This document shows, in pieces, positions 1-64,000 of a stretch of DNA of 64,000 bases. The stretch comes from a virus (lineage: Duplodnaviria > Caudoviricetes): positions 1-64,000 of the IMG/VR virus record IMGVR_UViG_3300021431_000100; one strand, given 5' to 3'. Position 1 is the stretch's first letter; every line of letters begins with the position of its first letter. A program made the position numbers and the translations under genes. The notes below the pieces were generated by a model. That model did no database searches, was not told the DNA's origin, and worked only from the letters and a program-made list of their open reading frames with translations.

Positions 1-1
1 T

Positions 2-874
2 CTCGTTGGTGGATTTTGTGGTGCTATTGTATTAGAAGTTAATCGGTATTTTAATTCCATGACGGTCAATAATATTTTTATTGATTGTATATTGAAATCA
101 AATGACGCAATTGCTTATGGATTTGGTTATGGTGCTAGTACAACTATTTGTGACGTTTATAGAATTGGTTATCATGAAAGATATTCAATGGTTGATAGAA
201 ATGGCGTTTTGACCAATTGCACAAAAATTTCTGACGCAGAATGTTGGTCATATTTTAATTTTGCCAATGTTCCGTATAGCAATGTTTATGTGAAATTACA
301 TAAAGACCCTTCTATAACTACATATTATGCTATATCAAATACCTATTCGTCATATTCGGCTTGTTATGCTGATAATTCGGAGTTTTCTCCGATTATAGCG
401 TCGGGCATTGAATATAAAAATCTTTCTAATATAGATTATTCAATAAATATATTACCAAATATTAATCATAAATTGTTTAAAAAAGAGTGGAAATCTAAAT
501 TAGAACCACTCAACCTAAACAAAGATTCAATATATTTCAAAACTAAAGATGGTTATGTAGTATATAATTTTACAATCAAAGAGTGGGAAGTTAAATACAA
601 GAGATTTACAAATGAAAACTCTATTAGAATTATTCAAAATGGTATGAATAGAACTGACTTGTCTAAAATACCTGTTGCAAAGCTTAAAGAGTTGCAAGAT
701 GAAAACAATAAAGTTAAAATTATAAATTGTATTAATGCCCATGAAAAGATTATATCCAAGGTTGAAACTTTGGATATAGGCAAATTTAAGGAACAATCAA
801 ACAAGAATGTTTTTAAAACAAAGATTAAGTTTAATAAATATAATGATAAAATCATGAACATTACTAGAAAATAA
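2..874 (+). CDS. 5'-truncated GLUG-type virion/adhesin-like protein (paralog of the next genes)
   Basis: The frame is open from position 2 (LVGGFCG..., GLUG-like), so the gene probably starts before the window. Its C-terminal domain resembles the C-termini of ORFs 881 and 2213. Confidence 0.55.
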   Translation, partial: LVGGFCGAIVLEVNRYFNSMTVNNIFIDCILKSNDAIAYGFGYGASTTICDVYRIGYHERYSMVDRNGVLTNCTKISDAECWSYFNFANVPYSNVYVKLHKDPSITTYYAISNTYSSYSACYADNSEFSPIIASGIEYKNLSNIDYSINILPNINHKLFKKEWKSKLEPLNLNKDSIYFKTKDGYVVYNFTIKEWEVKYKRFTNENSIRIIQNGMNRTDLSKIPVAKLKELQDENNKVKIINCINAHEKIISKVETLDIGKFKEQSNKNVFKTKIKFNKYNDKIMNITRK

Positions 875-880
875 ACTGAG

Positions 881-2194
881 GTGATTACATTGTCACAAGG
901 TAAATTTGGTGGCGGTAACGGTACTGCCAATAAACCATATCTGATAGAAGACGTTGCAGATTTAAATGCTATTCGCTTCTATCCAACTAAATGTTTTAAG
1001 CTTACTCAGAGCATTAATCTTGGTGTATATCCATATAATGTAAATAAGGGTTGGCTTCCTATTTTGAATTTTGCGGGTCAGTTAGACGGTGACGGTCATA
1101 AAATTATGAACCTTTATATTAATCGTCCTACACAGGATAATGTTGGTCTGTTTGGCACTGCATATAATCAGACTTCTATTGTTCTTTCTGTAAAGAACCT
1201 TTATATTGATAATTGCGATATTCTTGGTCGTAATCATGTAGGTGCTGTATATGGCTATGTACAGGTTAATGAAACTACTACAGGTCAGACAGACGCTTAC
1301 ATTGATACTTGTAAAGTTACAGGTAAAATCAAAGGTAGTAACCAAGTGGGCGGTGTAATCGGTCAAATTAATTGGACTACTGCTTTGAACTTTGCTCTTG
1401 TAGCAATTAGAGACTCTTATATTAAGACAGACCTTTCTATTCAGGTTAAGGGTACAAATTATGGTGGTCTTGTTGGTTCAGGATTAACATTTAAGCAGAA
1501 TGCAAATTTTGACCATGTAATTGCACAGTGTAGTTTTGACCGTCATGTAAATAGTGTTGACACTGACTTAAATCCAAATTTCGCAGAAAGTTATTTCGTT
1601 ATGACAAATTGCTTCTATGATAAAGAAACTTGGATTTATGGTACAACTGCTAACGGTTCTACCGTTGAAAATATTTCCAATCGTCAGAAAGTTACCGATT
1701 TCGATAAGCGTCTTGACGCAGACGGTAATATGATTTGGAATTTTGCAAAGGGTAAACGTTTGCCTGAGCTTTCTTTATTCTTGCGTAAGAAACATTTATT
1801 TAAGTTTGATAATAAGTATTATATTTATGAGTTTGAAACTGAAAAATGGACAAAGGTTGCAGATTCTTTAAAAACTCGTGAAAAAGCATTTGAGATTGCT
1901 ATGGAAGGTATTGAGAATATTGATTTCCAAGGTTGGGAAAAATTAAAAACTTTGGCAGGAAATAACACCGTAGAATTGATTACTTTGTATGAAAATTCTA
2001 ACGGTTCTGAATACACTTCCAAGAAATTTGATATGGATAAAGATACCACTCATACAACCAATCTTAAACGTAAGTATGACGGGTTAGAAACTAAATTATT
2101 CAAGAAGACAATTTCCTTCTCTCAGTTGAATTCTGATGGCAAGTTGGAATTTGGTGACGTGATTGCAAAGATTAGTAAAGGAATTGTTAGATAA
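881..2194 (+). CDS. GLUG-motif beta-helix protein, putative virion accessory protein
   Basis: N-terminus FGGGNGTANKPYLIEDVADLNAIR, then F.G.LDGDGHKI.NL.I and Gly-rich VGLFG/VGGVIG repeats typical of the GLUG family. Confidence 0.7.
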   Translation: MITLSQGKFGGGNGTANKPYLIEDVADLNAIRFYPTKCFKLTQSINLGVYPYNVNKGWLPILNFAGQLDGDGHKIMNLYINRPTQDNVGLFGTAYNQTSIVLSVKNLYIDNCDILGRNHVGAVYGYVQVNETTTGQTDAYIDTCKVTGKIKGSNQVGGVIGQINWTTALNFALVAIRDSYIKTDLSIQVKGTNYGGLVGSGLTFKQNANFDHVIAQCSFDRHVNSVDTDLNPNFAESYFVMTNCFYDKETWIYGTTANGSTVENISNRQKVTDFDKRLDADGNMIWNFAKGKRLPELSLFLRKKHLFKFDNKYYIYEFETEKWTKVADSLKTREKAFEIAMEGIENIDFQGWEKLKTLAGNNTVELITLYENSNGSEYTSKKFDMDKDTTHTTNLKRKYDGLETKLFKKTISFSQLNSDGKLEFGDVIAKISKGIVR

Positions 2195-2212
2195 AAATGA
2201 GGTGATTTTAAA

Positions 2213-3427
2213 ATGGCTTTAGAAAATTTGAAAGGCAAGGGTACTGACGTAAATCCATATATTATTAGCAGTGGTGACGATTTGAATTCCGTTCGTGAAG
2301 ACCCTTCTGCATATTATAAATTAGACCGTTCTATCGACTTAACTGAAATTTGTAATGCTTCCGACGGTACAGGTTGGACTCCTATTGATAATTTTAGTGG
2401 TACTTTTGACGGTTCAGGTTTTATGATTAAAAATATGTTTATCAATCGTAACGCTATTAATCAGGCTTTGTTCTCCACCACCCGTGGTGCTACTATTATG
2501 AACCTTGGTTTGGTTGACGCTAATGTTACAGGTGGTACAGAAAACACCTCATTGCTCGTTGGTCATATGACTTCTTTTGACGACATTATTATGAACTGCT
2601 TCACCACAGGTGTTGTTACTTCTACTACTAATGTAAGTGGTCTTGTTGGTCAAATGGAAGGTGGTATTGTTAAGAATTGTTATTCTTCTGCTGATTTACA
2701 GTGCACCAATACTTCTTCTTCTAATGCTGCAGGTCTTGTTGGCATTATGGCAAAATCTCAGTCTATCGTTCAGAAGTCTTTCTTCAACGGTACAATCAGT
2801 GGTGCTACCAACTTTAGTCCATACGTATTCAATAATACTGCAGGTGGTTCTTTTAACACTACAGCTTGCGATAACCACTACAATAGCTCCAAAGTAAGTC
2901 TCCCAACTCCATTGGTAGGAGCACTTGATGACGACAACATGCGTAAGGCTGATAACTTCGTTTCTTGGGGTGACGAATATTACAACTTTGATAAGAAGAT
3001 TTGGTCACAGAGATTAAATGACTATCCACATCTTTATTTTGAAGTTGCTACCCGTTATTTAATTTCTATTACCAAAGATGGTGTAGATACTTTCTATACT
3101 TTCACTTATGAAAATGATAAGGGTGTTTGGAAAGCTCTTACCAATACCGAAGTTGCAGGTTCTTTCCCTACTGCTAGTGAATTTGAAGTACACGGTATTA
3201 CTGATAATGAACTTTCTGCAATTTCCCGTTTTGAATGGAACTCTTTAAGAGAAATTACCGATGAATTTGAACTTATCGCTTCTACTGATAAGTATGTCAT
3301 TAATCGTTCTATCGACCAGCAGGAAATGGCTCTCGAACAAGAACTTACTGACGCTATTGTTCTTTCTACAGAAATTGATTTTTCAAGATATGGCGATTCC
3401 ATCAATCAGATTAAAATTGTACAGTAA
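2213..3427 (+). CDS. GLUG-motif beta-helix protein
   Basis: GKGTDVNPYII..GDDLNSVR, FSGTFDGSGF.I.N and VSGLVGQM/AAGLVGIM repeats. RBS GAGGTG upstream. Confidence 0.7.
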   Translation: MALENLKGKGTDVNPYIISSGDDLNSVREDPSAYYKLDRSIDLTEICNASDGTGWTPIDNFSGTFDGSGFMIKNMFINRNAINQALFSTTRGATIMNLGLVDANVTGGTENTSLLVGHMTSFDDIIMNCFTTGVVTSTTNVSGLVGQMEGGIVKNCYSSADLQCTNTSSSNAAGLVGIMAKSQSIVQKSFFNGTISGATNFSPYVFNNTAGGSFNTTACDNHYNSSKVSLPTPLVGALDDDNMRKADNFVSWGDEYYNFDKKIWSQRLNDYPHLYFEVATRYLISITKDGVDTFYTFTYENDKGVWKALTNTEVAGSFPTASEFEVHGITDNELSAISRFEWNSLREITDEFELIASTDKYVINRSIDQQEMALEQELTDAIVLSTEIDFSRYGDSINQIKIVQ

Positions 3428-3448
3428 TAATAAAGGTGGTGAAGATTA

Positions 3449-6400
3449 ATGGCAAATGGTAATTTCGGTGGAGGTAACGGTAAATCCGATAATCCTTTCA
3501 TTGTTGAAGACGTTGCAGACTTAAATGCCATTAGAAACCATCCTGTAGCAACTTATTATTATTATAAGTTAAAAAACCATTTAGATATGAGTGTGTTCAC
3601 CCTTCCTGACGAGGGGTGGACACCTATACCTAATTTTTATGGTTCTTTTGATGGTAACTATAATTGCATTTTCAATTTGAAAATTAATAGACCTACAGAA
3701 GATAATGTAGGCTTGTTTGCCAATATGAATGGTAATAGCATTATTTCTCACTTACTTATGGTTGACGCAGAAGTTACAGGTAATGACAATGTTGGTACTA
3801 TTGTTGGTCAGATTACAGGAGAAAATGTTAAATTTGATACTGTAGGTGTTCAAGGTAAAGTAAATGGTCATAACAGTGTTGGCGGTATGATTGGTCATAG
3901 CGGTTCACGTAAAAACATTGTTGTTGATAAAGCTGTCCTTGAATGCGACGTTATAGGTACAGGTAACAACGTTGGTGGCTTGGCAGGTACGTACACTTCC
4001 TTTTCCGACGACGCACAACCTTGTTCTTTGAAGAAAGTTTTTATGTATGGTACTGTTAGCGGTGAAAACTTTATTACTACCAATGCTACTGTTGGTTTGG
4101 CTGATTTTAAGACCATTTATAAAGACGTATATTTTGATAAGGATAGAATTCCTAATTATTATCCTGATGAACACGCTATTGGTGAATCTAAATCTTTCTT
4201 CCAAAAGAAAACGAATTTCACCGATTATTTAAATGATACATATACTATTGGTCGTACAAAGGGCTTGTGGTGTTGGAACAGAAACGATTATATGCGTTTT
4301 TCTTTCGCAAATCGTTATGTTGTCTTGTTTGATATTGACGGTGTGCTGAATGGGTATGACGCAACCGCAGAAGAATTTGTTCCATTGGCTAACGTTCCTC
4401 AGACATTAGATTGGGCGTATTGCTATGCAAATGGTGTACAGGATATTTCTATAATTTCAATTAAGGCTTTGCGTACTTTATTGGCAAAGAAAGTCCCTGT
4501 TAGTCTTAAAATTGTTTGTGAATCAAGCAAGACTTTAGACGCTCAGAATTATCCTATTTTCCAAATTCTTGCAGATAGTCTTACAAGTAAAATGAGTTTG
4601 AATGTGGTTACTGCTGAACCACAAGATAATCTCAAAATTAAAGATTATAATCCATTGGATGTAAAATATAATGTTGTAAAAGAATCCGAGGAAGAAGCAA
4701 GTAATTTTGAGCTTTATGTTGACGCTGATAATGAACAGAAGTTTGGTGAATTTACCGACAATGAAGTTCGTATCATTTATGATACAAAAGAACTTGACGA
4801 CGAAACTTTTGAACTTCAAATCACTTCTAATGCTCACGTTTCTTCTAGCAGTGATACTAGTGCGTTTAATGATAAACGTTCTATTGAGATTTTCTCGTCT
4901 AAACAAGAAGCTATTGACAACTTTGAATTGGACGTTAACTCTGAATATAACAAGAGCATGGGTGAAAAGGGTGACAATATTACCGAAGACACAGAAGTTG
5001 GTATCAGCTATGATTCTAGGTCACTTCGTCAATCTCATAAAACAAACCTTATTTATACATTGTTTAACACAATTCAGACACAAAACCGTGGCGTTCACGT
5101 AGAAGCACACGGTAAGAATACTTCTCGTTATTTGATTTCTGTTAATAATGGTCAGAATTGGTTGTCATTTAATTCCCGTAATAACACTTGGACAGAAACA
5201 GATTTGGCAGATATTTACGACGCAGGTGTTACTGCCAAAGATTTGACTTCCCGTGCTGTTATGAACGCTTTGCCTACTGATTATAAATCTAAGGTTAAAA
5301 TTGCTGCAGCTATTTCTGCCGAGGCGTTTAATTCTACATTTAGTATTAGAGATTTTGATATTGAATTTGAACCAAATAACGGTCCAGAAGTATTGGATTT
5401 GGTTGAAAGAGATAATGGTGAAGTCGTAACAATTTCAGGCGTTCTTAACGATAAAGAAAATGATAGTATTTCTTATCGTATTTTGACTAAACATCAGATT
5501 GACGCTGACTATAAACAAATTCTCCCTAGAAATGAGGGTGGTTGGTTACGTCAGAAGAATGGTTATAAGTTTGAAGAACGTTTCTTGCTTTCTGAATTTA
5601 AGAACGGTGCAAATGTAATTAAGATTGAAACTAAAGACTCCCGTGGAGAAACTTTTGAAAAGACTATTAACTTTACTCTTATTCAGGGTACTCCTGAAAT
5701 TAAGATTAATTCTAATAATCAGTTCTATGCAAATATTACATTGTCCCATACCCTCAAAAAGAAGGTACGTTTCCAAATTTATATCAACGGTATTCAGAAA
5801 GCTCCTGTTAAAGAGGGCGAATGGTCAGAATGGAAGTCTACAGAGACACCATTTACATTCGATTACACTTGGAATACAAAAGATTTGTTAAATGGTTTGC
5901 CTAATGAACTTGAAATTAAAGTACAGGATGAAATGAAAACTGAAACATTTGCTAAGTTTAATGTTATCGGTGAATACAAGTCCTTGCTGTTCAAAGACCA
6001 AAACAATTTCTATTATTCCACAGATACAGGCGAAGTATTGCAACAGCTCGACTTTGGTACAGTTATCGGTGGTGTATTGTCCGACGTATATCCTGTTATT
6101 ATCGAAAACAAAACAGGCTTGTCTATGGATAATATTATTATTTATCCTGACTCTACTACACAGGAAGAACTTGCTAAGATTAAACTTTCTCATACTGCTC
6201 CTGATTCTAAAGAAGGTTTTGTTTCTTCAAATGAAACATTTGTAGTTAAGAATTATAATCAGGACGCTTCTGATTTTACAACTCACGAATATCAGAATGC
6301 ACTCAAAGTACCTTATGTGTTGGATAATAATGATACATATACATTCTATGTACGTATCGAGTCTGACGAAGAAATTGCTTCTTATAAGAATAAGGTATTT

Positions 6401-6919
6401 AGAGTTCTTGCTAATGGTACACCAATTGATACTTCCTTAATTACAGTTGTATTGCCACAGACCGAATATGAAGACAATTATGCTCATATTGCTAAGTCTT
6501 ATATTGACGACGGCGAAGGTTTGTTCAATGTAACCATTAAGGATATGACCGATACTATGGGTATCAATGGTAAGTCAATTTACCTTGTAGGTGACAGCTT
6601 GTATACATGGCTTGACGGACGTATTACATTTGACGAATTTATGGCTAATCCTCTTACTGAGGACGAACGCCAAAAGGCTATTGCTAGGTTCGCTAGTGCG
6701 AATGCTGAGTTTGAACCATATTCAGTATCTTGGCTTGACGCTTTCTTTATTGCTAATTATGGTGATACGGTTAAGAATCTTGTTGATAGTGGTAAATTGT
6801 CCTTTGAACGTAGATTGCGTACAAGTAATTATTATGACGCTCACGTTGCTTGGCTTAAAGCAGACGAGGCTAATAAAGATAAACAATTTACATTTAAGTA
6901 TTTTGTTGTTGAAAAATAA
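3449..6919 (+). CDS. Large GLUG-motif protein with acidic spacer and beta-sandwich-like C-terminal domains (putative virion protein)
   Basis: Same N-terminal GLUG signature (FGGGNGKSDNPFIVEDVADLNAIR, FYGSFDGNY), 1156 aa, followed by a terminator. Confidence 0.65.
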   Translation: MANGNFGGGNGKSDNPFIVEDVADLNAIRNHPVATYYYYKLKNHLDMSVFTLPDEGWTPIPNFYGSFDGNYNCIFNLKINRPTEDNVGLFANMNGNSIISHLLMVDAEVTGNDNVGTIVGQITGENVKFDTVGVQGKVNGHNSVGGMIGHSGSRKNIVVDKAVLECDVIGTGNNVGGLAGTYTSFSDDAQPCSLKKVFMYGTVSGENFITTNATVGLADFKTIYKDVYFDKDRIPNYYPDEHAIGESKSFFQKKTNFTDYLNDTYTIGRTKGLWCWNRNDYMRFSFANRYVVLFDIDGVLNGYDATAEEFVPLANVPQTLDWAYCYANGVQDISIISIKALRTLLAKKVPVSLKIVCESSKTLDAQNYPIFQILADSLTSKMSLNVVTAEPQDNLKIKDYNPLDVKYNVVKESEEEASNFELYVDADNEQKFGEFTDNEVRIIYDTKELDDETFELQITSNAHVSSSSDTSAFNDKRSIEIFSSKQEAIDNFELDVNSEYNKSMGEKGDNITEDTEVGISYDSRSLRQSHKTNLIYTLFNTIQTQNRGVHVEAHGKNTSRYLISVNNGQNWLSFNSRNNTWTETDLADIYDAGVTAKDLTSRAVMNALPTDYKSKVKIAAAISAEAFNSTFSIRDFDIEFEPNNGPEVLDLVERDNGEVVTISGVLNDKENDSISYRILTKHQIDADYKQILPRNEGGWLRQKNGYKFEERFLLSEFKNGANVIKIETKDSRGETFEKTINFTLIQGTPEIKINSNNQFYANITLSHTLKKKVRFQIYINGIQKAPVKEGEWSEWKSTETPFTFDYTWNTKDLLNGLPNELEIKVQDEMKTETFAKFNVIGEYKSLLFKDQNNFYYSTDTGEVLQQLDFGTVIGGVLSDVYPVIIENKTGLSMDNIIIYPDSTTQEELAKIKLSHTAPDSKEGFVSSNETFVVKNYNQDASDFTTHEYQNALKVPYVLDNNDTYTFYVRIESDEEIASYKNKVFRVLANGTPIDTSLITVVLPQTEYEDNYAHIAKSYIDDGEGLFNVTIKDMTDTMGINGKSIYLVGDSLYTWLDGRITFDEFMANPLTEDERQKAIARFASANAEFEPYSVSWLDAFFIANYGDTVKNLVDSGKLSFERRLRTSNYYDAHVAWLKADEANKDKQFTFKYFVVEK

Positions 6920-6962
6920 TATATTGCAGGACTTCTTGACTATGGAATTTTCTGCTAACACC

Positions 6963-6998
6963 AATAAGAGATTATGTTTGCATAATCTCTTATTTTTT
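6963..6998 (+). terminator. Intrinsic terminator
   Basis: AATAAGAGATTATG / CATAATCTCTTATT stem followed by a T-run. Confidence 0.8.
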
Positions 6999-7235
6999 AT
7001 ATGAGCAAAAAAATTTATTTAATCTTTTGCTGTCAATCTATATTCTGTTAGTGCGTAAAATTTTCTAATACAATAGAGAAATTTTATACGCTTTTGGGAT
7101 TGGCGTGTAAAAGAGGAATAAATTTTTTATTCCTTTAAAGCAATTGAATTAGCCCAATACAATGGGGAAGGAGGTTGTTTAAAAGTTTATCCTAAATAAA
7201 CAATACAATGTTAAATTTTGGAGTGTGATAAGAAT

Positions 7236-9251
7236 ATGGCAGATACTAAAATGATTCAAAATATTGTAGCTAATGCCGAAAATAACAGCTATGAGTTCGA
7301 CCTTGTAGGCGAAAAAGTAGCAGACGTTAAAGCTCTCGATTTAGAAGTACCAACAATTAAATTTATTGTAGAAGTTTTTGACTCTGAAAACAATCCAATA
7401 ACTATTATTGGGGAAGATGATTACGAAGCAGCAGAAACACGTCATGACGAATATAACAATGTGGATTATGTAGTATATCCTCGAAAGAATGAAGCTCTTG
7501 TTCCTTTTGATGCTTCTTCTTATGGTGAAACTGTTCACATGCGAGTTACAGGAGTACCTAAAGATGCTGTACTTGAAACTTCAAATTTGGATTTTGTAGA
7601 TGCTGATAATCATTATTTTGAACGTCTTAAAGTTGTGTTTCCTGTTTCTAATGCAGATAAGCGTGAAATGACAATTACAGCTTTAGAAACCAATAAGTCC
7701 GTAGCTTTATTTGGTGAAAAATATACCGACGTTTATGAAATTTTTGCAAACCCATATAATGGTACTGTAACTGCAAAACTTTGGATGAAATCTACAATGC
7801 CATTTGTACGTGATTTTGATACTTTTGTTGTAAAACGTGATAATTTTGTTATATTTGATATATCAAGAGAAAGTGATAATAACTCTGGTATTGATAATAT
7901 AGACTTAGGTTCAAGTGTGTTAGATAGTCAAACATTAGGCGTTCCATTTACTGTGGAATATTCCTTTAAAGAAAGTGCTGTAGGCAAAGACGCTTTTAAA
8001 ATTGAAGGTGTTGACGAAAATAATAACGTAATTGCTAATGAAGAATATCCAATTGAAGTAGTAAATCACGAAGGTGCTCTTGTTAAATACGAAACTCTTG
8101 TAGCAAACATTTCTGATTCCGATTTGGCTACTATTGAAGCACAAAAACCTGCTTTGGATGAAGCTAAGACTGTAGCTAGACAGGCTATTGACGCTCTTGA
8201 AGAAGGAGAAACTAAGACAGCTTATAATGAACGTTTTGCAGTTGCAGAAGACAATCAGAATGAAGGTTATAAACTCTTATATCTCTATAAATCTAAGAAC
8301 AGTCACTTCTCTTTGAGCAAGGTAAAGAATGTTGGCGGTAATGTTCCATTCAAGATTGTATTTGACGACGAAAATCTTGTTGGTGACTCTACTGAAGCTC
8401 TTTATTATGCACCAAACAGCAATGTAGCTGTTGACGTTAAGAGTGGTCTTGTACCTTCTCAGAACTACATTGCTTTCGGCTCTGCAACTATTGCTGACGG
8501 CGAACACATTTATATTAACAAGGTTGGCGACAACTACTATCGTACTGTTGTTGAGGTAGAAGAAGGTCAGATTGCCAAGATTAATGGTACTGAAATCGAC
8601 GCTTCTAAGATTGCTGAACAGGGCGGTTCTTACACTGTTCCAGGCAAGGAAGTTTCTAAGTCTGCTCTTACTGACGCTCTCGCAGAAGCTAATGCTCTCA
8701 ATGACGCTCACGTTGTTGGTACTGAGGTTGGTCAAGTTCCTCAGAACCAAAAAGACGCATTTAATCAGGCTATTGCTAAGGCACAGGAAGTTGCTGATGA
8801 CGACGACGCAACTACTGCTAAAGTCAATAAGGCTGTTGAAGCTCTTAATAAGGCTAAAGAAGAATTCGATTCCTTCATTGTTGACTACACTGTTGACAAA
8901 ACTGCACTTGCTAAAGCAATTTCTGATTATACTGCAGTTGTTGAAACCGCAACTGTTGGTTCTAATGTAGGTGAAACCACTCAGGACAACATTGACGCTT
9001 TGACCGCAGCTATTGCTACTGCTCAGAGTGCTATGGACGCTGTTGATAATAGTGAAAACTATGACGCAGAAGATGAGTACGATGAGGACGTACAGGCAAT
9101 TGCTGACGCTTTACAGGCTCTTGAAGACGCTAAAGCTGAATTTGATAAACACGTTGTAAGCACTGCTTCTTATGCCGACGCTAAACTGAAGCTTTATGAA
9201 GAAGCTGCTTCTCGTTTCCTTGATAGTATCAGAAAAAAAATTCGTATCTAA
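7236..9251 (+). CDS. Acidic structural protein with FIVAR-like helical repeats; probable N-terminal part of a larger -1-frameshifted gene
   Basis: ATG 7236 with GGAGTG RBS. Repeats KSALTDALAEANAL..VGTEVGQVPQNQKDAFNQAIAKAQ and DKTALAKAISDY..VGSNVGETTQDNIDALTAAIATAQ (about 8650-9150). Ends just after an A8 run at 9233-9240. Confidence 0.6.
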   Translation: MADTKMIQNIVANAENNSYEFDLVGEKVADVKALDLEVPTIKFIVEVFDSENNPITIIGEDDYEAAETRHDEYNNVDYVVYPRKNEALVPFDASSYGETVHMRVTGVPKDAVLETSNLDFVDADNHYFERLKVVFPVSNADKREMTITALETNKSVALFGEKYTDVYEIFANPYNGTVTAKLWMKSTMPFVRDFDTFVVKRDNFVIFDISRESDNNSGIDNIDLGSSVLDSQTLGVPFTVEYSFKESAVGKDAFKIEGVDENNNVIANEEYPIEVVNHEGALVKYETLVANISDSDLATIEAQKPALDEAKTVARQAIDALEEGETKTAYNERFAVAEDNQNEGYKLLYLYKSKNSHFSLSKVKNVGGNVPFKIVFDDENLVGDSTEALYYAPNSNVAVDVKSGLVPSQNYIAFGSATIADGEHIYINKVGDNYYRTVVEVEEGQIAKINGTEIDASKIAEQGGSYTVPGKEVSKSALTDALAEANALNDAHVVGTEVGQVPQNQKDAFNQAIAKAQEVADDDDATTAKVNKAVEALNKAKEEFDSFIVDYTVDKTALAKAISDYTAVVETATVGSNVGETTQDNIDALTAAIATAQSAMDAVDNSENYDAEDEYDEDVQAIADALQALEDAKAEFDKHVVSTASYADAKLKLYEEAASRFLDSIRKKIRI

Positions 9252-9340
9252 TACTCGAACAATTACGTTCTGATGCCTTTAACGCACTAACAGAAGTAGA
9301 TAATGAAAGTGCAGAGTATAACACTCTATACAGGCGTTAT

Positions 9341-12300
9341 ATGTCTGCACTTTCTTTGCAATATAAAGGCTATCGGCTCATGCTCGAAGAAAATTATTTA
9401 GATTATCTTGATTTTGAAAGATTTACTAGATTAGACGACGGAAGAATATATGTTGCTTGCGGGCAACATTATAAACCGTCCGAAGCTTACGAAGCATGTA
9501 TGTTCGCTCCACTAGGATATTGGAAGACCGTCCACGAAGACCCTCTATATCCTGACGATTACCCTTTGGACGTGTTGCAGAGTATTAATAGTGGTACTGC
9601 AACTCAAGAAGAAAAAGACGGTATTTATATAGAGCAAAATGTTCCTGACGGTCAATATGATTACTATTATAACTTTTATGATGTTTGGAAACGATTAAAA
9701 GTTGTTATCAAAGATAAGAAACTCGTCGAACTTAATCAGTTTACGATTGCAGAAGGTTCAGAAGAAATTAAGCAAGGTAATATAGGTATTTTTGCGATTA
9801 ATATGGACGTATTAAATGCGTTTGTTGATAATATACCTACTACTATTTTGGTAGCACAGCAAGACGCTTCTGAATTACCAATTGATTTAATTGTAAAACA
9901 TACTGTTGTTGACAAACCAATTCCTGTAGATTTGTTGGTAACATACGTTTCTGACGTTCCAACATACATTAATGTATCACATCATAATGATATTCCGACT
10001 ACAATTAATGTATATAGACGGGTAGAAGACGATTTACCTACAGATATACTTGTACAGCAGAACGATACAAATGATTTACCTACAGAAGTAACCGTAAAAC
10101 GTTATTTAGAAGACGGTTTCCCAATGGATATGATTGTATGTTGGTCTGTTTGGATTCCTACCGAAGTTTTAGTTCAGCGTGTAGATTATCTCGACATACC
10201 TACTAAGGTTAATATTCAGCGTGTAGAAACTTCTGAAGTACCAACTTCTGTAATTGTTAAACATACAATATATGACACACCATGTCCTGCATTGTCATTT
10301 ATTGTTGTACGGAATAAAGTTGTCGATATACCTACAAATATGTATGTTGTCGCTAATGGTTCATATTCTACAGGCGTATTTAAACCTGTTGAATTGCCAA
10401 TAGAAATAAGTATTGATAAGAAAGAAAAACAAACGGACATTCCTACACGGTTGGCAGTATTGAATGATGACCATTCTGATTTGCCTATTCGTTTGTTAGT
10501 TACCGAATACGGTATTTCTATGGAAACCATTCACGATATGGATGTTGGCGAAATAACAAAACATAGTGAAATTCCTACTACAGTTACAGTTGCAAATTAT
10601 ACTCATACTGAGGGATTACAACTTGATATATATGTAATTAACAAAGTTATCTTTGAAGCTGTTGCTGACGGTATTGTAACCGCAGTTAGTGATTTACCAA
10701 CAACTGTTGAAATTATCCAAACTGCTATTAACGAAATGCCTATCAATTTGTTAGTTCAGAGAGAAGCTAACTTTGAAACTATTGTTCGACAATTATCTGT
10801 TGATGAATATAGTGATTTACCAACTACATTGTCAGTTGTTAATAATGACGTTAACGAATTGGCTGTTACATTGGTAGTTGATAGAGTTGCCGTAATAAAA
10901 ACTATCCATAATTTGGATTATAGATATTATGATAACGAAACACAATTCCCTGTAACACTTCTTGTTGGTAGTGCATATATTTGTGAGGATAAACCTATTT
11001 ATATGAATGTTGTAGCTAAATCTACAGCATTTGAAACTAAGGTAGGGCGGTTCGCACAGCAAGGTAAACCAAGTTCCGTTAAGACTACTCTTACTGTTGT
11101 ACAACACGTTAATACAGAAGGTATTCCTGTTACAATGAATGTTATTCATAAGCCTTTCCTTTTGAAAGCGATAACAGATTTCACACATCGTGTTGAAATT
11201 GACGTACCTACTACATTGCATGTTGTATATAGCAAGAAGTCTGAAATCCCTGTAACAATGTATGTAAATCCATTAGGACATTTGAATGCAGTTGCAACAA
11301 TTACAAATTATATCAATAATGATTTGTTTACATTCGTAGCAGTTCCTATTATTGAAAACCTCTTTGATATTAATTTCTATGTATCTACTGAGGGTATTGC
11401 ACCTGTAATTGAAACTCGTCGTAATCTTGCTCCTAGACAGTTAGCTACTGAAAATATTAAGACTAGAAAAGACTCTTACATGTATAATTTTGCTTTGACA
11501 ATGAACTACGGTAAGAAGCCTCGTCTAAACATAGCAAACTCCAAGAATAAAGATATTATGACTTCTATTATTGGATTTGACCTCACTCCATTGAATATAG
11601 ACATAAAAGATAAGTCGGCTGACTACTTCGATTATGAAACTATTGAGAGTGTAACTATGAACCTTAATATTGAAAGTGCATTAACTCATAGGGGTGTAAT
11701 TAAGGTTTATAGAGTTGACGACAAATGGATTGAAACCAATATCAACTACAAGAATGTTCAAAATCTTGACCGTTATCTTGTAACCGAAGTTCCTGCTCCT
11801 ATGGAAACAGGTAGATTTGAAATCGACATTACAGACGACTTTATGGATTTTGAAAATCAGGAAAATACTTTACAACGTAGTTATCTGTTAACTATGGAAA
11901 CTCGTGGTAAAGATAATTCCATTGTAACAATGTCTTCAATGCAAACTGCTCTTGGTGAAAATGCTAAACCTTCCTTGACGGTTAAGTATTGGCATACTCC
12001 ACCAAATTGTGATTGGATTGATACACCAACTGATTTGGAAGTAAATCCTTGGGATGAAATACCTGTAACTATGTACGTTACTGACCCTGTAATTGAGGAT
12101 TATCCTGAAATTACATTGGAAGTAGCACAAACAGGCATTGACGTTAATATGTTTGATTTGTATGTATGGGTTGTACAATCACATACTTACGAAGATTTAC
12201 CTACAACATTAGAAGTTATTGGTTATCCATGCGATGAAGAGGGCATGAAGCTGAAAGTATTTGTCAACTTTGGTCACACTTCACTAGATATAGATACAAC

Positions 12301-12352
12301 ATTAACTGTTGTTCGTAACCCTGACAAGGAAGCATACGTTTACTTGTTATAA
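9341..12352 (+). CDS. Repeat-rich beta-strand fibre protein with a DNRLRE/CBM96-like domain (frame open upstream to 9227)
   Basis: Dozens of [LIV]P[TV]x[ILV]xV repeats. Segment about 11440-11990 (KDSY..NYG..L....K..I.FDL..I.S..L.L...VY.V...W.E..I.Y.N) resembles DNRLRE/CBM96. No clear RBS at ATG 9341. Confidence 0.55.
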   Translation: MSALSLQYKGYRLMLEENYLDYLDFERFTRLDDGRIYVACGQHYKPSEAYEACMFAPLGYWKTVHEDPLYPDDYPLDVLQSINSGTATQEEKDGIYIEQNVPDGQYDYYYNFYDVWKRLKVVIKDKKLVELNQFTIAEGSEEIKQGNIGIFAINMDVLNAFVDNIPTTILVAQQDASELPIDLIVKHTVVDKPIPVDLLVTYVSDVPTYINVSHHNDIPTTINVYRRVEDDLPTDILVQQNDTNDLPTEVTVKRYLEDGFPMDMIVCWSVWIPTEVLVQRVDYLDIPTKVNIQRVETSEVPTSVIVKHTIYDTPCPALSFIVVRNKVVDIPTNMYVVANGSYSTGVFKPVELPIEISIDKKEKQTDIPTRLAVLNDDHSDLPIRLLVTEYGISMETIHDMDVGEITKHSEIPTTVTVANYTHTEGLQLDIYVINKVIFEAVADGIVTAVSDLPTTVEIIQTAINEMPINLLVQREANFETIVRQLSVDEYSDLPTTLSVVNNDVNELAVTLVVDRVAVIKTIHNLDYRYYDNETQFPVTLLVGSAYICEDKPIYMNVVAKSTAFETKVGRFAQQGKPSSVKTTLTVVQHVNTEGIPVTMNVIHKPFLLKAITDFTHRVEIDVPTTLHVVYSKKSEIPVTMYVNPLGHLNAVATITNYINNDLFTFVAVPIIENLFDINFYVSTEGIAPVIETRRNLAPRQLATENIKTRKDSYMYNFALTMNYGKKPRLNIANSKNKDIMTSIIGFDLTPLNIDIKDKSADYFDYETIESVTMNLNIESALTHRGVIKVYRVDDKWIETNINYKNVQNLDRYLVTEVPAPMETGRFEIDITDDFMDFENQENTLQRSYLLTMETRGKDNSIVTMSSMQTALGENAKPSLTVKYWHTPPNCDWIDTPTDLEVNPWDEIPVTMYVTDPVIEDYPEITLEVAQTGIDVNMFDLYVWVVQSHTYEDLPTTLEVIGYPCDEEGMKLKVFVNFGHTSLDIDTTLTVVRNPDKEAYVYLL

Positions 12353-12356
12353 TATT

Positions 12357-12395
12357 AAAAAGACTATGGAGGTAAATTTCCATAGTCTTTTTTTT
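12357..12395 (+). terminator. Intrinsic (bidirectional) terminator
   Basis: AAAAAGACTATGGA / TCCATAGTCTTTTT. Confidence 0.85.
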
Positions 12396-12461
12396 ACCTG
12401 TTTCAATATAATAAATGTAGAGAAAAATTGTATATTTTAATTGTAAAGGGGGCTGAGAAAT

Positions 12462-12845
12462 TTGAAAAAACGCCTAATTTCAAAAGAAGTTATCGCCAAA
12501 CCTAGACGTGGCAGAAAATCAATTATATTAACAATGAAATACGTTCTTGATATACATGAGGATAATGACGACGAAGCAAAGCGTATCGGCAAAATGTTTA
12601 TTGCATGGATGCGTGACCATTTTTCTAATTGGGATGATACTGTTCTGCAGTATTTTTTGTATGAGAATAATATTCAGCAAAATGCTGAAAATGACCGTCT
12701 TGAATTAGAGGGACACCTTGATAAAATTTTAAAAGACGATTGTACTCATATGGAAGAACGTGAAATTGAAGAAGATAATCTTAATAATCACAACAAAGAC
12801 ACTTCTTCTAGCGAAAGTACAGCAGAACCTGAGATTAAAGAGTAA
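12462..12845 (+). CDS. Hypothetical protein with KRLIS N-terminal motif and acidic tail
   Basis: TTG start with GGGGG RBS, closed by a terminator at 12844-12869. Confidence 0.55.
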   Translation: MKKRLISKEVIAKPRRGRKSIILTMKYVLDIHEDNDDEAKRIGKMFIAWMRDHFSNWDDTVLQYFLYENNIQQNAENDRLELEGHLDKILKDDCTHMEEREIEEDNLNNHNKDTSSSESTAEPEIKE

Positions 12846-12885
12846 AAGACGGCTTAATGCCGTCTTTTTGACGAAAGGAGAAACT

Positions 12886-13782
12886 ATGGACTATATTAAA
12901 AGCCCGTTGAATTATGTAGGTGGAAAATTTAAATTGTTGCCTCAGATAATGCCATTGTTCCCAAAAACGGAGATTTTTGTTGATTTGTTTTGCGGTGGCG
13001 GTAATGTAGGTATTAATAGTGACGCTTCAAATATTTTAATGAATGATAAAGACAGTTTTGTTTACGGGTTGTTATCTTATTTACAAGATACTGATTATGA
13101 AACTGTAATAGAATATATTGAGTTTTTAACAGTGAAATATGGCTTGACACAATCTCATAAATATGGTGTGCAATATTATAAAAAAGGTGTTAAAGACAAT
13201 TTAGGATTAAGTAGATTCAATAAAGAACCTTATTTGAAAATGCGGGCTGATTTCAACAAAAAAATGCTCGAAGACGGTATTGTTGATTATGGTATGTTTT
13301 TTTGCATTATGATGTTTGCATTTAATAATCAGATACGTTTTAATAATAAGGGCGAATATAATATGCCTGTCGGTAAGAGCGATTTTAATAATAGTTTACA
13401 CGAAAAAGTAAAAATATTTTGTGACGCTCTGAAAAACAAAAATATTATACTTTATAATTATGATTTCAGGGACGACAATTTTAGGAGCTTTTCTTCTGAT
13501 ACATTCGTATATTGTGATATTCCATATCTTATTACTGACGCTGTATATAATAAAATGTGGACAGAACAGGATGAACGGGATATGTATAAATATTTAGACA
13601 ATCTTGATTGTAAATGGGCATTGTCTAATGTATTCTCTACTAACGGCAAAACTAATGATATTTTGATTGAATGGGCTAAGAAATATAATGTACACCATTT
13701 AAATCAGAGTTATACCAATAGCAGTTACCACAGAAAGAATACCACAAACGATTCTGACGAAGTTTTAGTATGCAATTATTAG
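12886..13782 (+). CDS. dam: Dam-like (D12 class) N6-adenine DNA methyltransferase
   Basis: KSPLNYVGGK, VDLFCGGG (SAM-binding), FNNKGEYNMPVG and motif IV read as DIPY. RBS AAGGAG before ATG 12886. Confidence 0.88.
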   Translation: MDYIKSPLNYVGGKFKLLPQIMPLFPKTEIFVDLFCGGGNVGINSDASNILMNDKDSFVYGLLSYLQDTDYETVIEYIEFLTVKYGLTQSHKYGVQYYKKGVKDNLGLSRFNKEPYLKMRADFNKKMLEDGIVDYGMFFCIMMFAFNNQIRFNNKGEYNMPVGKSDFNNSLHEKVKIFCDALKNKNIILYNYDFRDDNFRSFSSDTFVYCDIPYLITDAVYNKMWTEQDERDMYKYLDNLDCKWALSNVFSTNGKTNDILIEWAKKYNVHHLNQSYTNSSYHRKNTTNDSDEVLVCNY

Positions 13783-13891
13783 TCATACATACAGTAAGAA
13801 CAAATAAATAAACACAATCACCAATGTATATTTAATATATGATAAGATAGATTATTTTTGAAATTTTAGATATAAAGTTGGTGATTTTTTT

Positions 13892-16090
13892 ATGGCTAAA
13901 AGTAAACCACAAGAGCTTTCTTTGAAAGAACTCTTTAATCAGTTGTCTAAACAGCAAGCGGTTTATGGTAACAAACTAGAACGCTTGTATGATTTATATA
14001 GTGGTGTATTGCCTTTCCCAAAAGATGTAACAAGTTCTAATGATTCCCCAGGACTCTGGCCAGACAATGGGATGAATGTATATGCGATTTTGCCTGAGTA
14101 TAATTTGGCAACAACATTTTGTACTGTAGGTATTCTTTTTAATATTGGTCAAGGCAGATATAAATATCAGATAATGGTTGTTCAGTCTGACGAACTGAAC
14201 CCTGTAAAAAATGGTAAAATGTACTATCGTTATTCCAAAGCTACAAGTAATGATTGGTCACGTTGGCAACGTTTTGTTTATATGTACGAATTGACAGGTG
14301 GTAAAGACGAAAATGGTAATCCACTTCTTGACGATTTTGGTTTACCAATGGTTGACTCCGAGGGTGAAATTCCTTATTTAAATCCTCACAACGCTGATTC
14401 TGCAATTAATAATTTATATGTTGCTAAAGCAGAACGGGCTAAACATTTAGAAACACCTAGAAAAATTGAATTAGTTGGAGCAATCAATGGTTCTGTTATG
14501 TTTGACGGTTCTAAAGACGTGCAATTAAAAACAGATTGTTCCGACGAATTTTTTGTTCCATTGAATGTTCGCATTGACGAAGGTTATCGTACTAATGATG
14601 AATACCATTTGATAGCTACTTTACCTGCAAATGTAGAAGGAAATTATGATTATGTTATGATAACAGGTCATATTGGTGGATATAGCAAAACTCAGGGTAA
14701 GGCTTGGTTTACTGCTTGTATTTCCAATAGTGGCGGTATAATGGCTAACGGTGTATATTTGGGTACTATTGGTACAAATGATATAGTTGTTTATCGTAAT
14801 GTAACTAATCAATTGGAAGTATATCTCAGATTACGTGGTTGGAATGACGACTTAAAATTCAGTGTATACGGAAGCAAACAAGTTGAAATTAACAATGTTG
14901 TTAAATCATTACCAAGAGGTTCTACTTTATGTTGGTCTTTGAAGCAAAACAGCATTCAGTTTGACGGCAAGAATATTTATGGTGAGTTAATAGGCAACGC
15001 TGATACTTCTAGTGTTTCTGATACAACTAAAAACGTCAATGTGGTTTCTCGTACAAAAGTTAAACCTAATTTGTATGCGGTAGGTGTGCTTGAAGAAAAT
15101 GGTACAGAAGTTTTATATACAGATAGAAATATTCAATTTTTACCTAATTCACATATTAAAGCTCCTGTATTTGAGGGTAATCTTACAGGAAATGCTACTA
15201 GTGCCAAAACAGCAGACGTAGCTAGTAAGGTTAATGTTGTTAAAAACACTCAAAATTATAAGAGCTATTTGCTTGGTACTTATACTAATGAAACAATAAC
15301 TAGTTTACCTAGATTTGATACCGATATATATATGAAGGGTATACCAGGTCAGTTGTATGTTAAGGATTTGGAGGCTCCTACTTTAACAAGTTCTACTTCC
15401 ACAATTAATAATTTGACTGTCGAAACTAAATTGTCTATTCCTAAGACTTCTTCATTATATGATATGTCTGACAATACTTTCTTTAATACAATTAAAATGG
15501 GTGCGTCGGGTGATAGCAAAAACGCATTTATTGAAATGAGAAAGGCTCAGTTAAAATTTGGTGACGATACTTATAAAGTAGTATTCAATGTACCAAGTGG
15601 AAGCAATGCAGGTGTATACAAAGAATCGGGTATGGGTGTACTTAATATTTCAGGTGCATTGAAACCTACTCGTGTATATAACGCTATCTACAACGACGTG
15701 GCAGAGTTATTCCCTTGTACTGTTAAACCACAAGCAGGAGACGTATTAATGTTAGACGTTAATGCAGATGAGGAAACCTATGTTCTTTCTACAGAAGGTG
15801 CAAAATATGTAGCAGGTGTCGTCTCTGATTCTTATGGCTACTTACTTGGTGGCGACGAAAAAATGTCTTCTGATGAGTTAGAAGCTAATTTTGCTCCTAT
15901 TGGTTTGGCAGGTCGTGTTAAGGTTAATGTTGTTGGGAAAATTAGCAAGGGCGATAAGTTGGTAGCAACAGATAATGGTTGTGCTAGAGCTTATAATCCT
16001 GAGACGGACGATTTAGACAGCATAATCGGTTATGCTGTTGAAAGTGATAATGAAACTGCAAAACGTAGATTGAAAATGAAAATTAATTAA
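13892..16090 (+). CDS. Tail fibre/spike-like protein with a C-terminal intramolecular-chaperone (peptidase G2-like) domain
   Basis: A.HLETPRKIEL.GAINGSV.FDGSKDV fibre motif. C-terminal DVAELF..GDVL..GVVS..PIGLAGRVKVNVVG..GDKLV pattern. Confidence 0.7.
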   Translation: MAKSKPQELSLKELFNQLSKQQAVYGNKLERLYDLYSGVLPFPKDVTSSNDSPGLWPDNGMNVYAILPEYNLATTFCTVGILFNIGQGRYKYQIMVVQSDELNPVKNGKMYYRYSKATSNDWSRWQRFVYMYELTGGKDENGNPLLDDFGLPMVDSEGEIPYLNPHNADSAINNLYVAKAERAKHLETPRKIELVGAINGSVMFDGSKDVQLKTDCSDEFFVPLNVRIDEGYRTNDEYHLIATLPANVEGNYDYVMITGHIGGYSKTQGKAWFTACISNSGGIMANGVYLGTIGTNDIVVYRNVTNQLEVYLRLRGWNDDLKFSVYGSKQVEINNVVKSLPRGSTLCWSLKQNSIQFDGKNIYGELIGNADTSSVSDTTKNVNVVSRTKVKPNLYAVGVLEENGTEVLYTDRNIQFLPNSHIKAPVFEGNLTGNATSAKTADVASKVNVVKNTQNYKSYLLGTYTNETITSLPRFDTDIYMKGIPGQLYVKDLEAPTLTSSTSTINNLTVETKLSIPKTSSLYDMSDNTFFNTIKMGASGDSKNAFIEMRKAQLKFGDDTYKVVFNVPSGSNAGVYKESGMGVLNISGALKPTRVYNAIYNDVAELFPCTVKPQAGDVLMLDVNADEETYVLSTEGAKYVAGVVSDSYGYLLGGDEKMSSDELEANFAPIGLAGRVKVNVVGKISKGDKLVATDNGCARAYNPETDDLDSIIGYAVESDNETAKRRLKMKIN

Positions 16091-16166
16091 AATTAAGACC
16101 CGATTTACAATAATCGGGTCTTTTTGATATACTAATTATATCAAAGTGTGAAAGGAAAATTTTAAA

Positions 16167-17066
16167 ATGGGTGACAATGCTTCTTTAAGTAAGGCTAGAG
16201 TAAATCAAGAAGATGAATTTTACACAAAAATGTGTGACATTGAAAAAGAATTAAAATATTATACAAAGCATTTTGAAAACAAGGTAGTTTATTGTAATTG
16301 TAATAACGATTGGGAAAGTAATTTCTTTAGTTATTTCTATGACAATTTTCAAACTTTGAAATTAAAGAAACTTATTACTGTATCTTATGGCAAGGACGCT
16401 CATAAGTTTGAATATGATGGCACTATTATTAATAGAACTAAATTGATTAGCATAGGTGAATTCCAAAGTCAGGAATGTAAGGATATTTTAGCTACTGCTG
16501 ACATTATTGTGGATAACCCCCCTTTTTCTCAGTTTAGGTCTTATTTGGCACAACTTGTGGAAAGTGGAAAGAAGTTCTTGATTATTGGTAATCAAAATGC
16601 CATTACATACAAGCAAACTTTCCAATGGTTAAAGGATAATGTTATTTGGCTTGGTGTAAATAATGGTGATATGGAATTTACTGTACCTGATTTTTATGAG
16701 CCAAGAGAAACCCGTTATCGTGAAGAAGACGGAACAAAATACAGAAGTCTTGGCAATATTTGTTGGTTTACTAATATGCAACACTATAAGCGTAATAGCG
16801 ATATAAAACTTTATAAGAATTTTGACAGTAATTATTATCATAACTATGACGAAAGCAATATAATAAATGTGAATAAAGTGGCAGAAATTCCTAAAGATTA
16901 TTATGGATTAATGGGAGTTCCTATTACTTTTATGAACAAATATAATCCTAATCAATTTGAAATCGTCGGTATTGCTAATTCTGCTCGCAGTATCGGTTTA
17001 GATTTACGCACTATTATTGACGGCAAAAAGATTTATAACCGTATAATAATAAAGCGAAAAATATAA
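16167..17066 (+). CDS. EcoRI-family adenine-specific DNA methyltransferase (orphan)
   Basis: DEFYT..DIEKELKYY..F.NKVVYCNC, NPPFS catalytic motif, GVPITFM.KYNP.QFEIVG. Confidence 0.85.
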   Translation: MGDNASLSKARVNQEDEFYTKMCDIEKELKYYTKHFENKVVYCNCNNDWESNFFSYFYDNFQTLKLKKLITVSYGKDAHKFEYDGTIINRTKLISIGEFQSQECKDILATADIIVDNPPFSQFRSYLAQLVESGKKFLIIGNQNAITYKQTFQWLKDNVIWLGVNNGDMEFTVPDFYEPRETRYREEDGTKYRSLGNICWFTNMQHYKRNSDIKLYKNFDSNYYHNYDESNIINVNKVAEIPKDYYGLMGVPITFMNKYNPNQFEIVGIANSARSIGLDLRTIIDGKKIYNRIIIKRKI

Positions 17067-17194
17067 TGTTTTCCTCATTTCTTAAAGGCTGTTGCTACTG
17101 TTGCAACAGTCTTATTTCTTTGTCGGGCAATGTTATTATTTTTTGACGTATTTTTTCTATTAATATATTGTAAGACAATTATGGGGGTGACAGC

Positions 17195-17875
17195 ATGTCT
17201 GAAATTTCAATTATTACAAGTGTAGCAAAACGCTATGAATCTAGTGGCGATTGCGGTACTGTTTCTGACGGTTATGGTGACTTGGGTGGCATTAGTTATG
17301 GTAGTTATCAGCTATCAAGCAATGCAGGTTCAGTACAAAGTTTTTTGAATTTCGCTGTAGATTATCCAAATGATAATCTAGCTAATTATGCAAGAGTATT
17401 AAGTGAATATAGTATTAATTCACAAGAATTTATTGATAAGTGGCGGGAAATTGGTGCAATTGACCCTGTAGGTTTTGGCGAATTGCAAGACGCATATGCA
17501 ATGGAAAGATATTATAATCCTGCTTGCGGTGATTTGGCAAACAATTATTATGACGTTGGGGAAAAGAGCTTGGCGATAAAAGCTTGCGTATTTTCTCGTG
17601 CTATTCAATACGGTTCAGGAAATGTAGTTGAATTATTTACCGAAGCTTGTAGACGTATGGGATATGACAATCTTTCATATGTGAATGACCCACATTTCGA
17701 TTATCATTTGATTGTGAATATATACGACTTCTTAATTGAAGAATGTGATAATGCTTATTATAGTAATGGCTTGTATCATTCTCCTAAAGATTGGTGTAAT
17801 GGTAGTTATGACGTAATTGGTGGATTAAGAAATCGTTTCGTTCATGAGAAAGAAGATTTGTTGGCAATGTTATAA
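17195..17875 (+). CDS. Lysozyme-like peptidoglycan hydrolase (VgrG3 C-terminal-like), putative endolysin
   Basis: YESSG..GTVS.G.GD.GG.SYGSYQLSS motif, followed by FSRAIQYG. Confidence 0.7.
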   Translation: MSEISIITSVAKRYESSGDCGTVSDGYGDLGGISYGSYQLSSNAGSVQSFLNFAVDYPNDNLANYARVLSEYSINSQEFIDKWREIGAIDPVGFGELQDAYAMERYYNPACGDLANNYYDVGEKSLAIKACVFSRAIQYGSGNVVELFTEACRRMGYDNLSYVNDPHFDYHLIVNIYDFLIEECDNAYYSNGLYHSPKDWCNGSYDVIGGLRNRFVHEKEDLLAML

Positions 17876-17966
17876 TAAATGGATAAAATTCCCTTATGAT
17901 TTGTAAATAACCGTAAGGGAATTTTACTATATATGTGCTTTCTAATTACTATTGATGTTGTTAGGC

Positions 17967-17995
17967 TTGACAAATTGAGATAAAAACACTATAAT
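17967..17995 (+). promoter_or_regulatory. Consensus sigma70/sigmaA promoter
   Basis: TTGACA (17967-72), 17-nt spacer, TATAAT (17990-95). Confidence 0.85.
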
Positions 17996-18001
17996 ATAAA
18001 T

Positions 18002-18439
18002 CAGTCGAGCGAAAATCGCAGTAAGACGAAAGGATTTAGTTCTTATGGGTTAACCCAAAGACAAGTTGTTTCTAATTTAAAATTTTAGGTCAAAAGAAGC
18101 GACGAGAAGATTGAAAAAATCAACAAGGCACTTTTATTTGAACAAGGAGAGGTGAGAGAACGCTACAAACGTGTGCCACTTATTAGACTTGAAAAGATAC
18201 AATACCAAAACTTTGCTAATACGTACTTTTATGGTAATGTAAATCCAAGCATTTATTTATATAAATGTTGATATGGTATCAATTTTTGTTGAGAATGTTC
18301 GGCAACGTTCATGTAAATCTCTATAAAATCTACGAAACGTAGTTTGCAAGAAGATTGATTTTAGATAAATTCTAAATTATCCATATTGCAGAAGAAAATT
18401 TCTTCGATTTTGAGTTTTTTAAAGTTTGTAGTGGAAAAG
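18002..18439 (+). ncRNA. Candidate structured ~440-nt leader or ncRNA
   Basis: No ORF of 60 aa or more between the promoter and the 3D-domain gene. Many hairpins: GCGA-AAA-TCGC, TGGGTTAACCCA, GGCAC..GTGCC, GCATTTAT-TT-ATAAATGT, CTACG-AAA-CGTAG, GAAGAAA-A-TTTCTTC. Confidence 0.4.
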
Positions 18440-19030
18440 ATGACTAAAAAAAATATTTTAACAAAACTAGCTAAGAACGTAAAAAGACACCACATGTTGT
18501 GTTGTGCTTTAATTGTAGGTACAGTTATAATGAGTTTTACTGACGAAGATACTCATTATGTAAATGCACAAAATCATGCTGAAATTCAATTGCAAACCGA
18601 ACAGCAATTAAACGACGTAGAAAATCGAGTTGCTGTATTGCACGAACAGCTTGAAGCAACTTCTAAGCAAATTAAGGCTGAAAAAGCCGAAAGAGAACGT
18701 ATTGCAGAAGAAAAACGCAAAGAAAAAGAAATTGCTGATATGAAAGTAAACGCAAGAGAAGTGAGTGTTCAACTTACATATTACACTGCTTCTGCTGATG
18801 AATGTGGTAGTGATAGCGGTATTACAGCTAGTGGAACGGTAGCTACTGCAGGTCGTACTATTGCATGTAACTTTTTGCCAATTGGAACAAGAGTTATGAT
18901 TGACGGAAATGTTTATGTTGTAGAAGACCGTGGTGGAATGTCGGGACATGTTATTGATATATTTGTTAATAGCAAATCAGAAGCATTTGCTTTAGGTCGT
19001 CGTTACACAACTGCATATATATTAGATTAA
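18440..19030 (+). CDS. 3D-domain (RlpA/MltA-like) cell-wall protein with N-terminal membrane anchor and coiled coil
   Basis: LTYYTA..SGITASG....GRTIACNFLPIGTRVMIDGNVYVVEDRGG..IDIF. ATG 18440 preferred over the upstream TTG. Confidence 0.85.
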   Translation: MTKKNILTKLAKNVKRHHMLCCALIVGTVIMSFTDEDTHYVNAQNHAEIQLQTEQQLNDVENRVAVLHEQLEATSKQIKAEKAERERIAEEKRKEKEIADMKVNAREVSVQLTYYTASADECGSDSGITASGTVATAGRTIACNFLPIGTRVMIDGNVYVVEDRGGMSGHVIDIFVNSKSEAFALGRRYTTAYILD

Positions 19031-19136
19031 AAAAAGACGGGATTTAAATCCCGTCTTTTTTGCTGTGTTTTTTATACACAAAAATACAATTTTTGCTATA
19101 ATAATACTGATATGTTTTTGTTGGGAGGAAAAATAA

Positions 19137-21248
19137 ATGTCAGATGGATTCGTAAATCTCCATGTTCACTCGGAACGTAGTCTTTTAGATGGTATGATAA
19201 AAGTAGATGATTTAGTTAAAACTACTTTGGAATATAATCAGATAGCCTCAGTTATCACAGACCACGGGAATTGCTATACGATTGTGGACCATTTTAAAGA
19301 GGCTAAAAAACAAGGACAACATGCCATTGCAGGTGTTGAGTTATATATGGTACAAGATATGTACAACAAAGGTGGTTCGGAAGGTGAAGCGGAGTCTGTT
19401 TCTAAACGAAATCACTTTTTGCTGCTCGCTAAAAACAAAGCAGGTTATCAGAAATTGTGCCGAATTGTATCTAAGGGATATACAGACGGTTTTTATTATA
19501 GACCTCGTGTAGACAATACTGTATTTGAGGAATTTCTTGATAAAGACGGCAAAGAAAATGACGTAATTGCAAGTAGTGCTTGCTTTGTAGCGGGCACAAA
19601 AGTTATTCTTGCTGATGGCACTTTAAAAAATATTGAGGAATGTGTAAAAGGTGATAAGGTAATTACACACTTAGGTACAGCGGAAGAAATTAAAGCACCA
19701 ACAAAGAGAATTTTTAAAGGACAAATTTTTAAGTTAAAAATTAAAGATAAACCTGATATTCGTTGTACTTCTGACCATAAGTTTTTTGTTCAAAGATTTA
19801 AAAATGCTGTTTTAAGTGAAAATGGCAAAAAAGAACTTAAATGCGTTTGGGCAGAAGCAAAAACTTTAAAGCGTAAAGATTATATGCTTGAACCTGTATC
19901 AAATTCAGAAGAAGCAGATATTGAGTTCGAGGGTGTATACTATAAAAGACACCAATTTTTACATTACGAAAGAAAATATTATAAAGAAATTACTGTACAT
20001 TGTTTGGCTGTTGAAAATACTCATTCATTTCTTGTTGAAGGGGGTATTTCTGCACATAATTGTCTTGCGGGGATTATTCCGCAATATATATTAAATAACG
20101 AAATTGAAAAGGCAGACGAAGTTGCTAAATATTATCAGCATTTGTTTGGTGGCAATTTTTGGCTTGAAATTCAGCCAATGGAAGGTTATGAGCAATATGT
20201 TGTTAATAAAGAAATTATTGCAATGTCTAAACGGTTAAATATTCCTATGATTGCTACTACTGACGCTCATTATCTTAAAAAAGAGGACAAGGCAACTCAT
20301 GATGTTTTGTTGTGTCTGCAGAGTAGTTCGTTGATTAGTGACCCAAATCGTTGGTCTTTTGCAGGTAATTCATATTACATTATGACCAAAGATGAAATTA
20401 CAGACTATTTTAAGCGTGGTTATCATTATAAGTTGGTCAAAACCCGTAATACCAAGAAAAATGCAACTTCTGAATTTAAATTGACTTATGTTCATGATTA
20501 TGACGGAGCGAAGTTTGAAGCCCCTGATAAGGTTATGAAGGATTTTGTTGAGATTGTTGAAGAAGGATATTTTAGTTATGCGGATTTAGACCAAGACGCA
20601 ATTGCACAAGCTATTGCAGAAACAGAACATGTAGCTCAAATGTGTGATTTTGAAATTGAACTTGGTAAGCATTATTTACCTAAGATAAAATTACCAACAG
20701 ACGACCCTAAGTTTGTTAGTTGGAGAAATAAATCTAAAAACAAAGGTAAATTAAACGAGGACTATCTTAGATATTTGTGTATTGGTGGTTTGATAAAACA
20801 TGGGCTTACAGATAAAAAATATAAAGATAGATTAAAGTATGAATTAAAAATTATTAACGATATGGACTTCCCCGATTACTTCTTGATTTATTACGATATT
20901 GCAAAATTCTGTTATGATAAAAACATTCCATTCGGCCCAGGTCGTGGGTGTTTTGTGGCAAATTCTATGGTAAAAACTGATACAGATACAGTTCCAATAC
21001 AGGATATTGAGATTGGTAGTAATGTATATTGCCACGATGAATTGTTACATCCTGTAGTAGCAAAACATGAATATGATATTGATGAGGATATTACGGATAT
21101 TGTATGTGGCGATAAGGCTATTAAAGGTGTTACATTAGACCACAAAATCTATGCGATTAAGCAAGAAGATTTTGATAAGGGCGTGCGTGAACCAAAATGG
21201 TATCACGCTAAAGAATTGAAAAAAGGTGATTATATTTGCGAATTGTAA
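19137..21248 (+). CDS. dnaE: DNA polymerase III alpha, N-terminal precursor (PHP domain + cis mini-intein + N-half of split intein)
   Basis: NLHVHS..SLLDG, TDHGN, HFLLLAKN..GY.KL, TTDAHY, F.DYFLIYYD and GPGRG. The ORF stops 99 aa after GPGRG with no polymerase core. Confidence 0.93.
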   Translation: MSDGFVNLHVHSERSLLDGMIKVDDLVKTTLEYNQIASVITDHGNCYTIVDHFKEAKKQGQHAIAGVELYMVQDMYNKGGSEGEAESVSKRNHFLLLAKNKAGYQKLCRIVSKGYTDGFYYRPRVDNTVFEEFLDKDGKENDVIASSACFVAGTKVILADGTLKNIEECVKGDKVITHLGTAEEIKAPTKRIFKGQIFKLKIKDKPDIRCTSDHKFFVQRFKNAVLSENGKKELKCVWAEAKTLKRKDYMLEPVSNSEEADIEFEGVYYKRHQFLHYERKYYKEITVHCLAVENTHSFLVEGGISAHNCLAGIIPQYILNNEIEKADEVAKYYQHLFGGNFWLEIQPMEGYEQYVVNKEIIAMSKRLNIPMIATTDAHYLKKEDKATHDVLLCLQSSSLISDPNRWSFAGNSYYIMTKDEITDYFKRGYHYKLVKTRNTKKNATSEFKLTYVHDYDGAKFEAPDKVMKDFVEIVEEGYFSYADLDQDAIAQAIAETEHVAQMCDFEIELGKHYLPKIKLPTDDPKFVSWRNKSKNKGKLNEDYLRYLCIGGLIKHGLTDKKYKDRLKYELKIINDMDFPDYFLIYYDIAKFCYDKNIPFGPGRGCFVANSMVKTDTDTVPIQDIEIGSNVYCHDELLHPVVAKHEYDIDEDITDIVCGDKAIKGVTLDHKIYAIKQEDFDKGVREPKWYHAKELKKGDYICEL
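19581..20060 (+). mobile_element. Cis mini-intein (160 aa, no endonuclease) in the DnaE PHP domain
   Basis: Starts CFVAGTKVILADG (block A), has TSDHKFF (block B) and ends ISAHN before C. Excision restores SSA|CLAG. Confidence 0.9.
20949..21245 (+). mobile_element. Split intein N-half (99 aa)
   Basis: CFVANSMVKT..VPIQDIEIG (block A), TLDHKIY (block B), W..AKELKKGDYI then a stop. Inserted at GPGRG|. Confidence 0.9.
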
Positions 21249-21266
21249 TATGTAATTAGTAGAAGA

Positions 21267-21294
21267 AAGGCGTGTGTGTTGTCATATGCCTTTT
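21267..21294 (+). terminator. Terminator-like hairpin after the dnaE N-half
   Basis: AAGGCGTGTG / CATATGCCTT stem (with G-U pairs) followed by TTTT. Confidence 0.6.
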
Positions 21295-21318
21295 ATATTG
21301 TAGAAAAGGAGTGAAAAG

Positions 21319-21636
21319 GTGAAAAGGTTGATTGCACAAGATTTAGATAGTTACTATGTCATTTTAGAAGACATGGTTAATGAAAATAAAAATGCTTTTG
21401 TATGTCGAACCGAAGGTGAAGCCCGCAAACTTTTTGAACAAGAAATTAATGATAATTTCATGGACGATATTATCACCAAAAATGAGTTTGAAGAAACTTA
21501 TGGTAAACCATATGACCAAGTTATACAGGAATGTTCTTTAGATTGTGAAGACGGACATTGCGTAGTAGAACAACATACAGAAGAAGAAATACAACAATTA
21601 AATAATGATGAAGGTTATATAACCATTTGGCTATAA
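21319..21636 (+). CDS. Small acidic hypothetical protein (KRLIA motif)
   Basis: GTG start with AAGGAG RBS, 105 aa. Confidence 0.6.
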   Translation: MKRLIAQDLDSYYVILEDMVNENKNAFVCRTEGEARKLFEQEINDNFMDDIITKNEFEETYGKPYDQVIQECSLDCEDGHCVVEQHTEEEIQQLNNDEGYITIWL

Positions 21637-21658
21637 ATATATATGAGGTGATTTGTAA

Positions 21659-22111
21659 ATGGCTGATGAAAAACATATTTCTTTTGGTAATTTAGCTAAA
21701 TTCAAAGAAAAATATGACGAAAAAGTAAGTGACGAATTAGCAAACAAAGTAGACGTTGTGGAAGGAAAAGGCTTATCCGCTAATGATTTCACTAACGAGC
21801 TTAAAGCTACTCTTGAATCTGCTTTGCAAGCAGATGATTTAACAGACTATGCTAAGAAAACTGATATTTCTAGCGTGTTTAAGTATAAAGGTAGTGTGGA
21901 AAATTATTCTGATTTACCTGTTGAAAATTCAGTAGGCGATACTTATAATATTATTAACGCCGATACTGAACATAATATTGATGCAGGAGATAATTTGACT
22001 TGGAATGGTGAAGGTTGGGATAACTTATCAGGCATAATAAATTTAACCCCTATTAACACTAAACTGAGTGAATTGGAAACCTCTATTGATAATATTGGTA
22101 AGGTAGAATTT
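21659..22111 (+). repeat. 453-nt near-identical direct repeat, copy 1 (copy 2 at 62921-63373)
   Basis: Both copies encode MADEKHISFGNLAKFKEKYDEK...NIGKVEF, co-linear without indels, and share the upstream TATGAGGTGAT RBS. Confidence 0.9.
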
Positions 22112-23089
22112 GCGAACAAAAAGGATATTGATGATATGTTTAAAGTACCTTATTTAACTTTTGCGACTACAAATCATGAAGTGATTAATCTTGCTAAACC
22201 TTACCAAATGAATTGGGACGGTGTGCTTGAATACTCAACTGATACTGTTAATTGGCATGAAATTGCTTCTAATACAAGTAATTACATAAAATTTTCTCCA
22301 ACAGGTAAGTTATATTTAAGAGGTTTGAATAATACAGTTATAAATTCAACTTTTCAATTTAATGCTCCATATGAAACAAGAGTAAAATGTATAGGTAATG
22401 TGGAAAATTTGTTAGATTATCAAAAAGTAGCTAATGGCGAGCACCCTACAATGGGGGAAAATTGTTTCAACGATTTATTTAGAGGTAATAACTTTTTAGT
22501 AAGTGCTCCTGAATTACCTGCCACTGTATTATCCAAAAACTGTTATAGCAACATGTTTAATTGGTGCATAAATTTAGCCGAAGCACCTGAACTACCTGCA
22601 ACTACATTAGCAGAAAGTTGCTATGAATATATGTTATATGGTACTAATATAACTGAAGCACCTGAACTACCTGCTACTGTATTATCCAAAAACTGTTATG
22701 GTAACATGTTTAGTTCGTGCAAACAATTAGTCAAAACACCTGAATTGCTTTCTACTGAATTAGCTTATGGTTGTTATAATAATATGTTTAGTAGTTGTAC
22801 TGCTTTAACACAAATTTCTGAATTACCTGCAACTGAATTAGAGGAACGTTGTTATAACAATATGTTTTACGGTTGTACTTCTTTGACAGCACCAATAGAC
22901 TTACCTGCTACTGTATTGGCAAAAGACTGTTATGTATATATGTTTATGGGATGTACTTCATTAACAGGTGTTGTTCATTGTCCTGCCTCGGTAGAAAATG
23001 ACCCTAATAATATTAGTAATGGTCATGGTTTTGCAAAAGATTATTCTGATGCTGAACTGCCTAATGTTACTGTTGTTTATGATTTATAA
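21659..23089 (+). CDS. Modular virion protein: conserved 151-aa head plus Cys-containing leucine-rich (BspA-like) repeats
   Basis: Head shared with ORF 62921. About six ~25-aa repeats of the form PELPATxLxxxCYxxMFxxCxxL (about 22500-22960). Confidence 0.7.
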   Translation: MADEKHISFGNLAKFKEKYDEKVSDELANKVDVVEGKGLSANDFTNELKATLESALQADDLTDYAKKTDISSVFKYKGSVENYSDLPVENSVGDTYNIINADTEHNIDAGDNLTWNGEGWDNLSGIINLTPINTKLSELETSIDNIGKVEFANKKDIDDMFKVPYLTFATTNHEVINLAKPYQMNWDGVLEYSTDTVNWHEIASNTSNYIKFSPTGKLYLRGLNNTVINSTFQFNAPYETRVKCIGNVENLLDYQKVANGEHPTMGENCFNDLFRGNNFLVSAPELPATVLSKNCYSNMFNWCINLAEAPELPATTLAESCYEYMLYGTNITEAPELPATVLSKNCYGNMFSSCKQLVKTPELLSTELAYGCYNNMFSSCTALTQISELPATELEERCYNNMFYGCTSLTAPIDLPATVLAKDCYVYMFMGCTSLTGVVHCPASVENDPNNISNGHGFAKDYSDAELPNVTVVYDL

Positions 23090-23119
23090 TAAAAAAAAGA
23101 CCTCATTATGAGGTCTTTT

Positions 23120-23443
23120 TTATGTTTGTTTGTAAAACATATTGATGAAAAATTCTGCTTTTTTGTTTGTTAAAGGGGAAAAATATTTTTTTTGGTAAGT
23201 ATCATATATCCATGCTGTATCAAAAAATCCATTACAATATGCTATAAATTTGCCGTTAATAAATTTGAAATGACCTTTGTTAATAGCGAAAGCAATCTTT
23301 TCTAATGTTTGTTCACTTGTTTTATCAAGATTAAATTTATTACAAATAACATCATAAATTTCCAAAGCAACTTTTAAAGAAATTCCATCACTTCCGATTG
23401 CTTTTGCCATTAAACATTTGATGACGTTTTTTAACATAATCAA
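23120..23443 (-). CDS. Hypothetical protein
   Basis: 107-aa ORF in a minus-strand cluster, AGGAG RBS. Confidence 0.55.
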   Translation of the reverse strand: MIMLKNVIKCLMAKAIGSDGISLKVALEIYDVICNKFNLDKTSEQTLEKIAFAINKGHFKFINGKFIAYCNGFFDTAWIYDTYQKKYFSPLTNKKAEFFINMFYKQT

Positions 23444-23887
23444 TTATTCCTCCTTAACCAAATTTAAAACAGCTATAGGCATAAATGAATATACCACGTC
23501 TCTCATTGCCTGAAATGGCATATCAACAAACATTACGTCGCAGGTTTGCTCTACTTTATAACCGATAAAATTTGTTAAAGGAAGCACTTCGTGAGAAATT
23601 GTTATATTTTTACCTTTGTGAATTAGAGGACAGAAAATAATACATGGTTTGTCAAATTCTTTTAGTCTGTCGAATTCCATGCGTGTCAATACAATCGCAT
23701 TTGGTAAATTACATAAACAAGACCCTGAACAACATAATAATGGGTCATCTCTAAAAGCGTCTGTCATATAAAAGCTTCCTTTTTTTGTTTTAATAACATC
23801 TTTAACACATTTTGCAAAAGCTTTGGAAAACTTTTCTTTTATAACATCAAATTCAAATTCAAAGTAATTAATATCTAAATAAATCAT
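23444..23887 (-). CDS. Hypothetical protein, paralog of 24270-24677
   Basis: Shared IIxCPL and xxFVDxPF motifs. Confidence 0.6.
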   Translation of the reverse strand: MIYLDINYFEFEFDVIKEKFSKAFAKCVKDVIKTKKGSFYMTDAFRDDPLLCCSGSCLCNLPNAIVLTRMEFDRLKEFDKPCIIFCPLIHKGKNITISHEVLPLTNFIGYKVEQTCDVMFVDMPFQAMRDVVYSFMPIAVLNLVKEE

Positions 23888-23943
23888 AGTTTGTACTCCG
23901 TTCTCAAAATAAATATATACGATTGACGTTTTAATTTATTTTA

Positions 23944-23972
23944 ATTATAGCAATAAATTAATAATTTGTCAA
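23944..23972 (-). promoter_or_regulatory. Consensus sigma70 promoter (minus strand)
   Basis: TTGACA-17-TATAAT preceded by an A-tract. Confidence 0.8.
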
Positions 23973-24099
23973 TAGTTTTTTTAAAGAAAGGAAACAGTAT
24001 ATGTAACGATTAATTGCATACTACAAGATTGTAGAAACGAATTACTTAAAATTATTGGTAATGATACTTTTGAAATCAAATAAAGAAAAGGGGCTATAA

Positions 24100-24261
24100 T
24101 CAGCCCCTTTTTTGTTCTTTTAAAATCTCAATTTGACGTTCAATGCATGGACTATAATGTTCACAGCCAATGTTGTTAACGTTTACCTGCTTTTTGAATT
24201 TAAAACACATTTCAAAAATATAGTTTTTACAATAGCCACAATAATTTACGTCGCTAGGCAT
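24100..24261 (-). CDS. 53-aa Cys-rich small protein, below the ORF-track cutoff
   Basis: GGAG RBS then MPSDVNYCGYCKNYIFEMCFKFKKQVNVNNIGCEHYSPCIERQIEILKEQKRG*. Confidence 0.55.
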   Translation of the reverse strand: MPSDVNYCGYCKNYIFEMCFKFKKQVNVNNIGCEHYSPCIERQIEILKEQKRG

Positions 24262-24269
24262 AATAATTA

Positions 24270-24677
24270 TCACTTCTCCTTGTTCTGAATTTCATAGGCA
24301 CAAAGAATATTGCCTAAATCGCACAAGAAAAACTGCTCTTTTTCCTCAAAAGGAACGTCTACAAACAAAATTGTACAAGGCTTTTCTCTACCTGTACCGA
24401 AAAAGGTTTTTGTATTGCCGTTTTCTACAAAAACATTAAATTCATTTTTATGGTTTACCAACGGACAGCATATAATAATACTGTCGGTAAATGTATTAAT
24501 CTTTTTGCCAAAGTCGGTGTGATGATAAGCGGTTGAATTGGGAATACAATCAATAAATGTACCACTTGCACCGAGGAAATCTTCTTCCATATATGCGTCA
24601 ACAAATGCCAATTTCTTGTTTGGGTTGCTTTCAATAATTTTAGTTAAAGCTTTAAAAACCATTTCCTTTTTATCCAT
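24270..24677 (-). CDS. Hypothetical protein, paralog of 23444-23887
   Basis: IIICCPLV and ILFVDVPF motifs, AAAGGTG RBS. Confidence 0.6.
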   Translation of the reverse strand: MDKKEMVFKALTKIIESNPNKKLAFVDAYMEEDFLGASGTFIDCIPNSTAYHHTDFGKKINTFTDSIIICCPLVNHKNEFNVFVENGNTKTFFGTGREKPCTILFVDVPFEEKEQFFLCDLGNILCAYEIQNKEK

Positions 24678-24734
24678 TTTTTACACACCTTTCTTGACTT
24701 AAATATCATTAAATTTATTTGATTCTGTATATTA

Positions 24735-24763
24735 ATAGTAGCAAATAAAATACTATTTGTCAA
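24735..24763 (-). promoter_or_regulatory. Sigma70 promoter (minus strand)
   Basis: TTGACA-17-TACTAT preceded by an A-tract. Confidence 0.7.
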
Positions 24764-24793
24764 TAGCTTTTTTTAATATAAAGGAGAATTTCG

Positions 24794-25261
24794 ATGAAAC
24801 GATTAGTTGCGACAACAAAACAAACACAAGAATTTGGTATAGATACAGACATAGAATTAAATTTGATACATGAAAAAGACCCACGCCTAAACAAAGATAA
24901 TTTACATAATTTTGCCAAGCAAAATAATGAAGGAGTAGAAGGTGGCATCTTCTATGAATTGGAAAATGGATTAATACATTTATATGTTGTGGAAACATTT
25001 TGGTTTAAAGATGTAGACCAAAAAGCAGGTAATGAAGTTAATAGAGTGGCTTATGTAGCTTCACGTTTACACGGAGACGGTACATTAGAGCAACCACAAT
25101 ATGTAGAAATCAAAGACAGTACCTCTCCTTCTGACGCAAAAGTTAGTAATGTAACTATTGAAGGTATGGGATTAGTAAAATTACAAGCACGTACTTTGGA
25201 TAGTGCAAGACAAGAATTAGCAACTATCTTTGACGATTATACAGACGATAAATTAGAATAA
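24794..25261 (+). CDS. Acidic hypothetical protein (KRLVA motif)
   Basis: AAGGAG RBS, 155 aa. Confidence 0.6.
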   Translation: MKRLVATTKQTQEFGIDTDIELNLIHEKDPRLNKDNLHNFAKQNNEGVEGGIFYELENGLIHLYVVETFWFKDVDQKAGNEVNRVAYVASRLHGDGTLEQPQYVEIKDSTSPSDAKVSNVTIEGMGLVKLQARTLDSARQELATIFDDYTDDKLE

Positions 25262-25274
25262 AGGAATTTATATT

Positions 25275-25967
25275 ATGGCTATTTATTGTTTACACGACGA
25301 TATTTTAAAATTACGAAACAAGCAAATTAACAAGGACGATATATTAACTTTTGACGACGGACATTATTCTGTATATAAATATAGAGAGCTTTTGGATTCT
25401 GTAGATTGCAAAAAAATATTGTTTATAACACCTTCTTATATTTCTTTGGATAAACGTACAGAAGAACCTGATTTGTCTGTATATTATCAGTGGTATTATA
25501 GAATGGAAGGTAAATCTCCTTGGCTTAATATATATGAAGTAGAAGATTTAATCAAAAATCATAATATAGAGCTTGGTATGCATTCTTATTTCCATGACAT
25601 TGTATATGTCAAAGGAAAGAATGACGAGGATAGATTGTGGCGTATGTATAAAATCAGTAAAGATTTAAATACCATGAAAACTTTAAATAAAATGTACGCC
25701 GTAAAATCAAAACTGAGTGTTGCGGGCTATGATATTTTGAATGGTCATTTGTATCAACGTAACGATGAGCAATTTACTGAATTTATTAAATCTGATACAT
25801 ATATGTGTATGGAATGGTTTAAAAAATATTTTGGTAAAATTGATAAGTATGCTTTCCCATTTTTTGATTCTTCTCAGGAACTTTTGAACGAACTTCACCA
25901 TTACGGCTTGAAAGACGAAAATCTTTTTGGCAAAAGATTAAATATTGTTAATGCTAAAGATTTGTAA
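25275..25967 (+). CDS. Polysaccharide deacetylase (NodB-homology)-like protein
   Basis: LTFDDG motif and ELGMHSYFH (HxxxH) metal-binding motif. Confidence 0.7.
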   Translation: MAIYCLHDDILKLRNKQINKDDILTFDDGHYSVYKYRELLDSVDCKKILFITPSYISLDKRTEEPDLSVYYQWYYRMEGKSPWLNIYEVEDLIKNHNIELGMHSYFHDIVYVKGKNDEDRLWRMYKISKDLNTMKTLNKMYAVKSKLSVAGYDILNGHLYQRNDEQFTEFIKSDTYMCMEWFKKYFGKIDKYAFPFFDSSQELLNELHHYGLKDENLFGKRLNIVNAKDL

Positions 25968-25999
25968 TCCTGTTGACAATATGATATAATATTGTTGAG

Positions 26000-26248
26000 G
26001 TGATAAATATGTGGTTAACTGCTCCATACGTAATTTCTTTGGAACAATTGACTAGCAACAATGTTGCTGTTCAGAAGTTTAATGAGATTACCAAGAAACT
26101 GTTAAATGAAGAAGAAAATAATTATATAGTTGTTGAAGTAAATGAATATAAAGATGATATAGTCGAAGTATTAAAGGCAATGGGTTATACTGTAGAAATT
26201 AACGGAAGCACATTGACTATTAGTGGTTGGACTATTGAAGAAGGTTGA
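26000..26248 (+). CDS. Hypothetical protein
   Basis: 82-aa ORF with GAGGTG RBS. Confidence 0.55.
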   Translation: MINMWLTAPYVISLEQLTSNNVAVQKFNEITKKLLNEEENNYIVVEVNEYKDDIVEVLKAMGYTVEINGSTLTISGWTIEEG

Positions 26249-26252
26249 TTTT

Positions 26253-26471
26253 ATGAAAACTGCACGAAAGAAAAAACGGTTAATACCATATCCATATAGC
26301 TATTCTCGTTATCCATATTTGTATGGATATGGGTTTTATCCTATGACACATGTTGATTACGATTTGGATAATCCAAATTCTAATGATAATACAAATACAG
26401 ATATTTCCTATAGCGATTGCGATTTCGGTGGCGACTTTGGTGGTTGCTGTGATTGCGGTGGCGGGGAATAA
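26253..26471 (+). CDS. 72-aa low-complexity peptide (basic / Tyr-Pro / acidic / Cys-Gly blocks)
   Basis: MKTARKKKRLIPYPYSYSRYPYLYGYGFYP...DCDFGGDFGGCCDCGGGE. Confidence 0.45.
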   Translation: MKTARKKKRLIPYPYSYSRYPYLYGYGFYPMTHVDYDLDNPNSNDNTNTDISYSDCDFGGDFGGCCDCGGGE

Positions 26472-26623
26472 AATAGATAGAGGTATAACATGTGTATATC
26501 TCTGAGTTCGATTAAACGGCTTTGCCACAAAGTGGTTTAATCTATGAACAAAAGTGCTTGTCACAGGTAGGCGTTCTGAACCAACAGGTGGCTAGGGAAA
26601 CCAAAAAGAAATGAACGCAAAAT

Positions 26624-26653
26624 AAAAAGCCCGAATTTATCGGGCTTTTTTTT
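26624..26653 (+). terminator. Intrinsic terminator upstream of the dnaE C-half
   Basis: AAAAAGCCCGA / TCGGGCTTTTTTTT. Confidence 0.85.
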
Positions 26654-26672
26654 GTTTTGGATATAAATTGAA

Positions 26673-26702
26673 TTGACAAAAAATCCGTAAAATCACTATG
26701 AT
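26673..26702 (+). promoter_or_regulatory. Promoter for the dnaE C-half
   Basis: TTGACA-18-TATGAT, then AGGAGG RBS (26721-26) 7 nt before GTG 26734. Confidence 0.65.
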
Positions 26703-26733
26703 AATACTACATTTAAGAAAAGGAGGTTTAAAT

Positions 26734-26847
26734 GTGAAATTTCGACAAATTACAGATACGAATGTTTATCACTATCAAGGAAAAGTTTTTGACTTAACGG
26801 TTGATAGAGCACATTCATATAATGTAAATGATTTTGTGGTTCATAAT
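26734..26847 (+). mobile_element. Split intein C-half (38 aa)
   Basis: MKFRQITD...VFDLTVDRAHSYNVNDFVVHN followed by Ser (+1 nucleophile): blocks F and G. Confidence 0.9.
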
Positions 26848-27408
26848 AGTGGTGCAGGTTCTTTGGTAAATTATGCACTTGGGATTACTCAGGTTAATCC
26901 TATGGACTATGATTTGATTTTTGAACGTTTCCTTAATCCAGACAGGGGACACTTGCCCGACATCGACTCAGATTTTGGTCCTACTAGAGGTTCAGAAGTG
27001 TTTGAACATCTTAATGAACTTTATGGCAAAGAAAATTGTTGTAATATTATAACATTCTCAAATCTTCAAGCAAGAGCGATTATTAAAGACGTATGCCGTT
27101 GTTTCGAAGTGCCATTGAATGAAGTAAACGCTGCTACAAAAGTTGTTCCGAAAGATATACATTCTTTTGACGAACTTTTGGAGATTGCAGAATTAAAAGA
27201 ATTTTTTGATAAACATAAGGGAGTTTATCAACATTGTGCTAAATTATATGGTGCACCTAGACATCATTCTCAACATCCTGCGGGAATTTGTGTATTACCG
27301 TTCCCTGTAACGGATATACTTCCTGTAGAAAATGCTACACCAACCATTCATAATATGGTTGGGTTAATGTCTCAGTATGAGAAGGAAAATGTTGAATTGG
27401 TTGGGGGT
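26734..27408 (+). CDS. dnaE: DNA polymerase III alpha, C-terminal precursor exon 1 (C-half intein + palm domain)
   Basis: After ...VVHN comes SGAGSLVNYALGIT, FERFLNPDR..LPDIDSDF (catalytic Asp pair) and SQHPAGI. The exon ends VELVGG at the 5' splice site. Confidence 0.92.
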
Positions 27409-37635: not shown

Positions 37636-38205
37636 ATGATTGCAAACAATACTTTAATTTTAGGGTTGGATATTTCCACTAAAAATACAGGTTGGAGTGT
37701 CGTTAAGTATACAGACGATAACTATGAGTTGCTTGATTATGGTGACATTCCTCGTGGGAAAATGGATATTGATGAAGTTCTTGTAAATTTTGAAAAAGAA
37801 TTTCAAAAGATATTAGACAAATGGAATCCCGACGTTATTTCTGCAGAAGCTCCTTTCGTTGGGAGCAATCGACAAACTATTGAAAAATTATGCTATGTTC
37901 ACGGTGTAATGCTTTTAATGGCTAAAAAAGAAAGAATTCCCGTTACTTACTATAGTGTTATGACACTTAAATCAAAAGTGCTTGGTGGTATTAAAGCAAA
38001 GAAAGAAGACGGCACTAAGAAAACAGGTAAGGAAATGAAACAGGAAGTTCAGGATAAAATAATTGAAATTTTTGGTAAAGAAAACTTTATCAAAGAATAT
38101 AATGACGACATTACAGATAGTATGTCCGCAGCTTATACATACATAGTAATGGACGGATTACCTGTTGAGAAAAAGAAGAAAACAAGAAAGAAAAAATCTT
38201 CTTGA
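37636..38205 (+). CDS. ruvC: RuvC-like Holliday junction resolvase
   Basis: ILGLDISTKNTGW (first Asp), ISAEAPF (Glu) and DDITDS (C-terminal Asps). Confidence 0.8.
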   Translation: MIANNTLILGLDISTKNTGWSVVKYTDDNYELLDYGDIPRGKMDIDEVLVNFEKEFQKILDKWNPDVISAEAPFVGSNRQTIEKLCYVHGVMLLMAKKERIPVTYYSVMTLKSKVLGGIKAKKEDGTKKTGKEMKQEVQDKIIEIFGKENFIKEYNDDITDSMSAAYTYIVMDGLPVEKKKKTRKKKSS

Positions 38206-38266
38206 CAGTAGACAAATGTTAATATAAAATAAAATATATAAACGATAAAGAAAGAAGGATTTTGAA

Positions 38267-38728
38267 ATGGCGAACAAAAAACGGTTAATTACAGCTTATC
38301 AAGACGCTGAGTCTGCATTAAAGAAAGTTCTTCCACATGGTAGCGGAATTGATTATGATTGGAGTTTTGAGGTCAAAGGCGATACTATTGTGGCTAATAA
38401 CGGTTGGCATTATATGGATGCTAATGGTATGTATGTTGGTGGAATGGGATTTGACATCGTACTTAAATCTGATGGTAGTTATTCTGACCCTAATTTTCAT
38501 TTAGACGACCTTGTTAAGAGTGAAGTAGGTAAGGAAGTTGCTTATGAACACTTTGTAGATGATGAAGAATATGAAAATCCACAGGATTTGTCAGAAGAAG
38601 AAATCCGTAGGGCACTTGAATTTGAAACTGATTTAATTTCTGATATTATTTTTGAAATGTTTGAAACTGTAGATAAAGAAGTTCTTGCAAAAGCAGTTAA
38701 AGATTATATTGCGGAAGAACAGGCTTGA
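38267..38728 (+). CDS. Acidic hypothetical protein (KRLIT motif)
   Basis: Preceded by TTGACA-17-TAAAAT (38202-38230) and followed by a terminator. Confidence 0.6.
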   Translation: MANKKRLITAYQDAESALKKVLPHGSGIDYDWSFEVKGDTIVANNGWHYMDANGMYVGGMGFDIVLKSDGSYSDPNFHLDDLVKSEVGKEVAYEHFVDDEEYENPQDLSEEEIRRALEFETDLISDIIFEMFETVDKEVLAKAVKDYIAEEQA

Positions 38729-38842
38729 TACAAAATTTTAAGGCACTCTTAACAGAGTGTCTTTTTTTATTGCTATTGACAGTTTTAGGTATTTTTGATA
38801 AGATATTAACGAGAGAAATATATTAAGAAAGAAGGAATTTTT

Positions 38843-39973
38843 TTGAAAATCGTTTGTTTTGCCGACACACATGCGGGGGTTAAAAATTATGGTAAGATAG
38901 ATAAAACTACAGGCATGAACGAAAGAGAAGTACAAACTTTAAATTTGTTAAATGAAGTGGTTGAATATTCTATAAATAACAAAGTAGATTGTGTAGTGTT
39001 TGCAGGAGATATGTATCATAAGAATATGCCGTCTCCAACATTAGTTAATAGTGTTAATGAAATAATGGTTAAGTTATCCGATAATAAAATCAGAACATTT
39101 GTTCTTGACGGTAATCATGACGTGTCTAAAATGGAAACATTTAATTCAGGGTTGACACAGTTTGACACATTACATATTCCGTATTTTACACACAGTCGTT
39201 TTTATAAGGAAGAGTTGTTTGATTGTGAAGGTACAACTTATCGTTTTATATTTTTGCCAACCTATCATACAAAAGATGAAATTGCAGAATATATGGCTAA
39301 GTTGGATAATAAATATCCAACATTTATTATTTTTCATGGTTCTATTCTTAATGCTCAGTTAAATGATTGGAATACTATGGATAGTAATACAAGTATTCCT
39401 AAAGAAGTTTTTAATAAGCCTAATGTATTGAGCGTAATTATGGGTCATTTCCACAAATATCAGGTGCTTGAAGAAAAACCTTTGGTATTCTATACAGGTT
39501 CTACAAATCGTATAGATTTTTCTGAGGAAAAGCAGAAGAAGGGCTTCGTTATTCTTGACGTTAATAATACTGAGGTAAATCATGCTTTTGTAGAACTCGA
39601 TAAGGCACAGAAGTTTAAGACTATTATGCTTGATTGTACTAATATGAGTACTGCACAGGAAATTGAAAATTGCATTAGTGACGCTTTGGATTCAACAATT
39701 ATTAAAGACTGTATTCTTCGTATTAGATTGAATTTAAATGAGAATATTATTGTTGACGAGAAGAAAATTCTTGAAAAAGCATATAACCAAGGCGTGTATT
39801 ATATGCTTAAAATTCAAAAGACTTTACCAAATATAGAAACTATTGTAGAGGACGGCATTAGCAATATGCTTTCCGTTCAAGAGTCTTTGAAGAAATATTT
39901 TGACGGACAAAAACGAATGTCCGAGCGTGTTAATTTAGGAATGGCTATTGTTAAGGAAATTGAGGGAGAATAA
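38843..39973 (+). CDS. sbcD: SbcD/Mre11-like nuclease
   Basis: Metallophosphoesterase motifs DTH, GDMYH, GNHD and GHFH. Confidence 0.9.
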   Translation: MKIVCFADTHAGVKNYGKIDKTTGMNEREVQTLNLLNEVVEYSINNKVDCVVFAGDMYHKNMPSPTLVNSVNEIMVKLSDNKIRTFVLDGNHDVSKMETFNSGLTQFDTLHIPYFTHSRFYKEELFDCEGTTYRFIFLPTYHTKDEIAEYMAKLDNKYPTFIIFHGSILNAQLNDWNTMDSNTSIPKEVFNKPNVLSVIMGHFHKYQVLEEKPLVFYTGSTNRIDFSEEKQKKGFVILDVNNTEVNHAFVELDKAQKFKTIMLDCTNMSTAQEIENCISDALDSTIIKDCILRIRLNLNENIIVDEKKILEKAYNQGVYYMLKIQKTLPNIETIVEDGISNMLSVQESLKKYFDGQKRMSERVNLGMAIVKEIEGE

Positions 39974-40375
39974 ATGTACGTAAAACCTGTTACTTGTAAT
40001 ATGATGTTATATTATGGTGTGTTTACGAACGAAGCAGAAATCTCCAATATTTTGCATGTTAAAAAGTTGAAGTTGGAAGATTTTTATGGCTATATCTATA
40101 GTAGGGATTTACAATTTCAGCGTGTAGGTAATAGCAAAAATTCTAAAGAGTTGGTTGTTGGTAAACAGCTTGATTATTACAATGATTTTGTTGCCATGAA
40201 GATTATACATGTTGGTTCTGAAATTAAGTGTACACATATGAATGGCAAGGACATTAAACTTAAATTGACATCACAGGAAGAAAATGAAGTAAACACCAAA
40301 TTGTTGGAATTAGGGTTCTTTCCTAACACCAATTATTATTTGTTTCATAATTATGATTCAAAATTGATAAAATGA
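39974..40375 (+). CDS. Hypothetical protein
   Basis: 133-aa ORF abutting sbcD. Confidence 0.55.
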   Translation: MYVKPVTCNMMLYYGVFTNEAEISNILHVKKLKLEDFYGYIYSRDLQFQRVGNSKNSKELVVGKQLDYYNDFVAMKIIHVGSEIKCTHMNGKDIKLKLTSQEENEVNTKLLELGFFPNTNYYLFHNYDSKLIK

Positions 40376-40389
40376 GAGGGAAATAAAAT

Positions 40390-42450
40390 ATGTTACCAAA
40401 GTATTTAAAAATTAAAGGATTTAGAAGTTATATAGATACTGAAATTGATTTTGCACAATTCGGTGATATGTTTTGTGTAATTGGTCAAAACGGAGCAGGT
40501 AAATCTTCCATTATAGAAATGATTACAACTGCTTTGTATTGGGTAAATTCTTGCACTGATTCTAAAGGAGCAGGAATGGACGAATGTATTAATTCTGATT
40601 GCGACCATTTTGAAATTGAATTTTGTTTTGTAATGAATGGGATTGAATACATTATCAAAACTACAAAATACCGTGGCGAGAGCCGTGAATTGGAGTTTTA
40701 CATTGACGGTGTAAATCAGTCTGAAAAAGTAACTGAAACTCAGGAAAAAATTAACAATGTTTTAAAAATGGATTATGATACTTTCCTTGACACTGTTTGT
40801 ATTGGACAGGGAAAATCTAGCCGTTTTATGTCCAAAAAACCTGCCGAACGTAAGCAGACATTAATGCAGATTCTTGACGTTCAGAAATATGAACAGTATG
40901 AGAAGCTTGCCAAAGAAAAGAAAAAAGCTATTAAAGAGCAAATGGACGCTATTGATTATAAAATTGATTTGATTGGGAATAATGAAATTAATGAAGATGA
41001 AGTTAAAAGCACTATTGCTAATAACGAAATTGCGATTTCTGCTCATAAAAAATCAGTAGAAAAATTGAAGAAACAACTCGAACAAGAGTTGGAAGAAAAA
41101 GCAAAGTACAAGTCTATTATTGAATTGAATAATAATGCTAAAATGTCACAAGCTTCGGCAAACAGAAATTATGAAAATTTGTTGAGCAAATTAAATAATG
41201 CTAAACAGAAAAAAGAAGAAATGGGTAATTCTGCTATGCCTAACGTTGAAGCTTATAAAGAAGACATTCTTAAATATAAGCAACAATATGAAGACAACGA
41301 AACCAAGTTGAATGAATTGAAAGAAAAAATTCACAACTTAAAAACACAAGCACAAATTCATCAAAATTATATTAATGATTATCGTAAGCAATTTGAAGAT
41401 TTTAAGTCTTATGATAAAGCTATTTGCGAATTGTGTGGTAATGAAATTACTGAAAGCCATAAAGAATCTCATTTAAGGAAAATTAAGGCACAGGCAAAAG
41501 AACATAGTATTAAGAAGAAAGAATTTTTGGCACAAGCAGAAACATTAGCAGAAGATGTTAACTTGATGACAACACAGAATAATGAATATCGTCACAAAAT
41601 TGATTTTGGTAAAGAACAAATTCACCAAGCACAGTTACAGAAAAGTAAATATGACGATATAATAAATATGTTCAATTCTTTGAATGAAATGTTTGAAGAA
41701 GCTAAAAAGCAAAAAGAACAAGCTGACAAAATGGAAATTTTGAACATTGAAGAAAAGCAATTTAATGATGATGAAATTCGCCATAAAATTACTGCAGAAG
41801 AATCTGAAATGTTAACGTTAGTTTCTGAAAATGCTCGTTTGCAGGAAAGCATTAACAATTACAACCAAAACAAATTGCAATTGGAAGAACTGCAAAAAGA
41901 ATATGCTGTATTGAAACAAAAACATACAGACTTAACAGCAGTTGCAACAGCTTTTGGTAAATCAGGTATTCCTGCTTCTATTATTGCTCATGATATTCCT
42001 GAGATGGAAGCAGAAACCAATAAAATTCTTAAAGTGATTTCCAATGATACTATGTCTATTCAGTTTATTACCACAAAACAAACTGCAAAAGGTAAGAAAA
42101 CAACAGATACTTTGGAGATTGTTGTAAATGACACTAATGGGGCACGAGCCTATGAAACATATTCAGGTGGCGAAAAGTTCCGTATAGATTTTGCTTGTCA
42201 TATTGGCATGGCGAAATTCCTCACCAAACGTGCAGGAGCAAGTATCGACTTCTTGATTATTGATGAAGGTCTTGGAAGTCAGGACGATTTTGCCAAGCAA
42301 AAGTTCATTGAAAGCATTAATGCCTTGAAGGGTTTATTTAAGCAAATTATGGTAATTACACATATTCAAGATTTACAGAATGCTTTCGATAAGAGAGTTC
42401 TTGTAGAAAAAGACCAACTCAATGGTTCAAAGGTGGAGATTATTTCTTGA
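40390..42450 (+). CDS. sbcC: SbcC/Rad50-like ATPase
   Basis: GQNGAGKSS Walker A, coiled coil with CELC zinc hook, YSGGE signature and IIDEG Walker B. Confidence 0.92.
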   Translation: MLPKYLKIKGFRSYIDTEIDFAQFGDMFCVIGQNGAGKSSIIEMITTALYWVNSCTDSKGAGMDECINSDCDHFEIEFCFVMNGIEYIIKTTKYRGESRELEFYIDGVNQSEKVTETQEKINNVLKMDYDTFLDTVCIGQGKSSRFMSKKPAERKQTLMQILDVQKYEQYEKLAKEKKKAIKEQMDAIDYKIDLIGNNEINEDEVKSTIANNEIAISAHKKSVEKLKKQLEQELEEKAKYKSIIELNNNAKMSQASANRNYENLLSKLNNAKQKKEEMGNSAMPNVEAYKEDILKYKQQYEDNETKLNELKEKIHNLKTQAQIHQNYINDYRKQFEDFKSYDKAICELCGNEITESHKESHLRKIKAQAKEHSIKKKEFLAQAETLAEDVNLMTTQNNEYRHKIDFGKEQIHQAQLQKSKYDDIINMFNSLNEMFEEAKKQKEQADKMEILNIEEKQFNDDEIRHKITAEESEMLTLVSENARLQESINNYNQNKLQLEELQKEYAVLKQKHTDLTAVATAFGKSGIPASIIAHDIPEMEAETNKILKVISNDTMSIQFITTKQTAKGKKTTDTLEIVVNDTNGARAYETYSGGEKFRIDFACHIGMAKFLTKRAGASIDFLIIDEGLGSQDDFAKQKFIESINALKGLFKQIMVITHIQDLQNAFDKRVLVEKDQLNGSKVEIIS

Positions 42451-42508
42451 CCAAAATTTTGAACAAAAAATATAATACAGATATACAAAATAAAAAGGTG
42501 GGAAGAAA

Positions 42509-43219
42509 ATGTTTATTGACGTAGAGTTTGACGAAATCGAGACTCCAAAGAAAGAAACAAAGAAAACTAAAGAGGCTAAGGAAAAGACTTTTTCTGAAGT
42601 TTTGGACGACCTTGACGAGGAATATGGTGGCAAGAGTTGTAGTTTTGTAGAAGTAGAAAATATTGGTAAGACCATGTTACGTGCTTTGCCAAAGCTTAAT
42701 TTTACAAAACTTCGTAATGAAATGAGCCACATGCATGTAAATGTATTTGAGAATCCTACTACATTTCAGCTTACCGAAGCTATGGCACAGGTACAGGTTT
42801 ATAAGAACCGTTTGGCTGAAATTATGACTTTGGTAGAACACGAATATATTACTCGTAAGCGTGTAAATGATATTTTGTTTGACGCAAACCAAGCAATCTC
42901 TAAGCAGAGTTCAGCAGATAAGCGTAAAGGTGAAGCAACTTTGCGTTTTCCAACACTGCTTATGAAGTTTAGCGAGATTGAAAGTTTCCGTTATGAAGTG
43001 AATAGTGTTATGAATAATCTTCGGTCTATTGGTGATACAATTTCTCGTCAAACTACTGTAATGCAAATGCAGATTAACCTTGGCGAATATCGCAAAAAGA
43101 CAGCAGAAGATTTTAGAAATCGTGGTGAAGGTGAAGACCCACTTGATTATAAATCAGGTGCTCCACAGTTATTTGACGAAAGCCCAATTAAAGAGCAGTC
43201 TTGGACAGAAGATTTCTAA
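42509..43219 (+). CDS. Helical hypothetical protein (possibly a UvsY-like recombination mediator)
   Basis: Helical character and position next to sbcCD only. The function is a guess. Confidence 0.3.
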   Translation: MFIDVEFDEIETPKKETKKTKEAKEKTFSEVLDDLDEEYGGKSCSFVEVENIGKTMLRALPKLNFTKLRNEMSHMHVNVFENPTTFQLTEAMAQVQVYKNRLAEIMTLVEHEYITRKRVNDILFDANQAISKQSSADKRKGEATLRFPTLLMKFSEIESFRYEVNSVMNNLRSIGDTISRQTTVMQMQINLGEYRKKTAEDFRNRGEGEDPLDYKSGAPQLFDESPIKEQSWTEDF

Positions 43220-43285
43220 GTAATGTAAAGGGCACAATCAGCCAATTGTGCCCTTTTTATATTAATTATAAAAGGCGGTGAAAAA

Positions 43286-44356
43286 ATGAAGTTGTCAAAA
43301 AGTTCACAAGCTAATGTGGAACAGTTTATGGAAAATCGTATGGCAGTGGATGCAATTGGTAAGGCTTTGTCAAGAGCCAAAAGTTACGGTTTTACGAACG
43401 CAGAACGTCAGCCGTTAATTATCCAAAAGTTAAAAATTGTTAATGCCTACAAGGAATCCAAAGAACGAATTCTTGCTGATTTTATTAATTGTAATGTAAT
43501 GGAATTGACAGAAAATTGGTATGCTATTTTATGTTTAAATGGAAGTAAAAAAGATATATTGGTTTGTCCTTTAAATAAGAAAAACATTGCGGATATTCAA
43601 CATGATTTTATTACAGGCAAGTTAAAGCCTCAATGTGAATATGGACAGTTTATTAAGCAAAATACAAACCATAAAGCACTTGACCAATATAAAATTGATA
43701 CTTTTAAAGTAGCAGATAAGATTATGGAAGAATTTTTGGATTGTATATGTACAATTACACGAAACAAACAGGAATATTCTCTTACGTCACATTGTTTGCG
43801 TCGTTGGAATGAAAGAATTTATGAAAACGACGAGAAGTTAAACAAAGATACCCGTAAAAATGCAGTGGGGGATTTAGCCAAATCTTTCGCAGAAGCTCAG
43901 TTGGTATATGAAAACAGTGACGGTAGATTTTTCTTTAATAAAGAGGACGTAATTTTCTTTGTTGTTTCACAGGATGATAGCGTAGTTACATTGTGGAAAA
44001 GCAAATTTGGCTTTACTTGTGAAGATATTGACCGTGTTACTACATTAATGCAACTTGACTATATTAATCAAATTCAAAAAGAATTTTATGCTTACAAAGA
44101 AGAATGTGATAAAGAAGTCGAAAGACTGAAAGAAGAAGAAAATTCTTATATTAATAGTGTTCATTATCTTGAAGAACAGATTGAAAGCTTAATTAATCTT
44201 AAAAATAAAATTCAAGAAAAACGTGAACAGCTTGGACAACATATTAGTGACGTTAAAAATAGTATTACGGGAAAATACAAGATTTTGAAGAAAGAAGAAA
44301 GCTTGTTATTTAAACCGCATAAGATGGTGACTGACGTAAATGAAGAAGAAGATTAG
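43286..44356 (+). CDS. Hypothetical protein with TxHxxxRxxER motif and C-terminal coiled coil
   Basis: LTSHCLRRWNERI resembles RelE/DUF4258-like nucleases. Weak support. Confidence 0.35.
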   Translation: MKLSKSSQANVEQFMENRMAVDAIGKALSRAKSYGFTNAERQPLIIQKLKIVNAYKESKERILADFINCNVMELTENWYAILCLNGSKKDILVCPLNKKNIADIQHDFITGKLKPQCEYGQFIKQNTNHKALDQYKIDTFKVADKIMEEFLDCICTITRNKQEYSLTSHCLRRWNERIYENDEKLNKDTRKNAVGDLAKSFAEAQLVYENSDGRFFFNKEDVIFFVVSQDDSVVTLWKSKFGFTCEDIDRVTTLMQLDYINQIQKEFYAYKEECDKEVERLKEEENSYINSVHYLEEQIESLINLKNKIQEKREQLGQHISDVKNSITGKYKILKKEESLLFKPHKMVTDVNEEED

Positions 44357-44942
44357 TGAAGAAAAATATAACATTTATCGTAGAGTTTTTTTAACTCTTT
44401 GTGATAAAATTAGTAAAATGTTAACTGTCTACCCTGCAGATGAAAAAGCTATTAAAGAATGTACTGTTAAATTGATAGTTGCAGGAGTACAAGTCATTAT
44501 TGGGATTAACTATAATGATATAGAATATAATTATAAATTTGCTAGTTCTGTATATCGAACTATAATATCTGCAATGTTAATGCTTAAACCCGAAGAATTG
44601 GCAAAAATCTTTATTCCTGAGAAAACATACGACGGGGAGAGGTTTGGAGAAAAAGATTATTTCTTTGCCAAACGAGCTATTGAGAAACAAAAAAAAGTAG
44701 GATTTAATAACAATATTGAAACTCTATTAGATTATTTAACTGATTTAAATAATCTTAGTGCGATTTTGTTTGTTATTAATTGCGAAAAAATTCAACGTTG
44801 TCAAATTGAATATGAAAATCGCCAAAGAACAGCAAAAAAAATTGATGCTATTATGAAAAAGTTTAAATGTGGCGTTATACTTAATAAACACGGTAAGTTG
44901 GAACATACTTATATATATGATAATGGGAGGCTCAAAAAATGA
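44340..44942 (+). CDS. Hypothetical protein
   Basis: 200-aa ORF overlapping both neighbours. Confidence 0.55.
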   Translation: MKKKISEEKYNIYRRVFLTLCDKISKMLTVYPADEKAIKECTVKLIVAGVQVIIGINYNDIEYNYKFASSVYRTIISAMLMLKPEELAKIFIPEKTYDGERFGEKDYFFAKRAIEKQKKVGFNNNIETLLDYLTDLNNLSAILFVINCEKIQRCQIEYENRQRTAKKIDAIMKKFKCGVILNKHGKLEHTYIYDNGRLKK

Positions 44943-45502
44943 GCGATATAAAACGTTTTGACCCCGAATTTACAGAGGACGGGCAGTTTATACCCAAACA
45001 AAAGTTCTGTGCTAGTTGTAAAAAACGTATGCAATGCGACAAGTTATATGATAAACGCAAAGAAAATCATACTACTAATGACTATTCAGAAATTGTATTG
45101 GATATGTATTATACATGCGACGAGCATGAAGCCATGTATATAGAATTCCCTATTTTGGTTAATGGAATTACTAGTGATATTGCTTTTGACCGAGATAATA
45201 ATGAATTCAGAGTTGGTGATATGTGTATTGTTTCTGTTAATGCCGAGGGGTTTGACGACAAATTACATTTAGGTATATATTTGGGCATGTTGCCTGTATC
45301 AATTATATCTTTATATGATAAGAAAAATACAAAAATTACAAATAAGTTTAATCCTAATCCTGCTATATTTGTACCCAAGTTTAATAAAGTATTTTATGGT
45401 ATGAATATGCGGTGGCAGTTTATAGAATCTAAAGAGGATTTGCTTGGGTTAGACGACAATGAACCTGTCGATTATCTCAATATGGTTAATAACAAATTTT
45501 AA
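44939..45502 (+). CDS. Hypothetical protein with a Cys cluster
   Basis: CASC..C..C pattern, ATGA overlap with the previous gene. Confidence 0.55.
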   Translation: MSDIKRFDPEFTEDGQFIPKQKFCASCKKRMQCDKLYDKRKENHTTNDYSEIVLDMYYTCDEHEAMYIEFPILVNGITSDIAFDRDNNEFRVGDMCIVSVNAEGFDDKLHLGIYLGMLPVSIISLYDKKNTKITNKFNPNPAIFVPKFNKVFYGMNMRWQFIESKEDLLGLDDNEPVDYLNMVNNKF

Positions 45503-45507
45503 AATTT

Positions 45508-45540
45508 TCCTCACTGTTTTTAAACAGTGAGGATTTTTTT
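45508..45540 (+). terminator. Intrinsic terminator insulating the cas operon
   Basis: TCCTCACTGTT / AACAGTGAGGA followed by a T-run. Confidence 0.85.
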
Positions 45541-45560
45541 GTAAAAAATTTAAAAAACTA

Positions 45561-45589
45561 TTGACATTTTATTGAGTTTGTGATTTAAT
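45561..45589 (+). promoter_or_regulatory. Promoter of the cas operon
   Basis: A-tract, TTGACA-17-TTTAAT with extended -10 TG. Confidence 0.7.
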
Positions 45590-45646
45590 ATAATTGTAAG
45601 TTTGAAAAGTAATTAAATATTACAATTAGAAAGGATGACTTAAACT

Positions 45647-46849
45647 ATGGCAAAAAAGAAAAATACTAGTAACACCACAACCGCTACTACTGCACCTGTT
45701 AAGGAATTGACCAACTTTTCTTTGGAACGCAGTTTGTTTGTTTCAAGTGCAGGAAAGCTCAGTGCTGTTAAGTGGGAAAACCGACATGGAATTCAGGCAG
45801 ATGTTCTTATCGACAAATTTCAGGGTGGTGCAAATGCTTGTAAAACCCACTATATGAAAGACGAGGCTACTATTTTAGCGGAAGCTTGTGACAACAATAC
45901 TCAGCAAGACCTTGATATATGTCACCTTCCTGTAGGATTTGATACTTTGTGCTTGGAATTTTCTGTGGAGGCACAGCCATTTAACAAGAAGCGAATTTCC
46001 GCTTGTAATCTTATGTCAGTAAGAAAGCGTTTGGCTTCCCTTGTTACTGAGTATGTAACTAATTGGGGATTTAAGGACATTGCAGTGCCTTATGTAAACA
46101 ACGTGGTTAATGGTTGTAGTTTGTGGAGAAATCAGAACAGTGCTGACGAGATTATAACTGAAATCGAGATTGGCAATGGTAAGCAGTTTGTTTTCAATTC
46201 TTTTAACTACGACCAGAACAAGTTTACAACAAACGACCCTCAGATTAACGAGATTGCAGATATGATTGCCGACACCCTTTGTGGGAAGCAGAGATTGTTC
46301 AAGATGACTGTCCGTATTTATGCTCGCCTTGGTGACAGACATATTGTATATCCTTCTCAAAACCTTATTATGGACACTAAAGGCAAGTTCCTTTATGAGT
46401 TGAATTCCGACCACCTTGCAGGACTGCATGACACTAAGATTGGTGCCGCGTTGCGTCGTATTGATACTTGGTATCCAGATTATATTAATAACAATAAAGA
46501 ACCTATTCCTGTATACGCTTATGGTCAGGATAGAACTGAGAACATTGTTCATAGATATTCTTTTGACAGCAATATTTATGGATATATTAAGACTTGGTTG
46601 CTTGAAGAACAGGATATTCCTGACGAAGCAAAGCATTTTGTTATGAGTTGTTTCGTTTTTGGTGGAGTATTTAACCCAAAAAATAACAATGACAAGAACG
46701 ACGCTAACAATAATAACAATGCTGACGCTAATGGCGATAAGACTGAAACTAACGATAGTGAAGTTAAGGCTGAGGCTGAGGAAACCGTTAAGACTGACGT
46801 TAACAAAAATGAGGCTGACGACGCTAACGCTACTTTGGCTATGTTTTGA
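45647..46849 (+). CDS. cas7f: Type I-F Cascade backbone Cas7f (Csy3) with a low-complexity C-terminal tail
   Basis: SLERSL, D.CHLP..DTL...FSV, Y..N..NG.SLWRN, VYPSQ, LHDTKIGAALRRIDTWY, PIPV.AYG and HFVMS.FV.GGVF. Confidence 0.9.
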   Translation: MAKKKNTSNTTTATTAPVKELTNFSLERSLFVSSAGKLSAVKWENRHGIQADVLIDKFQGGANACKTHYMKDEATILAEACDNNTQQDLDICHLPVGFDTLCLEFSVEAQPFNKKRISACNLMSVRKRLASLVTEYVTNWGFKDIAVPYVNNVVNGCSLWRNQNSADEIITEIEIGNGKQFVFNSFNYDQNKFTTNDPQINEIADMIADTLCGKQRLFKMTVRIYARLGDRHIVYPSQNLIMDTKGKFLYELNSDHLAGLHDTKIGAALRRIDTWYPDYINNNKEPIPVYAYGQDRTENIVHRYSFDSNIYGYIKTWLLEEQDIPDEAKHFVMSCFVFGGVFNPKNNNDKNDANNNNNADANGDKTETNDSEVKAEAEETVKTDVNKNEADDANATLAMF

Positions 46850-46862
46850 GGAGGTTTGAATA

Positions 46863-47405
46863 ATGTTTAGTCAGGAGATTGTGTTGGATGAACCGAGCAC
46901 TCACATGTTGAGTAATGTAATGAAAAAACTGCATGGTCTGTTTAGTCAGGAGGTAAATTGTGGGAAATTCGCTGTGTCTTTCCCACAGCATTCCTTCAAT
47001 AACAAGAAAGAACTCCAACTTGGCAATACAATTAGCGTTTTGTGCAACGAAGAAAAAACTTTGGCTGATTTAAATTTGTTACAGGAGTTTTCTGAATGGA
47101 AACTTCTTACCGTTAAGCCTAACATTACAAGTGTTGATAAATATTGTCTGTTTAAACGGGCACACCTTCATTCTTACAAGGCTCATGTAACAAGAAAAAT
47201 GAAGCGTGGAACACTGACTAATACAATTGATTTGTTTCAAGCACAAGAAAAGAAAAAGGAAGAATTTTCAAAACATGCGTGTTTGAAAATGTCAAGTAAA
47301 TCTACAAGACGTTATATGAAGCTGTATATTACAAAAAGCAAAAACGTTGAAAATGCCAAGTTCAATTCTTATGGATTGGTTACAGAAAGGATTAGTAATG
47401 GCTAA
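46863..47405 (+). CDS. cas6f: Type I-F crRNA endoribonuclease Cas6f (Csy4)
   Basis: KKLHGL (catalytic His), AVSFP, LG..I.V, SKST...LYI and FNSYGL. Confidence 0.82.
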   Translation: MFSQEIVLDEPSTHMLSNVMKKLHGLFSQEVNCGKFAVSFPQHSFNNKKELQLGNTISVLCNEEKTLADLNLLQEFSEWKLLTVKPNITSVDKYCLFKRAHLHSYKAHVTRKMKRGTLTNTIDLFQAQEKKKEEFSKHACLKMSSKSTRRYMKLYITKSKNVENAKFNSYGLVTERISNG

Positions 47406-48519
47406 GAAGAAGAAAGAACCAAAAGATTTTAAAACTGAAACTGAACATGCGATTAACAAGTTGGTTAAGGCTAATACTTTTAAAAAGATGTTGGCAAATG
47501 ACTGTTTTGACTCTACAATGTTTGCAACCCACGTTTCAAAGTTTTTGCATACTAAAATTAGCTTAAATAACGTTGCCAATTTGTTTGATGATTCGGTTGC
47601 AGATAATCGTGATTATTTATGTACTGCAAATTCGGGTTATAGTGACCCTGATATTATTTTTAATGGAGCAACCGTTAAAGCTATGCTTGCGACATTTTTA
47701 TCATGTGAAATTACATATAAAGATGCACAAGGAGTTGAGAAGATTGTTACCATATTGCAGTTATTAAAAGACGATTACAAATATTTACGTGACGCTATAA
47801 CATATTTGATTGACGAGAATTATCTTTTTGTTGTGGACGATTATGACGATTTTCGTAATAAGGCGTTGAGTTGTGTTAAAACTCCTATGCCTATAAATTC
47901 TAGCCCATTGAACAATCAGATTTATTTCCCTGTTGCTGAAAATGACTATGTTTTGCTTGACCCTATTCCTTCTACTGTACTTTTTAAAGAGGTGCATAAT
48001 AAGTTAAAAAATGTAAAAAATGTTTCAAAAATTCGTTATGCTATGGGTAGCGATAAGTGGAGAAACACAACCACGAGCAAGATTGTTACCAAAACAGGCG
48101 ATTTCGTCACGAGAGATATGTCTGCTAATTATATGTTCCTTACTTTGCCCCCACAAAGCTTGTTGAAAAAGAATAAGCGTAAGGTAATTTATCCAAAATT
48201 TAATGTGGAAAATATGCAAGGTGTACAGAACGGAATGCTTATTGATGACACTTTGCTTGATACAATTTGTAAAGAAGGTCTGAGAGGTCGGGCTACTGCC
48301 AAGGCTGAACGTGCAGAACGTGACGACAGTGTTAAGAGAAACTTTTTGGAAAAATATGGTTGGAGTGTAATCCCCAACGGATATGAAATTCATCATATTA
48401 TCCCAATTTCTCAAGGTGGAGCAGATGCAGTAGAAAACATGATTTTGTTAACAAAAGCACAACATGCAATTATTACTCGTTGCCATTCTGCATATTTTGG
48501 GTGGCACATGAGGGTGTAA
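47398..48519 (+). CDS. cas8f: Cas8f (Csy1) with a C-terminal HNH nuclease (Cas8-HNH), 373 aa
   Basis: ATHVSKF.H, DI..NGA and NQIYFPV..NDY.LL.P.PS..LF (Csy1 N-terminal domain), then EIHHIIPISQGGADAVENMILLTKAQH (HNH). ATG 47398 overlaps the cas6 stop. Confidence 0.85.
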   Translation: MAKKKKEPKDFKTETEHAINKLVKANTFKKMLANDCFDSTMFATHVSKFLHTKISLNNVANLFDDSVADNRDYLCTANSGYSDPDIIFNGATVKAMLATFLSCEITYKDAQGVEKIVTILQLLKDDYKYLRDAITYLIDENYLFVVDDYDDFRNKALSCVKTPMPINSSPLNNQIYFPVAENDYVLLDPIPSTVLFKEVHNKLKNVKNVSKIRYAMGSDKWRNTTTSKIVTKTGDFVTRDMSANYMFLTLPPQSLLKKNKRKVIYPKFNVENMQGVQNGMLIDDTLLDTICKEGLRGRATAKAERAERDDSVKRNFLEKYGWSVIPNGYEIHHIIPISQGGADAVENMILLTKAQHAIITRCHSAYFGWHMRV

Positions 48520-48531
48520 AAGGAGGCAACT

Positions 48532-49350
48532 ATGGGGAAGTATGTTTTGATTGACGGAGTAGAAATTTTTGGTGCGAATGCATTTCATCGCATTTGTGTA
48601 GGTACTCCAGCTATGACAGCGTTAATGGGCTTTGTAGAAAAGTTGAAAAATGAACTGAGGGAAGAATATAATAATCCTGCCATTAATATAGAAGCGGGAT
48701 TTATTATTAATGATTATTGGCTTGACGCAGTTAAGGACTCAAAATATAAGTCGCTTCACATGAACGCAAAGACTGTAGAATATTATCGTGGTGACAGTAA
48801 CCATTCACAAAAAAAGATTTTGAGTTGTCAGTCAGTGTCTAATCAGGCGTATATGGATTTAAACATGTCGTTTCTTTTAAAAATTGAAAATTTGCAAATT
48901 ACCAATGACGTAACATGTTTTATTAAAAATATAGTTGAAACTTTGCGTGTTGCGGGTGGTAAAATTACAGAAGTTGACGACGTGTTTGAAATTGAAGACC
49001 TTCAAGACGTAGAATGGGGTGGACGTTTTATTACCTGCGAACAACATGCTTTGAATGAAGCAGAGGGTGACAATATGCTTGACAAGATGATTAAAGCTTG
49101 TCAGGATGATTATAGACTGAAAGTAATTCCTTATGGATATAGACAGGAAACCCCGTTTCGTTTAAATGTTAAAAATGTACGAGAAGAAAATGTACCACAT
49201 TGTTTTGTTGAATCAATTTATACATTGATTAAATTTAAACATATTTCTGAAATTGAAAGCATTGATGAGCTTTGGTGGCATTATGAATATCGTGAAGGTA
49301 GCAACAATGATGGTATTTTCATTTGTACACAAGAAAAATCAGTTGAATAA
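48532..49350 (+). CDS. cas5f: Type I-F Cas5f (Csy2)
   Basis: I.GANA...I.VG.PAMTALMGFV..L, LRVAGG.I and FVES.Y.L. AGGAGG RBS. Confidence 0.85.
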   Translation: MGKYVLIDGVEIFGANAFHRICVGTPAMTALMGFVEKLKNELREEYNNPAINIEAGFIINDYWLDAVKDSKYKSLHMNAKTVEYYRGDSNHSQKKILSCQSVSNQAYMDLNMSFLLKIENLQITNDVTCFIKNIVETLRVAGGKITEVDDVFEIEDLQDVEWGGRFITCEQHALNEAEGDNMLDKMIKACQDDYRLKVIPYGYRQETPFRLNVKNVREENVPHCFVESIYTLIKFKHISEIESIDELWWHYEYREGSNNDGIFICTQEKSVE

Positions 49351-49366
49351 ATTGCTAAAAAAAATA

Positions 49367-49396
49367 TTGACAAACACTCTTTAATTAACATATAAT
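49367..49396 (+). promoter_or_regulatory. Promoter upstream of ssb
   Basis: A-tract, TTGACA-18-TATAAT. Confidence 0.7.
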
Positions 49397-49461
49397 ATTT
49401 TATGTCAGGAATATTAAACAATTGCAGTGACAATCAATATTCGCTGACATAAAATATTATA
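49391..49461. repeat. Long inverted repeat between cas5f and ssb
   Basis: TATAATATTTTATGTCAG (49391-408) is the exact reverse complement of 49444-461. The stem extends inward with GAATATT/AATATTC. Confidence 0.85.
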
Positions 49462-49558
49462 GCTACATTGACCGAGTTGCCACACATGCACTACAGCTAA
49501 TATAGCATATCAAGCAAACTAGGTACAATGTAATACAGTTAATGGAGGTATTTTATTT

Positions 49559-50215
49559 ATGTCTACCACTACAAGTTTTAACATGGATTGGGGCGACGTT
49601 CAGACAGGAAGCTCCAAACAGGCAGATTTTATGAAGTTGAAGGATGGTGTAAACCTTCTTCGTATCGTAAGTAAGCCATCTCAGCTTGCATTGCATTGGG
49701 AAGCTACTACTGACGGTCAGCGTAAGAAGATACTTTGCACAGGCAGTTCTGATTGTATTCTTTGTGAACATGGTTCTCGTGCTACAAGACGTTTTCAGTT
49801 CCTTGTAATTGACAAGAATGAGAATTGGGACGCACAGAAGCAGGAATACACAGGCGAGCCAAAGGTAAAGATTTTCGAGACAGGTGCTTCCGTAGTTAAA
49901 CAGATTCAGGACTATGCTAATGACGTTGAATATGGCGACCCTGAGAAATACGATATTCGTATTAAAAAGGAAGGTACAGGTAAGGACACTCGTTATTCTG
50001 TACTCCCTTCTCGTAACTCTAGTGAGCTTACCGACGTTGAGAAGAAAGCAGTAGAGGAAGCTCCAACAATTGAGAGTTTGAACAAGATTCCGTCCAAGAG
50101 TGAAATCCTTGATATGCATCTTGCCATTCTTCAGGGCGTTGGCAATGACAGTTCTGCTCCTTCTTCCAAGTCCACTGAGGACGACGGTTGGGGCGACGAT
50201 TTCGACAACTTCTAA
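49559..50215 (+). CDS. ssb: Phage single-stranded DNA-binding protein (gp32-like)
   Basis: FMKLKDG...RIV, ILC..C..C, KIFE.G..V.KQI, YDIRIKK.GTG.DT.YSV and acidic tail DDGWGDDFDNF. Confidence 0.7.
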   Translation: MSTTTSFNMDWGDVQTGSSKQADFMKLKDGVNLLRIVSKPSQLALHWEATTDGQRKKILCTGSSDCILCEHGSRATRRFQFLVIDKNENWDAQKQEYTGEPKVKIFETGASVVKQIQDYANDVEYGDPEKYDIRIKKEGTGKDTRYSVLPSRNSSELTDVEKKAVEEAPTIESLNKIPSKSEILDMHLAILQGVGNDSSAPSSKSTEDDGWGDDFDNF

Positions 50216-50356
50216 TAAATAAAATGAAGCGTTACATTAAGAATTTCTTAGTGTAACGCTTTTTTTGTAAATGCAAAAGAAACGACAAAATCAATTAACT
50301 GATTTATTATTTTTTTTATATAATATACATATCATATAGTGAAAAGAGGAAAAACA

Positions 50357-51070
50357 ATGAAAGTAACATTACTTACACATACTCCCGAACCTGAGAAGGT
50401 AATTGCGTGTGCAGCAAAACTTTGCTATTCTTCTAAGGTGGATATTGATTCTTTAATGGATTCACTTACTCCCGAATCTACAGAAAAATTTGTAAGGAAG
50501 CTTGTTTCTTTGGGTCATCAGTCTCCTTTAGAGCATGTATCTTTTACTTTTGCTCTTGAAGGTGTATCTCGTTCTTTTTTGGCTCAGATAACTCGTCACA
50601 GAGTTGCTTCTTTTTCTGTTCGTAGTCAGCGTTATTGCAATGAAGGTGAATTTGAAGCAGTAGCTCCAATTAAAATCAAGAACAATAAGGAAGCAAATGA
50701 GAAGTTTGAGACTATTATGAATAATTTACACGAAGAATATAATAATCTTCAGACTGAGTTTGGTTTGCCAAATGAGGACGCACGAGCAATTCTTCCAAAC
50801 GCTTGTGCTACAAGAATGATTGTTACTATGAATGTTCGTGAATTGTGGCATTTCTTTAATGAACGTTGCTGCAATCGTGCACAACATGAAATTCGTATGG
50901 TTGCAAATGAAATGCTTAAAAAGTGCCGTGAAGTAGCCCCAATTCTTTTTGAAACTTCGGGTGCTAAATGTGACAGTTTAGGGTATTGTCCCGAGGGTGC
51001 AATGTGTTGTGGCAAAGCTCCAACAATTGAAGCAATTATGGAAGTATATAATAGACAAGTAGGTGAATAA
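50357..51070 (+). CDS. thyX: FAD-dependent thymidylate synthase
   Basis: GHQSPLEH, QITRHRVASFSVRSQRY (RHRxxSxxxxSxR) and AQHEIR. Confidence 0.95.
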   Translation: MKVTLLTHTPEPEKVIACAAKLCYSSKVDIDSLMDSLTPESTEKFVRKLVSLGHQSPLEHVSFTFALEGVSRSFLAQITRHRVASFSVRSQRYCNEGEFEAVAPIKIKNNKEANEKFETIMNNLHEEYNNLQTEFGLPNEDARAILPNACATRMIVTMNVRELWHFFNERCCNRAQHEIRMVANEMLKKCREVAPILFETSGAKCDSLGYCPEGAMCCGKAPTIEAIMEVYNRQVGE

Positions 51071-51073
51071 ATT

Positions 51074-51325
51074 ATGTGGGAATTTGCTATGAACCATTGT
51101 ATAGTATTTTTATGTTGTTTTTATATAATGTGCTTGTTGCTTGAATCTGCATTAAGATGTATTGCTATTTTGGTAAGAGGTTATCCTAAGAATGATGAGG
51201 ATGGGAAAAATATACTAAAAAAAAGTTCTTTAAAACCTGATACTTCTTCATGCCGTAATAAAGATTGCGATAAATGTGAAGATAGATATGATTGTAATCC
51301 AAACGTAGGAAAAGACGAACCATAA
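51074..51325 (+). CDS. Small membrane protein with a Cys-rich tail
   Basis: Hydrophobic N-terminus, then CRNKDCDKCEDRYDC. Confidence 0.5.
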   Translation: MWEFAMNHCIVFLCCFYIMCLLLESALRCIAILVRGYPKNDEDGKNILKKSSLKPDTSSCRNKDCDKCEDRYDCNPNVGKDEP

Positions 51326-51405
51326 AAATAAAAAGCTGTTGGATAATGTTTCTAACAGCTTTTTCTATTCTATATTTAGAAAGACTAGTAGAAAGGATTT
51401 TGTAA

Positions 51406-54400
51406 ATGGCGAATATTTCTAAATATGTATATTCTTCTTTGATTACAGAGAATGGTTATTTCCCGTATGTATATAAAGACGAAAATAATAAAATATATTC
51501 CATCATGGTAATGAATGACGGTAAAGATACTTGGCTTAATTTATACACCTCTGAAAATGAGGGTGATAGTTGGGAACAAGATACTGATTTACCTTTAAAC
51601 GAAGATTGTACCATGTATTCTCCAAGATTGTTTGTTAAGGACGACGTAATATATGTATTTGCTCATGGCAAAAGTGGGGCTAAAAATGCAATATATTTTA
51701 TTCGTAAATTTTTAAATCTTAAAGACGACGGTAATAATCCAATTGACCCGTTTTGGGAAGAAGAATGGACAAAATTAATATTTGATAGTTCCAAACATTG
51801 TCGTATTACAGATTTGCGTGTAGACGATTCGGGTTATTATGCTTATATCATATATGATAAAGAAACTGATAAACAAACTTATGAAACTCGTTTGAATGTA
51901 TTTTCTTTGACGGATTATGAAATTAAAATGGACGTATCTGTAAATGAGAATACTAAAATTAATCAGCATAATGGTAAAGCAACTCTGTTAAATAATAAAA
52001 TTATTGGTATTTCTTGGGAAATGCAAACAGTAAGTGTTTACGACAGCAAAACTTATCAGATTGCATACAGACAATTTGATATTGTTAATCAAGAGTGGTC
52101 AAATACCATTATATTGAGTGAGGACGAAAAACATAATAATTATCATCAGTCAATTACACATGACTCAGCCAATAATGTTTATGTAGCTTGGTTAAATACA
52201 CAGGAAACAAATACCGACGGTTCTTTATCTTACTTCAAAACTAGCAAAATTCAATATGCAACCGTTACTAATGCAGAAAAAAGTTCTTATGAGACAATTT
52301 CAACAGACGCAAAGGAAAATGAATATCCTTATTTAGTATGCGACGAAAATGATAGTTTGTATATTGTTTTTGCTTCTCAGAATTATGTACAGTATTTTAC
52401 TAAAAAAATAAATACTGACGAATGGGTAGAAATTAAAAATGTCCACCAAAATGATTGGAAATTATTGGTTGGCTTTTGCTATGATAACAATTTATATACT
52501 ATTATCCGTAAGGATAATGAAATATACATGGTTCGCATTGATACTCTTTTGGCTGAAGATTTTCAGCCTGTTAGAGATTTTCAAATTGCTGACGTAAACA
52601 ACAAAGAAATTTCTTTTGTTTGGACAGCAGTTCGTAATGCAGAGGATATTAAATTAGAAGAATTGGTTGCTGATACAGCTAAATGGAATTGGTTCAAACC
52701 TAACACTACCGCAGGAGTAACAGCAGATACAAATACCGTATATTGCGTTGGGTTAAATGCCAATAAATTATATGCTTTTAAGCTACTTTATAAAGTAACT
52801 ACAGATAAGAAAACACACACAATTTATTATCCAAAGCGTCTTATAACACAACACGACGCAGATGAAAATTATCAGTTTAAATGGGAAGTCCCTGCGAATA
52901 CAACCTCTCAGGAATTATATATCGCAGAAGAATTGTGGCAAGAAACTATGGATATTGCCAATGACGCTTCTGAGTGTGTTTTGCCATTTGATAATCAAGC
53001 AACTAGTTTTAGATTGAATATCACAGGTGGCATGGCAGAAGGATATTCCAATGAAGTTTCTCCTTTAACAATTGATTTGGATAATCAAGATTATATCTTG
53101 TCTTGGTCGCCATTTAAGAACGCTGATAGCGTTAAGGTGCAACAAAGTATTGATATGATGAACTATTATCCTGCAAAAAATGAAAATATACCACCACAGT
53201 CAAGCAGTTATCGTATTGATAAAGTTAACGACGTAACATATAGTTATAGATTAATTTATCATACTGATAAGGATAATTATAGTAATGTTGTAACTTTGAC
53301 TAATAATTTAAAAGTTTTAACAACTGACTATGATAAGGTAATAGTTCAATGGACAGCTATGGAAAATGAAGAAAAAACATTGTTCCAATTGACAACTGAC
53401 GAAGGAAATCGTTGGGAAACTTTTAATTATCTTATTGACGATAACATTGCAAAAATTAATCAGCTAAAGTACAATACTGATTATTGGCTGAGATTGTATT
53501 TTCCTAATCGGTTTAGTGGGAAATATTCTAATATTGTTAAATTTACTACAGAAAAATATCCGATTAAAAAATTTGATATTCTTGAAGCTAATGATATAAA
53601 CGCAATTATGAGTTTTGTCGTGTCTAAAGAATATGGTGATATTGCGGTAGTATATGTAGATACTTATGGCGAGACTAGAAATTCTGTTTTGCTGAGTACA
53701 TTTAATATTGTTGCAAAAGAACAATTAAGTTCACAGGTTACAAATTCTTATTATGAAGAAGAAGTAAATGCTTTGGAAAAACGTATTACTTTAAAACTTG
53801 TAGGATTGAAAAAAGGAACATTCTATAAAGCCCAAATTCAATGTGTAAATAGTGATTGGGGCAACAGTGATATTTTAGAATTCAAAACTTATGGTGAAAA
53901 TCCACAGGGATTAAAGTTGGTTTCAGCAGATAAACATTCTGTTAAACTTAAATGGAACACTTTAGACCGTATAACTGCTGATAATGTTGCAGAAATGGTG
54001 TTCATTGAATATTCTCGTGACGGCATAGAAAAGAATATAGTCCCTGTACTTGATTTGTCACAACCGTATGAATTAACTAATCTTATGCAAGATACTACTT
54101 ATATGGTAAGGTTAATTTGTAATTATGGTGATAATGAAGGTGCTTCTGAAACTGTTGTCGTTAAAACTCAGGAAGATTTGTTTGCTCCGATATTTGGAGA
54201 GAGAAACAATAATGAGTTATGTATGTGTGTCAGCAAGAAAAATAATATAGCTTACATTTTTGATAAGGGTAAGTTATATACTTATAATATGTCTGATAAT
54301 TCGCAACAATTAATAATTGATTATAATATCAGTGCCAACCATATATATGGTGATATTGTCGAAGATAAAAATGGTTATATTCATTTAGTGTTTACTTTCG

Positions 54401-55620
54401 CTAAGGCAGTGTATTATGTTACTAATTGCAAAGAGAAAAAGGCAGATGGTACAATTATTACACATGAATTAACCGAACCAATTATTGTCAGCACAAATCC
54501 TTTAATTAACGAGTATTTATATCCTGATATTGAAATGGATATGGTAAATAATGTTTTGTATATGGCATGGCAAGAAAATTATGGATATTATTCAAACATT
54601 GTTATGACAGAATATCGTAATGGGTCAGCTTTGTTGGACGAAACGATTACTGTTTTGAATAATGGATTACATAATAATATTCCTAAGATTAAATTGCTTC
54701 CAATGGGCGGGTTTGTTATTTCGGCTATAGATAGTGCTGATAGATTACAATTGTTTACCGCTACGGTGGACAATGACTATACTTCCCCAACTTTCCAAGA
54801 AATGTATTTTGATACTAAAGTATTGGAATTAGACAATCCTTATACAGAAAATTATAACAATTATGATATGTGGATTGATAATCTTGGCGGGATTAGAATT
54901 TTCTATGATTCTATTAATGTAAATAATGATAAATGTTCTACTTATGCTACTTTGGTAGACGACAAATTTAACATTGAAACGGTTTTTCATGACGGTATGA
55001 ATGATACAAGTGTATACGCTTATGACGAATTAATTTTGATTGGTAAGAGTGGCAATAAAGTATTTACCTCTAAATATTTAAGTAATTTGACAACATTTAG
55101 TGATATTAATGAAGAAGAATTTACAGTAAATGATTTTAGACCGTTAGTTACTTGTGCAGATGATGATTATATTTATGTATTGAATATGGAAAATGGATTG
55201 TTTAAGGTTTATAGTATTGAAGTAGACAAGATTATGAATAAGAACAATTACGTTTCCAATATTTGGATAGATAATTATATGGAATTGCAGGATGAAGAAT
55301 TAGAAGTAGACCTTGCTACATGGACAAGTGGCGACCCTAGTAAATATCCACAATTTTTCATTCGTGTTAATGGATTAATAAAAGAAATTACTCCATTAGA
55401 TGAATTTGGCGAACGAGAAAATGAGAATGTAAAATTTAATGCGTTTGAGTTTGTTGAATTGAATGAAGAAAACGAAGAAATTTTACGCAATGTGGTAAAT
55501 GAAGATACAAAACTTGTTGTTAAGATTTCTTATAATTCAAAAGATATTATTATGGACGTAACAAACATGCTTTATTACACTTGGGATAATACAACTATGA
55601 TAAATGTCCACGATAAATAA
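51406..55620 (+). CDS. Large virion-like protein with beta-propeller (BNR-like) and fibronectin type III-like repeats
   Basis: YTSENEGDSW Asp-box and repeated V.L.W.........Y.V.L FN3-like units, 1404 aa. Confidence 0.55.
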   Translation: MANISKYVYSSLITENGYFPYVYKDENNKIYSIMVMNDGKDTWLNLYTSENEGDSWEQDTDLPLNEDCTMYSPRLFVKDDVIYVFAHGKSGAKNAIYFIRKFLNLKDDGNNPIDPFWEEEWTKLIFDSSKHCRITDLRVDDSGYYAYIIYDKETDKQTYETRLNVFSLTDYEIKMDVSVNENTKINQHNGKATLLNNKIIGISWEMQTVSVYDSKTYQIAYRQFDIVNQEWSNTIILSEDEKHNNYHQSITHDSANNVYVAWLNTQETNTDGSLSYFKTSKIQYATVTNAEKSSYETISTDAKENEYPYLVCDENDSLYIVFASQNYVQYFTKKINTDEWVEIKNVHQNDWKLLVGFCYDNNLYTIIRKDNEIYMVRIDTLLAEDFQPVRDFQIADVNNKEISFVWTAVRNAEDIKLEELVADTAKWNWFKPNTTAGVTADTNTVYCVGLNANKLYAFKLLYKVTTDKKTHTIYYPKRLITQHDADENYQFKWEVPANTTSQELYIAEELWQETMDIANDASECVLPFDNQATSFRLNITGGMAEGYSNEVSPLTIDLDNQDYILSWSPFKNADSVKVQQSIDMMNYYPAKNENIPPQSSSYRIDKVNDVTYSYRLIYHTDKDNYSNVVTLTNNLKVLTTDYDKVIVQWTAMENEEKTLFQLTTDEGNRWETFNYLIDDNIAKINQLKYNTDYWLRLYFPNRFSGKYSNIVKFTTEKYPIKKFDILEANDINAIMSFVVSKEYGDIAVVYVDTYGETRNSVLLSTFNIVAKEQLSSQVTNSYYEEEVNALEKRITLKLVGLKKGTFYKAQIQCVNSDWGNSDILEFKTYGENPQGLKLVSADKHSVKLKWNTLDRITADNVAEMVFIEYSRDGIEKNIVPVLDLSQPYELTNLMQDTTYMVRLICNYGDNEGASETVVVKTQEDLFAPIFGERNNNELCMCVSKKNNIAYIFDKGKLYTYNMSDNSQQLIIDYNISANHIYGDIVEDKNGYIHLVFTFAKAVYYVTNCKEKKADGTIITHELTEPIIVSTNPLINEYLYPDIEMDMVNNVLYMAWQENYGYYSNIVMTEYRNGSALLDETITVLNNGLHNNIPKIKLLPMGGFVISAIDSADRLQLFTATVDNDYTSPTFQEMYFDTKVLELDNPYTENYNNYDMWIDNLGGIRIFYDSINVNNDKCSTYATLVDDKFNIETVFHDGMNDTSVYAYDELILIGKSGNKVFTSKYLSNLTTFSDINEEEFTVNDFRPLVTCADDDYIYVLNMENGLFKVYSIEVDKIMNKNNYVSNIWIDNYMELQDEELEVDLATWTSGDPSKYPQFFIRVNGLIKEITPLDEFGERENENVKFNAFEFVELNEENEEILRNVVNEDTKLVVKISYNSKDIIMDVTNMLYYTWDNTTMINVHDK

Positions 55621-55702
55621 AAATAAAAAGACCTGTTATATTAACGGGTCTTTTTCAATACAATATATAGAGAAAATAAAATTAGAAATTAAGGGGGAAA
55701 TT

Positions 55703-56260
55703 ATGTATTCTTTCGACGAGTATTTCAACAAATGTTCCGATAAACACAATTGTAGATATTGCAAAGATACCGAGGATAAGCTAAATGCACATGCACAAAA
55801 AATGGCAACCGCAAAAGCAAAAGAAGCTCATCATAAAATCGACTGTTTTAATGAAGAAAAACGCATTATGACAGGGTTATTAGGCGAGAAAGCATTGGAA
55901 CATGTTTTGGGTATAGATATTATTGATTATACAATTGGTAATTCTAAAAACTATAATGTTCCTGATATATCTCAGTACAATATAGGAGTTAAAACAGTAG
56001 AATACGGCAAGTTCCCTGTTATTTTTAAGAACAACAGTTATCCACAAATTATTTGTGTTGTGGATAAATCCAAAAAAGCAGTTTATGTTTTGGGCTTGGC
56101 AACTGTAGACGTGCTAAATAAATATCAAAGTGAAGATTTAATATTAAGTCCATATCTTCGTGCTAGAGGAACAAAGACAGGGTTCTATGGATTAGACAAA
56201 TTAATACCTATTCATTCAATTGAAGATATATTAAAATATAAACAAGGGGCGGTGGCATAA
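55703..56260 (+). CDS. Hypothetical PD-(D/E)XK-like nuclease
   Basis: GLLGEKA...PD....IGVKT pattern. ATG 55703 with GGGGG RBS. Confidence 0.4.
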   Translation: MYSFDEYFNKCSDKHNCRYCKDTEDKLNAHAQKMATAKAKEAHHKIDCFNEEKRIMTGLLGEKALEHVLGIDIIDYTIGNSKNYNVPDISQYNIGVKTVEYGKFPVIFKNNSYPQIICVVDKSKKAVYVLGLATVDVLNKYQSEDLILSPYLRARGTKTGFYGLDKLIPIHSIEDILKYKQGAVA

Positions 56261-56520
56261 TGAGCGATTTAGAAGAAAAGTTACAAGAAATCTTAATTTC
56301 TTTAAACAATACTTTTGACGTTGAAATTCAAGAACAAGGTGACGATGAAATCATCACACAGCTTATTCTTAAAAATCTAAAAAATGACGGTTCTGAATTT
56401 CTTGAAAAGTTTATCGGTTTCTTCTCTCCGATTGTAGAACAAATGACCGACGGGAAGAAGGAAGTTGTTTACGAAGAAGGAACAGGATTAACCATTAGGC
56501 GAATTGACATTGATGAATAA
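56260..56520 (+). CDS. Small acidic hypothetical protein
   Basis: Translationally coupled (TAATG) and closed by a bidirectional terminator. Confidence 0.55.
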   Translation: MSDLEEKLQEILISLNNTFDVEIQEQGDDEIITQLILKNLKNDGSEFLEKFIGFFSPIVEQMTDGKKEVVYEEGTGLTIRRIDIDE

Positions 56521-56548
56521 AAAAAGCACCCAAATGGGTGCTTTTTTA

Positions 56549-57160
56549 TTAACTGAGAAAACTTTTCATTTTTAAAATTGCTTTTCCTCTATGACTGATT
56601 TGATTTTTTTCTTTTGTTGAAATATCTGCCATTGTTTTTTCGTAATTATAATCTGATAAATAGAAAATTGGGTCAAAAGAAAAACCGTTTTTCCCATGCG
56701 GAACATTTTTAATCATGCCTGTACAAATTTCTTCGACGGTATAATCTTGTTCTTTTTTTGGGTCATAGAGGGAAATAGCACAGTGGTATTTTGCTGTAGA
56801 CTGTGTAAATCCATTGTTTTGCATCATGCAAAGAAGGACATGATTTTTGTCATTGTCATTTGGATTTGGATTAAATACACTCATTGCAAAACGATGAGAA
56901 TAGATACCAGGTTTGCCGTTAAGACAGTCTACGGTCAATCCACTGTCGTCAGCAAGACAAATTTCTCCAATTATATTTGCATAAGATTTTGCTTTTAGTA
57001 AAGCATTTTCTTTGAATGTTTTTCCGTTTTCTTCTACTTCGGGAATTTTATTGGGGAAAAAGTCTTTCAAAGAAACCACTTCTATATCAATATCTTTAAA
57101 TGCTTCTTGAAACTCTTTAATTTTACCTGCGTTTGTTGAAGCAATTACAATTTTTTTCAT
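56549..57160 (-). CDS. rdgB: Non-canonical purine NTP pyrophosphatase (RdgB/HAM1)
   Basis: ASTNAGKIKEF, ENALLKA, ADDSGL, PGIYS, GFSFDPIF and SHRGKA. Confidence 0.93.
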   Translation of the reverse strand: MKKIVIASTNAGKIKEFQEAFKDIDIEVVSLKDFFPNKIPEVEENGKTFKENALLKAKSYANIIGEICLADDSGLTVDCLNGKPGIYSHRFAMSVFNPNPNDNDKNHVLLCMMQNNGFTQSTAKYHCAISLYDPKKEQDYTVEEICTGMIKNVPHGKNGFSFDPIFYLSDYNYEKTMADISTKEKNQISHRGKAILKMKSFLS

Positions 57161-57190
57161 AAAAACCTCTTATTTTTGTTGTTGGTGATA

Positions 57191-64000: not shown

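What the first reader, a model, noticed from the sequence alone, without database searches (positions are those of the whole stretch)
45647..49350. Phage-borne, Cas3-less type I-F effector with an HNH nuclease fused to Cas8
Seen: four co-oriented genes, insulated by a terminator (45508) and their own promoter (45561), read as cas7f, cas6f, cas8f and cas5f. The Cas8 is short (373 aa). Its Csy1-like motifs end before residue ~250 and the C-terminus is an intact HNH (EIHHIIPISQGG..ENMILLTKAQH) where canonical Cas8f has a helical bundle. No cas3, cas1 or cas2 is in the window. Established: a type I-F variant with Cas8-HNH, characterised from a Selenomonas locus, cuts DNA precisely without Cas3. 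Inference: this phage carries a complete minimal RNA-guided nuclease among its replication genes (upstream of ssb/thyX), in a cas7-cas6-cas8-cas5 order that differs from the canonical cas8-cas5-cas7-cas6. It could act against competing phages/MGEs or the host chromosome, and may be a compact editing tool.
Basis: partly seen in the sequence, partly recalled or inferred. Interest (0 to 1): 0.92.

Follow-up and report, generated by a model that had tools for sequence, protein, structure and literature searches.

The report
Jumbo-phage Cas8-HNH CRISPR effector without array
A giant sheep-rumen bacteriophage carries all four genes of the rare, already characterised "Cas8-HNH" CRISPR nuclease (variant I-F4), kept intact by selection, but no guide-RNA array was found in the 115 kb of phage DNA that could be read.

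Summary
ORFs 45647-49350 are cas7f, cas6f, cas8f-HNH and cas5f by Pfam, NCBIfam and PADLOC. Each has its best solved-structure match in the Selenomonas Cas8-HNH Cascade (Cas8 E 9e-47, about 36% identity). The HNH catalytic residues are conserved and the domain models as beta-beta-alpha.

The carrier is a phage G-like jumbo phage from sheep rumen; a collinear contig is 333 kb. It is probably a phage of Selenomonadaceae.

- The cas7-cas6-cas8-cas5 order is the normal order of this family, now called I-F4. It is not a phage peculiarity.
- The system is not shown to be complete. Cellular relatives, and a second phage-like relative (L110), have their array next to cas5. Here there is no CRISPR array, and not even a degenerate I-F repeat, in 115 kb of phage DNA. 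About two thirds of the genome is unsampled.

Seven population variants give pN/pS 0.13 with no frameshift, so the genes are in use.

The most likely reading is an active Cas3-independent nuclease whose crRNAs are encoded elsewhere in the phage or borrowed from the host. This is a new, deep-branching, phage-borne member of a known kind. Other first-stage notes of this scan on the same genome had already flagged the cassette as array-less.

The parts
45508..45533 (+). Intrinsic terminator closing the upstream operon (11-bp stem followed by a T run)
45561..45589 (+). Candidate promoter of the cas operon: TTGACA, 17-nt spacer, TGaTTTAAT (extended -10)
   Evidence: Read. Not listed by the consensus scan, so plausible only
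45647..46849 (+). cas7f (Csy3), 400 aa. It has a phage-specific T-rich insertion at residues ~6-18 and an acidic, N-rich tail at residues 347-400
   Evidence: PF09615 E 6.7e-65. Best PDB match 8w1p_A, E 4e-48. Tail absent from relatives; 14 D/E against 5 K/R
46863..47405 (+). cas6f (Csy4) crRNA endoribonuclease, 180 aa
   Evidence: PF09618 E 7.7e-17. The only PDB match is the I-F4 Cas6, 8w1p_I. H24, S145, S147 and Y170 are invariant among I-F4 Cas6f
47398..48519 (+). cas8f-HNH, 373 aa: Cas8f N-terminal domain, linker, and C-terminal HNH nuclease in place of the helical bundle
   Evidence: (E 9e-47 to 8ydb_J, query 36-370 against chain 30-342), and (Foldseek top 15 hits are all Cas8-HNH)
48181..48519 (+). 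Linker end and HNH domain (residues ~262-373), with catalytic H332-H333, N347 and H356
   Evidence: pLDDT 75-92. beta 329-333, beta 348-352, helix 353-367. Invariant columns in A1. H333 aligns with Selenomonas H305, whose H305A mutant is dead (PMC11480323)
48532..49350 (+). cas5f (Csy2), 272 aa
   Evidence: PF09614 E 4.3e-24. PADLOC Cas5f 8.6e-29. Best PDB match 8w1p_H, E 4e-38
49351..49558 (+). cas5-ssb spacer, at the place where relatives carry their CRISPR array. It holds a perfect TTGACA-18-TATAAT promoter (49367-49396) and a long hairpin (49391-49461), but no repeats
   Evidence: (z -5.7)

Best explanation
The four genes encode a working type I-F4 (Cas8-HNH) Cascade carried by a rumen jumbo phage.

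Inferred mechanism, by homology with the solved Selenomonas complex:
- Cas6f cuts a pre-crRNA at a repeat hairpin and stays on its 3' end.
- Six Cas7f line the 32-nt guide.
- Cas5f and the Cas8 N-terminal domain cap the 5' handle and read the PAM.
[quoted passage not shown] No Cas3 is needed.

The cassette has its own promoter and lies in the replication and recombination gene block, so it is probably expressed during infection.

The guide is not encoded beside the genes. It must come in trans. The most likely source is a small array in the unsampled ~225 kb of the >=333-kb genome. The less likely source is host arrays.

Shown here: gene identities, intact catalytic motifs, purifying selection, the phage carrier, and the absence of an adjacent array. 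Inferred: assembly, cleavage, the source of guides, and the targets.
For: Identity. Family profiles match all four proteins. All four have their best PDB match in the I-F4 Cascade 8w1p/8ydb: Cas8 E 9e-47, Cas7 4e-48, Cas5 4e-38, Cas6 1.5e-16.

Nuclease and processing sites. The HNH residues H332, H333, N347 and H356 are invariant across nine family members. H333 aligns with H305, which is essential in Selenomonas. The model shows a beta-beta-alpha HNH at pLDDT 75-92, and the Foldseek top 15 hits are all Cas8-HNH chains, best E 2e-20. The Cas6f His, Ser and Tyr positions are invariant.

Selection. Seven independent phage contigs, 98.6-100% identical, carry 53 synonymous and 27 non-synonymous changes. 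Overall pN/pS is 0.13, and cas6 has 0 non-synonymous changes. The only coding indel is an in-frame 3-nt deletion, and there are no stop codons.

Phage carrier:
- It is an IMG/VR virus record.
- It has UvsX-like, PhoH, tail-fibre, helicase and DNA polymerase PHROGs.
- It has a gp32-like SSB, ThyX, SbcCD-like proteins and RuvC.
- The best isolate hit is Bacillus phage G, 49% identity.
- It is collinear with a 333,100-bp contig that holds a 13-tRNA cluster.

Expression signals. A terminator and a candidate promoter lie upstream.

A precedent for a small phage-side array: the distantly related phage-like L110 has two mini-arrays around cas5.
Against: No CRISPR array and no solitary or degenerate I-F-type repeat was found in G000 (88.9 kb) plus about 18 kb more of the 333-kb contig. 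All cellular relatives and L110 keep the array next to cas5.

The PAM-reading residues of the Selenomonas Cas8 (D83, K85, R88) align with G90, T92 and A95. Three of the six mutated sensor-helix residues differ (with PMC11480323). Activity and PAM therefore cannot simply be transferred.

The Cas8 N-terminal domain modelled poorly, with whole-model pLDDT 58.

The phage proteins sit on very long branches.

No expression data could be obtained.
Confidence: 0.68

Rival explanations
1. Guide theft. The phage encodes no array at all. Its Cas6f and Cascade load crRNAs from the host's own I-F or I-F4 arrays. This either redirects an HNH cut onto the host's catalogue of rival phages and plasmids (superinfection exclusion) or soaks up host crRNAs as an anti-CRISPR.
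For: No array in 115 kb, yet all four genes, including the crRNA-processing cas6f, are under purifying selection. The likely host family is Selenomonadaceae, the family where cellular I-F4 occurs: a Selenomonadaceae chromosome holds 2.1 kb that is 90% identical to the phage, with foreign GC. Published precedents: huge phages that may use host Cas components (PMC7162821); CASTs that bind host crRNAs through Cas6 (PMC11656645); an array-less phage Cas9 proposed to capture host crRNAs (PMC10910872).
Against: I-F4 is rare even in the likely host family, with full-length Cas8-HNH in 3 of 262 species genomes. The one genome with the shared segment has no I-F repeats and no Cas7f detected. The phage proteins are only about 35% identical to the Selenomonas ones, so repeat compatibility is unproven. 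An intact HNH loaded with host spacers would endanger the phage if the host holds spacers against it. None of 59 I-F4 spacers matches the phage. About two thirds of the phage genome is unread.
Confidence: 0.17
2. Stranded remnant. The cassette lost its array and is on its way to decay, or it has been put to a guide-independent use such as DNA binding or nicking in recombination or replication.
For: The array-less state differs from all relatives. Branches are long. Cas7f has unusual additions, including an acidic tail. The cassette lies among recombination and replication genes.
Against: pN/pS is 0.13 with no disruption in seven variants, and cas6f has zero amino-acid changes. The catalytic and RNA-processing residues are intact. 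The cassette has its own promoter and terminator.
Confidence: 0.1
3. Not phage-borne. The contig is a mis-called bacterial or plasmid fragment.
For: The record is only about 50% complete by CheckV. A Rep_1 gene lies on the long contig. No capsid or terminase gene was identified in the sequence read.
Against: No cellular housekeeping genes. Many phage hallmark families are present. There is a tRNA cluster. The closest isolate is jumbo phage G. GC is a uniform ~33% with one-directional gene blocks.
Confidence: 0.04

Closest known systems
Type I-F4 (Cas8-HNH, 'HNH-Cascade', I-F_HNH) of Selenomonas sp. RGIG9219. References: Altae-Tran 2023 (PMC10910872); structures 8w1p, 8ydb, 8z0k, 9sit (PMC11459484, PMC11480323, PMC12848945); named I-F4 in PMC12669027
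   Same: Same four genes in the same order. No cas3, cas1 or cas2 in the sequence read. Cas8 N-terminal domain, linker and C-terminal HNH, with the same catalytic H-H...N...H. Full-length homology of all four subunits.
   Different: Only 30-36% identical, and on a long branch. No adjacent 28-nt repeat array. The PAM-contact residues differ. Cas7f carries an N-terminal insertion and a 54-aa acidic tail. It is carried by a jumbo phage rather than a bacterial chromosome.
Vibrio phage ICP1 type I-F CRISPR-Cas (Seed 2013; PMC10161043; reviewed in PMC11656645)
   Same: A phage-encoded type I-F Cascade, used by a phage in conflicts with other genetic elements.
   Different: ICP1 has Cas2-3, Cas1 and its own arrays, and it degrades targets processively. 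The system here has no Cas3, Cas1 or array in the sequence read, and it has an HNH domain on Cas8.
CRISPR-Cas systems of huge phages (Al-Shayeb 2020, PMC7162821)
   Same: A jumbo-phage carrier. Loss of the adaptation genes. The published idea that components may be shared with the host. Compact arrays.
   Different: The passages of that paper read here mention no Cas8-HNH or I-F4 system. The type I variant named there is a I-C type with a helicase in place of Cas3.
L110 (ENA ERZ28436058 NODE_607): unpublished, phage-like I-F4 locus found here
   Same: AT-rich (34% GC) phage-like contig. It shares NrdG, a phosphoesterase and one more gene with this phage at about 50% identity. It has the same cas order.
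   Different: It has two mini-arrays, of 7 and 5 degenerate repeats, on either side of cas5. Its Cas7 and Cas5 group with a cellular locus (L006), not with this phage.

Membership tests
Type I-F4 (Cas8-HNH) CRISPR-Cas | Cas8f whose C-terminal helical bundle is replaced by an HNH nuclease domain | tested here: met
   The Csy1 profile is matched only over positions 19-191 of 378, followed by HNH. Full-length alignment to 8ydb_J, E 9e-47. Foldseek top 15 hits are Cas8-HNH chains.
Type I-F4 (Cas8-HNH) CRISPR-Cas | Intact HNH catalytic residues (Selenomonas H305 and the metal ligands) | tested here: met
   H332, H333, N347 and H356 are invariant in A1. H333 aligns with H305. beta-beta-alpha topology at pLDDT 75-92.
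Type I-F4 (Cas8-HNH) CRISPR-Cas | Cas7f, Cas5f and Cas6f of the I-F lineage in one operon, in the order cas7-cas6-cas8-cas5 | tested here: met
   Same order in L004, L006, L008 and L110.
Type I-F4 (Cas8-HNH) CRISPR-Cas | Absence of Cas3 (typical of the variant) | tested here: met
   No TIGR02562 or Cas3_HD match in the 88.9-kb record. The rest of the genome was not searched.
Type I-F4 (Cas8-HNH) CRISPR-Cas | Cognate CRISPR array of 28-nt I-F-type repeats with 32-nt spacers next to the cas genes | tested here: not met
   No array or I-F-like repeat in 115 kb. The same scan finds the arrays in every relative, which serves as a positive control. About 225 kb of the phage genome could not be read.
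Type I-F4 (Cas8-HNH) CRISPR-Cas | crRNA-guided, PAM-dependent double-strand cleavage at the PAM-distal end | not testable with these tools
   Needs reconstitution. The PAM-contact residues of the Selenomonas protein are not conserved.
Bacteriophage (jumbo, phage G-like) | Viral hallmark genes and genome organisation | tested here: inconclusive
   Replication, recombination and tail-fibre PHROGs, a tRNA cluster, an IMG/VR call and similarity to phage G. No capsid, portal or terminase gene was identified in the part read.

The most novel reading that the evidence does not exclude
An array-less, phage-encoded Cas8-HNH Cascade that arms itself with crRNAs it does not encode. The guides would be host I-F-type guides or a non-canonical phage RNA. 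The host's immune memory would then become a phage weapon against rival elements, or the cassette would act as a nuclease-active anti-CRISPR decoy.
Probability: 0.17. Interest if true: 0.85.

Novelty: new member of a known kind. Interest (0 to 1): 0.6.

Why it matters
Cas8-HNH (I-F4) is a rare system. Only about six clusters at 50% identity were found among 1.84 billion representative proteins. It is under active development as a precise genome editor that needs no Cas3.

This is a deep-branching orthologue, about 35% identical, with different PAM-contact residues. It could widen the PAM range and the available scaffolds.

In the papers I could search, I-F4 is described only from bacteria. Finding it on a jumbo phage, and on a second phage-like contig, shows that phages also use this self-contained nuclease. 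That makes sense for a phage, which needs interference without Cas3 or adaptation genes.

The separation of effector and guides is the open biological question. It can be tested once the full genome is read.

Tried and rejected
Searches for a guide in the phage DNA, all negative:
- k-mer and offset-match scans for any CRISPR-like periodic repeat.
- Fuzzy matches to known I-F, I-F4 and L110 repeats, and hairpin-plus-handle searches.
- A covariance model built from 28 I-F repeats, run with and without filters. Nothing scored below E 3, and the best hits lie inside genes and lack a stem.
- Rfam.

The D1 repeat at 22.5-22.9 kb is a protein-coding, leucine-rich-type repeat, not a CRISPR.

The long hairpin after cas5 (49391-49461) was considered as a delocalised crRNA and rejected. 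It is an inverted repeat overlapping the ssb promoter's -10 box, with no I-F repeat features.

Searches for relatives of the phage:
- IMG/VR holds no other full-length Cas8-HNH, no close Cas7f and no close relative of the phage polymerase.
- A 363-kb IMG/VR phage with an I-F array is unrelated.

A scan of JGI metagenomes for the I-F4 repeat found only 4 contigs. None of the 59 unique I-F4 spacers hits the phage.

Two upstream look-ups failed.

Complex prediction was not used: a pass would only mirror the solved homologue.
Full report
**What is there**

Between a strong intrinsic terminator (45508-45533) and the ssb gene lie four tightly packed, co-oriented ORFs. Pfam, NCBIfam and PADLOC name them Cas7f/Csy3 (E 6.7e-65), Cas6f/Csy4 (7.7e-17), Cas8f/Csy1 and Cas5f/Csy2 (4.3e-24).

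The Cas8 protein matches the Csy1 profile only over its first half (profile positions 19-191 of 378). It ends in an HNH domain (PF01844, E 1e-5), and the nearest NCBIfam HNH matches are IscB and Cas9.

The ATG at 47398 (373 aa) is the likely start. It has an AAAGGA ribosome-binding site and the same 8-nt overlap with cas6 as relative L004.

TTGACA lies at 45561. It is followed after 17 nt by TGaTTTAAT, which reads as an extended -10 box. The consensus scan did not list this site, so the promoter is plausible, not established.

**Which family**

Each of the four proteins has its best match among solved structures in the Selenomonas sp. Cas8-HNH Cascade (8w1p, 8ydb and others):

| Subunit | E-value | Note |
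|---|---|---|
| Cas8 | 9e-47 | query 36-370 against chain 30-342 |
| Cas7 | 4e-48 | |
| Cas5 | 4e-38 | next best hit 4.5e-8 |
| Cas6 | 1.5e-16 | the only hit |

In an alignment of nine family members, H332, H333, N347 and H356 are invariant. H333 aligns with H305, whose alanine mutant is inactive (PMC11480323).

An AlphaFold model built from this shallow alignment is poor for the N-terminal domain (mean pLDDT 58). The last ~110 residues model at pLDDT 75-92 as strand 329-333, strand 348-352 and helix 353-367, the beta-beta-alpha-metal topology. The 15 best Foldseek hits are all Cas8-HNH chains (best E 2e-20). Canonical Cas8f and the colicin and pyocin HNH DNases follow.

Cas6f keeps the invariant His24, Ser145, Ser147 and Tyr170. 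From my own memory of P. aeruginosa Csy4, these correspond to its catalytic His29, Ser148 and Tyr176. That correspondence was not tested here.

The 2025 CRISPR classification calls this family variant I-F4 (PMC12669027).

**The gene order is not special to the phage**

Cellular loci L004, L005, L006, L008 and Selenomonas ruminantium (L027, L028) all read cas7-cas6-cas8HNH-cas5. Where the contig continues past cas5 (L004, L008, L027, L028), an array of 28-nt repeats (GTKTACCGCCGNNTAGGYGGTTTAGAAG) with 32-nt spacers follows within about 100 nt.

**The carrier**

The window is the first 64 kb of an 88,870-bp IMG/VR virus record that CheckV rates 50% complete.

Near-identical contigs come from sheep-rumen metagenomes (SHIW14-1 samples, SRR8735xx-8736xx). 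One collinear contig is 333,100 bp.

The sequence read encodes:
- a UvsX-like recombinase, PhoH, tail-fibre proteins, helicases and a split DNA polymerase;
- a gp32-like SSB, ThyX, an SbcCD-like pair and RuvC;
- a cluster of 13 tRNAs, further along the long contig.

The best isolate match of the recombinase is the 497-kb Bacillus phage G, at 49% identity.

I found no capsid, portal or terminase gene in the part I could read, so 'phage' rests on these other hallmarks.

**Host hint**

A Selenomonadaceae species genome (G194) has a chromosomal contig carrying MetA and SerA. That contig holds 2.1 kb that is 90% identical to window 58002-60141, which covers two genes of unknown function. The segment has 36% GC against 44-46% in its flanks, so it looks foreign in the bacterium and phage-like in composition. 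This points to Selenomonadaceae as the host family. That is also the family where cellular I-F4 was first found.

**The missing guide**

At the spot where relatives have their array, the phage has 208 nt. These hold a perfect TTGACA-18-TATAAT promoter for ssb and a long hairpin (49391-49461; z -5.7) whose 5' arm overlaps the -10 box. It contains no direct repeats.

I scanned G000 and about 18 kb more of the 333-kb contig for any repeat with CRISPR-like spacing. I also looked for fuzzy copies of I-F, I-F4 and L110 repeats, and ran a covariance model built from 28 I-F repeats with filters on and off. Nothing scored better than chance. The same scans recover every array in the relatives.

No cas1, cas3 HD or cas2-3 is present in the record.

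About 225 kb of the genome remained out of reach, so an array elsewhere is entirely possible.

**Is the cassette in use?**

Seven independently assembled phage contigs, 98.6-100% identical, differ at 53 synonymous and 27 non-synonymous sites in the four genes. Overall pN/pS is 0.13.

| Gene | pN/pS |
|---|---|
| cas6 | 0 |
| cas5 | 0.06 |
| cas8 | 0.10 |
| cas7 | 0.24 |

The only coding indel is an in-frame 3-nt deletion. There is no stop codon or frameshift. This argues against a decaying remnant. Because cas6f is the most constrained, it suggests that a pre-crRNA is being processed.

**How common, and how related**

An exhaustive HMMER search of 1.84 billion cluster representatives found only about six full-length Cas8-HNH clusters. 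IMG/VR holds no other. Four JGI metagenome contigs carry the I-F4 repeat. Three of 262 Selenomonadaceae species genomes have the gene.

One further cluster (P0009, 30 members) lies on L110, a 40.6-kb, 34% GC contig. L110 is full of small unknown ORFs, phage-type HNH endonucleases and an NrdG gene, and it shares three genes at about 50% identity with this phage. L110 does have arrays: seven degenerate repeats between cas8 and cas5, and five after cas5.

In small Cas7 and Cas5 trees, L110 groups with the cellular locus L006 (support 94/94 and 82/90). This phage sits alone on a very long branch. The two phage-side cassettes are therefore not obviously sisters. The trees are too small to say more.

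**Differences from the Selenomonas system**

| Selenomonas residue(s) and role | In the phage protein |
|---|---|
| D83, K85, R88 (PAM-reading) | align with G90, T92, A95 |
| K42 | conserved as K48 |
| T332, H335, W341 (sensor helix) | conserved |
| E329, E333, K340 (sensor helix) | not conserved |

(with PMC11480323)

Cas7f has a T-rich insertion near its N-terminus and a 54-residue acidic tail (14 D/E against 5 K/R). Neither is present in the relatives compared. With six Cas7 copies per complex, the tail could matter for DNA binding or regulation. That is speculation.

**Verdict**

It is a new, divergent, phage-borne member of a known and already characterised kind, not a new kind.

The claim of a complete RNA-guided nuclease is not supported, because no guide source was found. 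Where the guides come from is the interesting open point.

I searched the held literature for Cas8-HNH, HNH-Cascade and I-F4 and found no report of a phage-borne example. The library is incomplete, so I cannot exclude one.

Other first-stage notes of this scan on the same genome had already called the cassette orphan. I tested that and agree, within the sequence available.

Noticed in passing
L110:8470-12540 (ENA ERZ28436058 NODE_607): A second AT-rich, phage-like contig carries a I-F4 cassette. It has two mini-arrays of degenerate repeats (GTTATCYACCGYRYAGGTRGYTTAGAAA): one between cas8-HNH and cas5, with irregular spacers of 24-37 nt, and one after cas5. It shares NrdG, a phosphoesterase and one more gene with this phage at about 50% identity.
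   Followed up: partly
window 58002-60141; L114:12472-14614: Two genes of unknown function (466 and 235 aa) are 90% identical in DNA to a segment in a Selenomonadaceae chromosome contig that carries MetA and SerA. There the segment has foreign GC (36% against 44-46%). This looks like recent phage-host gene exchange and is a host clue.
   Followed up: partly
window 46685-46849 (Cas7f residues 347-400): A 54-aa acidic, Asn-rich, low-complexity tail on Cas7f (14 D/E against 5 K/R), plus a T-rich insertion at residues ~6-18. Both are absent from the two cellular I-F4 Cas7f aligned (L006, L008). The solved Cas7f chains match only up to residue ~346.
   Followed up: partly
window 49367-49540: The ssb 5' region has a perfect sigma-70 promoter whose -10 box is the start of a ~70-nt near-perfect hairpin (z -5.7). 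A second long-range stem follows. No SNP falls between 49391 and 49644 in seven variants. It may be a translational or transcriptional operator of the gp32-like SSB.
   Followed up: partly
L108:17100-17480 (333-kb contig, ~57 kb downstream of the cas genes): A promoter is followed by three copies of a GCATAAnnAnGTTCCTTTTAA motif (spacing 118 and 90 nt) and then a terminator, right after the tRNA cluster. It has no Rfam match and does not look like a I-F repeat.
   Followed up: no
L029 (Anaerovibrio lipolyticus), L030 (Mitsuokella sp.); P0010-P0030: Many stand-alone proteins of about 220-250 aa match only the linker and HNH part of Cas8-HNH (residues 264-370) at 40-50% identity. Several are in Selenomonadaceae. 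They are possible donors, or relatives, of the fused nuclease.
   Followed up: no
L057, L059-L061, L063, L064 and other IMG/VR loci: At least 25 IMG/VR viral contigs carry a single, solitary I-F repeat. This fits the published solitary repeat units and RNA anti-CRISPRs.
   Followed up: no
window 22493-22966: Six tandem ~78-nt units inside ORF 21659-23089 encode a leucine-rich-type protein repeat. A 16-nt stretch matches one I-F4 spacer of L008, which I judge to be chance.
   Followed up: partly
window 19137-31222: The DNA polymerase matches are split between ORFs 19137-21248 and 29498-31222. Another first-stage note reads this as a DnaE with inteins and a group I intron. I did not check it.
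   Followed up: no
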